Source: Candidatus Eiseniibacteriota bacterium
GTDB taxonomy: Bacteria > ARS69
NCBI GenBank assembly: GCA_052390515.1
Contig: JBQTGV010000008.1
Coordinates: 1-45,152, forward strand
Reading direction: 5' to 3'
Length of the DNA stretch: 45,152 nt
The position numbers and the translations under genes were made by a program. How positions within the stretch are numbered: position 1 is the stretch's first letter; each line of letters begins with the position of its first letter. A model generated the notes under the pieces. It was given only the letters and a program-made list of their open reading frames with translations, was not told the DNA's origin and searched no databases. Shown piece after piece: positions 1 to 45,152 of the stretch.

Positions 1-123
1 GTTCCCTCGGCCATCGACCGGGTGGGCGGCAGGCCCCGTCTCGTCGGATACGACGTCGACCGGGGGCTGTCCCGCTGCTTCCGGCTGGATCGAGTCCTCG
101 GGGCGCGGGCGGCGGAGGGGTAG
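1..123 (+). CDS. 3' end of a WYL-domain-containing protein (partial, runs off the window)
   Basis: Frame +1 reads VPSAIDRVGGRPRLVGYDVDRGLSRCFRLDRVLGARAAEG* (TAG 121-123). L.GYD..R...R.FRLDR matches the C-terminal WYL motif. Confidence 0.65.
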   Translation, partial: VPSAIDRVGGRPRLVGYDVDRGLSRCFRLDRVLGARAAEG

Positions 124-137
124 TCAGGCACCGTTTG

Positions 138-146
138 TGATAGAAT
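138..146 (+). promoter_or_regulatory. Putative extended -10 promoter (TGnTAGAAT) for the CRTAC1-like gene
   Basis: TGATAGAAT in an AT-rich patch just after the upstream stop codon; no clear -35. Confidence 0.5.
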
Positions 147-221
147 CGGGGCACCCTGAGCCGGTCCGAACCCCCCCTTGGACCGCTCGACCAGCGAGCG
201 AAGCAGCCCGGAGCTCCGCAT

Positions 222-2843
222 TTGGTCGCATCTCCACAGGCGATCCACACGCCCCGTACGCCCCGTGTGCGGATCCCCGCACTCGGCTTCGTCGTTGGGG
301 CGGCGGCCCTTCTGACCTGCGGGGGCGCCCGGGCGGCTTTCGTCGAGTCGGCTGCAGTCTGGGGAATTGCCGACGGCGACAGCATGAGCTACGCCGCAGG
401 ATTCCTGGATTTCGACGGGGACGGGGACCTCGACTTCTGCGTCAACAACCACTGGAAGGGTCCCGCAGAGCTCCTTCGCAATGATGGCGGTCCGCCCCTG
501 GTCGATCACTCCTCCCATTACGGCACGGGGAACAGCGACCGGCACGAACTTGGGCTGTGGGCCGACCTGGACAATGACGGGGACCCCGACCAGTACATCC
601 TCCACCCCCGGAACCAGCACAACGAGCTTTTCTGGAACGAGGGCAACGGCGTGTTCACCGAGGCGGCGATCGCCGCCGGCGTGAACGACTTCGATGGGCG
701 CGGCCGGGAGCTGACCGTCGCGGACTTCAACGGCGACCACTTGCTCGACCTCTGGGTGGTGAACGCGTTCCGCGCCGGCTTCGTTCGGCCGAACCGGCTC
801 TTCTGGAACAACGGCGATGGGACGTTCACGATGCAACCCAACGTCGGCGTGATGTTCGAAGCCCGGTTGCACACCGCGGCCGCCGATTACGACCAGGACG
901 GCCGGGTCGACATCGTCTCCACGAGCCCCTCCTTCCAGCCCGGCGAGTTCTGGCGGAACAACGGAGACTCCACGTTCACGAACGTCACCGCATCGGTGTT
1001 CCCCGGTATCACGCTTCCGCTCGATCAGGGTCAGGGTCTCACCTGGGCGGACTACGACGATGACGGCTGGCTGGATCTCCTGACCACAGGCGGCAACCGC
1101 GCGGTCTGGGAGACCATCGCCCTCGAGGGGGACTCGCTGCGGTTCTACGTCGAGCCGGACACGAACCAGACCCGCACCATCGTGATCGTGACCGACGGTG
1201 ACAGCGTGACCGTCAACGGCGTTCGCGGTGACTACTCGACCCTGACCTTGTACTACGGGAGCTCCGGCGCGTTCACGACCACTTTCCCGGTGACGTTCGG
1301 GCTCGATCAGCTCGACGGCGCGCCCACTCCGCTCACCGTGACCCGCGCGCTCTACTTGTGGCGTACGGTCGGTGCGGGCGCGGACAGCGTAACGCTCGTC
1401 GCCGGGGGAGCGGGCGGCACGTCCCTGTTCGAGGTGGGTGGGTCGCTCCGGGCGAACGGTGGTGGAATCCTCTCGTGGTCCACCTTGCCGCTCCTTCCGC
1501 CTCCGCCGTACGCCGGCGACGACTGGTCGAACCGCCTCTATCACAATGAAGGCGACGGCACGTTCACGGAGGTGACTGCCACTGCCTTCGCCGTGAACGA
1601 CGGGGTCTCGAACACCAAGACCGCGGCGTGGGGCGACTACGACAACGACGGCCGTCTCGACGTGTACATGTGCAACGGCGGCACCGTGGACACCGGGAAC
1701 CGGCCCAACTGGTTGTTCCGCAACAACGGCGACGGGACCTTCACGGAGGTCGCCGTGGCCGAGGGCGTGCAAGGTTCGACGCGGGGCATGTCCGACGGCG
1801 CATGCTGGGGCGACGTGAACGAGGACGGCTTCCTGGATCTCTTCGTGGCGAACGGGGCCGAGCATCCGCCGATCGGGGTCGGTCCGCGCGAGCTGTTCAT
1901 GAATACGCCGAACGGCAACCACTGGATCCGCCTACAGCTCCGCGGGCTCGTCTCGAACGGCAGCGGGATCGGGGCGCGCCTGCGTTTCGTGAGCGCATCG
2001 GGCGTGCGCTGGAGGTACCGCCTGGGCGAGAGCGAAGAAGGCTTCGCGGACGATCCGGCGATCCACTGCGGCCTGGGCGCGGACGCGGTCGTCGACACAC
2101 TTCAAGTCGTCTGGCCCTCCGGGCAGATCGACACGTTCGAGCAGGTGCAGGCCGATCGGAAGTACTTCGCCATCGAGGGGAAGCCGCTGCGCGAGATGAC
2201 CAACCCGCACTTCATCGTGCTGTCGGGCGGTATCCAGGACTCGCTCGACCTCGACGAAGTGCGGCAGTACCCGGTGGCGGTGGACAACTTCGGCGGCCTC
2301 GCCGCGAACGTGGTCGCCAGGTTCGAGGACTGCGCGACCGGACTCCCGATCAGCTGGCTCGCCCTCGATCCGCCGAGCACGACGGTCTGGCCCGGCGGTG
2401 CGCCTCCCTTCACGCTGACTGCCGACGCGACGGGGCTGGCGGAGGGCGCGTACTGTGGGCGGGTCGTCTTCGAGTCGAACAGCTTCCTGGGACCGGACAC
2501 GCTGCTCGTCGACATCGACGTCTCCGACTTGCCCGTCGGGGCGGATGCCGCGCCCGCGCTGCCATCCGCGTTCGCGCTGTCCCCGCCGCGGCCGAACCCG
2601 GCCCAGCGCTTCAGCGCGGTCGACCTCGCCCTGCCCGAGCGGCGCGCCGTGGAGGTCTCCGTCCACGACGTCGGCGGACGCCGGCTTCGCACGCTGCTGC
2701 AGGGCGAGCGCCCCGCGGGGTGGCATCGGATCGTGTGGGACAGGAGCGATGCCTCCGGCCGCTCGGTCGCGCCGGGGATCTATCTCCTGCGGGTCGTGGC
2801 GGGGCAGGACCACGTCTCGCGCAAGATCGTCGTTCTCGACTGA
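222..2843 (+). CDS. Secreted CRTAC1/ASPIC-UnbV family FG-GAP repeat protein with C-terminal FlgD-Ig/T9SS-like domain (true start may be GTG 267)
   Basis: Signal-peptide-like N-terminus; repeated DxDxDGxxD and NNGDGTFT motifs; ASPIC/UnbV segment (NHWIRLQLRG..SNGSGIGA...HCGLG...VVWPSG); tail FALSPPRPNP...WDRSDASGRSVAPGIY...RKIVVLD. Confidence 0.85.
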   Translation: MVASPQAIHTPRTPRVRIPALGFVVGAAALLTCGGARAAFVESAAVWGIADGDSMSYAAGFLDFDGDGDLDFCVNNHWKGPAELLRNDGGPPLVDHSSHYGTGNSDRHELGLWADLDNDGDPDQYILHPRNQHNELFWNEGNGVFTEAAIAAGVNDFDGRGRELTVADFNGDHLLDLWVVNAFRAGFVRPNRLFWNNGDGTFTMQPNVGVMFEARLHTAAADYDQDGRVDIVSTSPSFQPGEFWRNNGDSTFTNVTASVFPGITLPLDQGQGLTWADYDDDGWLDLLTTGGNRAVWETIALEGDSLRFYVEPDTNQTRTIVIVTDGDSVTVNGVRGDYSTLTLYYGSSGAFTTTFPVTFGLDQLDGAPTPLTVTRALYLWRTVGAGADSVTLVAGGAGGTSLFEVGGSLRANGGGILSWSTLPLLPPPPYAGDDWSNRLYHNEGDGTFTEVTATAFAVNDGVSNTKTAAWGDYDNDGRLDVYMCNGGTVDTGNRPNWLFRNNGDGTFTEVAVAEGVQGSTRGMSDGACWGDVNEDGFLDLFVANGAEHPPIGVGPRELFMNTPNGNHWIRLQLRGLVSNGSGIGARLRFVSASGVRWRYRLGESEEGFADDPAIHCGLGADAVVDTLQVVWPSGQIDTFEQVQADRKYFAIEGKPLREMTNPHFIVLSGGIQDSLDLDEVRQYPVAVDNFGGLAANVVARFEDCATGLPISWLALDPPSTTVWPGGAPPFTLTADATGLAEGAYCGRVVFESNSFLGPDTLLVDIDVSDLPVGADAAPALPSAFALSPPRPNPAQRFSAVDLALPERRAVEVSVHDVGGRRLRTLLQGERPAGWHRIVWDRSDASGRSVAPGIYLLRVVAGQDHVSRKIVVLD

Positions 2844-2951
2844 GCGGCGTTTTTCCCATTCCCGAATCGATCTCACCCGCATAGTATTCCGGATGCCCGT
2901 CCGTCCGGCGGGCAGCCGCAGCACAGCCGGCCACCCAGGGAGGTCGATTCG

Positions 2952-3290
2952 ATGGCCTACGTCGTCACCGAGCCGTGCATTCGATGCAAGTACACGGATT
3001 GCGTCGCGGTATGTCCGGTGGAGGCCTTCAAGGAAGGGAAGAACTTCCTCGTCATCGACCCGGACATCTGCGTGGACTGCGACCTGTGCGTTCCGGAGTG
3101 TCCGGTCGAGGCGATCTACGCCGAGGACAACGTCCCGGCGAAGTGGGCGCACTACAAGGACCTCAACGCGCGCTTCTCTCAGGAGTGGCCGACGATCTCC
3201 GAGCAGAAGGATCCGCTCCCGGATGCGGACGAGTGGAAGGGCGTCGAATCGAAGAGCGAGCAGCTTGATCCGAGTGCTGCCGGGGGCTGA
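2952..3290 (+). CDS. fdxA: 7Fe-type ferredoxin (FdxA/Azotobacter FdI-like)
   Basis: [14 protein letters not shown] and [12 protein letters not shown] motifs plus the [17 protein letters not shown] tail; GGGAGG RBS upstream. Confidence 0.92.
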
Positions 3291-3312
3291 TCGGGCCCCG
3301 GTCCGGTCCACC

Positions 3313-4215
3313 GTGCCTCTCCTGGACCGCTTCGTCGCGGCTGCCGTGCCGTATCTGCCGCGCGCGCTGGTCGGGCAGGTCGCTCGGCGATACATCTCCG
3401 GGGAAGATCTCGGTTCCGCGCTTCGCGTCACTGCCGAGCTGAACGCGCGCGGCATCGCCACCACGCTCGACGTGCTCGGCGAGCACGTGACCCGCCTCGA
3501 TGAGGCCCGAAGCACCGTCGGCGTGTACCTCGGCGTGCTTCGCGGCCTGGAGGAGAGGCGGCTCGACGGCAACATCTCGGTGAAGCTGACCCACCTGGGA
3601 CTCGCCTTGGATCGGGCGCGCTGCCAGGAGCACGTCCGCACCCTGGTCGACGACGCCGCGCGCCGCGGGATCTTCGTGCGCATCGACATGGAGGACTCCT
3701 CGACGACCGACGCGACGCTGGACATCTACCGCGAGGTCCGCAGGGCCCGGAGCAACGTCGGGGTGGTCCTGCAGTCGCGGCTGCACCGCAGCGAGAGGGA
3801 CGCGCGTGCGCTGGCCGACATGGGCGCGCGGGTCCGGGTGTGCAAGGGCATCTACCAGGAGCCCGCCGAGATCGCGCATCAGGATGGCCGCGCCATCAAT
3901 CAGGCGTTCCTCCGTATCGTCGAGCATCTCCTGGGGCGAGGCTGCCACGTGGGGATCGCGACGCACGACCCCGGTCTGGTGGAAGGCTCTTACCGCATCC
4001 TCGAGAAGCTCGGCGGCTGCGCCGGCCTCTACGAGTTCCAGATGCTGTGGGGCGTCTCCGAGGGGCTGCGCAGTTCCATCCGCCGCGCCGGCCATCCGCT
4101 GCGGGTCTACGTGCCCTTCGGCCGCGAGTGGTACGCGTACTCCATTCGGAGGCTACGGGAGAATCCTCAGATCGCCGGCCACGTGTTCCGCGCGATGATC
4201 CGGCTCGGGCGCTGA
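3313..4215 (+). CDS. Monofunctional proline dehydrogenase (start GTG 3313 inferred)
   Basis: RRYISGE, LDVLGE, ISVKLT, VRIDMEDS, RVCKGIY, IATHD, EFQML, VYVPFG and WYAYSIRRLRENP motifs. Confidence 0.9.
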   Translation: MPLLDRFVAAAVPYLPRALVGQVARRYISGEDLGSALRVTAELNARGIATTLDVLGEHVTRLDEARSTVGVYLGVLRGLEERRLDGNISVKLTHLGLALDRARCQEHVRTLVDDAARRGIFVRIDMEDSSTTDATLDIYREVRRARSNVGVVLQSRLHRSERDARALADMGARVRVCKGIYQEPAEIAHQDGRAINQAFLRIVEHLLGRGCHVGIATHDPGLVEGSYRILEKLGGCAGLYEFQMLWGVSEGLRSSIRRAGHPLRVYVPFGREWYAYSIRRLRENPQIAGHVFRAMIRLGR

Positions 4216-4312
4216 GCGTCCACGTCCCCGCACGGGAGCGCCGCACCTGTCGCCGGTTGCTCCGCCCGCGCGGCCGACGTACCATTCGTGATCGTACCCG
4301 GAGGAACCTGCC

Positions 4313-5422
4313 GTGCGACTGACCCGCGACGTGATCCGGCGCATGCCCAAGGTGCTGCTGCACGACCACCTGGACGGGGGCCTGCGGCCGGCCACGGTGA
4401 TCGAGCTGGCCCGCGACCAGGACGTCTCGCTGCCCTCGCGGGACCCGCAGGAGCTGGCCCGGTGGTTCCACGAGGGGGCGATGGTGGGGAACCTGCCGCA
4501 GTACCTGAAGGGCTTCTCGGTGACGTGCGCCGTCATGCAGCAGCGGGAAGCGCTGGAGCGGGTGGCCGAGGAGATGCTCGAGGACATGGCCGCGGACGGC
4601 GTGGTCTACGTGGAGACGCGCTTCTCGCCGCTGTTCCACACCCAGGGCGGCCTCAAGCACGACGAAGTGCTCGACTCCGTGATCCGCGGTCTGGAGCGCG
4701 GGCGCGAGGCGCACGGCGTGCGCTGGGGAATCATCCTCTGCGCGATGCGCAGCATGGACCCGATGACGAGCCTGGCCATGGCGGAGCTGGCCGTGGCCTA
4801 CCGCGGCCGCGGCGTCGTCGGCTTCGACCTGGCCGGCGACGAGATGGGCAATCCGCCGAAGCACCACCTGGACGCCTTCCAGTACGTGCAGCGCGCGAAC
4901 TTCAGCATCACCATCCACGCCGGCGAGGCCTTCGGCAAGGAGTCGATCTGGCAGGCGCTGCAGTTCTGCGGAGCGCACCGCATCGGGCACGCCACCCGCC
5001 TGCAGGAGGATCTGTTCCTCGAGGGCGGGCGCGTCGTGGGCATCGGCTCCCTCGCCGGGTACGTCCTCGACAAGCGGATTCCGCTGGAGATCTGCCTGAC
5101 GTCCAACCTGCACACCGGCGCGGCGGAGTCCTACGCGGACCATCCGTTCCGATCCTTCTTCGACAAGAAGTTCCGCGTCACGCTGAACACCGACAATCGC
5201 CTCATGTCCGACGTTTCCATGACCGGCGAGTTCGAGGTGGCGGCGCGCGAGTACGGGCTGGACTTCAACGACCTGGAGAAGATCGCGATCAACTCCATGA
5301 AGAGCTCGTTCCTGCCCTACAACCAGCGTCTCGCGGTGATCTACGACGTCCTCAAGCCCGGCTACGCGCGCCTCCGCGAGGAGCTCGGGCTCGCGCCGCT
5401 GCCCACCTACGCGGCCCCTTGA
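4313..5422 (+). CDS. add: Adenosine deaminase
   Basis: PKVLLHDHLDGG, GFDLAGDE, TIHAGE, RIGH, EICLTSN and NTDN motifs; GGAGG RBS. Confidence 0.93.
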   Translation: MRLTRDVIRRMPKVLLHDHLDGGLRPATVIELARDQDVSLPSRDPQELARWFHEGAMVGNLPQYLKGFSVTCAVMQQREALERVAEEMLEDMAADGVVYVETRFSPLFHTQGGLKHDEVLDSVIRGLERGREAHGVRWGIILCAMRSMDPMTSLAMAELAVAYRGRGVVGFDLAGDEMGNPPKHHLDAFQYVQRANFSITIHAGEAFGKESIWQALQFCGAHRIGHATRLQEDLFLEGGRVVGIGSLAGYVLDKRIPLEICLTSNLHTGAAESYADHPFRSFFDKKFRVTLNTDNRLMSDVSMTGEFEVAAREYGLDFNDLEKIAINSMKSSFLPYNQRLAVIYDVLKPGYARLREELGLAPLPTYAAP

Positions 5423-6807
5423 TCGGTACCGATCCCGCACCACGTCCGAGCGCGGTCGTGGTTCCGCTGGTGCGCGACCCCGCGGGCGGGGTCCGCGTGC
5501 TGGTCGGCCGCCGGCGCTCGCGTTTCCTGGGCGGGTTCTTCTCGTTCCCGGGAGGGACGGTGGAGCCTTCCGATGGGGATCCCGTCTCCGATGGCGACCG
5601 CTGTTTCCGGCGGACCGCGGTGCGCGAGCTGGCCGAGGAAACCGGCATCCGCGTCGAGCCGGAAGCGCTTCGGGACGCGGGCCGGCGGATCACTCCGCCG
5701 TTCTTCCCACGTCGCTTCGACACGCGCTTCTACCTCCTGGCACTTCCGGACGAGGTCGCGCCGCGTCCCGAGCTCCCCGGCGAGTTCGATGAGCTGCGCT
5801 GGGCGAAGGCCTCCGCGGTCGACCGCTCCTGGCGCGAGCTCGAGATCCGCGTCGCACCGCCGTTGATCCCCATCCTGCAGGAGCTGGCCGCGGTCGGTGC
5901 GGAGACGTGGGACGAGATCGCGCGGCGGCTCTCCGCGGTGAACGCGGAGATGGAGAGCGGGATCGGGCCGCGCATCGAGTTCGTCCCCGGCGTGCTGATG
6001 GTTCCCCTCTCCACGATCACCCTACCTCCGGCGACGACGACGAATTGCTACGTGGTGGGCTCCGGGCGCTTCGCCGTGATCGATCCCGGCGGGCGAGGCC
6101 GCGAGGCGGCGCGCCTGCTCCGACACCTCGAGGCGCGCTCCGGCGAGCAGGCGCGTCCGGCGGCGGTGGTCCTCACGCATCATCATTCCGACCACGTGGG
6201 CGGAGCCGTCGAGACGGCGCTGGCTCTCGGCGTTCCCGTGTTCGCCCATCCGCTCACCTGGAGCCTGTGGTCCGACGGGGAAGCCCTCGCCGCGCGGGGG
6301 TTGGTCAGGGAGCTGCGCGACGGAGAGTGCATCGAGCTCGACGACGGCGAGCGTCTGCGCGCGCTGCACACGCCGGGCCACGCCGCCGGTCATCTCGCCC
6401 TGATGGAGGAGAGGCGGGGAAGCCTCTTCGCCGGGGATCTGGTCAGCGGGCTCTCGACCATTCTCGTGGATTCCGCGCCGGGGAGCCTGGACCTCTACCT
6501 GGCGTCGCTCGAGCGGATCCGCGATGCAGGCGCGCGCACCCTGTTCCCCGCGCACGGCCCGCCGATGATCTCGCCGAGGGAGGATGTGCAGCGGGTGATC
6601 GATCATCGTCACGACCGGGAGGCGAGGATCCTGGCCGCGCTGGAGGCCGGCCCGAAGAGCGTCGGGGACATCGCGGCGCGCGCGTACGAAGACACGCCAC
6701 AGGCGCCGACCTCGCTCGCGGTGAGCCAGACGGCCGCGCACCTCGACCGGCTCGTTCGCCTCGCGCGGGTGCGCCGCCGCGGCGACCTCTGGGACCTGGC
6801 GGAGTGA
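5419..6807 (+). CDS. NUDIX hydrolase / metallo-beta-lactamase-fold (LACTB2-like) fusion protein
   Basis: TTG start overlaps the add stop (TTGA). Nudix box FPGG...AVRELAEETG, RRFDTRFY, TLPPATTTN, THHHSDH, HTPGH, AGD and PAHG motifs, then a C-terminal wHTH-like segment. Confidence 0.85.
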   Translation: MIGTDPAPRPSAVVVPLVRDPAGGVRVLVGRRRSRFLGGFFSFPGGTVEPSDGDPVSDGDRCFRRTAVRELAEETGIRVEPEALRDAGRRITPPFFPRRFDTRFYLLALPDEVAPRPELPGEFDELRWAKASAVDRSWRELEIRVAPPLIPILQELAAVGAETWDEIARRLSAVNAEMESGIGPRIEFVPGVLMVPLSTITLPPATTTNCYVVGSGRFAVIDPGGRGREAARLLRHLEARSGEQARPAAVVLTHHHSDHVGGAVETALALGVPVFAHPLTWSLWSDGEALAARGLVRELRDGECIELDDGERLRALHTPGHAAGHLALMEERRGSLFAGDLVSGLSTILVDSAPGSLDLYLASLERIRDAGARTLFPAHGPPMISPREDVQRVIDHRHDREARILAALEAGPKSVGDIAARAYEDTPQAPTSLAVSQTAAHLDRLVRLARVRRRGDLWDLAE

Positions 6808-6836
6808 CGGCGGCCGCCGGCGTGGTAGGGTCGGTC

Positions 6837-7796
6837 ATGCCGCGGACCGCCGAGATCATCAGCGCGAGCCGGCGCACGGACGTGCCAGCGTTCCACACGC
6901 GCTGGTTCCTGAACCGCCTCCGCGCCGGGTGGTGCCACTGGATCCACCCCTACACGGGAGTCGTGCGCCGCGTTTCGCTCGTTCCGGAGGACGTGGAGGC
7001 GATCGTGTTCTGGACGCGCTGGCCGGTGCCGCTCCTCCGGCACATCGCGGCGATCTCGGCCGACGGGTACACGCTCGCCTTCCAGTTCACGATCACCGGA
7101 TACGGTCCGCCGATCGAGTCGCACAATCCGCCCGAGGAGCGCGCCGTGGCCGCGTTCGAGAAGCTCTCGCGCGCGGTCGGCGCGGAGGCGGTGCTGTGGC
7201 GGTACGATCCCGTCGTGCTCTCGCCGGAGATGACGCCGGACTGGCACGTGGAGAGCTTCGCCCGCGTCGCGCGGCGGCTCTCGGGTCTCACCCGGCGATG
7301 CACGTTCTCGTTCGTGGACTTCTACGGGAAGACGCAGCGCAATCTCCGCAAGGTGGAGGAGGCGTCGGGCACGAGCTTCGGCCGGCCGGACACGGGCGAG
7401 AAGCAGGACCTCGCGAGGAGGCTCGGCGCCATCGCGGGCGAGCACGGCATGGCCATGCTCTCGTGCTGCGACGACGCGCTGGTCGGCGGCCCGGTGGGGA
7501 AGTCGCGGTGCGTCGATCCCGATCTCGTCGCCGCCCTGCGGGGAGGGGTACGCCTCACCGTGCCGCCCCGACCCACCCGCCCCGACTGCGGATGCGTGCG
7601 GTCGGTCGACATCGGGTGTTACGATAGCTGCGCGTTCGGCTGTGCGTACTGCTACGCCACCTCGAGCCGAGGAGCGGCGCGGAAGCGGCTGGCCGAGGCC
7701 GATCCCGAGGATTCCGTCCTCTGGCGGCCCCCGAGCCTGCGAGGGGTGGACCTCGGCCGGGAAGCTGCCCTTGCCCCGGCGACCGCCCAGGTTTAA
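6837..7796 (+). CDS. DUF1848 family protein (radical-SAM-like, C-terminal CxxxCxxC)
   Basis: IISASRRTDVPAF, IVFWT, WRYDP and CGCVRSVDIGCYDSCAFGCAYCYA motifs. Confidence 0.88.
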   Translation: MPRTAEIISASRRTDVPAFHTRWFLNRLRAGWCHWIHPYTGVVRRVSLVPEDVEAIVFWTRWPVPLLRHIAAISADGYTLAFQFTITGYGPPIESHNPPEERAVAAFEKLSRAVGAEAVLWRYDPVVLSPEMTPDWHVESFARVARRLSGLTRRCTFSFVDFYGKTQRNLRKVEEASGTSFGRPDTGEKQDLARRLGAIAGEHGMAMLSCCDDALVGGPVGKSRCVDPDLVAALRGGVRLTVPPRPTRPDCGCVRSVDIGCYDSCAFGCAYCYATSSRGAARKRLAEADPEDSVLWRPPSLRGVDLGREAALAPATAQV

Positions 7797-7811
7797 GTTA
7801 GGTGAACTTTC
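7793..7811 (+). promoter_or_regulatory. Putative DtxR/IdeR-type operator upstream of regulator-feoAB
   Basis: TTAAGTTAGGTGAACTTTC contains the inverted repeat AAGTT-N5-AACTT and matches 13/19 positions of TTAGGTTAGGCTAACCTAA. It is an AT-rich island ending 28 bp before the regulator ATG. Confidence 0.65.
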
Positions 7812-7839
7812 TTTAGCCGTCCGAATCCCGAGGCGCTTC

Positions 7840-8388
7840 ATGGAAGTCTGGAAGAGGTTCCACGAGAAGGAAGTCTCCCACTCGATGGCGCACTACCTGC
7901 AGGCCGTCGCCGCGCTCAAGCGGCAGAAGGGGTACGCGCGAGTCGGGGACATCGCCGATTCGCTGGGCGTGTCCAAGAGCGGGGTGACTTCCATGCTGCG
8001 CTCGCTCCGTGCTCGCGGCCTCGTCGATCACGAGCGTTATGGGTGCGTGGAGCTGACCGCGTCGGGACAGCAGCTCGCCTCGCGCACGGAGTCCAACCGC
8101 GAGGTCCTCTCCATCTTCTTCCGGGACATCCTGGGCGTGTCCGAGGACACCGCGCGGGAAGATGCGTGCATGATCGAGCACCTGGTGAGCCCGGAGGCGA
8201 TGGCCCGCCTCCTCCGTCTGATCAACGCGCTCGGCTCCGGCAGCGACGTGGCCGTCCGCTTTCGCGAGGCGTTCCGCAACCACCATCAGAGCTGCGCGGA
8301 GACCGGCGGCGAGTGCGAGATCTGCCGCGGGAACGCGTGCCTGATCGAGACCTGGGAGCGCGAAGCCTCCGCCGGGGGCGCGCCTTGA
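7840..8388 (+). CDS. DtxR/MntR family metal-dependent transcriptional regulator
   Basis: HYLQAV...ARVGDIADSLGVSKSGVTSMLRSL HTH; ILGVSEDTAREDACMIEH dimerisation/metal site; precedes feoAB. Confidence 0.9.
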   Translation: MEVWKRFHEKEVSHSMAHYLQAVAALKRQKGYARVGDIADSLGVSKSGVTSMLRSLRARGLVDHERYGCVELTASGQQLASRTESNREVLSIFFRDILGVSEDTAREDACMIEHLVSPEAMARLLRLINALGSGSDVAVRFREAFRNHHQSCAETGGECEICRGNACLIETWEREASAGGAP

Positions 8389-8648
8389 AGCTCCACCTGG
8401 TGGAAGGAGGCGAAGGTCGTCCCGTGCGCCTGAACGAGCTTCGCCCCGGAGAGCGGTGCGTCGTCCGCGGCATCGACGGGGCGCCCCACGCGGTCCGCCG
8501 CCTGATGGAGCTCGGGCTCGTGCCCGGTACCCGTGTCGAGTTCGTTCGCTCCGCCCCACTGGGCGATCCCTTCGAGCTGGTCGTCCGGGGAACCCACCTG
8601 TCGCTCCGGCGCTCGGACGCGGAGCAGGTTCATGTCGATCGGGTCTGA
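8385..8648 (+). CDS. feoA: Ferrous iron transport protein A
   Basis: LNELRPGE...RRLMELGLVPGT...APLGDP...LSLRRSDA; TTG start overlaps the regulator stop. Confidence 0.92.
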   Translation: MKLHLVEGGEGRPVRLNELRPGERCVVRGIDGAPHAVRRLMELGLVPGTRVEFVRSAPLGDPFELVVRGTHLSLRRSDAEQVHVDRV

Positions 8649-10863
8649 GCCCCGCACGCCGGAAGTCCACCCGCTCGCTCCCGTTCGCGCGCCGCAGACG
8701 GACCCCGCGGAGCGACAGCTCGTCGCCATCCTGGGGAACCCGAACGCCGGGAAGTCGACGCTGTTCAACCGTCTCACCGGTCTTCGCCAGAAAGTCGGCA
8801 ACTACCCGGGTGTCACCGTCGAGAAGAAGATGGGCTCGATCGTGCTGCCCTCCGGCCGCACGGTGGACGTGCTCGACCTGCCCGGGAGCTACAGCCTGCA
8901 CCCGGGCTCCCCGGACGAGATGATCGTGCGCGACGTGCTCTTCGGGCTCAACGAGGACACGCGGTCGCCCGACCTGGTCGTCTTCGTCGTCGACGCGACG
9001 CAGCTCGACCGCCATCTCTACCTCGCGCTGCAGCTCATCGAGGTCGGCCGTCCGGTCGTGCTCGCGTTGAACATGATCGACGCCGCGAAGGAAGAGGGGA
9101 TCGAGATCGACGAGGAGGAGCTGTCCCGGGCGCTCGGTGTTCCGGTCGTCTCCATCTCCGCCTCGAAGGGCATCGGCATCGGGAACCTGCGCCGGCTGAT
9201 GGACCGCGACGTCGAGCCGTCCACGCTCTCGTTCACGCGCCGGCCGCTGCCGGTGGAGCGCATGCTGCAGAACCTCTCGTCGAGGCTGCCGCGGCGGGGC
9301 CTGCTCTCCGACGCGGGTCGGCGCGACCTCGCCATGGCGCTGCTCCTGGACGACGGCGAGGACGATGCCATCGCCCGCTACGCGCCTCCCGCCGTGCTCG
9401 ACGACATCGCCATCCTGCGCCGTCGGCTGGACGTGGCGCACCCGGGGTGGCGCACCGACGACACCGCCGGGCTCTACGAGGCCATCGAGGACGTGATGCG
9501 GCGCGCGGTGCGGCACGCCGGGGAGCGTGGCCGGCGCCGGGACCGGATCGACCGGGTGCTCACGCACCGGATCTTCGGGCCCGTCCTCTTCGTGCTGCTG
9601 ATGGGCTCCATCTTCCAGTCCGTCTTCGAGTGGGCGCAGCCGGCCATGGACCTGATCGACGCCGGGATCTCGTGGCTCGGCGGCCTCGTCGGCGGTGTTC
9701 TCCCCGCTGGTCCGGTGCAGTCGCTCATCGTGGACGGGATCATCGCCGGCGTCGGGGCCACGGTCATCTTCGTGCCGCAGATCGCCGTGCTCTTCTTCTT
9801 CATCTCGGTGATGGAGGGCACGGGATACATGGCCCGGGCCGCCTTCATCATGGACCGCATCATGGGGAGGGTGGGGCTGCCCGGCCGCGCCTTCATTCCC
9901 CTGCTGTCCTCCTTCGCCTGTGCCATTCCGGGAATCATGGCGGCGCGCACCATCGACAGCCGGCGGGACCGCATCACCACGATCATGATCGCCCCGTTCA
10001 TGTCCTGCAGCGCGAGGCTCCCGGTGTACGCATTGCTCATCGGGGCGTTCGTCCCCGACGTGTGGGTTGGGTTCCTGACCTTGCCGGGGATCACGCTGTT
10101 CTCCATGTACCTGCTGGGGATCCTCGCGGCGGTGCTGGTGGCCTGGGCGCTGAAGCGCACCGCGCTCAAGGGCGGGAAGCCGCTCTACGTGATGGAGCTG
10201 CCGCCGTACCGCATGCCCTCCTTCCGCTCGATCCTCGTGACGGTGCGGGACCGCTGCGTCCTCTTCCTGCAGAAGGCGGGGACGGTGATCCTCTCCGTGT
10301 CCGTCGTGCTGTGGTTCCTGGCGTCCTATCCGAAGGGCGGCGAGGAGGTCCGCGCGCTGGAGAACCGTCTGGCCGCGGCGGAGGTCGCCGGCGACCAGGC
10401 CGCCGCGGCGGAGCTGCGCAACGACATCGCCGGGGCGACGCTCCGCGGGTCCTTCGCCGGCCGCGCCGGACGGTTCCTGGAGCCGGTCATCGAGCCGCTC
10501 GGGTTCGACTGGAAGATCGGGATTGCCCTCATCACCTCGTTCGCCGCCCGCGAGGTCATGGTGGCGACGATGGCGACGGTGTTCAACCTGGGTGACGACG
10601 AGGACGGGTTCCTCCCCCTGCGCGAGAAGATGCGCAGCGCGCACGACCCGGTGACGGGGGAGAAGCTGTACACGCCGCTCATGGCGGTGAGCCTCATGGT
10701 GTTCTTCGTGCTGGCTTGCCAGTGCATGTCCACGGTGGCGGTTGTCCGGCGGGAGACGAACGGCTGGACCTGGCCCATCGTGATGGTGGTGATCATGAAC
10801 TCGCTGGCCTACGGGGCGTCGCTGCTCGTCTATCAGGGTGGGCGGGCGCTGGGTCTCGGTTAG
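8632..10863 (+). CDS. feoB: Ferrous iron transport protein B
   Basis: GNPNAGKS, VGNYPGVTVE, DLPG and NMID G-motifs; membrane domain with PFMSCSARLPVY, MELPPY and FAAREV. Confidence 0.96.
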   Translation: MSIGSEPRTPEVHPLAPVRAPQTDPAERQLVAILGNPNAGKSTLFNRLTGLRQKVGNYPGVTVEKKMGSIVLPSGRTVDVLDLPGSYSLHPGSPDEMIVRDVLFGLNEDTRSPDLVVFVVDATQLDRHLYLALQLIEVGRPVVLALNMIDAAKEEGIEIDEEELSRALGVPVVSISASKGIGIGNLRRLMDRDVEPSTLSFTRRPLPVERMLQNLSSRLPRRGLLSDAGRRDLAMALLLDDGEDDAIARYAPPAVLDDIAILRRRLDVAHPGWRTDDTAGLYEAIEDVMRRAVRHAGERGRRRDRIDRVLTHRIFGPVLFVLLMGSIFQSVFEWAQPAMDLIDAGISWLGGLVGGVLPAGPVQSLIVDGIIAGVGATVIFVPQIAVLFFFISVMEGTGYMARAAFIMDRIMGRVGLPGRAFIPLLSSFACAIPGIMAARTIDSRRDRITTIMIAPFMSCSARLPVYALLIGAFVPDVWVGFLTLPGITLFSMYLLGILAAVLVAWALKRTALKGGKPLYVMELPPYRMPSFRSILVTVRDRCVLFLQKAGTVILSVSVVLWFLASYPKGGEEVRALENRLAAAEVAGDQAAAAELRNDIAGATLRGSFAGRAGRFLEPVIEPLGFDWKIGIALITSFAAREVMVATMATVFNLGDDEDGFLPLREKMRSAHDPVTGEKLYTPLMAVSLMVFFVLACQCMSTVAVVRRETNGWTWPIVMVVIMNSLAYGASLLVYQGGRALGLG

Positions 10864-10921
10864 GGCCACGACGCTCGGCCATCGTTCACATCTCTTTCGA
10901 GATGGAACACTAGGAGGGGCG

Positions 10922-11110
10922 ATGGGATCGACCTGGCAGCACGTGCTGGTCGCCGCGGCGGCGGTGCTCGCCGCGGGCTGGCTCGTCCGCAGCCGCCTCC
11001 GCGAGCGCAAGTCTTGCGCGGATTGCGCGCTCGTGGAGGCGATGAGCCGCGCTCCGTCCAACCCGCCGAAAGCGGACTCCTCAGGGAGCCTCGAAGAGCG
11101 CGCGCGGTAG
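10922..11110 (+). CDS. Small FeoB-associated Cys-rich membrane protein
   Basis: AGGAGG RBS; 62 aa with one N-terminal TM followed by CADC; directly after feoB. Confidence 0.7.
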   Translation: MGSTWQHVLVAAAAVLAAGWLVRSRLRERKSCADCALVEAMSRAPSNPPKADSSGSLEERAR

Positions 11111-11809
11111 GCTGTCCGGCGCTCCGATCTCCCAGTCGTCGGCTTCGCCGTGATTCGTGGCGAGGAGGATCCCACCGAAGCGCTTCCAGCCGGCCCACGG
11201 CAGGATGAAGCGAGGCTCGGCTTCGCCGGCCGTCGGATAGAAGGCCCACTGCTCGACGAGCCCGGTGTCGTCCGCCACCCAGATCTCGTAACGGTTCTCC
11301 GGCGTGAGACCCACACCGTCATCGAAAGTCAGCTCGAGCAGCTGTCCCGGGCGGCCGTCGGTGAGACTCGCGTTCCCCAGGTGGCGAAGGCGTGCGCCGG
11401 GGTCGAGCAGCTTGTACGGCATGGTCAACCAGTAGGAGTCGTTCACCCACCAGGCGTGGCCCAGCTCGAGCGCCTCCTGCCGCGCGGCGAGGTCGACGAT
11501 CTCCGCCCCGGACTCGAAGGCGCGCCCCTCCCGCGTGCGGACGTTCATCAGCACGAGCCGGCTCCCCGACTCGATGCGGACGTCGCCGCTCCAGCGGTCC
11601 CAGTGATGCTGGCGCTTCCCGAAGAAGCGCCACGTCAGGAAGCGGGTCCGCTCCCAGGCCTCCTCGCCGCCCATCCTCTCCAGCACGGACCGGGCGAGCT
11701 CGACCGCCTTCGGGTCGGACGCGGGCGCGGCATCCGGCGGCGTCTCTCCGCGAGCCGCCACGGCACCGGCCAGGACGAGTGCGGCGGCGATGCGAAGCAC
11801 GGGCTTCAC
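11081..11809 (-). CDS. Secreted hypothetical protein (start 11809 or 11800)
   Basis: GTG overlaps the prpD-like stop; signal peptide; MGGEEAW...WRFFG...WVNDSYWLTMPYKL.DPG...GLTPENRY looks like a conserved uncharacterised family. Confidence 0.75.
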   Translation of the reverse strand: MKPVLRIAAALVLAGAVAARGETPPDAAPASDPKAVELARSVLERMGGEEAWERTRFLTWRFFGKRQHHWDRWSGDVRIESGSRLVLMNVRTREGRAFESGAEIVDLAARQEALELGHAWWVNDSYWLTMPYKLLDPGARLRHLGNASLTDGRPGQLLELTFDDGVGLTPENRYEIWVADDTGLVEQWAFYPTAGEAEPRFILPWAGWKRFGGILLATNHGEADDWEIGAPDSLPRALFEAP

Positions 11810-13191
11810 CTCCGCCCACCGGCGTCGGAGACGAACGTCTCCATGAGGGCGCGCAGGCTCCTCGCCTTCTCCGCGGTGCGGATGGCGTCCTTCACGCGGC
11901 GCCTGGCGGCCGCCGAGAGCACGCCGTCCGTCAGCGCGTCGAACTTGTTCTCCATCTGCTCCGGTGACATCGGATTCCGCGGATCGCCCATGGGGTAGTC
12001 CATGCGGTCCGAATGCTCCTGGCCGTCCTTCGTCCGGATGGTCACCCGGCACGGCTGCAGCCGGGGGAAGAGCGACTCGAACTCGGGCTCCTGCACGACG
12101 CGGATCTTGTTCATCAGGGGGCGAAGCGCGGGATCGAGGATCCGCTCCTGCTTGAACTGCTTCGTCGTCACCATTCCGTCGGCGACGGCCACCGCGATGC
12201 AGTAGGGAAGCGAGTGATCCGCCGTCTCCTTGGTCCGCGGATCGTACTTGCTCGGATCGGACAGGATCTCTGCGGCCCGACGGATCGTCTGGATCCGGAT
12301 CTCCTCGACGTTTCCGGCGTTCAGCTGGTGGCGCTCCCGCAGCGCGAGCACGACGGTGAGCGGCGTGTGGATCAGTGCCTCCACCGGCGCCCCCTTCATC
12401 GAGCACGACAGAATCCGCCAGGAGTCGCCGAGCCCCTCGGTCACGATCTCCCACTTCCACTCCTCGGAGATGCAGTGGCCGAGCCCCTCGCGACCCTCGA
12501 AGATGGGCTCGGGGCCCTCGTATCCTTTGCCGGCCAGCAGGGCGCCTTCCACGCCGGAGCGCGTGGCCATCGGATCCACCGTGTTCTTCATGTTGGTGAG
12601 CTTGCCGGCGGTGACCGAGCCGAACGTCGCCGAGTGCGACGCGGAGATGCCCACCGCACGGATCGTGCGCTCCACGTCCAGCCCGAGCATCTTCGCCGCC
12701 ACGAAGGGGGAGGCGAAGGCGGTCAGCGTGGCGTGGTGCCAGCCGACCTCGCGGATCCCCGGAAAGGCCGCCTCGCACAGGCGCATCTCGATCTCGTGCC
12801 CGAGCACGATCCCGAGGATGAGATCCCGCCCGGCCCTGCCGGCCAGCTCGCCCAGCGCCATGGCCGCGGGCATGATGTCCGAGGGGTGGCTGGGATCCTG
12901 CTTCCAGTAGATGTCGTTGAAGTCCAGCGCCCGGATCATGAGGGAGTTCAGGAACGACGCGTCGATCGCGGAGACCTTGTCCCCGAAACCGATGAGCGTC
13001 GCCTGCGGGTTCCCGCCGGACTCGCGGACCAGCTCCGTGGCGATGCGCACGTCGTCGCTGCCGAAGCCGCCGAACGCGCAGCCGACGGAATCGAAGAGGA
13101 AGCTCTTGGCGCATTCGACCACCTCGGGGGGGAGGTCGTCGTAGGACAGCTTCACCGACCATTCGGCCAGACGGCGGCTCACGGAGCTCAC
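11806..13191 (-). CDS. prpD: MmgE/PrpD family protein (2-methylcitrate dehydratase-like)
   Basis: RALDFNDIY...SHPSD, GWHHAT, GKLTNMK, KETADHSLPY and GDPRNPM motifs; GGAGG RBS before GTG. Confidence 0.85.
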   Translation of the reverse strand: MSSVSRRLAEWSVKLSYDDLPPEVVECAKSFLFDSVGCAFGGFGSDDVRIATELVRESGGNPQATLIGFGDKVSAIDASFLNSLMIRALDFNDIYWKQDPSHPSDIMPAAMALGELAGRAGRDLILGIVLGHEIEMRLCEAAFPGIREVGWHHATLTAFASPFVAAKMLGLDVERTIRAVGISASHSATFGSVTAGKLTNMKNTVDPMATRSGVEGALLAGKGYEGPEPIFEGREGLGHCISEEWKWEIVTEGLGDSWRILSCSMKGAPVEALIHTPLTVVLALRERHQLNAGNVEEIRIQTIRRAAEILSDPSKYDPRTKETADHSLPYCIAVAVADGMVTTKQFKQERILDPALRPLMNKIRVVQEPEFESLFPRLQPCRVTIRTKDGQEHSDRMDYPMGDPRNPMSPEQMENKFDALTDGVLSAAARRRVKDAIRTAEKARSLRALMETFVSDAGGRR

Positions 13192-13219
13192 GGATTCCTC
13201 CAGGAACGTCGGGTCGACG

Positions 13220-14485
13220 TCAGATCACGGCGCCGGGCGGCACCGCGTAGTTCTTCGGGATGATGACGACCCCGTCCCGCACCACGTAGAAGGGCTCGTC
13301 CTCGTTCGTGCCGGCCGGCTTCGGAGTGATGCGCACGCCGTCGCCGATGCGGGCGTTCTTGTCGATGATGGCGCCGTCGATGTCGCAGCCGCGGCCGATG
13401 CCCAGCGGCGGCTCTCCCGGCTGCCTGGCGAGGTCTCCCTCGTATCCGTCCGCGCCCATCATCACCGTGCGGCGCACGCGCGCCTCGGGGCTGATCACGG
13501 AGCGCACTCCGATGATGGACTCGGTGATCTCGCGGCCGAGGATGTAGCAGCCGTCGGCGACGAGGGCGTGACTCACCTCGCAGGTCTCGATACGGCTCGC
13601 CCCGAGGAACCGGGGCTCGGTGTAGGTCGGCGCGCCGTGCATGTGGAACACGAACGGAGGATCCGGACGGGTCAGCGCGAGGCTGGCCTCGTAGTACGCG
13701 CGAAGGGTCCCGATGTCCTCCCAGTAGCCGCGGAACAGGAACGAGCGCACGTCGGAGGTGCGCACCGCGGCGGGCATCAGGTCCTTGCCGAAGTCGGTGT
13801 GCTCGGTGTTCTCCAGGTACCGGCAGAGCGCGTCGAAGCGGAAGACGTAGATGCCCATCGAGGCGGCATACCGAGGTCCTCGCTCCTCCGCCTCCTGCAG
13901 GTTCTGGGGCAGCTCGAACCCGAGGAGCTCCCCGGGGTGCTGCGGCTTCTCCAGGAAGGCGCGGACCCGGCGCTCGCTGTCCATCTGCAGGATGCCGAGC
14001 CCGGCGGTGCGTTCCGCAGGCACCGGCTTCGCCGCGATCGTGACCGTGGCCCCGGCGTCGCGGTGCTGGCGGATCATCGGCCCGAAGTCCATGCGGTAGA
14101 GCTGGTCGCCGGAGAGGATCAGCACGTCGCGGGGGACGAACGGCTTGATGTGCACGAGGGACCGTCGCACGGCGTCCGCCGTTCCCTGGAACCAGTCGGC
14201 GCTGCCGGTGGTCTGCTCCGCGGCGAGGATGCGCACGAACCCGCCGGAGAAGAGATCGAAGCGGTACGTTCGCTGGATGTGCGTGTTCAGCGACGCCGAG
14301 TTGAACTGCGTGATCACGAAGATCTTGCGGATCCGCGAGTTCAGGCTGTTGGAGATGGGGATGTCGACGAGCCGGAACTTGCCGCCCACCGGGACGGCCG
14401 GCTTGGAACGGTAGCGCGTCAGCGGGTCGAGCCGGGCTCCACGACCGCCGCCCAGGACCAGACACATGACGTCGTTCCGGCGCAT
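13220..14485 (-). CDS. glgC: Glucose-1-phosphate adenylyltransferase
   Basis: LGGGRGARLDPLT..RSKPAVP, TQFNSASL, WFQGTADAV, ILSGDQLYRMD, EKP, ASMGIY, DFGKD and YWEDIGT motifs. Confidence 0.95.
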   Translation of the reverse strand: MRRNDVMCLVLGGGRGARLDPLTRYRSKPAVPVGGKFRLVDIPISNSLNSRIRKIFVITQFNSASLNTHIQRTYRFDLFSGGFVRILAAEQTTGSADWFQGTADAVRRSLVHIKPFVPRDVLILSGDQLYRMDFGPMIRQHRDAGATVTIAAKPVPAERTAGLGILQMDSERRVRAFLEKPQHPGELLGFELPQNLQEAEERGPRYAASMGIYVFRFDALCRYLENTEHTDFGKDLMPAAVRTSDVRSFLFRGYWEDIGTLRAYYEASLALTRPDPPFVFHMHGAPTYTEPRFLGASRIETCEVSHALVADGCYILGREITESIIGVRSVISPEARVRRTVMMGADGYEGDLARQPGEPPLGIGRGCDIDGAIIDKNARIGDGVRITPKPAGTNEDEPFYVVRDGVVIIPKNYAVPPGAVI

Positions 14486-14566
14486 GGCGGCATCGTAGCA
14501 GTCCGGCCTGTGACCCGCCACGGAAGTCGGGCGGTGGCGTGGTTCGACTGCACTACCGAAGTCGGG

Positions 14567-15337
14567 TCAGGCCAGCCCCTCGAGGAGGTCCGTCTCCTTC
14601 GCGGCCCCGTGAGGGTGCGAGGGGAACAGGCGCACGAAGTACTCTTCGCGGAAGGCGCCGGCCTCGTGCAGCTGCCGGAACGGCGGGCCGTCTCCCTGGG
14701 ACGCGTGCGCCTCGACCGCCTCCCACTTCACGCCGGCGGTGGCGGCGGTGTCGATGATCGTGGTGATTTCCGCCGGCGGCGCGGCGTACAAGCGCCTCGG
14801 CCATTCCTTCCAATACGGTGCCGCGCGGTTGGGGACCCACGCGTAGAGCCGCGCCGGCCGGTGCGGCTCCGGGGTCGCCGCACCGTCGCGATACCAGTCC
14901 GAGTCCCCGCTCCCGAGGACCGCCCCGATCGTGGCGAGGGTGAGCGCGCGATGATCGGGGTGATAGGAGATCCCCGAGGGGTGGAAGGTGATCACCACGT
15001 CGGGCCGCACCCGCCGAAGCCACCCGACGACGGCTTCCTCCATCTCGAGCACGTCGCGCTCGCGGAGCCTGCCGTCCTCCCAGCCCAGGAAACCGAGGTG
15101 CTCTGCCCCGAGGATCGCCGTGGCGCGGCGCGTCTCCTCCCGGCGGATGCGTCGCAGCTCGGCGCGCCCGGCCTCGTCGGGCGGGCGCTCCCGGAACAGG
15201 CGGCCCGCGCCGCCCTCGGTCGCGGTCACCACCGCCACGCGATGACCGAGCCGCGCGTACTTGGCGAGCGTCGCTCCCGGACCCATGGACTCGTCGTCGG
15301 GGTGCGCGAACACCCCGAGGATCGTGCGCAACGTCAA
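14567..15337 (-). CDS. PIG-L family deacetylase (MshB/BshB-like)
   Basis: VFAHPDDE, ATEGGAG, YHPDH and AHASQ motifs; TTG start overlaps the fbp stop. Confidence 0.87.
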   Translation of the reverse strand: MTLRTILGVFAHPDDESMGPGATLAKYARLGHRVAVVTATEGGAGRLFRERPPDEAGRAELRRIRREETRRATAILGAEHLGFLGWEDGRLRERDVLEMEEAVVGWLRRVRPDVVITFHPSGISYHPDHRALTLATIGAVLGSGDSDWYRDGAATPEPHRPARLYAWVPNRAAPYWKEWPRRLYAAPPAEITTIIDTAATAGVKWEAVEAHASQGDGPPFRQLHEAGAFREEYFVRLFPSHPHGAAKETDLLEGLA

Positions 15338-16368
15338 CGCGGCTCCGCCGCCTCCCGATGGAACGAGTCCGCGAAGTCCACGTCCTCGGGGCTCCCGATG
15401 AACAGCGGCACGCGCTGGTGCAGCGTCTGCGGCGCGATCTGCAGGATCCGCCGGGTTCCGTCGCTGGCCTTGCCGCCAGCGCTCTCCGCGATCATCGCCA
15501 TGGGCGCCGCCTCGTACAGGAGCCGGAGCTTGCCCTTCGGGTTCTTCGGGTCCTTGTGGTCGAGGGGGTAGGCGAAGATCCCGCCCTTGAAGAGCGTTCG
15601 GTGGAAGTCCGCCACGAGGGACCCGATGTAGCGGAGCGAGTGCGGCTTGCCCGAAGGATTCCGATCGGTCTTGAGTTCGCGCACCCAGTTCTGCGTGCCG
15701 CTCGCCCAGTAGGGGTAATTGCCCTCGTTCACACTGTAGATCGCGCCGCGCGACGGCATGCGGATGTCGTGGTGGGAGAGGAGAAACTCGCCGACCGACG
15801 GGTCCAGAGTGAAACCGTGCACGCCGCGGCCGACGGTGTAGACCAGCATGGTGCTCGACCCGTAGATGACGTAGCCGGCGGCCAGCTGATTCGTTCCCGG
15901 CTGGAGCACGTCCTCCTGCGTTCCCTGCGAGCCCGCCGACACTCTCTTGTGGATGGACCAGATGGTGCCGATCGAGACGTTCACGTCGATGTTCGACGAG
16001 CCGTCCAGCGGGTCGAGCGCGACGGCGTACTTGCCGGGACGGTGTTCCGACTCGCCGTTCGTGTGGATGAGATCCTCGTTCTCCTCCGAGGCGATCACAG
16101 AGATGTACGAGTCCCGGGAGAGCGAATCGATGAACTGGTGATTCGCGTACTCGTCGAGCTTCTGGACTTCTTCGCCCTGCACGTTGGTCGCGCCGGCGGA
16201 ACCGAGGATCTCCTTGAGCAGGCCGGCCTTGTTCACCTCGCGGCTCACGATCTTCGCCGCGAGGACGATGCGCGTCAGGATCTCGGAGAATTCGCCCGTG
16301 GCGCGCGGGTACTGCCGCTGCTCGCCGAAGATGAACTGGTTGCAGGTCATCCCGGGGCGGATGGACAT
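15334..16368 (-). CDS. fbp: Class 1 fructose-1,6-bisphosphatase
   Basis: NVQGEEVQKLD, SEE, DPLDGSSNIDVN, RYIGSLVADFHRTL and GKLRLLYEA motifs. Confidence 0.97.
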   Translation of the reverse strand: MSIRPGMTCNQFIFGEQRQYPRATGEFSEILTRIVLAAKIVSREVNKAGLLKEILGSAGATNVQGEEVQKLDEYANHQFIDSLSRDSYISVIASEENEDLIHTNGESEHRPGKYAVALDPLDGSSNIDVNVSIGTIWSIHKRVSAGSQGTQEDVLQPGTNQLAAGYVIYGSSTMLVYTVGRGVHGFTLDPSVGEFLLSHHDIRMPSRGAIYSVNEGNYPYWASGTQNWVRELKTDRNPSGKPHSLRYIGSLVADFHRTLFKGGIFAYPLDHKDPKNPKGKLRLLYEAAPMAMIAESAGGKASDGTRRILQIAPQTLHQRVPLFIGSPEDVDFADSFHREAAEPR

Positions 16369-16447
16369 CGGCGGAACTCCGGAGGCTCGGCGGCAGGATC
16401 ACGCGCCGACGATCGATCCTAGCGCCTCCCGGCGGCTGGGGCCAGTC

Positions 16448-17098
16448 CTACACCCGGTCGGCGCTCGGGCACAGGTCGCGGACCGCACAGCCCGGACAGT
16501 AGGGTTTCCGCGCCTTGCAGGTGCGGCGGCCGTGCAGGATCAGCAGGTGCGAGGCCAGCGTCCACCAGCGCTTGGGAAAGAGCCCGGCCAGGTCGGTCTC
16601 GATCTTGACCGGGTCGGTCTCCCGCGTGAACCCGAGGCGCGCCGAGAGCCGCTTCACGTGCGTGTCGACGACGACACCCGGAATCCCGAACGCGTTCCCG
16701 AGCACCACGTTCGCGGTCTTCCGCCCGACGCCGCGCAGCTCGATGAGCTCGTCCATCGTCCGGGGAACCTCGCCCCCGTACCTGGCCACGATGTCCTGGC
16801 TCATCTCCGCCAGGGCGCGCGCCTTCATGCGGAAGAATCCGGTGCTCTTCACGTCCTGCTCGAGCTCGGCGAGCTTCGCGTGGGCGAAGGCGCGCACGTC
16901 CGGGTACTTGCGGAAGAGATCCTTCGTCACCAGGTTGACGCGCGCGTCGGTGCACTGCGCCGAGAGGATCGTGGCCACGAGGAGCTGGTGCGGGGTCTCG
17001 TGCTCGAGCGCGCACTTCGCGTCGGGGAACTCGCGGCGAAGACGCTTCAGGACGGCGAGCGCGGTGTCGGGGTCGGCGCGTTTCGTGCGGCGGGTCAC
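16448..17098 (-). CDS. nth: Endonuclease III (start GTG 17098 inferred)
   Basis: LLVATILSAQCTD, HhH LRGVGRKTANV, VDTHV and [4Fe-4S] motif CKARKPYCPGCAVRDLC. Confidence 0.95.
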   Translation of the reverse strand: MTRRTKRADPDTALAVLKRLRREFPDAKCALEHETPHQLLVATILSAQCTDARVNLVTKDLFRKYPDVRAFAHAKLAELEQDVKSTGFFRMKARALAEMSQDIVARYGGEVPRTMDELIELRGVGRKTANVVLGNAFGIPGVVVDTHVKRLSARLGFTRETDPVKIETDLAGLFPKRWWTLASHLLILHGRRTCKARKPYCPGCAVRDLCPSADRV

Positions 17099-17111
17099 GT
17101 CGGGGACGTGA

Positions 17112-17564
17112 CTACTTCGGCTTCGGAAGGAACTCGTCGAAGCGCGCCTTGACCAGCCCCCACGTCGAGGAGACCGTTCCCGGGACGTCGAGACTCGTGG
17201 AGACGCGCACCACTCCGGACATCCCGTCGAACTCGTGCGGTGGACTGAAGAACTCGTAGTCCCCGGTCTCGCCGAACGTGCGTTCGAAGAACTCGTTCGC
17301 GTGCAGCGTTCCGGAGATCCAGAGCGCGCCCGCCATCGGGTCGGCGCTCCCCGTGCCGCTGGTGACCGCATGGTCCAGGCCGAAAGGATCGACGTTCACC
17401 CAGCGCACCGTGTCTCCCGGACGGACCGAGATCTCGGCGGGGACGAAGCGCGGCTCGAAGTTCACCGTGGTCATCTGCACGACGTGCAGGTCGCCGGCGG
17501 CAACCGGGCCGGCCGCCACGGTGAGAGCGAAGAGGAGAGCGTGCGCGAAGCGGGGCGAAGCCAT
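17112..17564 (-). CDS. Secreted plastocyanin/cupredoxin-like protein with C-terminal STWGLVK tail
   Basis: Signal peptide; FVPAEISVRPGDTVRWVN, HAVTS and GDYEFFSPPH...GMSGVVRV; GGAGG RBS. Confidence 0.8.
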   Translation of the reverse strand: MASPRFAHALLFALTVAAGPVAAGDLHVVQMTTVNFEPRFVPAEISVRPGDTVRWVNVDPFGLDHAVTSGTGSADPMAGALWISGTLHANEFFERTFGETGDYEFFSPPHEFDGMSGVVRVSTSLDVPGTVSSTWGLVKARFDEFLPKPK

Positions 17565-17594
17565 TCGGGCCCTCCAGACGACGCTCCGACTTTA

Positions 17595-18287
17595 TCAAAG
17601 GTCCCCGGGTGGGTCCAGCCCCAGCACCTCCCGGGCGCGGGAACTCTCCAGGCTGGGCACGACCCAGTGAGCGCCCTCCGCCGCCAGCGTCGCCTCCGAG
17701 GCGTTCCCGGTCGCCACCGCGAGACACTCTGCGCCGGCCGCCAGGGCGCAGCGCACGTCGTGCACGGTGTCCCCGACCAGGAGGACCGGCGCGTCCGCGC
17801 CGGCGGCCCGCCTGCCCCGCTCGACGGCGAGCCGGGTGAGCTCGACCCGGCTCTCCGAGTCGGAGCCGAAGCCCCCGAAGGCGAAGTAGCCATGCAGGCC
17901 GCCGCGCTGGAGCTTCGCCCTGGCTGCCGGCTCGAAGTTGCCGGTGGCCAGCCCGAGCGCCACGTCCTCCCTCCGCGCGAGGCCCTCGACCGCCTCGCGG
18001 GCGCCGGGCAGGACGCGGAACCGCGATCCGGTGCCGGCCAGCACCTCGGGCAGCGCTTCCATGTAAAGGCCGGTGAGGTCGGTCATCTCGTCGTCGGCCA
18101 GGTCCCGGGCCAGGCGAGACCTGGCGATTCCCCGGAGGATCGCGGGATCGGTCAAGCCGTGCACCTCGATCCCCGAGGCCGCGTCCCGCAGGCCGTAGCG
18201 CGAGCGGAAGGCGCGGCTCAGAGCTTCGAGTCCGGCGCCGCCCGAGAGCAGCAGCGTGCCGTCGATGTCGAAGAGGATGATGCGCAC
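17595..18287 (-). CDS. HAD-superfamily hydrolase
   Basis: LFDIDGTL, ATGN, GGFGSD and VGDTVHD motifs. Confidence 0.9.
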   Translation of the reverse strand: MRIILFDIDGTLLLSGGAGLEALSRAFRSRYGLRDAASGIEVHGLTDPAILRGIARSRLARDLADDEMTDLTGLYMEALPEVLAGTGSRFRVLPGAREAVEGLARREDVALGLATGNFEPAARAKLQRGGLHGYFAFGGFGSDSESRVELTRLAVERGRRAAGADAPVLLVGDTVHDVRCALAAGAECLAVATGNASEATLAAEGAHWVVPSLESSRAREVLGLDPPGDL

Positions 18288-18345
18288 TCGCGGGACGATG
18301 CCAGCGCGGCGCCGGCCCGGTCAACGCCGCGCGGCGGGGAATCGC

Positions 18346-18374
18346 TTGACACTACTTCCCGCGGTGGGCAGGCT
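18346..18374 (+). promoter_or_regulatory. Putative sigma70 promoter of the DUF6754 operon
   Basis: Perfect TTGACA (18346-18351), 17-nt spacer, CAGGCT (18369-18374). Confidence 0.55.
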
Positions 18375-18430
18375 ACCCCGGCTGGAAACGCCCGACGCGG
18401 CCGCCCGCGTCTCCGGAGGGCAAGGCGTCG

Positions 18431-19648
18431 ATGCTGAACCTCGCGAGCGGTGGCCTCGTCCGGTGCGCGTGGTTCCCCCCGGTGATGCTCGCCTGCGTCG
18501 GGGCGGTCGCCGCGCAGACCGAGACCCCCGTCGTTCCCCCTCCGGCCCCGCCCGACCGGGTCGTGGTCACCGACGTTCCCAACGACGGGGGAACCGCGCT
18601 CCAGATCTCCTGGGAGCCCTCCCCGGACGCCGGGCGCCCCGGAGTCATGGAGGGGTACCGGATCCTCCGCGCCGGCGCGGGGGGTGACCTCGCCGAGGTC
18701 GGCTCGACGGCTCCCGCTGCCACCACGTTCCGCGACACCAGCCTCGATGCCGGAACCTTCGTGTACCGCGTCGTGGCGTTCGGACCCGGCGGGGACGGGG
18801 AATCGGCCGAGTCGGCCGCGGCGAGCCCTCGCGCGAACTGGTTCAACCGATCGCGCGGCAACATCCTCGTCGTCATGCTCCTCGTGTGCACCGCCATCAT
18901 CGTATACATCGAACGCGCCCGCGCAGGGCAGAAGATGTACATCCGCAAGATCGCCGGCATGGATGCGGTCACCGAGGCGGTGGGTCGTGCGACGGAGATG
19001 GGCGCTCCGGTCCTCTACATCTCGGGCATCCAGGACATGGACGACGTGCAGACCGTCGCGGGGATCACCATCCTCGGTTCCATCTCCCGCATGATCGCCG
19101 AGTACGAGACGACTCTGCTGATGCCCACCAGCCGGTCGCTGGTGATGAGCACCGCGCGCGAGACCGTCAAGGAAGCCTACCTGTCCGCCGGCCGGCCCGA
19201 CGCCTACCGCGACGACAGCATCTACTACGTCACCGACGAGCAGTTCGGCTTCGTGGCGCACGTGGACGGACTGATGCTGCGCAAGAGGCCGGCGGCGTGC
19301 TTCTACCTGGGCGCGTTCTTCGCCGAGTCGCTCATCCTGGCCGAGACGGGCAACTCCATCGGCGCCATCCAGGTCGCCGGGACCGCCCAGCCGACCCAGC
19401 TTCCCTTCTTCGTGGCGGCGTGCGACTACACCCTGATCGGCGAGGAGCTGTTCGCGGCCAGCGCGTACCTCTCGCAGGACGAGAAGATGCTGGGCTCGCT
19501 CAAGGGGCAGGACTTCGGCAAGCTCATTGCGATGGTGTTCATCGCGGTGGGCGCCGTCTTCGCCACCCTGGGTTCGGTCACTGATGCGGCTCCGATCGCG
19601 TGGGTGAACGAGCATCTCTACGAGCTCTGGTCGGGAACGAGCGAATGA
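18431..19648 (+). CDS. Fibronectin type III + DUF6754-like membrane protein
   Basis: Signal-like N-terminus, FN3-like domain (D.PNDGG.ALQISW...Y..YRVVA), TM, then IRKIAG.DA..EAVGRATEMG...AESLILAE.G...QLPFFVAACDYTLIGEELFAASAYLS and a terminal TM. Confidence 0.8.
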   Translation: MLNLASGGLVRCAWFPPVMLACVGAVAAQTETPVVPPPAPPDRVVVTDVPNDGGTALQISWEPSPDAGRPGVMEGYRILRAGAGGDLAEVGSTAPAATTFRDTSLDAGTFVYRVVAFGPGGDGESAESAAASPRANWFNRSRGNILVVMLLVCTAIIVYIERARAGQKMYIRKIAGMDAVTEAVGRATEMGAPVLYISGIQDMDDVQTVAGITILGSISRMIAEYETTLLMPTSRSLVMSTARETVKEAYLSAGRPDAYRDDSIYYVTDEQFGFVAHVDGLMLRKRPAACFYLGAFFAESLILAETGNSIGAIQVAGTAQPTQLPFFVAACDYTLIGEELFAASAYLSQDEKMLGSLKGQDFGKLIAMVFIAVGAVFATLGSVTDAAPIAWVNEHLYELWSGTSE

Positions 19649-19661
19649 CGGAGGAGCAGCG

Positions 19662-20360
19662 TTGAAGCGCACCGTTCCCCTCTTCATCACCGGCATCGTC
19701 GGGACGCTCCTCATCATCTCGTACTTCGTGCCGCACCCTCCGTTCGACGAGGTGGAGCGGAAGATCCCCGACTTCTTCAACATCATCGCCGCGTTCGCCT
19801 TCATTCTCGGCGGGGGAAACCTCCTGCGCATCCACCTGACCAGGATCACCTCGCGCGGACACGAGTGGACCTACTCGCTGGTGACGGTGACCGGCTTCGT
19901 GGTGATGCTGCTCGCCGGGCTCCTCAAGATCACCGGCGTGAACGGAGCGTCGGTCGGAATGGAAGGTTCGGTCGACCTCGCCGACTCGCGCCTGGTTTAC
20001 GACTGGCTGTACAAGGCGATCTTCGTGCCCTGCCAGGCGACCATGTTCTCGCTGCTCGCCTTCTTCGTGGCGTCGGCGAGCTACCGCGCGTTCCGGGCGA
20101 AGACTCCCGAAGCCACGTTGCTGCTCATCGCCGCATTCGTGGTCCTGGTGAGGGCCACCCCGGTCGCGAACCTGACCGCGTGGATACCGGCACCCTTCAG
20201 CGACTACTTCCACATTCCCAACCTCTCGGCGTGGATCATGTCCGTGCCGAACCTGGCCGGCCAGCGCACGATCCAGATCGGCATCGCGCTCGGGATCGTC
20301 TCCAACTCCTTGCGGCTGATCCTCGGCGTCGAGCGGTCGCATCTCGGCGGGAGCGACTGA
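19662..20360 (+). CDS. Uncharacterised polytopic membrane protein (DUF6754 cluster partner)
   Basis: GGAGGAG RBS and TTG start; about 5-6 hydrophobic segments; ATMFSLLAFFVASASYRAFRAK and SLRLILGVER. Confidence 0.85.
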   Translation: MKRTVPLFITGIVGTLLIISYFVPHPPFDEVERKIPDFFNIIAAFAFILGGGNLLRIHLTRITSRGHEWTYSLVTVTGFVVMLLAGLLKITGVNGASVGMEGSVDLADSRLVYDWLYKAIFVPCQATMFSLLAFFVASASYRAFRAKTPEATLLLIAAFVVLVRATPVANLTAWIPAPFSDYFHIPNLSAWIMSVPNLAGQRTIQIGIALGIVSNSLRLILGVERSHLGGSD

Positions 20361-20361
20361 C

Positions 20362-21240
20362 GTGGAGAACTTCTTCCGGGCGCTCGGAGCGCTCGACCGC
20401 CGCTGGATCTTCCTCTTCGTGGCCGTGGCGGTGACCGTCCCGCTGCTCTTCGAGCGGCCCGCCCCGGTGCCCCCGAGCCCCATCGTGCGGGACCTGTTCG
20501 ACGCGGTGGACGCCCTCCCCGCGGGATCGCGGGTGCTGCTCTCGCTCGACTACGGGCCGAGCACCGTTCCGGAGAACGATCCGATGGCGCACGCCGTCGC
20601 GCGGCACTGCCTCTCCCGCGACGTCGACCTGTACCTCATGACGATCTGGGCGACGGGACCGCCGCTGGTGGTCCATCTCCTGGACACGGTCATCGCCCGG
20701 GACTTCTCCGACAAGGTCTACGGCGAGGACTACGTGAACCTGGGGTACAAGGTCGGCAACCAGGGCGTCATCCAGGCGCTGACCAGCGACTTCCAGGGGC
20801 AGTTCACCACCGACGCCGGCTGGGGCGAAGGGCATCCTTCGCGGCCGGTGAGCGAGATCCCGATGATGAAGCCGATCCGCACCGTCGCGGACATGGATCT
20901 CGTCGTGGCGATCGGGTCGGGCAGGCCCGGCGTCAAGGAGTGGGTGCAGTTCGCCGGAGATCCGACCGGAGTGAAGGTGGGCGGGGGAGTCACCGCCGTC
21001 GAGGCTCCGCTGCTCTATCCCTACTACCCGAGGCAGCTGCAGGGGTTGATGGGCGGGCTGCTCGGCGCGGCGGAATACGAGGCGCTGCTCGTCGACAACT
21101 ACCCGCACTTCGAGGAAGCGGCGCAGACGGCGCTCATCCGCATGTTCCCGCAGACGGTCGCGCACCTGGTGATCGTGTCCTTCGTCGTCCTCGGGAACAT
21201 CTCCTACTTCGTTCTCCGGCGCGCGGAGCGGAAACGATGA
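20362..21240 (+). CDS. Uncharacterised membrane-anchored protein (DUF6754 cluster partner)
   Basis: N-terminal TM (DRRWIFL...), soluble alpha/beta domain (DYGPS..PE..PM, YGEDYVNLGY, GLMGGLLGAAEYE), C-terminal TM. Confidence 0.85.
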   Translation: MENFFRALGALDRRWIFLFVAVAVTVPLLFERPAPVPPSPIVRDLFDAVDALPAGSRVLLSLDYGPSTVPENDPMAHAVARHCLSRDVDLYLMTIWATGPPLVVHLLDTVIARDFSDKVYGEDYVNLGYKVGNQGVIQALTSDFQGQFTTDAGWGEGHPSRPVSEIPMMKPIRTVADMDLVVAIGSGRPGVKEWVQFAGDPTGVKVGGGVTAVEAPLLYPYYPRQLQGLMGGLLGAAEYEALLVDNYPHFEEAAQTALIRMFPQTVAHLVIVSFVVLGNISYFVLRRAERKR

Positions 21241-21923
21241 GCTTCCTCTCTCCGGACGTGCAGGTGACGATGGGGGCGTTCCTCACGCTCATGATCTTCA
21301 GCTTCCTGTACAAGGACAACCCCGCCTACAAGTTCGCCGAGCACCTCTTCGTCGGGGTTTCCGCCGCATACTGGATGGTGCAGGGCTTCTGGCAGCAGAT
21401 CGTGCCGAACCTCTTCGCCAAGCTCTTCCCGCGCCAGTTCGAGGGCGTGGTCGAGGCGGGGCAGCAGCCCGAGTACATCTACGTGATCCCCCTGCTGCTC
21501 GGGATCATCCTGCTGCTGCGGCTGGTGGCCCCGATCGCGTGGATCTCCCGCTGGGCCATGGCCTTCATCATCGGGTACACCGCGGGGTCGAACCTCACGC
21601 GATTCCTCGTCTCGGACTTCCTGATCCAAGTCCAGAAGACGCTGGAGCTGCCTCTCGTGAATCTGCAGGCCGGCGGCTGGCTGCAGGCGATCATGTACTC
21701 CCTCTCCAACGTGGTGCTGGTCGCCGGAACCATCTGCGGGCTGGTGTACTTCTACTTCTCGAAGGAACACACCGGCGCGTTCGGACGTGCGTCACGCGTC
21801 GGGATCTGGGTCCTGATGGTGGCCTTCGGCGCGAGCTTCGGCTACACGGTGATGGCGCGCATCTCGCTGCTGATCGGGCGGATCGAGTTCCTGCGCGGCT
21901 GGGTGACCGGGCTCTTCTCCTGA
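21237..21923 (+). CDS. Uncharacterised polytopic membrane protein (DUF6754 cluster partner)
   Basis: ATGA overlap with the previous gene; TLMIFSFLYKDNPAYKFAEHLFVG, YFYFS and FGASFGYTVMARISLLIGR; several TMs. Confidence 0.85.
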   Translation: MSFLSPDVQVTMGAFLTLMIFSFLYKDNPAYKFAEHLFVGVSAAYWMVQGFWQQIVPNLFAKLFPRQFEGVVEAGQQPEYIYVIPLLLGIILLLRLVAPIAWISRWAMAFIIGYTAGSNLTRFLVSDFLIQVQKTLELPLVNLQAGGWLQAIMYSLSNVVLVAGTICGLVYFYFSKEHTGAFGRASRVGIWVLMVAFGASFGYTVMARISLLIGRIEFLRGWVTGLFS

Positions 21924-21940
21924 CCCCTACGGTTCCGTTC

Positions 21941-23755
21941 ATGTCCAAGGTCCGGCGGACGTTGCCCGCCCTCGCGTGGCTCGTCTTCGCGCTCCCGCAC
22001 CCGTGTGCGGCCGACGAGCCGACGGTCGAGTGGCGGCCCTGGGGAGGAGCCGCCTTCAAGGAAGCCGGGGAACGCGGCCTGCCCGTGTTCCTGCTGCTCA
22101 CCGCGCCCTGGAACAGGGATCACTTCGTGCTCGTCGAGCGGCTCTTCGCCGATGAACGCGTGGCGGCCGCCCTCGCGCAGCAGGCGGTTCCGGTGCGCGC
22201 GGACGCGTCCCTGCACCCCGAGCTGCGTTCGCTCTATTCGATCAGCAGCGGGCTCCTTCCGTCGTTCCACTTCCTGGACGCGAAGGGCGAGGTGCTCGCT
22301 TCCCTTCCGCCGCTGGAGCGGGACGAGCTGCTCCACTTCCTGGGGCAGATGGCGGACTCGCCGCCGCGGCTCGCACCAGGGAAGCCGGAGGCGGGGGAGA
22401 CCTGGGAGATGAACCCGCGCAAGCTCGCCAACCGCATCGCGCGGAACCTCCTCGACGGATTCGACGCGGGCGCGCGGGATCCCGGCGAGCGACACCGGGA
22501 CCTCGATCCGTCCGCGATCGCCTTCCTCGTGGAGTACACCGGCGCGTACGCGCAGCGGCGCGAGATGCTGCCGGAGCTGGACCACGAGATCCGCGCGCTG
22601 CTGGCCGGCCCCTACCACGACCGCGTGGACGGCGGCTTTCACCGGGCGCTCGCCGACCCGCTCGCCGGCGTGGTGCACCACGAGAAGCTGCTCCGTCCCA
22701 ACGCGGAACTCGGCGCGGCGCTCGCGTCGCGGTACCGCATGTCCGGGACCGAGGAGCTGGGCGCGGCCGCGGCGGGAACACTGGCGATGCTGAACGCCGC
22801 CCTGACGCCGGGCGAGCCGGGGCTGTGCTCCGGATCCCTGGGCGCGGACGTGTACGGCGCTGCGGGCGAGGTGAGCGTGCACGGCGCGAGGTACTACTCG
22901 ATGAACGAGCCCACGCGCCGGCAGCACCCGCGCCCGCCGGCGTCGGCCGACGTCCCGGTCGGCGCGAACTTCGTCGCGCAGGAGTCCCTGCTCATGTACC
23001 TGCGCGTGTTCCGCAGCGCGGAGATCGCCGCGGCGATGAGGCGGGGAGGGGAGGCGCTCCTGGCGAGGGGCTTCGAAGCGGACGGGGCCGCGCGACGCGC
23101 GCTCGATCTCGCCGGCGCAGGCAACCTCCGCGATCAAGCCGACGCCGGCTCAGGACTCCTCGCCTATCACGCCGTGACCGGAGATCCTCGGGCGCTGGCG
23201 GCGGCGGGGGGAATCGCGCGGGAGCTGAAGCGCCATTTCTGGGACGGGGAACGCCGCGCGTTCCGCAGCGTGTCGCGCGCGTCGGACCTGCCGGAGCGCA
23301 TCCGCGACGCTCCGCCGGATCCTGCCTGGAACGGCATCGCGCTCCGCTTCCTCGTCGAGTGGGCGGCGGTCGGCGGAGAGGAGCCCGCGCGCGATGTGGC
23401 CCGCGCTTCCCTGGACGCCTGGGCGGGCCGCATGCCCGTCGAACCGCGCGGCACCGGCGAGCTCGGTCGCGCCGCGCTTCGCGCCGAACGCCCGCTTCCC
23501 GTGCTGGTTCTCGTGGCCGATCCGGCGTCGCCGGAGGGCGAAACCCTCCGCGACCTCGCGCTTCGCCTCTTCGACCCGCTGCTCCTGGTTCGCTGGATCG
23601 ACCCGGCGACGCCCGGCGACGCCCGCGCGTTCGGTCTGGATCCTTCGGAGGAGCCCGCCGCGTACCTCGTGTGGGACGGGCCTTCCGGTCCGATCCGTGA
23701 CGGCGACGCGCTCCGCGAAGTGTTCGACCGGGTGCGGCGGCGCCTCCGGCGCTGA
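21941..23755 (+). CDS. DUF255/thioredoxin-like + six-hairpin (YyaL/SSP411-like) protein, degenerate
   Basis: VEWRPWGGAAF.EA....PVFL, D.VDGGFHR...HHEKLL, DQA and HFWD motifs; signal-peptide-like N-terminus; lacks CxxC. Confidence 0.72.
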   Translation: MSKVRRTLPALAWLVFALPHPCAADEPTVEWRPWGGAAFKEAGERGLPVFLLLTAPWNRDHFVLVERLFADERVAAALAQQAVPVRADASLHPELRSLYSISSGLLPSFHFLDAKGEVLASLPPLERDELLHFLGQMADSPPRLAPGKPEAGETWEMNPRKLANRIARNLLDGFDAGARDPGERHRDLDPSAIAFLVEYTGAYAQRREMLPELDHEIRALLAGPYHDRVDGGFHRALADPLAGVVHHEKLLRPNAELGAALASRYRMSGTEELGAAAAGTLAMLNAALTPGEPGLCSGSLGADVYGAAGEVSVHGARYYSMNEPTRRQHPRPPASADVPVGANFVAQESLLMYLRVFRSAEIAAAMRRGGEALLARGFEADGAARRALDLAGAGNLRDQADAGSGLLAYHAVTGDPRALAAAGGIARELKRHFWDGERRAFRSVSRASDLPERIRDAPPDPAWNGIALRFLVEWAAVGGEEPARDVARASLDAWAGRMPVEPRGTGELGRAALRAERPLPVLVLVADPASPEGETLRDLALRLFDPLLLVRWIDPATPGDARAFGLDPSEEPAAYLVWDGPSGPIRDGDALREVFDRVRRRLRR

Positions 23756-23859
23756 CCATCGCGGGTGCCGACCGCCGATCATCAAGGACGGCGCCTCCGT
23801 TGCCGAGGAACCACTCGGCCCTTCCACGGTTGAAGGGCTCACCTTAGGATGCGGTGATC

Positions 23860-24186
23860 ATGTCTCGTACTCTCTCCTGCGTCGTCTTCGCCTGGGCCGT
23901 GGCCGCCCCGCTGCTGTGCTCGGGCGGCGTCCTCCAGCACGCTTGTCCGGAAGAGACGCCGTCCACGTGCGGCCACGAGGAAGACTGCGAGGCCGATCCG
24001 TGCCTGGACGCCAGCGCCCCCGGCGGCGCTTCCGGCGCGCGCGCGCCGATCGTGCTCGCCCTCGCCGGCGGGTCCTTCCCGGTCTCGCCGCTTCCCCCCG
24101 CACCGTCGGTGAGTCCCGCCGGATACGCGGGCGGCGCTCCCCCTCCCGAATCGTTCCGCTCCGGCACGCGCCCGCTCCTCCTCTGA
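23860..24186 (+). CDS. Small Cys/His-rich exported protein upstream of czcCBA (CzcI-like position)
   Basis: Hydrophobic N-terminus, LCSGGVLQHAC...CGHEEDCEADPC, Pro-rich tail; TAGGAT -10-like element at 23845-23850. Confidence 0.6.
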   Translation: MSRTLSCVVFAWAVAAPLLCSGGVLQHACPEETPSTCGHEEDCEADPCLDASAPGGASGARAPIVLALAGGSFPVSPLPPAPSVSPAGYAGGAPPPESFRSGTRPLLL

Positions 24187-24358
24187 TCGCCTGAGCGCGT
24201 GCTGATCCGGCACGCGACCTGACTCCACCGAAACCGCGCTTCGCCGGACGGTCGAACGCCGACTCCGGCCGGAGGCGCCGACTCTGCTCGAGCTTTCCCG
24301 GGAGGCCTGTCGTGGGCGAACGTACACTTCCTGCAACTCCTGGCCACGGAGTGCGGCG

Positions 24359-25645
24359 ATGAGCCGCGCGGCCGTCGCCGTCGCCGTGGTGATCCTCGCG
24401 CCGGCAGCCGGTGCCCGCGCGCAGGACGCGAACGCACCGGCAGAGCCCACCGCCGCGTTGAGCCTCGCCGACGCGGTCGCGTTGGCCGTCGCCTACAGCC
24501 CGGAGCTGCGGGCGTACGCCTCGGAGATCCGAGCCGCGGACGCGCGCGCGCTGCAGGCCGGAGCGCGTCCGAACCCCGAGCTGTCGCTCTCGGTCGAAAA
24601 CATCTCCGGGACGCTACCGGGGAGCGCGGCCGCGGAGGTCACGCTGTCCCTCGGACAGCTGCTCGAGCTCGGAGGGGATCGCGGAGCCCGCGTCGGGGCG
24701 GCGGCGGCAGAGAGATCGGTCGCGGAACGGGATCTCGAGGCGCGACGAGCGGCCGTCCTCGCCGAGGTCGTCGTGCGCTACCTGACGGCGCTCGCGGCGG
24801 ACGAGCTCGCCGCGCTCGCGGCCGAGGCGCGAGAGACCGCCGAGGAGATCGCGGAATCGGTCGGGAACCGTGTGCGGGCCGGCGCGTCGTCCCGGGCCGA
24901 GCTGACCCGCGCGGAGGTGGAGGTCGCCCGCGCCCGGCTCGAGAAGAGCCTCGCCGAGCAGGACCAAGCGATGTCGCGCGCTCTCCTCGCCAGCTGCTGG
25001 GGCGAGTCGTCGGCGCGCTTCCCCGCGCTGAGCGGCGCTCTCGATCGTTCGATGGCGGTCCCGGAGCTCGAGTCCCTCCTCGAACGCGCAGAGGCCAGCC
25101 CCGAGGTTACGCGCTGGGATCTCGAGGTCCTGGCCGGCCGGCAGCGTCTCGGCGTGGCGCGCGCGGCGCGCGTCCCCGACCTGGAGATCGGTGGTGGCGT
25201 GCGGCGGCTCGCCGAGTCCGACGACTACACGCTCGTGGCCGGACTCACCGCGCCGCTTCCGCTCTTCGACCGCAACCGGGGAGGCATCCGGGAGGCGGAG
25301 GCTTCCGTGGAGCGGGCCGGAGCGAGCCGCGAACAGGCCCGTGCCGCGCGTCGCCTCGAGATCATCGGGGCGCACGGACGCATCACGCGGAGCCGGCTGG
25401 AGCTCGCCGCCCTTCGCGAGGCCGTGCTCCCCGGCGCCGAGCGCGCCCTCGACGAGATCGAGGGCGGCTACCGAGAGGGGCGATTCGGCTCGCTCGATCT
25501 GCTCGACGCCCGCAGGACATTGACCGCGGTCCGCCGCGACGAGATCGAGACCTTGCTGGACCTCCACCTGACCGCCACAGAGATCGAGCGGCTCGTCGGC
25601 GGACCCTTGATCCCCGCCGGCCGACCGGAGCGAGGAAGCCCCTGA
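24359..25645 (+). CDS. czcC: TolC-family outer membrane factor of a heavy-metal RND efflux system
   Basis: PNPEL, QLLELGG, PLPLFDRNRG and GYREG...LDLLDARR motifs; first of the C-B-A genes. Confidence 0.88.
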   Translation: MSRAAVAVAVVILAPAAGARAQDANAPAEPTAALSLADAVALAVAYSPELRAYASEIRAADARALQAGARPNPELSLSVENISGTLPGSAAAEVTLSLGQLLELGGDRGARVGAAAAERSVAERDLEARRAAVLAEVVVRYLTALAADELAALAAEARETAEEIAESVGNRVRAGASSRAELTRAEVEVARARLEKSLAEQDQAMSRALLASCWGESSARFPALSGALDRSMAVPELESLLERAEASPEVTRWDLEVLAGRQRLGVARAARVPDLEIGGGVRRLAESDDYTLVAGLTAPLPLFDRNRGGIREAEASVERAGASREQARAARRLEIIGAHGRITRSRLELAALREAVLPGAERALDEIEGGYREGRFGSLDLLDARRTLTAVRRDEIETLLDLHLTATEIERLVGGPLIPAGRPERGSP

Positions 25646-26628
25646 TGCGATCGATGACGAGAGTGTCCCCCTACCCGTTCCTGGCGGCGCTGCTGCTCCT
25701 CGGCGGCTGCACGGACCGGAGCGCGGACGAGCCGGAGCACGGACACGGAGGCCACGATCACGAGGAGCACGGCGAGGAAGCGCACGCTCACGCAGACGAC
25801 GAGGACGGCCACGAGGCGGTCCGCCTGACGCCGGAGGCCATCCAGGCGTCGGGCATCGTGATGCAGGCGGCGGGCCCCCGCGACATCGAGATCACGCGGA
25901 GCCTTCCGGGAGAGGTCGTCGCCAATTCCGACCGCCTCGCGCACATCGTGCCGCGCTTTCCCGGCATCACCAAGCAGGTGCTCAAGGGGCTGGGGGACCA
26001 GGTCCGGGAAGGCGAGCCGCTCGCCGTCATCGAGAGCAACGAGAGCCTGTCGGCCTACGAGGTGAAGTCGCTCATCTCCGGCACGATCATCGAGAAGCAC
26101 ATTACGCTCGGCGAGTTCGTCCGCGATGACGCCGACATCTTCGTCGTGGCGGACCTCTCCACGGTGTGGATCAACGTCACGGTCTACGCGCGGGACATCG
26201 CCATCGTGCGTCCCGGCCTCGTCGCGCACGTGACCGCGGTCGGCGGCGCTCCCAGCGCGACCGGAACCATCGACTACGCCGGGCCGGTCCTCGGCGAGGC
26301 GACCCGCGCGGCCACGGCACGCCTCGTGCTGTCCAACCCCGAACGGGAGTGGCGGCCGGGCATGTTCGTCACCGCGCGTCTCGTCACCGACCGGGCTCGC
26401 GCCCGGGTGGTGGTGCACGACGGCGCGCTGCAACGCTTCGAGGGGCGGGACTGCGTGTTCATCCAGGAGGGCGGTGCGTTCGAACCGAGGCCGGTCCGCC
26501 TCGGGCTGAGCGACGGCGGTTGGACCGAGATCCTGGACGGCCTGGAGGCGGGCGAGCGCTACGTCGCGGAGGGGAGCTTCATCGTGAAGTCCGAGTTCCT
26601 GAAGTCCGAAGCGAGCCACGCTCACTAG
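25645..26628 (+). CDS. czcB: RND periplasmic adaptor (lipoprotein, His-rich N-terminus)
   Basis: Lipobox LGGC; HGHGGHDHEEH tract; ADLSTVW, WRPGMFV and GLEAGERYV motifs. Confidence 0.9.
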   Translation: MRSMTRVSPYPFLAALLLLGGCTDRSADEPEHGHGGHDHEEHGEEAHAHADDEDGHEAVRLTPEAIQASGIVMQAAGPRDIEITRSLPGEVVANSDRLAHIVPRFPGITKQVLKGLGDQVREGEPLAVIESNESLSAYEVKSLISGTIIEKHITLGEFVRDDADIFVVADLSTVWINVTVYARDIAIVRPGLVAHVTAVGGAPSATGTIDYAGPVLGEATRAATARLVLSNPEREWRPGMFVTARLVTDRARARVVVHDGALQRFEGRDCVFIQEGGAFEPRPVRLGLSDGGWTEILDGLEAGERYVAEGSFIVKSEFLKSEASHAH

Positions 26629-26636
26629 GAGGCAAG

Positions 26637-29600
26637 ATGGATCGGATTCTCGCCTTCTCCGTGCGGCAGCGCTGGCTGGTGCTGCTCGCGACGTTCGCCA
26701 TGGCCGCTCTCGGAGCTTTCAACTTCGCCCGTCTCCCGATCGACGCGGTCCCGGACATCACCAACGTCCAGGTGCAGATCAACACCGCGGTGCAGGCTCT
26801 CTCGCCGGTCGAGATCGAGAAGCGCATCACCTTCCCGATCGAGTGGGCCATGGGAGGGATCCCCGGCGTGGAGCAGGTCCGCTCCCTCTCTCGATACGGG
26901 CTCTCGCAGGTGACGGTCATCTTCGAGGACGGGACCGACATCTACTTCGCGCGCCAGCTGGTGAACCAGAGGCTGCAGGAGGCGCGCGAGAGCCTGCCCA
27001 TGGGGCTCGCGGAACCGATCATGGGACCCATTTCCACCGGGCTCGGCGAGATCTACATGTGGACGGTGGAGAGCGAGCCGGATGCCCGCAAGCCGGACGG
27101 AGAGCCGTACACGCTGAGCGACCTGCGCGCGATCCAGGACTGGATCGTCCGGCCCCAGGTGCGGACCGTGCCCGGCGTCACCGAGGTGAACTCCATCGGC
27201 GGACACGAGAAGCAGTACCACGTGACGCCCGATCCGGCGAAGCTCCTCGCCCACGGTCTGACCTTCCGCGACGTCTTCGAGGCCCTGGCGGCGAACAACG
27301 CGAACGCCGGCGGCGGCTACATCGAGCACTTCGACGAGCAGTACCTCGTCCGTGCGATCGGTCTGGTGCGGACGCTGGGCGACATCGAGAACATCGTCCT
27401 GGGATCGCGGGACGGAGCGCCGCTTCGGGTGCGTGACGTCGCCGCCGTGGGCGTCGGAAAGGAGCTGCGCACCGGCGCCGGAACGGACCGCGGCCGGGAG
27501 GCGGTCATCGGCACCGCCATCATGCTCCTGGGAGAGAACTCCCGCACTGTCTCCCGCCGCGTCGCGGAGAAGATGGAGGAGGTGAACCGCTCGCTGCCGG
27601 ACGGGGTGCGCGTGCGCTCGCTGTACGACCGCACGTACCTCGTGGATGCCACGCTGCAAACCGTCCAGAGGAACCTGTCCGAGGGGGCGCTGTTCGTCGT
27701 GATCGTGCTGTTCCTGCTCCTGGGGAACCTGCGCGCCGCGCTCATCGTCACTCTGGCTATACCTCTGGCCATGCTCTTCGCCATCAGCGGGATGGTCCAG
27801 CGCGGCATCAGCGGAAACCTCATGAGCCTCGGGGCGATCGACTTCGGGATCATCGTCGACGGCGCTGTGGTGATGGTCGAGAACATCGTCCGTCGATTCG
27901 CCCACCGCCAGCGGGAGGCAGGCCGCCTGTTGACCCGGGAGGAGAGGCTGGAGGAGGCGTACGAGAGCGCCAGGGAAGTCGCGCGGCCGACGCTCTTCGG
28001 CGTGGCCATCATCATGATCGTCTACCTCCCGATCCTCACGCTCTCCGGCATCGAGGGGAAGATGTTCCGCCCGATGGCCGCGGTCGTGCTCCTGGCGCTG
28101 GGCGGCGCGCTGGTGCTGACCTTCACGTTCGTGCCCGCGGCGGTCGCCGTGCTGCTGCGCGGCCGTGTCGCGGAGGAGGAGAACATCGTGTTGCGCGCCG
28201 CGAAGCGGATCTACCGGCCCACGCTGGAGCACGCCATCCGCTTCCGCTGGCCGGTCGTGGCCGGCGCGGTCGGCTTCATGGCCCTGTGCGCCCTGCTCGC
28301 GTCCCGCCTGGGAAGCGAGTTCGTGCCCAAGCTCGGCGAAGGAGCCCTCGCCATCCAGCCGGCGCGGATTCCCTCGGTGAGCCTGACGCGCAGCGTCGCC
28401 ATGCAGGGCCAGGTGGAGGACCTCTTGAGGAACGAGTTCCCCGACGAGGTTTCCGACGTCTTCGCGCGAACGGGAACGGCCGAGATCGCCACCGACCCCA
28501 TGGGTCCGAACGTCTCTGACACGTACGTCATGCTGCACCCGCGCGAGCGATGGACGAAGGCGGACAGCCAGCAAGAGCTCGCCGAAGCGATGGAGGAGGC
28601 GCTGCAGAAGCTGGCCGGTCAGAACTTCGAGATCAGTCAGCCGATCGAGCTGCGCTTCAACGAGCTGATCGCCGGGGTGCGCAGCGACCTCGCCGTGAAG
28701 GTGTTCGGAGACGATCTGGAGCTCATGGAGGGTGCGGCGAACCGTATCGCCGTGGTGCTCTCCTCCATCCGCGGGTCCGCGGACGTGAAGGTGGAACAGG
28801 CCAGCGGGCTGCCGGTGCTCACGATCGACGTCGACCGCGAGACCATCGCCCGCTACGGGCTCAACGTCGCCGACGTCCAGCAGGTGATCGAGACCGCGGT
28901 CGGCGGGAGCACGGTCGGCGAAGTGTTCGACGGCGACCAGCGATTCGACCTGCTCGTCCGGCTCCCCGACGAGATCCGCCGCGACATCCACGCCCTGGAT
29001 GATCTCGCCATTCCTCTGCCGCCGCAGGAGAGGACCGCGGGAGCGGCGGGTGGTGCGGCCCTCGCGCAGGAGGACGACCATCCCGCGTACGTCCCGCTGG
29101 GGACGCTGGCGGACATCCGCCTGGAGGAGGGGCCCAACCAGGTGAGCCGCGAGGACGGCAAGCGGCGTGTCGTGGTGCAGGCCAACGTGCGTGGCCGCGA
29201 CCTCGGCTCCTTCGTGGCCGAGGCCCAGGAGCGGGTCGGCGCCGAGGTCGATCTTCCGGCGGGCTACTGGCTGCGCTGGGGCGGCCAGTACGACAACCTC
29301 ATCGCCGCGAAGAACCGGCTCCTGTTCGTCGTCCCGGCCGCGCTGCTGCTCATCTTCGCGCTGCTGTTCGCCACGTTCGGCTCTGCCGGGCAGGCGCTGC
29401 TGGTCTTCACCGGCGTGCCTCTCGCTCTCACCGGTGGAGTCGTCGCGCTGTGGCTGCGCGCGCTGCCGCTGTCCATCTCCGCCGGGATCGGCTTCATCGC
29501 GCTGTCGGGAGTCGCCGTATTGAACGGGCTGGTGATGGTGACGTTCATCAATTCTCTCCGCGCCCGCGGGCTTCCGCTGGAAGCGGCGATCCGCGAGGGC

Positions 29601-29813
29601 TCGCTCACCCGGCTACGCCCCGTGCTCATGACCGCGCTCGTGGCCAGCCTTGGGTTCGTGCCGATGGCCGTGGCGCACGGCACGGGCGCGGACGTGCAGC
29701 GGCCCCTCGCCACGGTGGTGATCGGCGGCATCGTCTCGTCGACGCTGCTGACGCTCGTCGTGTTGCCGGCCCTGTACCGGATCTTCCACCCCGGCGAAGC
29801 TCGGCCATCGTGA
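26637..29813 (+). CDS. czcA: CusA/CzcA family heavy-metal efflux RND transporter
   Basis: AGGAGG RBS; LPIDAVPDITNVQVQINT, GAIDFGIIVDGAVVMVEN (CzcA-type TM4) and RLRPVLMTALVASLGF. Confidence 0.95.
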   Translation: MDRILAFSVRQRWLVLLATFAMAALGAFNFARLPIDAVPDITNVQVQINTAVQALSPVEIEKRITFPIEWAMGGIPGVEQVRSLSRYGLSQVTVIFEDGTDIYFARQLVNQRLQEARESLPMGLAEPIMGPISTGLGEIYMWTVESEPDARKPDGEPYTLSDLRAIQDWIVRPQVRTVPGVTEVNSIGGHEKQYHVTPDPAKLLAHGLTFRDVFEALAANNANAGGGYIEHFDEQYLVRAIGLVRTLGDIENIVLGSRDGAPLRVRDVAAVGVGKELRTGAGTDRGREAVIGTAIMLLGENSRTVSRRVAEKMEEVNRSLPDGVRVRSLYDRTYLVDATLQTVQRNLSEGALFVVIVLFLLLGNLRAALIVTLAIPLAMLFAISGMVQRGISGNLMSLGAIDFGIIVDGAVVMVENIVRRFAHRQREAGRLLTREERLEEAYESAREVARPTLFGVAIIMIVYLPILTLSGIEGKMFRPMAAVVLLALGGALVLTFTFVPAAVAVLLRGRVAEEENIVLRAAKRIYRPTLEHAIRFRWPVVAGAVGFMALCALLASRLGSEFVPKLGEGALAIQPARIPSVSLTRSVAMQGQVEDLLRNEFPDEVSDVFARTGTAEIATDPMGPNVSDTYVMLHPRERWTKADSQQELAEAMEEALQKLAGQNFEISQPIELRFNELIAGVRSDLAVKVFGDDLELMEGAANRIAVVLSSIRGSADVKVEQASGLPVLTIDVDRETIARYGLNVADVQQVIETAVGGSTVGEVFDGDQRFDLLVRLPDEIRRDIHALDDLAIPLPPQERTAGAAGGAALAQEDDHPAYVPLGTLADIRLEEGPNQVSREDGKRRVVVQANVRGRDLGSFVAEAQERVGAEVDLPAGYWLRWGGQYDNLIAAKNRLLFVVPAALLLIFALLFATFGSAGQALLVFTGVPLALTGGVVALWLRALPLSISAGIGFIALSGVAVLNGLVMVTFINSLRARGLPLEAAIREGSLTRLRPVLMTALVASLGFVPMAVAHGTGADVQRPLATVVIGGIVSSTLLTLVVLPALYRIFHPGEARPS

Positions 29814-29835
29814 GCGTTCCCGGCGATACGGAACG

Positions 29836-30951
29836 CTAGCCGTCCGCCGGAGCTGTGCGCGCGAGCTCCCGCGCGAAGACGTCCTCCAGCTCGGCCAGCC
29901 TCCGCTCGAAGTCGAACTCGACTTGCGCCTTCTCCCGGCCCGCCGCACCGTGACGCGCGCGCAGGTCCGGGTCGGCCAGGTAGCGCGCCACGGCCCGTTC
30001 CATCGCGGAGCCGTCGCCGGGAGGGAACAGCAGTCCGGTCCGCCCGTCGTCGACGAGCTCGGGCAGGCTGCTCGCGTCCGTCGCCACGACCGGCACGCCC
30101 GCGGCCATCGCCTCCGCGACCGCGTAACCGAAGCCCTCGACGCGCGCGGGATGCACGAGCACGTCCGCCGCGGCGAGGAGGTCGGGCACGTCGTCGCGGA
30201 AGCCGAGGATTCGCACCGCGGCGGATACGCCGAGCGCCGCGGCTCGCCCGCGCAGGCGCACTTCCTCCCGGCCGGCGCCGGCGAGCAGGATCACGAGACC
30301 GGGAAAGCTGGCGGACAACGCCGGCACGCGCTCGACGAGCAGCATCGCATCCTTGCGCCCGGTGAGCTCACCGACGACGAGGAGGACCGGCGCGGCCGCG
30401 GGAATGCCGAGCTTGCGCCGCGCTTCGGCCCGCGGGCGCAGGTTCTCGAAGCGCGTCAGGTCCACCCCGTTGGGAAGCACGTGCACGGTGCCGGCCGGCC
30501 GCCAGTCGATGCCGCGGCAGAGCGTCCCCGCCGTAGCGCGGGAGTTCACCAGGACGCCGGTGGCGACGCGGCGCCAGGTGAATCGGTAGAGCGCGCCGCC
30601 CTTGAGGGCGAACTCGCTGCCGCGGCGCGGCAGGATCACCGGAACTCCGGCGAGCTTCGCGGCGAGCCCGCCGACGCGCAGCACCCGGTCCATGTTGAGG
30701 CACATCACCTGGACCCGGCGGGCGCGGCAGTGCCGGTGCACGCGGGCGAAGGATACGACGTCGGCGTCGGCGAGGAACGGACAGCCCACCACCGGGATGC
30801 GGCTGGCGCGCGCACGGTGCGCGATCGCCGACCGATCCGGCGCGGCGAGCGTCACCTCGTGCCCGCGCCGCGCGAGACCGCGTGCCGAGCCGAGCATCCA
30901 CTCCTCGCCGCCGCCCCAGGTGCGGATGCTCGTCGCGAAGAGGATGCGCAT
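29836..30951 (-). CDS. Glycosyltransferase family 4 (GT-B)
   Basis: WGGGE, PNGVD, LGFRDDVPDLL and EGFGYAVAEAMAAGVPVVAT motifs. Confidence 0.9.
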   Translation of the reverse strand: MRILFATSIRTWGGGEEWMLGSARGLARRGHEVTLAAPDRSAIAHRARASRIPVVGCPFLADADVVSFARVHRHCRARRVQVMCLNMDRVLRVGGLAAKLAGVPVILPRRGSEFALKGGALYRFTWRRVATGVLVNSRATAGTLCRGIDWRPAGTVHVLPNGVDLTRFENLRPRAEARRKLGIPAAAPVLLVVGELTGRKDAMLLVERVPALSASFPGLVILLAGAGREEVRLRGRAAALGVSAAVRILGFRDDVPDLLAAADVLVHPARVEGFGYAVAEAMAAGVPVVATDASSLPELVDDGRTGLLFPPGDGSAMERAVARYLADPDLRARHGAAGREKAQVEFDFERRLAELEDVFARELARTAPADG

Positions 30952-30999
30952 CGCCGCCTTTCTGCTCGTGCCCGCGTGTGCCGCGGGTATCATGGTCGC

Positions 31000-31617
31000 A
31001 TGGCGCGGCCGCTCCTGCACGTCCTCACCGATCGCCTGCTGGCTCGCGGGATCCCGCCGGAGGATTTCGCGCGCGCCGCGGCCGCGGGGGGAGCGGACTT
31101 CGTGCAGCTCCGGGACAAAAGCGCGGCCGACTCCGAGCTGGTGATCGCCGCCGCCGCGATGCTCGCCGCAGTGCGCGCCGAGGGGACCCGCCTGGTCATC
31201 GACGACCGCCTGGACGTCGCTGTGCGCGCCCGGGCCGACGGATTGCACGTCGGTCCCGAGGATCTTCCGGTGATCGAGGCACGGCGCCTGTGGCGCGGAG
31301 TGCTCGGTGCCTCCTGCAGGACCGTGGCGATAGCGCGCGCCGCCGAGGAGGCCGGCGCCGACTATCTCGGCGTGGGGCCGGTGTTCGCCTCGACCTCCAA
31401 GCCGGGCCTGCCGCCCGCCATCGGGCTCGAGGCGCTGGCTGCCGTCGCCCGGGCCGTGCGCATTCCGGTCATCGGCATCGGTGGGATCGACGCCGGCAAT
31501 GCGCCGAGCGTGATCCGCGCCGGCGCCGCGGGGGTGGCGGTCCTCTCCGCGGTCTCCGCCGGCAGGGACCCGGTGGCGGCCGTGCGGGAGCTGCGGGAAG
31601 CAATCGACTCGGTCTGA
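31000..31617 (+). CDS. thiE: Thiamine-phosphate synthase
   Basis: VQLRDK, IDDRLDVA, ADGLHVG, ADYLGVGPVFASTSK and IGGI motifs. Confidence 0.93.
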   Translation: MARPLLHVLTDRLLARGIPPEDFARAAAAGGADFVQLRDKSAADSELVIAAAAMLAAVRAEGTRLVIDDRLDVAVRARADGLHVGPEDLPVIEARRLWRGVLGASCRTVAIARAAEEAGADYLGVGPVFASTSKPGLPPAIGLEALAAVARAVRIPVIGIGGIDAGNAPSVIRAGAAGVAVLSAVSAGRDPVAAVRELREAIDSV

Positions 31618-31639
31618 CCCCCGCTGCTAGGATCCGCGC

Positions 31640-33265
31640 GTGCGCCCGTCACTCCGCGTTCTGCTGCTTGCGCCCGCCCTCGCGTCCTGTCAAGGCGCGG
31701 CCGGCGACCTCGGGGACGACGCCTCCGGTGAACCCGTGGACGGGGGCACGGTCGTGATCGGGGTCATCTCCGACGTCGACAACCTCCTGGACGTGACCTC
31801 CACGACGGCGGCGGCCCAGGAGATCATCGATCAGATGTTCCTCTCGCTCGTGGACGTTCGCGAGGACCTCCTGTCCTTCGACCCGGCGCTCGCCCGGAGC
31901 TGGGAGACCGGGGAGGACGGGAGGTCGGTGACGTTCCACCTCGCGCCGGAGGCCCGCTGGCACGACGGGCATCCGGTCACGGCGAGAGACGTCGCGTTCA
32001 CCCACGAGCTGCATGTGGATCCCGCGGTCGGCTACGCGGCGCGCTCGTGGAAGGACTTCGTCACCGAAGTCGTCGTGGTGGACGACCACACCGTGACGTT
32101 CCGGTTCGACCGCGTTTATCCCTACCAGATCATGGATGCTTCGGTCGGCGCCGTCCTACCGGAGCACCTGCTCCGCGACGTGCCCCGGACGGACCTGGCC
32201 AGCAGCGCGTTCGCGCGGAACCCGGTCGGGAACGGCCCGTTCCGCTTCTCCCGGTGGGAGATGCAGCAGAGCATCGAGCTCGTGGCCCACGAGGGGTTCT
32301 TCCTGGGACGGCCGCATCTCGACCGGGTCGTGTTCCGCGTGGTGCCGGACAAGACGAGCCTGCTCACCCAGCTCGAGACCGGCGAGATCGACGTGATGGA
32401 GGACGTGCCCCCGCACGAGGTCGCCCGGCTGGAACAGCTGGGGGCCAAGCTGCGCGTCGAGCGCTTCCTCGGGCGTACCTACACGTACATCGGCTGGGAC
32501 TCGACGAATCCGCTCTTCGCGTCCGCACGCGTGCGCCGCGCGCTGGGCATGGCCATCGACCGGCAGGGCATCATCGACGCGCTGTGCTACGGTCACGCGC
32601 GGCCCTGTCTCGGTCCGATCCATCCCATCCTGTGGGCGTATCACGACGGACTCGAGCCCGTGCCCTTCGATCCCGATGGAGCGCGCACCCTCCTCGCCGA
32701 GGAAGGCTGGAGCGACAGCGACGGCGACGGAGTCCTGGACCGGAACGGCGTTCCCTTCGAGTTCGAGCTGAAGACCAACCTCGGCAACCAGGTGCGCATG
32801 GACGCGAGCGTCATGATCCAGAGCCAGCTCGAGAGGATCGGCGTCCGCGTCTCGCCGCGCAGCTACGAGTGGACCGTGCTGTGGGACTCCGTCATCCGTC
32901 ACTCCTACGGGACCGCGGTGCTGGTGGGCTGGAACGTCGGACTCAAGGTGGACCTCAAGTCGATGTTCCATTCCGAGTCGCGCTCGGAGAAGTACAACCA
33001 CACCGGCTACGCGAATCCGCAGGTCGACGAGCTGATCGATCGGGCGCTCTCCGCCGAGACGCTCGAGGAGGCCGGCCCGATGTGGAAGCGGGTGCAGGAG
33101 CTGATCGTCCAGGACCAGCCGTACACGTTTCTCTTCATCCTGGACCGGATCTACGGAGTGAACGAGCGAGTGCGCGGAACGGTGCCGGACACCCGGGGTT
33201 ACTATCGCAACCTCTCCGACTGGTGGATTCCGGCCTCCCGGCAGCGCTCGGGGGTCGGTACCTGA
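31640..33265 (+). CDS. ABC transporter family-5 (OppA/AppA-like) substrate-binding lipoprotein
   Basis: Lipobox LASC; ARSWE...WHDGHPVTA.DV.FT, PVGNGPF and VRRALGMAIDR motifs. Confidence 0.9.
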   Translation: MRPSLRVLLLAPALASCQGAAGDLGDDASGEPVDGGTVVIGVISDVDNLLDVTSTTAAAQEIIDQMFLSLVDVREDLLSFDPALARSWETGEDGRSVTFHLAPEARWHDGHPVTARDVAFTHELHVDPAVGYAARSWKDFVTEVVVVDDHTVTFRFDRVYPYQIMDASVGAVLPEHLLRDVPRTDLASSAFARNPVGNGPFRFSRWEMQQSIELVAHEGFFLGRPHLDRVVFRVVPDKTSLLTQLETGEIDVMEDVPPHEVARLEQLGAKLRVERFLGRTYTYIGWDSTNPLFASARVRRALGMAIDRQGIIDALCYGHARPCLGPIHPILWAYHDGLEPVPFDPDGARTLLAEEGWSDSDGDGVLDRNGVPFEFELKTNLGNQVRMDASVMIQSQLERIGVRVSPRSYEWTVLWDSVIRHSYGTAVLVGWNVGLKVDLKSMFHSESRSEKYNHTGYANPQVDELIDRALSAETLEEAGPMWKRVQELIVQDQPYTFLFILDRIYGVNERVRGTVPDTRGYYRNLSDWWIPASRQRSGVGT

Positions 33266-33306
33266 CCGGCCGCCCTCCGCGCACGTACAGCCTGAACGGA
33301 GGAGTC

Positions 33307-34098
33307 ATGTTCGTGTCGAAGCGAAGAACCTGGTTGCTCGCCGCGTCCCTGCTCGTCGCCGGTGCCGGCGAGGCGCCCGCCCAGGGCGACGCCGGCGACG
33401 ACCTCGCGGCGCTCCGCTCCGAGATCGACGTCCTCGACGGGATGTTCCCGGCGTTCGCGTACTTCCCGTGGACCGAGGAGGAGGGCGAGGGTGCCGCGTT
33501 CCTCTACGGCGACACGAAGGGCGTCGTCCACCACTACGTTTCCGACGACGGGAGGCTGCGCGAGAAGTGGAAGAGCTTCCCGCTGGAGGGGACGGTGCGC
33601 AAACTCCTGGGCGAAGATCTCGACGGCGACGGCCAGCCGGAGATCATCGCCTACACCAGCGGGGCGCGCATCTACGTCTGGGACATCGAGAAGTACGAGC
33701 TCCTGTGGGAATCGGTGGAGCAGAAGTTCGAGGCCATCCAGGCGATGGTCGTGGACGACGTGGACCGGGATCCCGCGCAGGAGATCATCGTCTGCGCGGA
33801 CAACAAGATCGTGTACTACGACGGCGTCGAGTTCTTCCGCGAGAAGGAAGGGCGGGACTTCGTGGACCCGGCGGAGATGCTGGTCGCGGACGTCGACGGG
33901 GACTTGACCCTGGAGATCGTCACCAACGACGGATACGTGCTGGACACCAACACGCTGACGATCGAGTGGGCCACGGAGGCGTTCGGCCACCCCATCTCCC
34001 TCTTCGATCTGGACAACGACGGCGTGCTGGACGTGGTGGGCGAAGTCAGCGGCGCTCTCAAGTTCTGGGACATCGAGGAGCGTCGCGAGATCTGGTGA
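33307..34098 (+). CDS. Secreted FG-GAP/VCBS-like repeat protein
   Basis: GGAGG RBS; signal peptide; four DxDxD-type repeats (DLDGDGQPE, DVDRDPAQE, DVDGDLTLE, DLDNDGVLD). Confidence 0.78.
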   Translation: MFVSKRRTWLLAASLLVAGAGEAPAQGDAGDDLAALRSEIDVLDGMFPAFAYFPWTEEEGEGAAFLYGDTKGVVHHYVSDDGRLREKWKSFPLEGTVRKLLGEDLDGDGQPEIIAYTSGARIYVWDIEKYELLWESVEQKFEAIQAMVVDDVDRDPAQEIIVCADNKIVYYDGVEFFREKEGRDFVDPAEMLVADVDGDLTLEIVTNDGYVLDTNTLTIEWATEAFGHPISLFDLDNDGVLDVVGEVSGALKFWDIEERREIW

Positions 34099-34146
34099 GC
34101 CGCGCGGCCGTCGCATGCCGCTCGCGCGGGACTGATCCGCCGTCGC

Positions 34147-36219
34147 TCAGGCGAAGAGTTCGGGGAGCTCGGCTGCCGGGGCGAAGCGCGCGCCGTACCG
34201 TGCCGCGAGGCGTTCGAGGCGGCGGCGCACCTCCTCCTGTCCGAGGAAGCCCGCCCAGCGTGCGATTCCACCGCGGAAGGGCGGAAATCCGGAGCCGAGG
34301 ACCGTGGCCAGGTCGAGGTGATCGCGCTCGGCGGCGACGCGTTCCGCGAGACACCGTGCGGCCTCGTTGATCATCCCGGAGAGCAGCCGCTCGACGATCT
34401 CCTCGTCGCCTGGGGCGCTTCGGGGAGGCGGCAGGTCGGCGCGGTTCGGTCGCCGCTTTCCGTCTCGCAGGGTCCAGAATCCGCGGCCGGCCTTCGTGCC
34501 GAGGGCCCCGGCGCCGAGCAGCGTGTGCAGCAGGCCGGCCGGCCGGGCGCGTTCTCCGAACGCGGCCTCCAGAACGCCGGCCACCTTCGCGGCGACGTCG
34601 AGTCCCACCTCATCGAGCACCTGCAACGGCCCCATGGGCATCCCGAAGCGGACCAGCGCTCGGTCGACGGCCTCCGGAGGCCAGCCCTCCTCCACGGCGA
34701 GGGCCGCTTCGTTGAGGTAGGGAAGAAGGAGCCGGTTCACCAGGAAGCCCGGGCGGTCTCCCACGACGACGGGCGTCTTCTTGAGCCGGCGCACGAGACC
34801 GACAGCCCGGCCCAGCATCTCGGAGCGCGTCTCCGCGCCCGGGATGATCTCGACGAGCGGCATGCGGTGCACCGGATTGAAGAAGTGCATGCCGACGAGG
34901 CGCCCGGGGTCGTCGAGCCCGGCGGCGATGCTCGCCACCGGAAGCGACGACGTGTTGGTCGCCAGCATTGCGCTGCGCGGCACGCGTCCCTCGAGGTCGC
35001 GGAAGACGCGAATCTTGAGCTCGAGCACCTCCGGCACCGCCTCGATCACGACGTCGGCCCGTGCCAGGCCCGTGTCTCCGGTCGTGGGAGAGATGCGCGC
35101 GAGGACGGCGTCCCGTTCCCTCGGCGACAGCGAGCGGCGGCGGACGCGGCGCTCCAGCGGCGCCGCGGCGAAGACGAGCCCGACTCGCAGCGCCTCCGCG
35201 CCGACGTCCTTCAGGCGAACCGCGATGCCCGTCTCGGCCAGCGCACCGGCGATCCCGCCGCCCATGGTGCCGGCGCCGATGACCGCGGCGCGCGAGAACT
35301 CACGGTCCGGCGGAGACTCGGCGCCGGTCCAGGGATGCCGGGCGAGCGCTTCGGCGCCGCGGAACAGGAACAACAGATTCCTCGCCACCGGCGTCACCGC
35401 CAGCCGTCCGAACGCTTCCGACTCCGCGCGCATCGCCGCCTCGCGGGGCGCGCCGAACCCGGCCGTCACCCGCCGTACGATCTCGAAGGGAGCGGGGTAG
35501 TGTCCGCCGGACTCGCGGCGCACGGCGCGCCGCGTCACTGCGGCGAGAAGCATGCGTCCGGGCGGCGTGCGCCCGAGCAACGCGTCGCTGGCGCGCCGCG
35601 CGAGACTCCGCGGCCGAGGGGCGCCCGCGGACAGCGCCATCTCCCGGGCGACGCGCTCCAGCAGTTCGGGTGCGGTGAGCCTGTCGACGAGACCGAGAGC
35701 CAGCGCCTTGCGCGCGCGGACGCTCTTTCCGGAGAGCACCAGCGGGAGGGCCGCGGAGATCCCGACCGTGCGCGGCAGCCGCCACGTGCCGCCGAACCCC
35801 GGGAGGATTCCGAGCCGCACCTCGGGCAGCCCGAGCTGCACGGCGTCGTCGTCCGCAGCGACGCGCCGGCGAAACGCGAGCACGGTCTCGAGCCCTCCGC
35901 CGAGGCATGCCCCGTTGATCGCCGCGATCGTCGGGAACGGCAGATCCTCGATCCGGTCGAGCAGCTCCTGTCCGAGCCGCGACTTGGCCCGCGCCTCGTC
36001 CTCGCTCTCGAGCGCCGCGATAGCCGCGACGTCCGCTCCGGCGATGAACTGTCCGGGCTTCGCCGAAGCGAGCACGAGGCCTCGCGGCCGCTCCTTCTCG
36101 GCGCGGTCGACCACCTCGGTCATGGCCGCGAGCCACGCCTCGTCGATGAGGTTGACGCGCGATCCCGGGCGGTCGAGCCGCACGACGAGGACGTCGTCCT
36201 CGATGCACGCGTGGATCAC
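34147..36219 (-). CDS. fadJ: Fatty acid oxidation complex alpha subunit (enoyl-CoA hydratase/3-hydroxyacyl-CoA dehydrogenase, FadJ/FadB-like)
   Basis: FIAGAD, CLGGGLE, GLPEVRLGILPGFGGT, GAGTMG, TNTSSL, GMHFFNP and PGFLVNR motifs; GTGA overlap with the thiolase stop. Confidence 0.88.
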   Translation of the reverse strand: MIHACIEDDVLVVRLDRPGSRVNLIDEAWLAAMTEVVDRAEKERPRGLVLASAKPGQFIAGADVAAIAALESEDEARAKSRLGQELLDRIEDLPFPTIAAINGACLGGGLETVLAFRRRVAADDDAVQLGLPEVRLGILPGFGGTWRLPRTVGISAALPLVLSGKSVRARKALALGLVDRLTAPELLERVAREMALSAGAPRPRSLARRASDALLGRTPPGRMLLAAVTRRAVRRESGGHYPAPFEIVRRVTAGFGAPREAAMRAESEAFGRLAVTPVARNLLFLFRGAEALARHPWTGAESPPDREFSRAAVIGAGTMGGGIAGALAETGIAVRLKDVGAEALRVGLVFAAAPLERRVRRRSLSPRERDAVLARISPTTGDTGLARADVVIEAVPEVLELKIRVFRDLEGRVPRSAMLATNTSSLPVASIAAGLDDPGRLVGMHFFNPVHRMPLVEIIPGAETRSEMLGRAVGLVRRLKKTPVVVGDRPGFLVNRLLLPYLNEAALAVEEGWPPEAVDRALVRFGMPMGPLQVLDEVGLDVAAKVAGVLEAAFGERARPAGLLHTLLGAGALGTKAGRGFWTLRDGKRRPNRADLPPPRSAPGDEEIVERLLSGMINEAARCLAERVAAERDHLDLATVLGSGFPPFRGGIARWAGFLGQEEVRRRLERLAARYGARFAPAAELPELFA

Positions 36220-37508
36220 GGTACCCGCTCCAGGACGATCGCCGAGCCCTGTCCGCCGCCGACGCACAGCGAGGCCACGCCGAGCGACTCGCCGGAGCGG
36301 TGCAGCTCCTCGAGCAGCGTCGTCACGAGCCGCGCGCCGGTCGCGCCGATGGGGTGGCCGAGAGCGATCGCTCCGCCGTTCGGATTGCGCTTCGCCGGAT
36401 CGATCTCGCCGACGGCGGCGGTCCGGCCGAGCTCCTCCCGGGCGAAGGCGCCCGACGCGAGCGCTCGCTCGCAGGCGATCACCTGCGCGGCGAACGCCTC
36501 GTTGATCTCCAGCCGTCCGACGTCGGCGAGCGTGCGACCGGCCCGTTCCAGCGCGAGCGGAATCGCGAAGGCCGGCCCCAGCCCCATGCGTCTCGGGGCG
36601 AGGCCGACGGTGGCGTGGGCCAGGACGCGCGCGCGCGGGCGCGCCCCGAGCCGCGCGGCGGCACGCTCCGAGACCAGCAGAACGGCCGCGGCCCCGTCCG
36701 TGACCTGGCAGGAATTGCCCGCCGTGACCGTACCGTCCCGCCGGTCGAAGGCCGGGCGCAGCCGAGCAAGCGCCTCCATCGACTTCCCCTCGCGCGGGCC
36801 GACGTCGGACTCCACGACGCGGTCGTAGCTCGGGCCCACGAAGAGCGGGGCGATCTCCGCGGCGAGGCGTCCGGACTCGCGCGCGCCGACGGCGCTCACG
36901 TGGCTCTCCAGGGCGAACGCGTCCTGCTCCTCGCGGGAGACGCCGAACTCCCGCGCCAGGTTCTCCGCCGTGCGCCCCATGTTCAGCCCGCAGACCGGGT
37001 CGGTCAGTCCCTCGAGCAGCGCCGAGCGCGGCATCATCCGCCGCGGCTGGATCTGTGCCAGTGCTGCGAGTCGCTGGCCGAGCGTCCGGGCTTTCGCGTA
37101 GCCGAGGAACCACGCGTTGGCCTCGGGCGGCAGCTCCATGGGGATGCGGCTCATGCTCTCCGCCCCGCCCGCCACCACGATGTCCGCGCTTCCCGAACGG
37201 ATCTTCTCCGCGGCGACGATGACCGCCTCCAGCCCCGAGGCGCAGTTCCGGTGCACGGTCAGCCCCGGTACTCTCTCCGGAATCCCGGCCAGCAGCAGCG
37301 CGACCCGCGCGACGTTCGGGGCGTCGGAGGGGGTGCCGGCGTTGCCCAGCACGACCTCGTCGATCTCGGCGGGGTTCATCTCGCAACGATCCAGCAGCTC
37401 GGAGATCGCGCGGCGCGCGAGCTCCTTCGCCGGAACCGAGGAGAGCTCGCCGCCGGCGCGAACGAACGGAGTACGCACGGCGCCGAGGATGAGCGGAGCG
37501 CCGCTCAC
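36216..37508 (-). CDS. Acetyl-CoA C-acyltransferase (thiolase, FadI/FadA-like)
   Basis: RTPF, NCASG, GGAESMS, NEAFA, GHPIGATG and LCVGGGQG motifs. Confidence 0.93.
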   Translation of the reverse strand: MSGAPLILGAVRTPFVRAGGELSSVPAKELARRAISELLDRCEMNPAEIDEVVLGNAGTPSDAPNVARVALLLAGIPERVPGLTVHRNCASGLEAVIVAAEKIRSGSADIVVAGGAESMSRIPMELPPEANAWFLGYAKARTLGQRLAALAQIQPRRMMPRSALLEGLTDPVCGLNMGRTAENLAREFGVSREEQDAFALESHVSAVGARESGRLAAEIAPLFVGPSYDRVVESDVGPREGKSMEALARLRPAFDRRDGTVTAGNSCQVTDGAAAVLLVSERAAARLGARPRARVLAHATVGLAPRRMGLGPAFAIPLALERAGRTLADVGRLEINEAFAAQVIACERALASGAFAREELGRTAAVGEIDPAKRNPNGGAIALGHPIGATGARLVTTLLEELHRSGESLGVASLCVGGGQGSAIVLERVP

Positions 37509-38383
37509 GGGCCCTTCTTCCCGAAGGCCGTGAGCGGCGAGTTCTCCCGCAGCCAGCGCACCATTCGCTTCCATTCGCCCTCTTCGATGGGCGCTTCGCG
37601 GCGCCGCAGGATCCCCAGGATCTCGGGTGCGGCCCGCCGGCCGCACTCGTAGCCCACCCGGATCATCTCGTCGGCGCGGTCCAGGTCGTAGGGACCGAAC
37701 TCGGAGAGGTCCGGACGGATCACGTGATCGGCGAGGATCTCGGAGAGGATCGCGTTGCGCTGGGAGACGAAGCCGACGACACGCAGCGCGACTTCGAAGA
37801 GGTTCTTGGGTTCCTTCGCGTGCCAGTTCCGGATCGTGCCCAGGTTGATCCCGATCTTCACGTCGCAGCCGAGCTCGTCGAGCGTCTCGATCGGCAGGTA
37901 TTCGACGAGTCCTCCGTCGGCGATCAGATCCCCATCGATGAGCACCGGGGCGAAGAGCTGCGGGATGGAGCAGCTGGCGCGGATGGGCGGCGCGATCCGG
38001 CCCGTCCGGAACACGGCCTTCCTGCCGGTGGAGAGGTTCGCGGCCACCACGGCGAAGGGAATCGCCAGGTCCTCGAAGCGCGCATCGCCGAGCTTGTCTC
38101 GCACGTAGTGCTCGAGCTTCTCGTTGGAGAGCAGCCCCATGCGCGGGATCGTGACCCGCGTGAGGCGCTTCCACGAGAGGACGGATGCGGCGTCGGCCAT
38201 CTCCGCGGGCTTCCATCCCGCGGCGTAGAACGCGCCGATGATCGAGCCGCCGCTCGTCGCCGCGATGGCGTGGATGGGAATGCCGGCTTCCTCGAAGGCC
38301 TGCAGGATGCCAACGTGCGCCACCACCTTGGCGATCCCGCCGGAAAGCGCGAGCCCGACGCGAGGCGTGGATTCTTCGCTCAC
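37505..38383 (-). CDS. Patatin-like phospholipase
   Basis: GLALSGG...AHVG, ATSGG nucleophile elbow, RASCSIP and DGG motifs. Confidence 0.88.
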   Translation of the reverse strand: MSEESTPRVGLALSGGIAKVVAHVGILQAFEEAGIPIHAIAATSGGSIIGAFYAAGWKPAEMADAASVLSWKRLTRVTIPRMGLLSNEKLEHYVRDKLGDARFEDLAIPFAVVAANLSTGRKAVFRTGRIAPPIRASCSIPQLFAPVLIDGDLIADGGLVEYLPIETLDELGCDVKIGINLGTIRNWHAKEPKNLFEVALRVVGFVSQRNAILSEILADHVIRPDLSEFGPYDLDRADEMIRVGYECGRRAAPEILGILRRREAPIEEGEWKRMVRWLRENSPLTAFGKKGP

Positions 38384-38401
38384 GCTTTCTCCCCGGTCGC
38401 C

Positions 38402-38430
38402 TTGACCGCCTCCGCCGGTCGCATTAGCAT
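38402..38430 (+). promoter_or_regulatory. Putative sigma70 promoter for the UPF0158 gene-pfkA
   Basis: TTGACC (38402-38407), 17-nt spacer, TAGCAT (38425-38430). Confidence 0.6.
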
Positions 38431-38470
38431 TTCGCCCCGTCGATCTTTCCACGGGCCCTGCGCGGTGTCC

Positions 38471-38923
38471 ATGAACCTCTCTCGCCTCGATGTCGCCGCC
38501 GTCTCTCGCGCGCTCGACGACCACGATCCCGACCGGGACCACTTCCTCGACGCCGTCGACGGCTCCGTGTGGACTTTCGTCTTTTCGGAGGCGACGGATG
38601 AGACCCGTGAGCGGCGGGAGGCGGTTCTCCAGGGCCTGGGGAAGACCCATGTGCTGATCCCGGCGCGCAGCCCGCAGGAGGCCTTCGAGGAGATCGAGGA
38701 CTTCGTCGAGCGGGTCGAGGACGCCTCGGCCCGGGAGGCTCTCTTCCGGGCGATCGAGCGCAAGGGGGCGTTCCGCAACTTCCGCGAGGCGCTGCTGGAG
38801 CTCCCGGAGGAGCACCGGCGCTGGAGGGCGGAGAGAAGCGCGGCGTCGCGGCGGCGGTTGGGGGCGTTCCTGGATTCGCTCGGGATCGAGCGGGTGGAGA
38901 GCGCGGCAGGCGGGCCGGTTTGA
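38471..38923 (+). CDS. UPF0158 family protein
   Basis: HFLD..DG, IP......[22 protein letters not shown] and W...R patterns. Confidence 0.75.
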
Positions 38924-40011
38924 CGCGAGCGCGTCTGAGGCGGATCGCCGTCCTGACCGGAGGAGGCGACGCCCCGGGACTGAACGCCGTCGTTCGCGCC
39001 GTCGCGAAGTCGGCCTTCGGCAAGGGGTGGGAGGTCCTCGGCATCGAGGACGGGTTCGAGGGCTTCTACCAGGAAGGGGGCATCCGCCCCCTTTCTCGCG
39101 GCCACGTCCGCGGGATCCTGCAGACCGGCGGCTCGATTCTCCGCTGCAGCAATCGCGGCGACCCCTTTCGTTTTCCCGGCGCCGGTCCCGAGCCCGAGGA
39201 TCGCTCCGGAGAGATCGTCTCCACAGCCGATCGCCTCGGCCTGGACGCCCTCGTCGTGATCGGGGGCGATGGATCGCTCTCCATCGCCGGACGGCTCGGG
39301 GAGCGCGGAGTCCCCGTCGTGGGCATCCCCAAGACGATCGACAACGACGTCTGGGGCACGGACGTCACCTTCGGGTTCAACACCGCCTGCGAGACGGTCA
39401 TGCAGGCGGTGGATCGACTCCACACCACCGCGGCGAGCCACCAGCGCGTCATGGTGATCGAGGTCATGGGCCGGGACGCGGGGTGGATCGCGCTGGAAGG
39501 TGGGGCCTCCGGCGGCGGCGACGTGATCCTCATTCCCGAGATCCCCTTCGACCTGGACGCGGTGTGCGGGAAGGTCCGGGAACGGGCGAAGGATGCTTCC
39601 GGGTTCTCGCTGGTGGTCGTGGCGGAGGGGGCCTATCCGGCCGGCGGCGGGAAAACGGTCGTGGTAACCGCGGAGGAGAGCGCGACGGGCTTCGAGCGCC
39701 TCGGGGGAATCGGCGAGGGCGTCGCGAGGACGATCGAGCGGCGGGAAGGGGTCGAGTGCCGCGCGACCGTGCTGGGCCACGTGCAGCGGGGCGGCAGCCC
39801 CACGTCCCGCGACCGCATGCTGGGGACGCGGTTCGGCGTGGGCGCGGTGGACCTCGTCGAGCGCGGGCTCACCGGCCGCATGGTGGCGATGCGCGCGGAA
39901 CGAATCGTCGACGTACCGCTGGACGAGGTCGTGGGCCGGTCCAAGCGGGTCGACCCCGACGGCCAGGAAGTGCACGCGGTCGAGGCCATCGGAGTGAGCT
40001 TCGGCCGCTGA
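38920..40011 (+). CDS. pfkA: 6-phosphofructokinase
   Basis: [28 protein letters not shown] and LGHVQRGG motifs. Confidence 0.93.
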
Positions 40012-40176
40012 GGTCCGGTGCCGGTCGTCCCCGCTTCGGCGGTCAACTTCTGATCTCGCCGAGCCGAACGGCGCTTCGATTTCCGTCCGGCTGGACAATG
40101 TACTTGACGGCTAGTCGCCGTTGCCGTTCGTTGCTCATGAGGCCGCCCCGACCCGGAACTCCCTTCGAGGGGGTCG

Positions 40177-40827
40177 ATGCGCAAGATCGGCGAGAACATA
40201 CGCTTCTACCGCAATCTCCGCGGGCTCACACAGACCGCCCTCGCCCGGAAAGTCCAGGTAGCGCCCGCGTATATCAGTCAGATCGAGGCCAACCAGCGGG
40301 TTCCGAGCCTCAAGGTCACCCGCCGCATCGCGGCGGTGCTCGGAATCGACATGAGCATCCTGGTGCGGGAGGCGGACCCCCGCGCGCAAGAGGGCCGGCT
40401 CTCCGTTTCGGAGAAGCTGGACCTCCTCCGCACCCTGATCATGGCGATCGAGGGCGAGTCCCGGGCGGTTCCCGGCGGGTCTGCCGAGGCCCTCACGGCC
40501 GAGGGGCGAGGGTTCGTCGCCACCGAGCTGCACTCCGAGCCGGCCTACTGCATCGTCCTGCGGGAGTTCACCTCCACGGCGACGTTCGGCCGCGAGGCCG
40601 AGGACACGGCCGGGGAATGCCACTTCGTGATCGAGGGCCGCGTCCGCGTGGTGGGTCGGCCCGGGGCGCAGGACCTCGAAGCCGGCGAATCCCGCAGCCT
40701 GAGCGGCGCCGGCGACGAGAGGCTCTCGGGAAGCCGCGGGACCCGGGTGCTTTCCATTTACGCACCTCGCGTCCCGCTTTCCGCGCTGTCCGAGCGGACT
40801 GCCGAGTCCGAGGCCCCCTCCGCGTGA
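40177..40827 (+). CDS. XRE-family HTH regulator with C-terminal cupin-like domain
   Basis: [18 protein letters not shown]...YISQIEAN...[16 protein letters not shown]...LEAGES cupin-like strands. Confidence 0.85.
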
Positions 40828-41426
40828 CCTCGCCGGCCTCCGGCCCGCCACCAGCCGGCGGGGAGGGCCCCTTCGAGGATGCCGTCCGCACCATCCTCCG
40901 GGAGCTCGGCGAGGATCCGGCCCGGGAGGGCCTCTCTCAGACCCCCGGGAGGGTACGGCGTGCCTGGGAGCACTTCACCCAGGGGTACGCCCGCGACCCC
41001 CAGGAGATTCTCCGCGGGGCGATCTTCCACGAAGAGTGCAACGAGATGGTCTTGGTCCGCGAGATCGAGGTTTACAGCGTCTGCGAGCACCACCTTCTCC
41101 CGTTCTTCGGGCGATGCCACATAGCCTACCTGCCGCAGGGGAGGATCGTCGGGCTCTCCAAGCTGGCGCGGGTCGTGGACGTGTTCGCCCGTCGGCTCCA
41201 AGTACAGGAGCGCCTGACGACCCAGATCGCCCAGGCGATCCACGAAGCCCTGGATCCGCTGGGCGTTGGCGTCGTGATGGAAGCTCGACACCTTTGCATG
41301 ATGATGCGCGGGGTCGAGAAGCAGAACAGCCTCGCAGTGACGAGCTGCCTTCTCGGAGAGTTCGAGACGAACTCCAAGACTCGAACAGAGTTCTTCAAGC
41401 TCGTGGGCAACCAGCACAGCCTATGA
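40824..41426 (+). CDS. folE: GTP cyclohydrolase I
   Basis: [42 protein letters not shown] and HLCMMMRGV motifs; GTGA overlap with the regulator stop. Confidence 0.96.
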
Positions 41427-41500
41427 GCTAGATCGGCCGCGCCGCCGCGGCGGCGCGCGCGAGCGTCCTCGAGGCCGATGTAAGGCTTTCCGTGCGATGA

Positions 41501-41529
41501 TTGACGCAGGTTTGGCGCTTTGCTAAAGT
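41501..41529 (+). promoter_or_regulatory. Strong sigma70-type promoter of the large secreted protein
   Basis: TTGACG (41501-41506), 17-nt spacer containing the extended TG (41521-41522), TAAAGT (41524-41529). Confidence 0.75.
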
Positions 41530-41693
41530 GGCCCAGTTCAACGCTGTCCCAAAAAGTGTCCAGTTCCAGCGCTAGCCAAGGAGGTGTGCACCTCGTCGGA
41601 TGTCCCGAGGGGCCGAGGTGAGAGGCGGCCCCTCAGTAACCCCGGAAGTCTCATCGTGATCCTGTGCTGCAAAGCCTTAGGGGGTCTGCACAA

Positions 41694-44600
41694 ATGACGA
41701 AACGCCTTTCCGCAGGCGTTCTGCTGTTCGTCGCCGCGATGTTCGTCTTTGCGGTGACTGCGAATGCAGAGCGCCTCACTCCGCGCGAGTGGACGGACAA
41801 GAGCGATCCGTATCGCGGCCTGCCGCTCTTCTTCCGTTCCGCTGCCGGAACCACCTTCGTTCAGGTGAACAGCACCGGCGGGTGCGATCCTGCCCTCGTC
41901 ACCGCGGGCGGAGACGTTCATGACGGCTCCACGCACACGAGTGGCCAAGTGTTCTGCTTCGAGGGTCCGGACAGCCTGTGGCCGGCCGGCCCGGGCGGGA
42001 CGCAGCAGGACGATTGGGGCCACTGGTCGCGCAACCTGCCGCCAATTCCCCTCGCCAGCAAGTGGCACATCACGACGCTCGACGGACATGCCGGCAGCGG
42101 CACGTTCAGCTCGTGGTGCGGCTGCGACAGTCTGGGGACGAATCCCTCGTGCGACGACGTGACCTTCTGGGTGAACAAGAAGGGTTACGGCAACGAGTGG
42201 GAGTTCTCCCAGATCCTGGACGTGTCGAACCTCGGCGCGGCCTCCGGAGGTACGCTCGAGTTCGACGTCCGCTACGACAGCGAGTGCGTCTACGACTACC
42301 TGTACCTCGAGTACCACAACGGAACGAGCTGGTCGATCGTGCTCGACTCCGCCGGAACGGCCGCCGTGTTCAACGGCGTCTCCGGCTCGAGCGCCATTGT
42401 CACGAACACCTGCGACGGTGGCGGCGGCGGCGCGACGGACGGCAACATCTACAACGACGGCACCATCACGGCCGGCGGGAACTACCACGGGAACTCGACG
42501 TGGTACACGAACGTGACCTTCCCCGTGCCCGCGGTGGGGAATTTGAAGTTCCGTTGGAGAGGCTTCTCCGACCCGGCTTGGTCCGACGAGGACGGCCGCG
42601 GTGACACCGACGGCATCGCTGCCATCGACAACGTTACGGTGACGTTCAACAACGGCACGGTCGTGAACGACAACTTCGAGTTCGGCGACTACGTGCACAT
42701 CACCACGACGGCCGGCGGCGGAAACTCGGCCTCATGGGCGTTCGAGCAGGGTGGCAACACCTATGACGGCTGGCACCTCACGTTCGACCCGATGTACAAG
42801 AACAAGGGCAACACCTGCACGTTCTCGAACGACTGGATGTGGGCGGCGAAGCCGGATGCTTCGGCGATCCCCGAGAACCAGTTCGAGTTCTTCCTGACGT
42901 CGCCGGTCATCCCGTGCGACGGATGGACGGGCGGCACGGTGCTGTACTCGAACTACCAGTGCTTGGAAGATCCGCGTGATGACTACTCCAACCAGCACAT
43001 GCGGTTCTACGACGCTTCCAAGACCGCGTGGTCGCCGTGGCAGGACTTCGACGGCTTCATTTCCTTCGCCGGTTGCGAGTTCTGGAGCGTCAACGACTTC
43101 GAGGATCTGACGCCGTTCCTGGGCACCACGATCGACTCGCTCCAGCTCGGCTTCGAGCTCCTCGACCCGGACCAGCCCGGCGACTTCTCGTGGGGCAAGC
43201 ATGCCAACGTGCAGTACGTGATCGACAAGGTCGCGTTCGGCAGCTACGACGGAACCGGCACGGTGTTCACGGCGCGTAACATCGACCTGTTCGCGGACAC
43301 GTTCTCGCGCGCGGATCCCGCGCACACTCCGTTCCTGCAGAACGCCGAGCAGGCCAACTGGAACGGTGCCGGCGGGACGCGGATCTTCGCGGACTCGGAT
43401 TCGCTCAACGTCGCGATCACCGACTTCAACGGCCTCACCAGCCAGAACGTGGACATTTTCTGGCGAGTGAACACCGGTCACGGCACGGCCTTCGGTGCTT
43501 GGCAGACCAAGGCGGTGCACTTCTCCGTGCAGGACGCGACCCGTCCGGCGGGTGAAGGCACTTACCGCACCATCATCGGCGCGGACGATGGCGGCGTGGA
43601 AGACGAGACCGCTTCCGGCGACGGCTTGATCTGGATCCGGGGACAGACGGTCGAGTACTACATCACCGTCGACGACGATGTGGCGGGCGTGAATCTCTCG
43701 TACTTCCCGGGTACGGCCGATCCGGCTACGACTGGCGGACCGACGTACTTCGAGTTCTCGATCCTGCCGTTCAACATCGACACCGGCGGCAACGTCGCCT
43801 CCACGTTCGACGTGAACGGCAAGCCGATTCCTGCGGCGGGCAAGCACTTCACGCTGCTCGTCGACGACTACACGCGGAACGCGCTCGATTTCCAGAACTC
43901 GACGGGCTTCAACCCGACGGGCGGTATCGGACAGGGTGCGTTCACGACGCCGGTTCTGGACCAGCCGGAGGACATGACGGAGCGTGCTCTGGCCCTCCTC
44001 TACGGAGGCTCGGAGACCAGTCCGCGCTGGGACAAGTACGACGTGCTCGGTGCCGGCTCGAGCGTGCAGTGCGAGCCGCGCGGCGTGTCCGACGTCGGGA
44101 ACGGGCTGGGCGCGTACATGACCGACAATCCGCTGTTCATCTACTACGATGCGCTCATCTGGCTGCAGGGCACGTTCGACGCGTACTCCTATGCGGACAC
44201 GACGCGCCTCGAGCTGGCCAACTACCTGGAGCGCGGCGGATGCCTGTTCTCCACCGGTGACCAGGTCGCCTTCCACCTTGGGACGGGCGGCAACGATGCG
44301 GACTCGCTCATTGGTTTCGGCGTCGAGTACTTCGGTTTCGCGTTCACCAACGTGGTGGACGAGACGACCGTGGACCGCGTGCTGAACATCACGGGTGAGG
44401 CGGGAACTTCGATGGCCGGACTGGAGCTCGGCATCTACGCCGAGTGCCCGATCCGGACGACGCCGGACCGGATGTTCCTGTCCGTGCCGGTCGGCGACGG
44501 CGTTCCCAGAGTTCTCGGGCGCTACACCGACGGCTCGTTCCCGAACGGTAGCGACAACACCCGGGTCTGCTTCACGAAGTGCGATCAGCCGGGCGTCGGC

Positions 44601-45038
44601 GGTACCGCGGCACACTTGGCATTCGGCCTGGAAAACCTGCTGGATGACGTGTCGCGTGCTCGCCTGCTCGGCCGGTTCCTCGGAACGGACTGCGGTCTGT
44701 CGGTCAACGCGGTCGTCGGCAACAACGACGGCGTGGATGCACCGCTGATCGCGAACGGCTTCGGCTTCAATCTGGCCGAGGCGCGTCCGAATCCGTTCTC
44801 CAGCGAGACCTCCATCCAGTTCAGCGTGCCGGCGAACACTCACGTGAAGATCGAGGTGTACAACATCCTCGGTCAGAAGGTGCGGACGCTGGTCGACGAG
44901 AACATGGAAGCGAACTCGTACGTGCGTGACTGGGACGGCCGCTCCGATCAGGGCGCGGAAGTCTCGAGCGGTATCTACTTCTACAAGATGGTGGCCGGCG
45001 ACTTCAGCGCCACCAAGAAGGCGGTACTGCTCAAGTAG
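41694..45038 (+). CDS. Large (1114 aa) secreted protein with C-terminal FlgD-Ig/T9SS-like domain
   Basis: Signal peptide MTKRLSAGVLLFVAAMFVFAVTANA; Asp/Gly/Thr/aromatic-rich body; tail FNLAEARPNPF...VYNILGQKVRTL...WDG...SSGIYFYKM...KKAVLLK. Confidence 0.88.
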   Translation: MTKRLSAGVLLFVAAMFVFAVTANAERLTPREWTDKSDPYRGLPLFFRSAAGTTFVQVNSTGGCDPALVTAGGDVHDGSTHTSGQVFCFEGPDSLWPAGPGGTQQDDWGHWSRNLPPIPLASKWHITTLDGHAGSGTFSSWCGCDSLGTNPSCDDVTFWVNKKGYGNEWEFSQILDVSNLGAASGGTLEFDVRYDSECVYDYLYLEYHNGTSWSIVLDSAGTAAVFNGVSGSSAIVTNTCDGGGGGATDGNIYNDGTITAGGNYHGNSTWYTNVTFPVPAVGNLKFRWRGFSDPAWSDEDGRGDTDGIAAIDNVTVTFNNGTVVNDNFEFGDYVHITTTAGGGNSASWAFEQGGNTYDGWHLTFDPMYKNKGNTCTFSNDWMWAAKPDASAIPENQFEFFLTSPVIPCDGWTGGTVLYSNYQCLEDPRDDYSNQHMRFYDASKTAWSPWQDFDGFISFAGCEFWSVNDFEDLTPFLGTTIDSLQLGFELLDPDQPGDFSWGKHANVQYVIDKVAFGSYDGTGTVFTARNIDLFADTFSRADPAHTPFLQNAEQANWNGAGGTRIFADSDSLNVAITDFNGLTSQNVDIFWRVNTGHGTAFGAWQTKAVHFSVQDATRPAGEGTYRTIIGADDGGVEDETASGDGLIWIRGQTVEYYITVDDDVAGVNLSYFPGTADPATTGGPTYFEFSILPFNIDTGGNVASTFDVNGKPIPAAGKHFTLLVDDYTRNALDFQNSTGFNPTGGIGQGAFTTPVLDQPEDMTERALALLYGGSETSPRWDKYDVLGAGSSVQCEPRGVSDVGNGLGAYMTDNPLFIYYDALIWLQGTFDAYSYADTTRLELANYLERGGCLFSTGDQVAFHLGTGGNDADSLIGFGVEYFGFAFTNVVDETTVDRVLNITGEAGTSMAGLELGIYAECPIRTTPDRMFLSVPVGDGVPRVLGRYTDGSFPNGSDNTRVCFTKCDQPGVGGTAAHLAFGLENLLDDVSRARLLGRFLGTDCGLSVNAVVGNNDGVDAPLIANGFGFNLAEARPNPFSSETSIQFSVPANTHVKIEVYNILGQKVRTLVDENMEANSYVRDWDGRSDQGAEVSSGIYFYKMVAGDFSATKKAVLLK

Positions 45039-45063
45039 TTGCGGATTCTCGACCGGAAGGTCG

Positions 45064-45102
45064 AACCGGGGGGCGGCCGCCGAGGCCGGCCCCCCCGGTT
45101 TT
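45064..45102 (+). terminator. Rho-independent terminator
   Basis: AACCGGGGGGC...GCCCCCCCGGTT GC-rich stem followed by a T-rich tract, starting 26 nt after the stop. Confidence 0.8.
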
Positions 45103-45152
45103 GTTGGTGCGCGTGCGGGCGCGGGGCGCGACCGGCCGCGGTGCTACGGGCC

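Follow-up and report, generated by a model that had tools for sequence, protein, structure and literature searches.

A conserved four-gene membrane module with an FN3-DUF6754 subunit and its genomic link to a GlmL/MutL-family ATPase

The window analyzed here, a stretch of 45,152 nucleotides from a Candidatus Eiseniibacteriota genome, contains four adjacent genes (g1 to g4, positions 18431-21923), all of which encode membrane proteins. They raise the question of what such a unit could do, and whether it works alone. A sequence-only reading had proposed a self-contained, dedicated heterotetrameric complex, possibly an ATPase-independent transporter. The layout that it described is borne out by the coordinates, the exact junctions (13 nt between g1 and g2, 1 nt between g2 and g3, an ATGA overlap between g3 and g4) and transmembrane (TM) predictions: the genes are tightly coupled, g1 and g3 encode TM-soluble domain-TM proteins, the former with an extra exported FN3 domain, and g2 and g4 encode polytopic proteins of about 230 aa (Table 1).

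Table 1. Features of the four-gene unit and its surroundings in the window.
Feature	Nucleotides	Residues	Strand	Description
Probable promoter	18346..18374		+	TTGACA 18346-18351, 17-nt spacer, CAGGCT 18369-18374; 57 nt upstream of g1 ATG
g1	18431..19648		+	ATG start, 405 aa
g1 signal peptide		about 1-28	+	predicted
g1 FN3 domain	18554-18802	strands 42-124	+	exported
g1 TM1		140-164	+
g1 DUF6754 domain	Pfam match 18830-19576	175-348	+	alpha/beta, predicted cytoplasmic
g1 TM2		helix 351-384	+	with short acidic tail
g2	19662..20360		+	TTG start, 232 aa
g3	20362..21240		+	GTG start, 292 aa
g3 TM1		13-30	+
g3 alpha/beta domain	20479-21099	40-246	+	Rossmann-like, predicted periplasmic
g3 TM2		256-291	+	followed by basic C-terminus
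g4	21237..21923		+	228 aa, polytopic
Fifth gene	21941..23755		+	604 aa, ATG 17 nt past g4 stop; signal-peptide-like N-terminus, DUF255/thioredoxin-like domain

The g1 product is a full-length member of the DUF6754 family (PF20539), to which the sequence-only reading had assigned its C-terminal part; the match covers model positions 2-250 of 257 (E 1.4e-121, 405 bits against a cut-off of 27; 406.4 bits in a whole-genome profile scan). Proteins of this family are usually annotated as 'fibronectin type III domain-containing protein' and share the FN3-TM-alpha/beta-TM layout of g1. The family entry, to which no function is assigned, covers g1 only and leaves outside the three partner proteins and the ATPase pair described below; a literature search for DUF6754 found no paper naming the family. 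The N-terminal domain scores below the gathering threshold of the fibronectin type III model PF00041 (15.5 bits against a cut-off of 25, E 0.02); its fold is an FN3 beta-sandwich, and FN3 matches alone filled both result lists when the whole g1 model was searched with Foldseek and VIA-align. Placed after the signal peptide and before TM1, this domain is predicted to face outward, in agreement with the earlier proposal. The DUF6754 domain belongs to the alpha/beta fold class, as assigned by DSSP on the g1 model only.

Relatives of g1 form more than 7,999 clusters at 90% identity and combine a variable outer domain with a near-invariant inner one. Ectodomains of the long relatives consist of multiple FN3 domains, PQQ-type beta-propellers or RHS repeats, and in one locus (L070) g1 is fused to a Peptidase_S49 domain (E 1e-43). 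Many of the invariant residues are acidic or polar and lie in short motifs at predicted beta-strand ends.

The g2 protein has about six TM segments in a hydropathy scan. A conserved polar residue, N53, lies inside a predicted TM segment, and an invariant loop, S138-A139-x-x-R142-A143-F144-R145, connects TM4 and TM5 on the predicted cytoplasmic side. The loop at residues 87-113, predicted to be periplasmic, carries an insert of about 400 aa in two loci (L040 and L050), with FG-GAP repeats in L040. The g3 protein, whose relatives form 4,915 clusters at 90% identity, gave an AlphaFold2 model with pLDDT 96.2 and pTM 0.91. Its domain yielded only generic Rossmann-like matches in structure searches, with RCK/KTN (TrkA-type) domains and MT0777 (PDB 1kjn) as candidate counterparts, and none of the PDB sequence profiles matched g3. 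For g4, the hydropathy scan gives three hydrophobic regions at threshold; about six TM segments are seen by eye, three of them below threshold. Invariant g4 motifs are located around S22-F23, D27-N28, E35 and Y171-F172-x-F174-S175-x-x-H178. Searches of the ESM Atlas with g4 and with the g1 core returned no usable match.

No Pfam or NCBIfam model, whether of a transporter, a secretion system or any other family, matched g2, g3 or g4 above its cut-off, the remaining hits being sub-threshold noise; three of the four membrane proteins thus have no curated family, and the unit does not map to a characterized transporter family. Regular-expression searches of g1 to g4 found no pattern for Walker A, the ABC signature (LSGGQ), GGDEF, EAL or the His-kinase H-box, in line with the earlier statement that Walker A, GGDEF and kinase motifs are lacking. 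Alignment of profiles with hhalign gave a probability of 0.2 for g2 against g4 and of 8.5 for g1 against g3, across one TM helix only; therefore the subunits are not detectable duplicates of one another.

The suggested TTGACA-17-CAGGCT promoter of g1 is probably real. A generic sigma-70 scan called no site at 18346-18374, because the second hexamer agrees at only 2/6 positions, and TTGACA by itself shows no enrichment across the window (2 observed, 5.6 expected). The pattern TTGACA-N16-18-CASGCT precedes g1 in the window and in each of the four close relatives (L003, L004, L005 and L006), where it sits in a spacer that is otherwise poorly conserved in the alignment; the remaining 73 loci contain two matches. 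Its retention in the relatives and rarity elsewhere make a promoter at exactly the proposed position likely, though the second hexamer is weak.

A fifth gene follows g4. Its product matches Pfam Thioredox_DsbH (E 1.1e-08, 35.7 bits against a cut-off of 27, read from 21947), and full-length homologues stand after g4 in 3 of 74 loci, namely L003, L004 and L006. Neither a terminator-like site nor an Rfam match was found in 17500-24500. Judging by this arrangement, the fifth gene is probably co-transcribed with g1 to g4 in its own lineage; it lies outside the conserved system.

A g1 relative is present at 622 or more loci in species genomes. We fetched 74 of them, and 62 are informative, having at least 2.7 kb downstream. 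The gene-neighborhood survey shows that the four genes do co-occur elsewhere: the order g1-g2-g3-g4 is directly kept in 57 of the 62 informative loci, across many phyla. Record titles of g1 loci name Zixibacteria, Ignavibacteria, Planctomycetota, Acidobacteriota, Gemmatimonadota, Eisenbacteria, Latescibacterota and others. The five exceptions comprise four loci that retain the genes, with insertions or in a neighboring copy, and L070, which lacks g2, g3 and g4. In one genome g3 and g4 are truly fused into a single ORF (L060:13613-15328). A second candidate fusion, in L066, was rejected as a longest-ORF artefact, which leaves L060 as the sole true case.

The subunits also diverge together, with distance-matrix correlations of 0.81-0.85 for all six pairs in 82 modules. 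When modules were shuffled within loci, the mean correlation fell to 0.19-0.25 and none of 300 shuffles reached the observed values, the genomes compared being kin and not independent; such co-divergence could come from block duplication alone. Of the proposed dedicated heterotetrameric complex, the dedicated unit is thus supported by gene order, co-divergence and the L060 fusion, and its self-containment is not upheld. The fifth gene argues against it on one side, and the gene content of a second locus on the other.

This second locus, on contig C176 of the same genome, carries a paralogous four-gene module (module B; 36-45% identity, same order), and the copy in the window is here termed module A. 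On C176 a 131-aa gene, a gene for a GlmL-like ATPase and a 376-aa gene are followed directly by module B. The ATPase matches PF13941 (GlmL/MutL family, ASKHA, actin-fold) end to end (E 1e-129), with weak Hydantoinase_A matches in addition, and the 376-aa protein is predicted to be cytoplasmic, with a barrel-sandwich N-terminus; PDB sequence profiles gave nothing significant for either. The own genome contains exactly one PF13941 match, and so does each of the five other module-bearing genomes tested. Of the 74 loci, 26 have an ATPase homologue no more than 8 kb from the module, and 28 have the 376-aa partner at such a distance. In a sample of 81 genomes from a single Acidobacteriota class, eight have DUF6754, and the same eight have this ATPase type (427 bits), each pair less than 3 kb apart. 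One further genome of this sample has a canonical-type PF13941 gene (515 bits), and DUF6754 is absent from it. What these data show is gene linkage and co-occurrence, together with the domain architecture and the fold class.

Several modules per genome are common. At least two complete modules are present in 23 loci; in the own phylum-level group DUF6754 is found in 12 of 12 genomes, with two or more matches in 10 of them. The complete genome G008 contains two copies 1.09 Mb apart, and the copy beside the ATPase has the gene order of C176. In a tree of 124 g1 cores, g1 of the window adjoins a clade of eight single modules, of which seven stand directly behind the 376-aa gene in Planctomycetota and Acidobacteriota and the eighth is at a contig start.

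These data bear on the suggestion that the complex is independent of an ATPase. A self-sufficient ion-driven transporter or ion-motive module, working in the window without the GlmL-like protein, would be consistent with the module's own conserved promoter, with the absence of an ATPase gene from the 45-kb window and from the 8 kb around the module in 48 of 74 loci, and with conserved polar residues inside predicted TM segments such as N53 of g2. We consider it quite improbable, since the ATPase is found in every module-bearing genome checked, its presence and absence coincide with those of DUF6754 throughout the 81 genomes, close relatives of the window module stand directly behind the ATPase partner in other phyla, and no ion-translocating family was matched. 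Module B itself, located directly behind the only GlmL/MutL-family ATPase of the genome, also speaks against ATPase independence.

Clustering of all ORFs in 75 loci recovered as recurrent neighbors only the membrane-module genes, the 376-aa partner and small proteins. This result weighs on another proposal, an envelope sensor or signaling receptor in which ligands bind to the variable ectodomains and a signal reaches the ATPase pair through the invariant cytoplasmic domain. The g1 pattern, variable outside and invariant inside, is receptor-like; yet no kinase, GGDEF, HTH or other output domain is encoded by g1 to g4 or recurs in the module neighborhood, and the three other membrane subunits, for which some 14 TM helices are counted, exceed what a sensor needs, which makes a receptor very improbable.

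The ATPase shares PF13941 with Or-4 and with GlmL/MutL, the accessory protein of coenzyme-B12 glutamate/methylaspartate mutase, and differs from them in several respects. It falls below the equivalog cut-offs of GlmL (NF040745; 234.6 against 475) and Or-4 (NF040744; 218.7 against 600) and below that of the glmL_fam subfamily model TIGR01319 (177.1 against 204), and is about 150 aa longer. It adjoins genes for membrane proteins, and the ORF clustering brought out no mutase gene as a recurrent neighbor in the 74 loci. The current annotation of such ATPases as helpers of a B12 enzyme is probably misleading for thousands of genomes. Literature searches for PF13941, PF20539 and the GlmL-like or GlmL family found nothing on the present system; among the papers listed for GlmL none concerned it, and a paper on GlmL with glutamate mutase deals with mesaconase. 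A PADLOC search with seven proteins gave no match to defense systems.

The four-gene unit, spread over many little-studied bacterial phyla in company with one actin-fold ATPase, resembles none of the transporters or secretion systems studied so far, and hence the four genes of the window are probably a target-specific module of an undescribed ATP-coupled envelope machine. More specifically, we give about an even chance to module A being one copy of a conserved four-subunit inner-membrane complex within a seven-gene ATP-coupled system, whose other parts would be the GlmL/MutL-family ASKHA ATPase, its obligate 376-aa cytoplasmic partner and a small protein. As to topology, physical contacts, ATP coupling and substrate, we infer the following scheme. 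The module in the window, having its own promoter and the ATPase pair on another contig, would be served in trans by the single pair on C176, as the genome content suggests. The pair may dock on the cytoplasmic side, at the near-invariant alpha/beta domain of g1 and the invariant g2 loop, and ATP-driven movements would then pass via about 16 TM helices (a count made partly by eye) to the outer face. There the two outer domains, FN3 in g1 and alpha/beta in g3, could hold a target that the module moves or processes, most likely one derived from peptides or proteins. Several diverged modules would share one ATPase, much as S-components share one ECF energizer.

The substrate is possibly peptides or proteins. 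The hint comes from module B, which, here as well as in G008, overlaps the beginning of a gene for a family-5 solute-binding protein of a peptide-type ABC transporter; a homologue of this gene is present in 2 of 74 loci, both from close relatives, so the peptide link is lineage-specific.

A membrane-anchored enzyme complex would account for part of the same data. The alpha/beta domains of g1 (inside) and g3 (outside) would be catalytic, with a small molecule or a component of the envelope as their substrate, and the hydantoinase-like ASKHA protein would activate the substrate with ATP in a group-translocation or biosynthetic chemistry, with no motor involved. The invariant acidic and polar motifs of g1 lie where alpha/beta enzymes bind their ligands, at least as judged from predicted strand ends. 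The extreme conservation of the ATPase and its partner across phyla (mean column identity 73% and 66%) counts in favor of the ATP-coupled machine, but it is enzyme-like and would also fit precise chemistry rather than a motor, and PF13941 proteins resemble the hydantoinase-A branch. We nevertheless regard an enzyme complex as unlikely: none of g1 to g4 matches a catalytic family, the matches of g3 are generic only, and interchangeable protein-binding ectodomains with several modules per ATPase suit target-specific modules better than a single fixed reaction.

Returning to the ATP-coupled machine, its resemblance to ECF and ABC transporters, in which one ATPase pair would here serve one to three diverged membrane modules, is one of analogy only; by the same analogy the invariant g2 loop on the cytoplasmic side might play the part of a coupling helix. 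The ATPase fold is actin/Hsp70-type and not ABC, the module lacks Walker A and LSGGQ, and no ABC or ECF membrane family was matched in it by Pfam or NCBIfam. FtsEX, MacB and LolCDE couple a cytoplasmic ATPase to membrane proteins with sizeable periplasmic domains, and in PilM-PilN-PilO the actin-like ASKHA protein PilM is docked on bitopic membrane partners; none of these has sequence or profile similarity to the module in Pfam or NCBIfam.

We speculate, at clearly less than even confidence, that the system is a primary-active membrane machine of a new class, in which an actin/Hsp70-fold ATPase and its barrel-sandwich partner would together energize interchangeable four-subunit modules. Exchangeable ectodomains (FN3, beta-propellers, S49 peptidase) would select the proteins or peptides of the periplasm that are to be imported, extracted or processed, in parallel to ABC and ECF systems and unrelated to both. 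The bacterial ATP-driven membrane machines known to us use ABC, P-type, AAA+/RecA-type or rotary ATPases, and an ASKHA-driven envelope machine, if true, would be a new energizing principle. Cluster counts, the number of loci and their spread over many phyla mark the system as large and old. In the window a module clearly stands apart from the ATPase, under a conserved promoter of its own, which makes the idea of one ATPase serving several modules testable.

To our knowledge, Planctomycetota and Acidobacteriota have no T9SS. A single gene of the window, 20 kb from the module, encodes a protein with a T9SS sorting domain.

Module A, the four membrane-protein genes g1–g4, lies on contig C8 of a source genome of 4.27 Mb in 223 contigs and is separated from a divergent HAD-hydrolase gene by a 143-nt spacer. 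The junctions described in the sequence-only reading (13 nt, 1 nt and an ATGA overlap) are exact; GC3 is at least 0.90 in the g1–g4 frames where measured, and the surrounding region has 65–72% GC. The TTGACA-17-CAGGCT site of the same reading is also present. The window and all four of its close relatives (L003–L006) carry the pattern TTGACA-N16-18-CASGCT ahead of g1; the pattern is present in just two of the 73 other loci and is taken as a conserved promoter. The generic promoter scan made no call for this site upstream of g1, since CAGGCT agrees with TATAAT at two positions only. TTGACA by itself shows no enrichment in the window (2 observed vs 5.6 expected). A self-contained unit ending at 21923 had been proposed, which is contradicted by a co-oriented fifth gene starting 17 nt past the g4 stop and by the lack of a terminator-like site in 17500–24500. 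Full-length homologues of the fifth gene are found behind g4 in the three closest relatives only, and we therefore read it as a lineage-specific passenger.

Features of the window, of the paralogous locus on contig C176 and of the g1 model
Feature	Location	Strand	Details
Large secreted protein	222-2843
Small exported cupredoxin	17112-17564	-	plastocyanin/azurin family, E 1e-07
Promoter	TTGACA 18346-18351, CAGGCT 18369-18374	+	17-nt spacer
g1	18431-19648	+
g2	19662-20360	+	TTG start
g3	20362-21240	+	GTG start
g4	21237-21923	+
Fifth gene	21941-23755	+	DUF255/thioredoxin-like domain, signal-peptide-like start; co-oriented with g1–g4
Large secreted protein	41664-45038
131-aa gene	C176, upstream of module B		no family
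GlmL-family ATPase	C176, upstream of module B		615 aa; PF13941 'MutL', E 1e-129
376-aa protein	C176, upstream of module B		weak RnfC-type barrel-sandwich match only
g1 FN3 sandwich	strands at residues 42-124		AlphaFold2 model
g1 TM1 helix	residues 140-164		AlphaFold2 model
g1 alpha/beta domain	residues 175-348		alternating strands and helices; AlphaFold2 model
g1 second long helix	residues 351-384		AlphaFold2 model

A scan that took a single genome for each species yielded at least 622 loci with a g1 relative, 74 of which were fetched. Record titles of such loci name Zixibacteria, Ignavibacteria, Gemmatimonadota, Eisenbacteria, Planctomycetota, Acidobacteriota, Latescibacterota, Coatesbacteria and 'Deltaproteobacteria' MAGs. 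The gene-neighbourhood survey suggested by the sequence-only reading bore out the four-gene order: g2, g3 and g4 directly follow g1 in 57 of the 62 informative loci (at least 2.7 kb behind g1). Three exceptions (L039, L050, L053) have all genes, with inserted ORFs or domains; in L045 the scored copy is a truncated second copy and the first is complete. The only lone g1 is a 795-aa DUF6754 protein (L070:7821-10205) with a C-terminal Peptidase_S49 fusion (E 1e-43) and no g2–g4 nearby; L070 comes from a Zixibacteria chromosome, on which it is the third locus with DUF6754. Modules often stand in tandem: complete modules number 82 in 51 loci, with two or more in 23 loci. In 12 loci of Zixibacteria and Ignavibacteria type (e.g., L015:15615-15944 and L020:16131-16478), the final module of the tandem array is followed by a small basic protein of about 105–135 aa and no family.

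The subunit distance matrices of the 82 modules are correlated for all six pairs (r = 0.81–0.85). Shuffling of modules within loci gives r of 0.19–0.25, and none of 300 shuffles reaches the observed value, which shows that each module was duplicated and retained as a block, with no exchange of subunits. Such sequence co-divergence is consistent with module-specific contacts and is not proof of them. A true fusion of g3 and g4 into one ORF occurs in L060:13613-15328.

A genome search revealed a second DUF6754 gene in the source genome, on contig C176, where paralogues of all four proteins (module B) are arranged in the same order with 36–45% identity (tblastn). The three genes directly upstream have overlapping or near-abutting ends and include the sole PF13941 gene of this genome. 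Homologues of the ATPase, the 376-aa protein and the 131-aa protein are found in 26, 28 and 8 of the 74 loci, respectively, and any other neighbour in at most 12 (unbiased clustering of all ORFs). Eight loci have an additional gene between those of the ATPase and its partner, for a secreted or anchored protein of about 250 aa. The linked ATPase scores far below the GlmL and Or-4 equivalog cut-offs, and clustering of all neighbouring ORFs found no recurrent mutase gene near it; the name it bears in databases therefore misleads in this context.

Five other module-bearing genomes, four of them without the ATPase in the fetched locus, were checked whole, and each contains a single PF13941 match, scoring about 430 bits. 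A sample of 81 genomes was drawn from the class to which one Acidobacteriota carrier belongs; DUF6754 is present in eight of them, and PF13941 at 426–430 bits in exactly the same eight, each time less than 3 kb away, a pattern rather than a statistic because the genomes are kin. One further genome, with no DUF6754, has a 515-bit PF13941 match of another type (G067:C61:5425-6810, 516-aa frame), the sole PF13941 gene of the sample not adjoining DUF6754 and probably of the canonical GlmL type. In the phylum-level group of the window, only 12 species genomes in size, DUF6754 is found in all 12, with two or more matches in ten. The complete genome G008 of this group has two copies 1.09 Mb apart; the ATPase-side copy repeats the C176 order, from the 131-aa gene, the ATPase gene and the 376-aa gene through the four module genes to a pair of family-5 solute-binding-protein genes and one permease gene. 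In a tree of 124 g1 cores (FastTree, midpoint root, topology only), old paralogue types track position in tandem arrays, and the g1 of the window adjoins a clade made up of eight single modules. In seven, from Planctomycetota and Acidobacteriota, the 376-aa gene stands directly in front of the module, and in the eighth the module is at the very start of its contig; thus, the module type of the window is ATPase-linked elsewhere.

We strongly favour a conserved complex with a functional tie to the ATPase pair. The four window proteins would form one target-specific membrane module, and modules A and B would both be energised by the one ASKHA ATPase pair, encoded on C176; we give this full scheme of an ATP-coupled membrane machine an even chance, and rate actual substrate translocation as somewhat less likely than not. 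The sequence-only reading had named an ATPase-independent transporter and an ion-driven module among its examples. The absence of Walker A and GGDEF motifs that it reported is confirmed for g2, g3 and g4, which also lack ABC signature, EAL and H-box motifs; the PF13941 genes in all five other genomes and the shared set of eight among 81 genomes argue against ATPase independence, and we consider an ATPase-independent ion-driven unit improbable. No literature naming DUF6754, PF20539, PF13941 or the GlmL-like family, and nothing relevant to the system among the GlmL papers listed, was found in open-access full text and preprints. The window adds a detached module with a conserved promoter, a two-locus layout conserved in a small phylum, exact phyletic agreement with the ATPase, and the co-divergence test.

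The DUF6754 assignment of g1 made in the sequence-only reading holds (E 1.4e-121). In the AlphaFold2 model (72-row alignment, pLDDT 84.0, pTM 0.64) its N-terminus is disordered and hydrophobic, probably a signal peptide. Basic residues follow TM1 and the C-terminal tail is acidic, so that by the positive-inside rule the alpha/beta domain would be cytoplasmic and FN3 outside, as previously proposed for FN3. Nearly all of the 53 columns invariant across 72 relatives fall in the alpha/beta domain, and the motifs GRATEMG, GRPD, TDEQF, FFAESLI-AETG, IQ-AGTA and QLPFF-AACDYTLIGEE map at or just past strand ends. Strand ends are the usual ligand- or partner-binding place in alpha/beta proteins, and the modelled motif positions would match it. 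A membrane-anchored enzyme complex could be another reading of such a core; g2, g3 and g4 have no family match in Pfam, NCBIfam or PADLOC, and we regard this reading as unlikely. The hydropathy scan gives about six TM segments in g2, with an invariant S-A-x-x-R-A-F-R loop between TM4 and TM5, and three separate hydrophobic regions at threshold in g4 (about six segments by eye). Duplication of the g1–g4 subunits from one another is not detectable.

Among module relatives the outward-facing parts are variable and the core is constant. In long g1 relatives (269 matches of 710–2025 aa) the unchanged core is preceded by several FN3 domains, by PQQ-type beta-propellers or by RHS repeats. In g2, an insert of about 400 aa occupies the TM3–TM4 loop, predicted to be periplasmic, in L040:13241-15013, L041:12947-14725 and L050:4182-6017; the L040 insert contains FG-GAP repeats and the L050 insert has no family. 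In the lone g1, the S49 (SppA-type) peptidase follows the final TM helix. The end of module B overlaps the beginning of a gene for a family-5 solute-binding protein (L077:9990-11600 on C176 of the source genome; L079:9041-12213), behind which lie a second such gene and peptide-type ABC transporter permease genes, and a complete genome from the same family shows this layout too; the adjacency is lineage-specific (elsewhere in only 2 of 74 loci). Taken together, the variable ectodomains, the g2 insert, the S49 fusion and the operon overlap weakly suggest a periplasmic protein or peptide as the module target. Variable outward parts might also belong to a sensor, which, next to the missing GGDEF, EAL and H-box motifs, we consider the least probable of the alternatives and very improbable.

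Among the other window genes, the cupredoxin gene lies between the endonuclease III and HAD hydrolase genes and is kept in all four close relatives. Of the two large secreted proteins, one combines FG-GAP/ASPIC repeats with a FlgD-Ig-like end and the other carries a C-terminal T9SS sorting domain.
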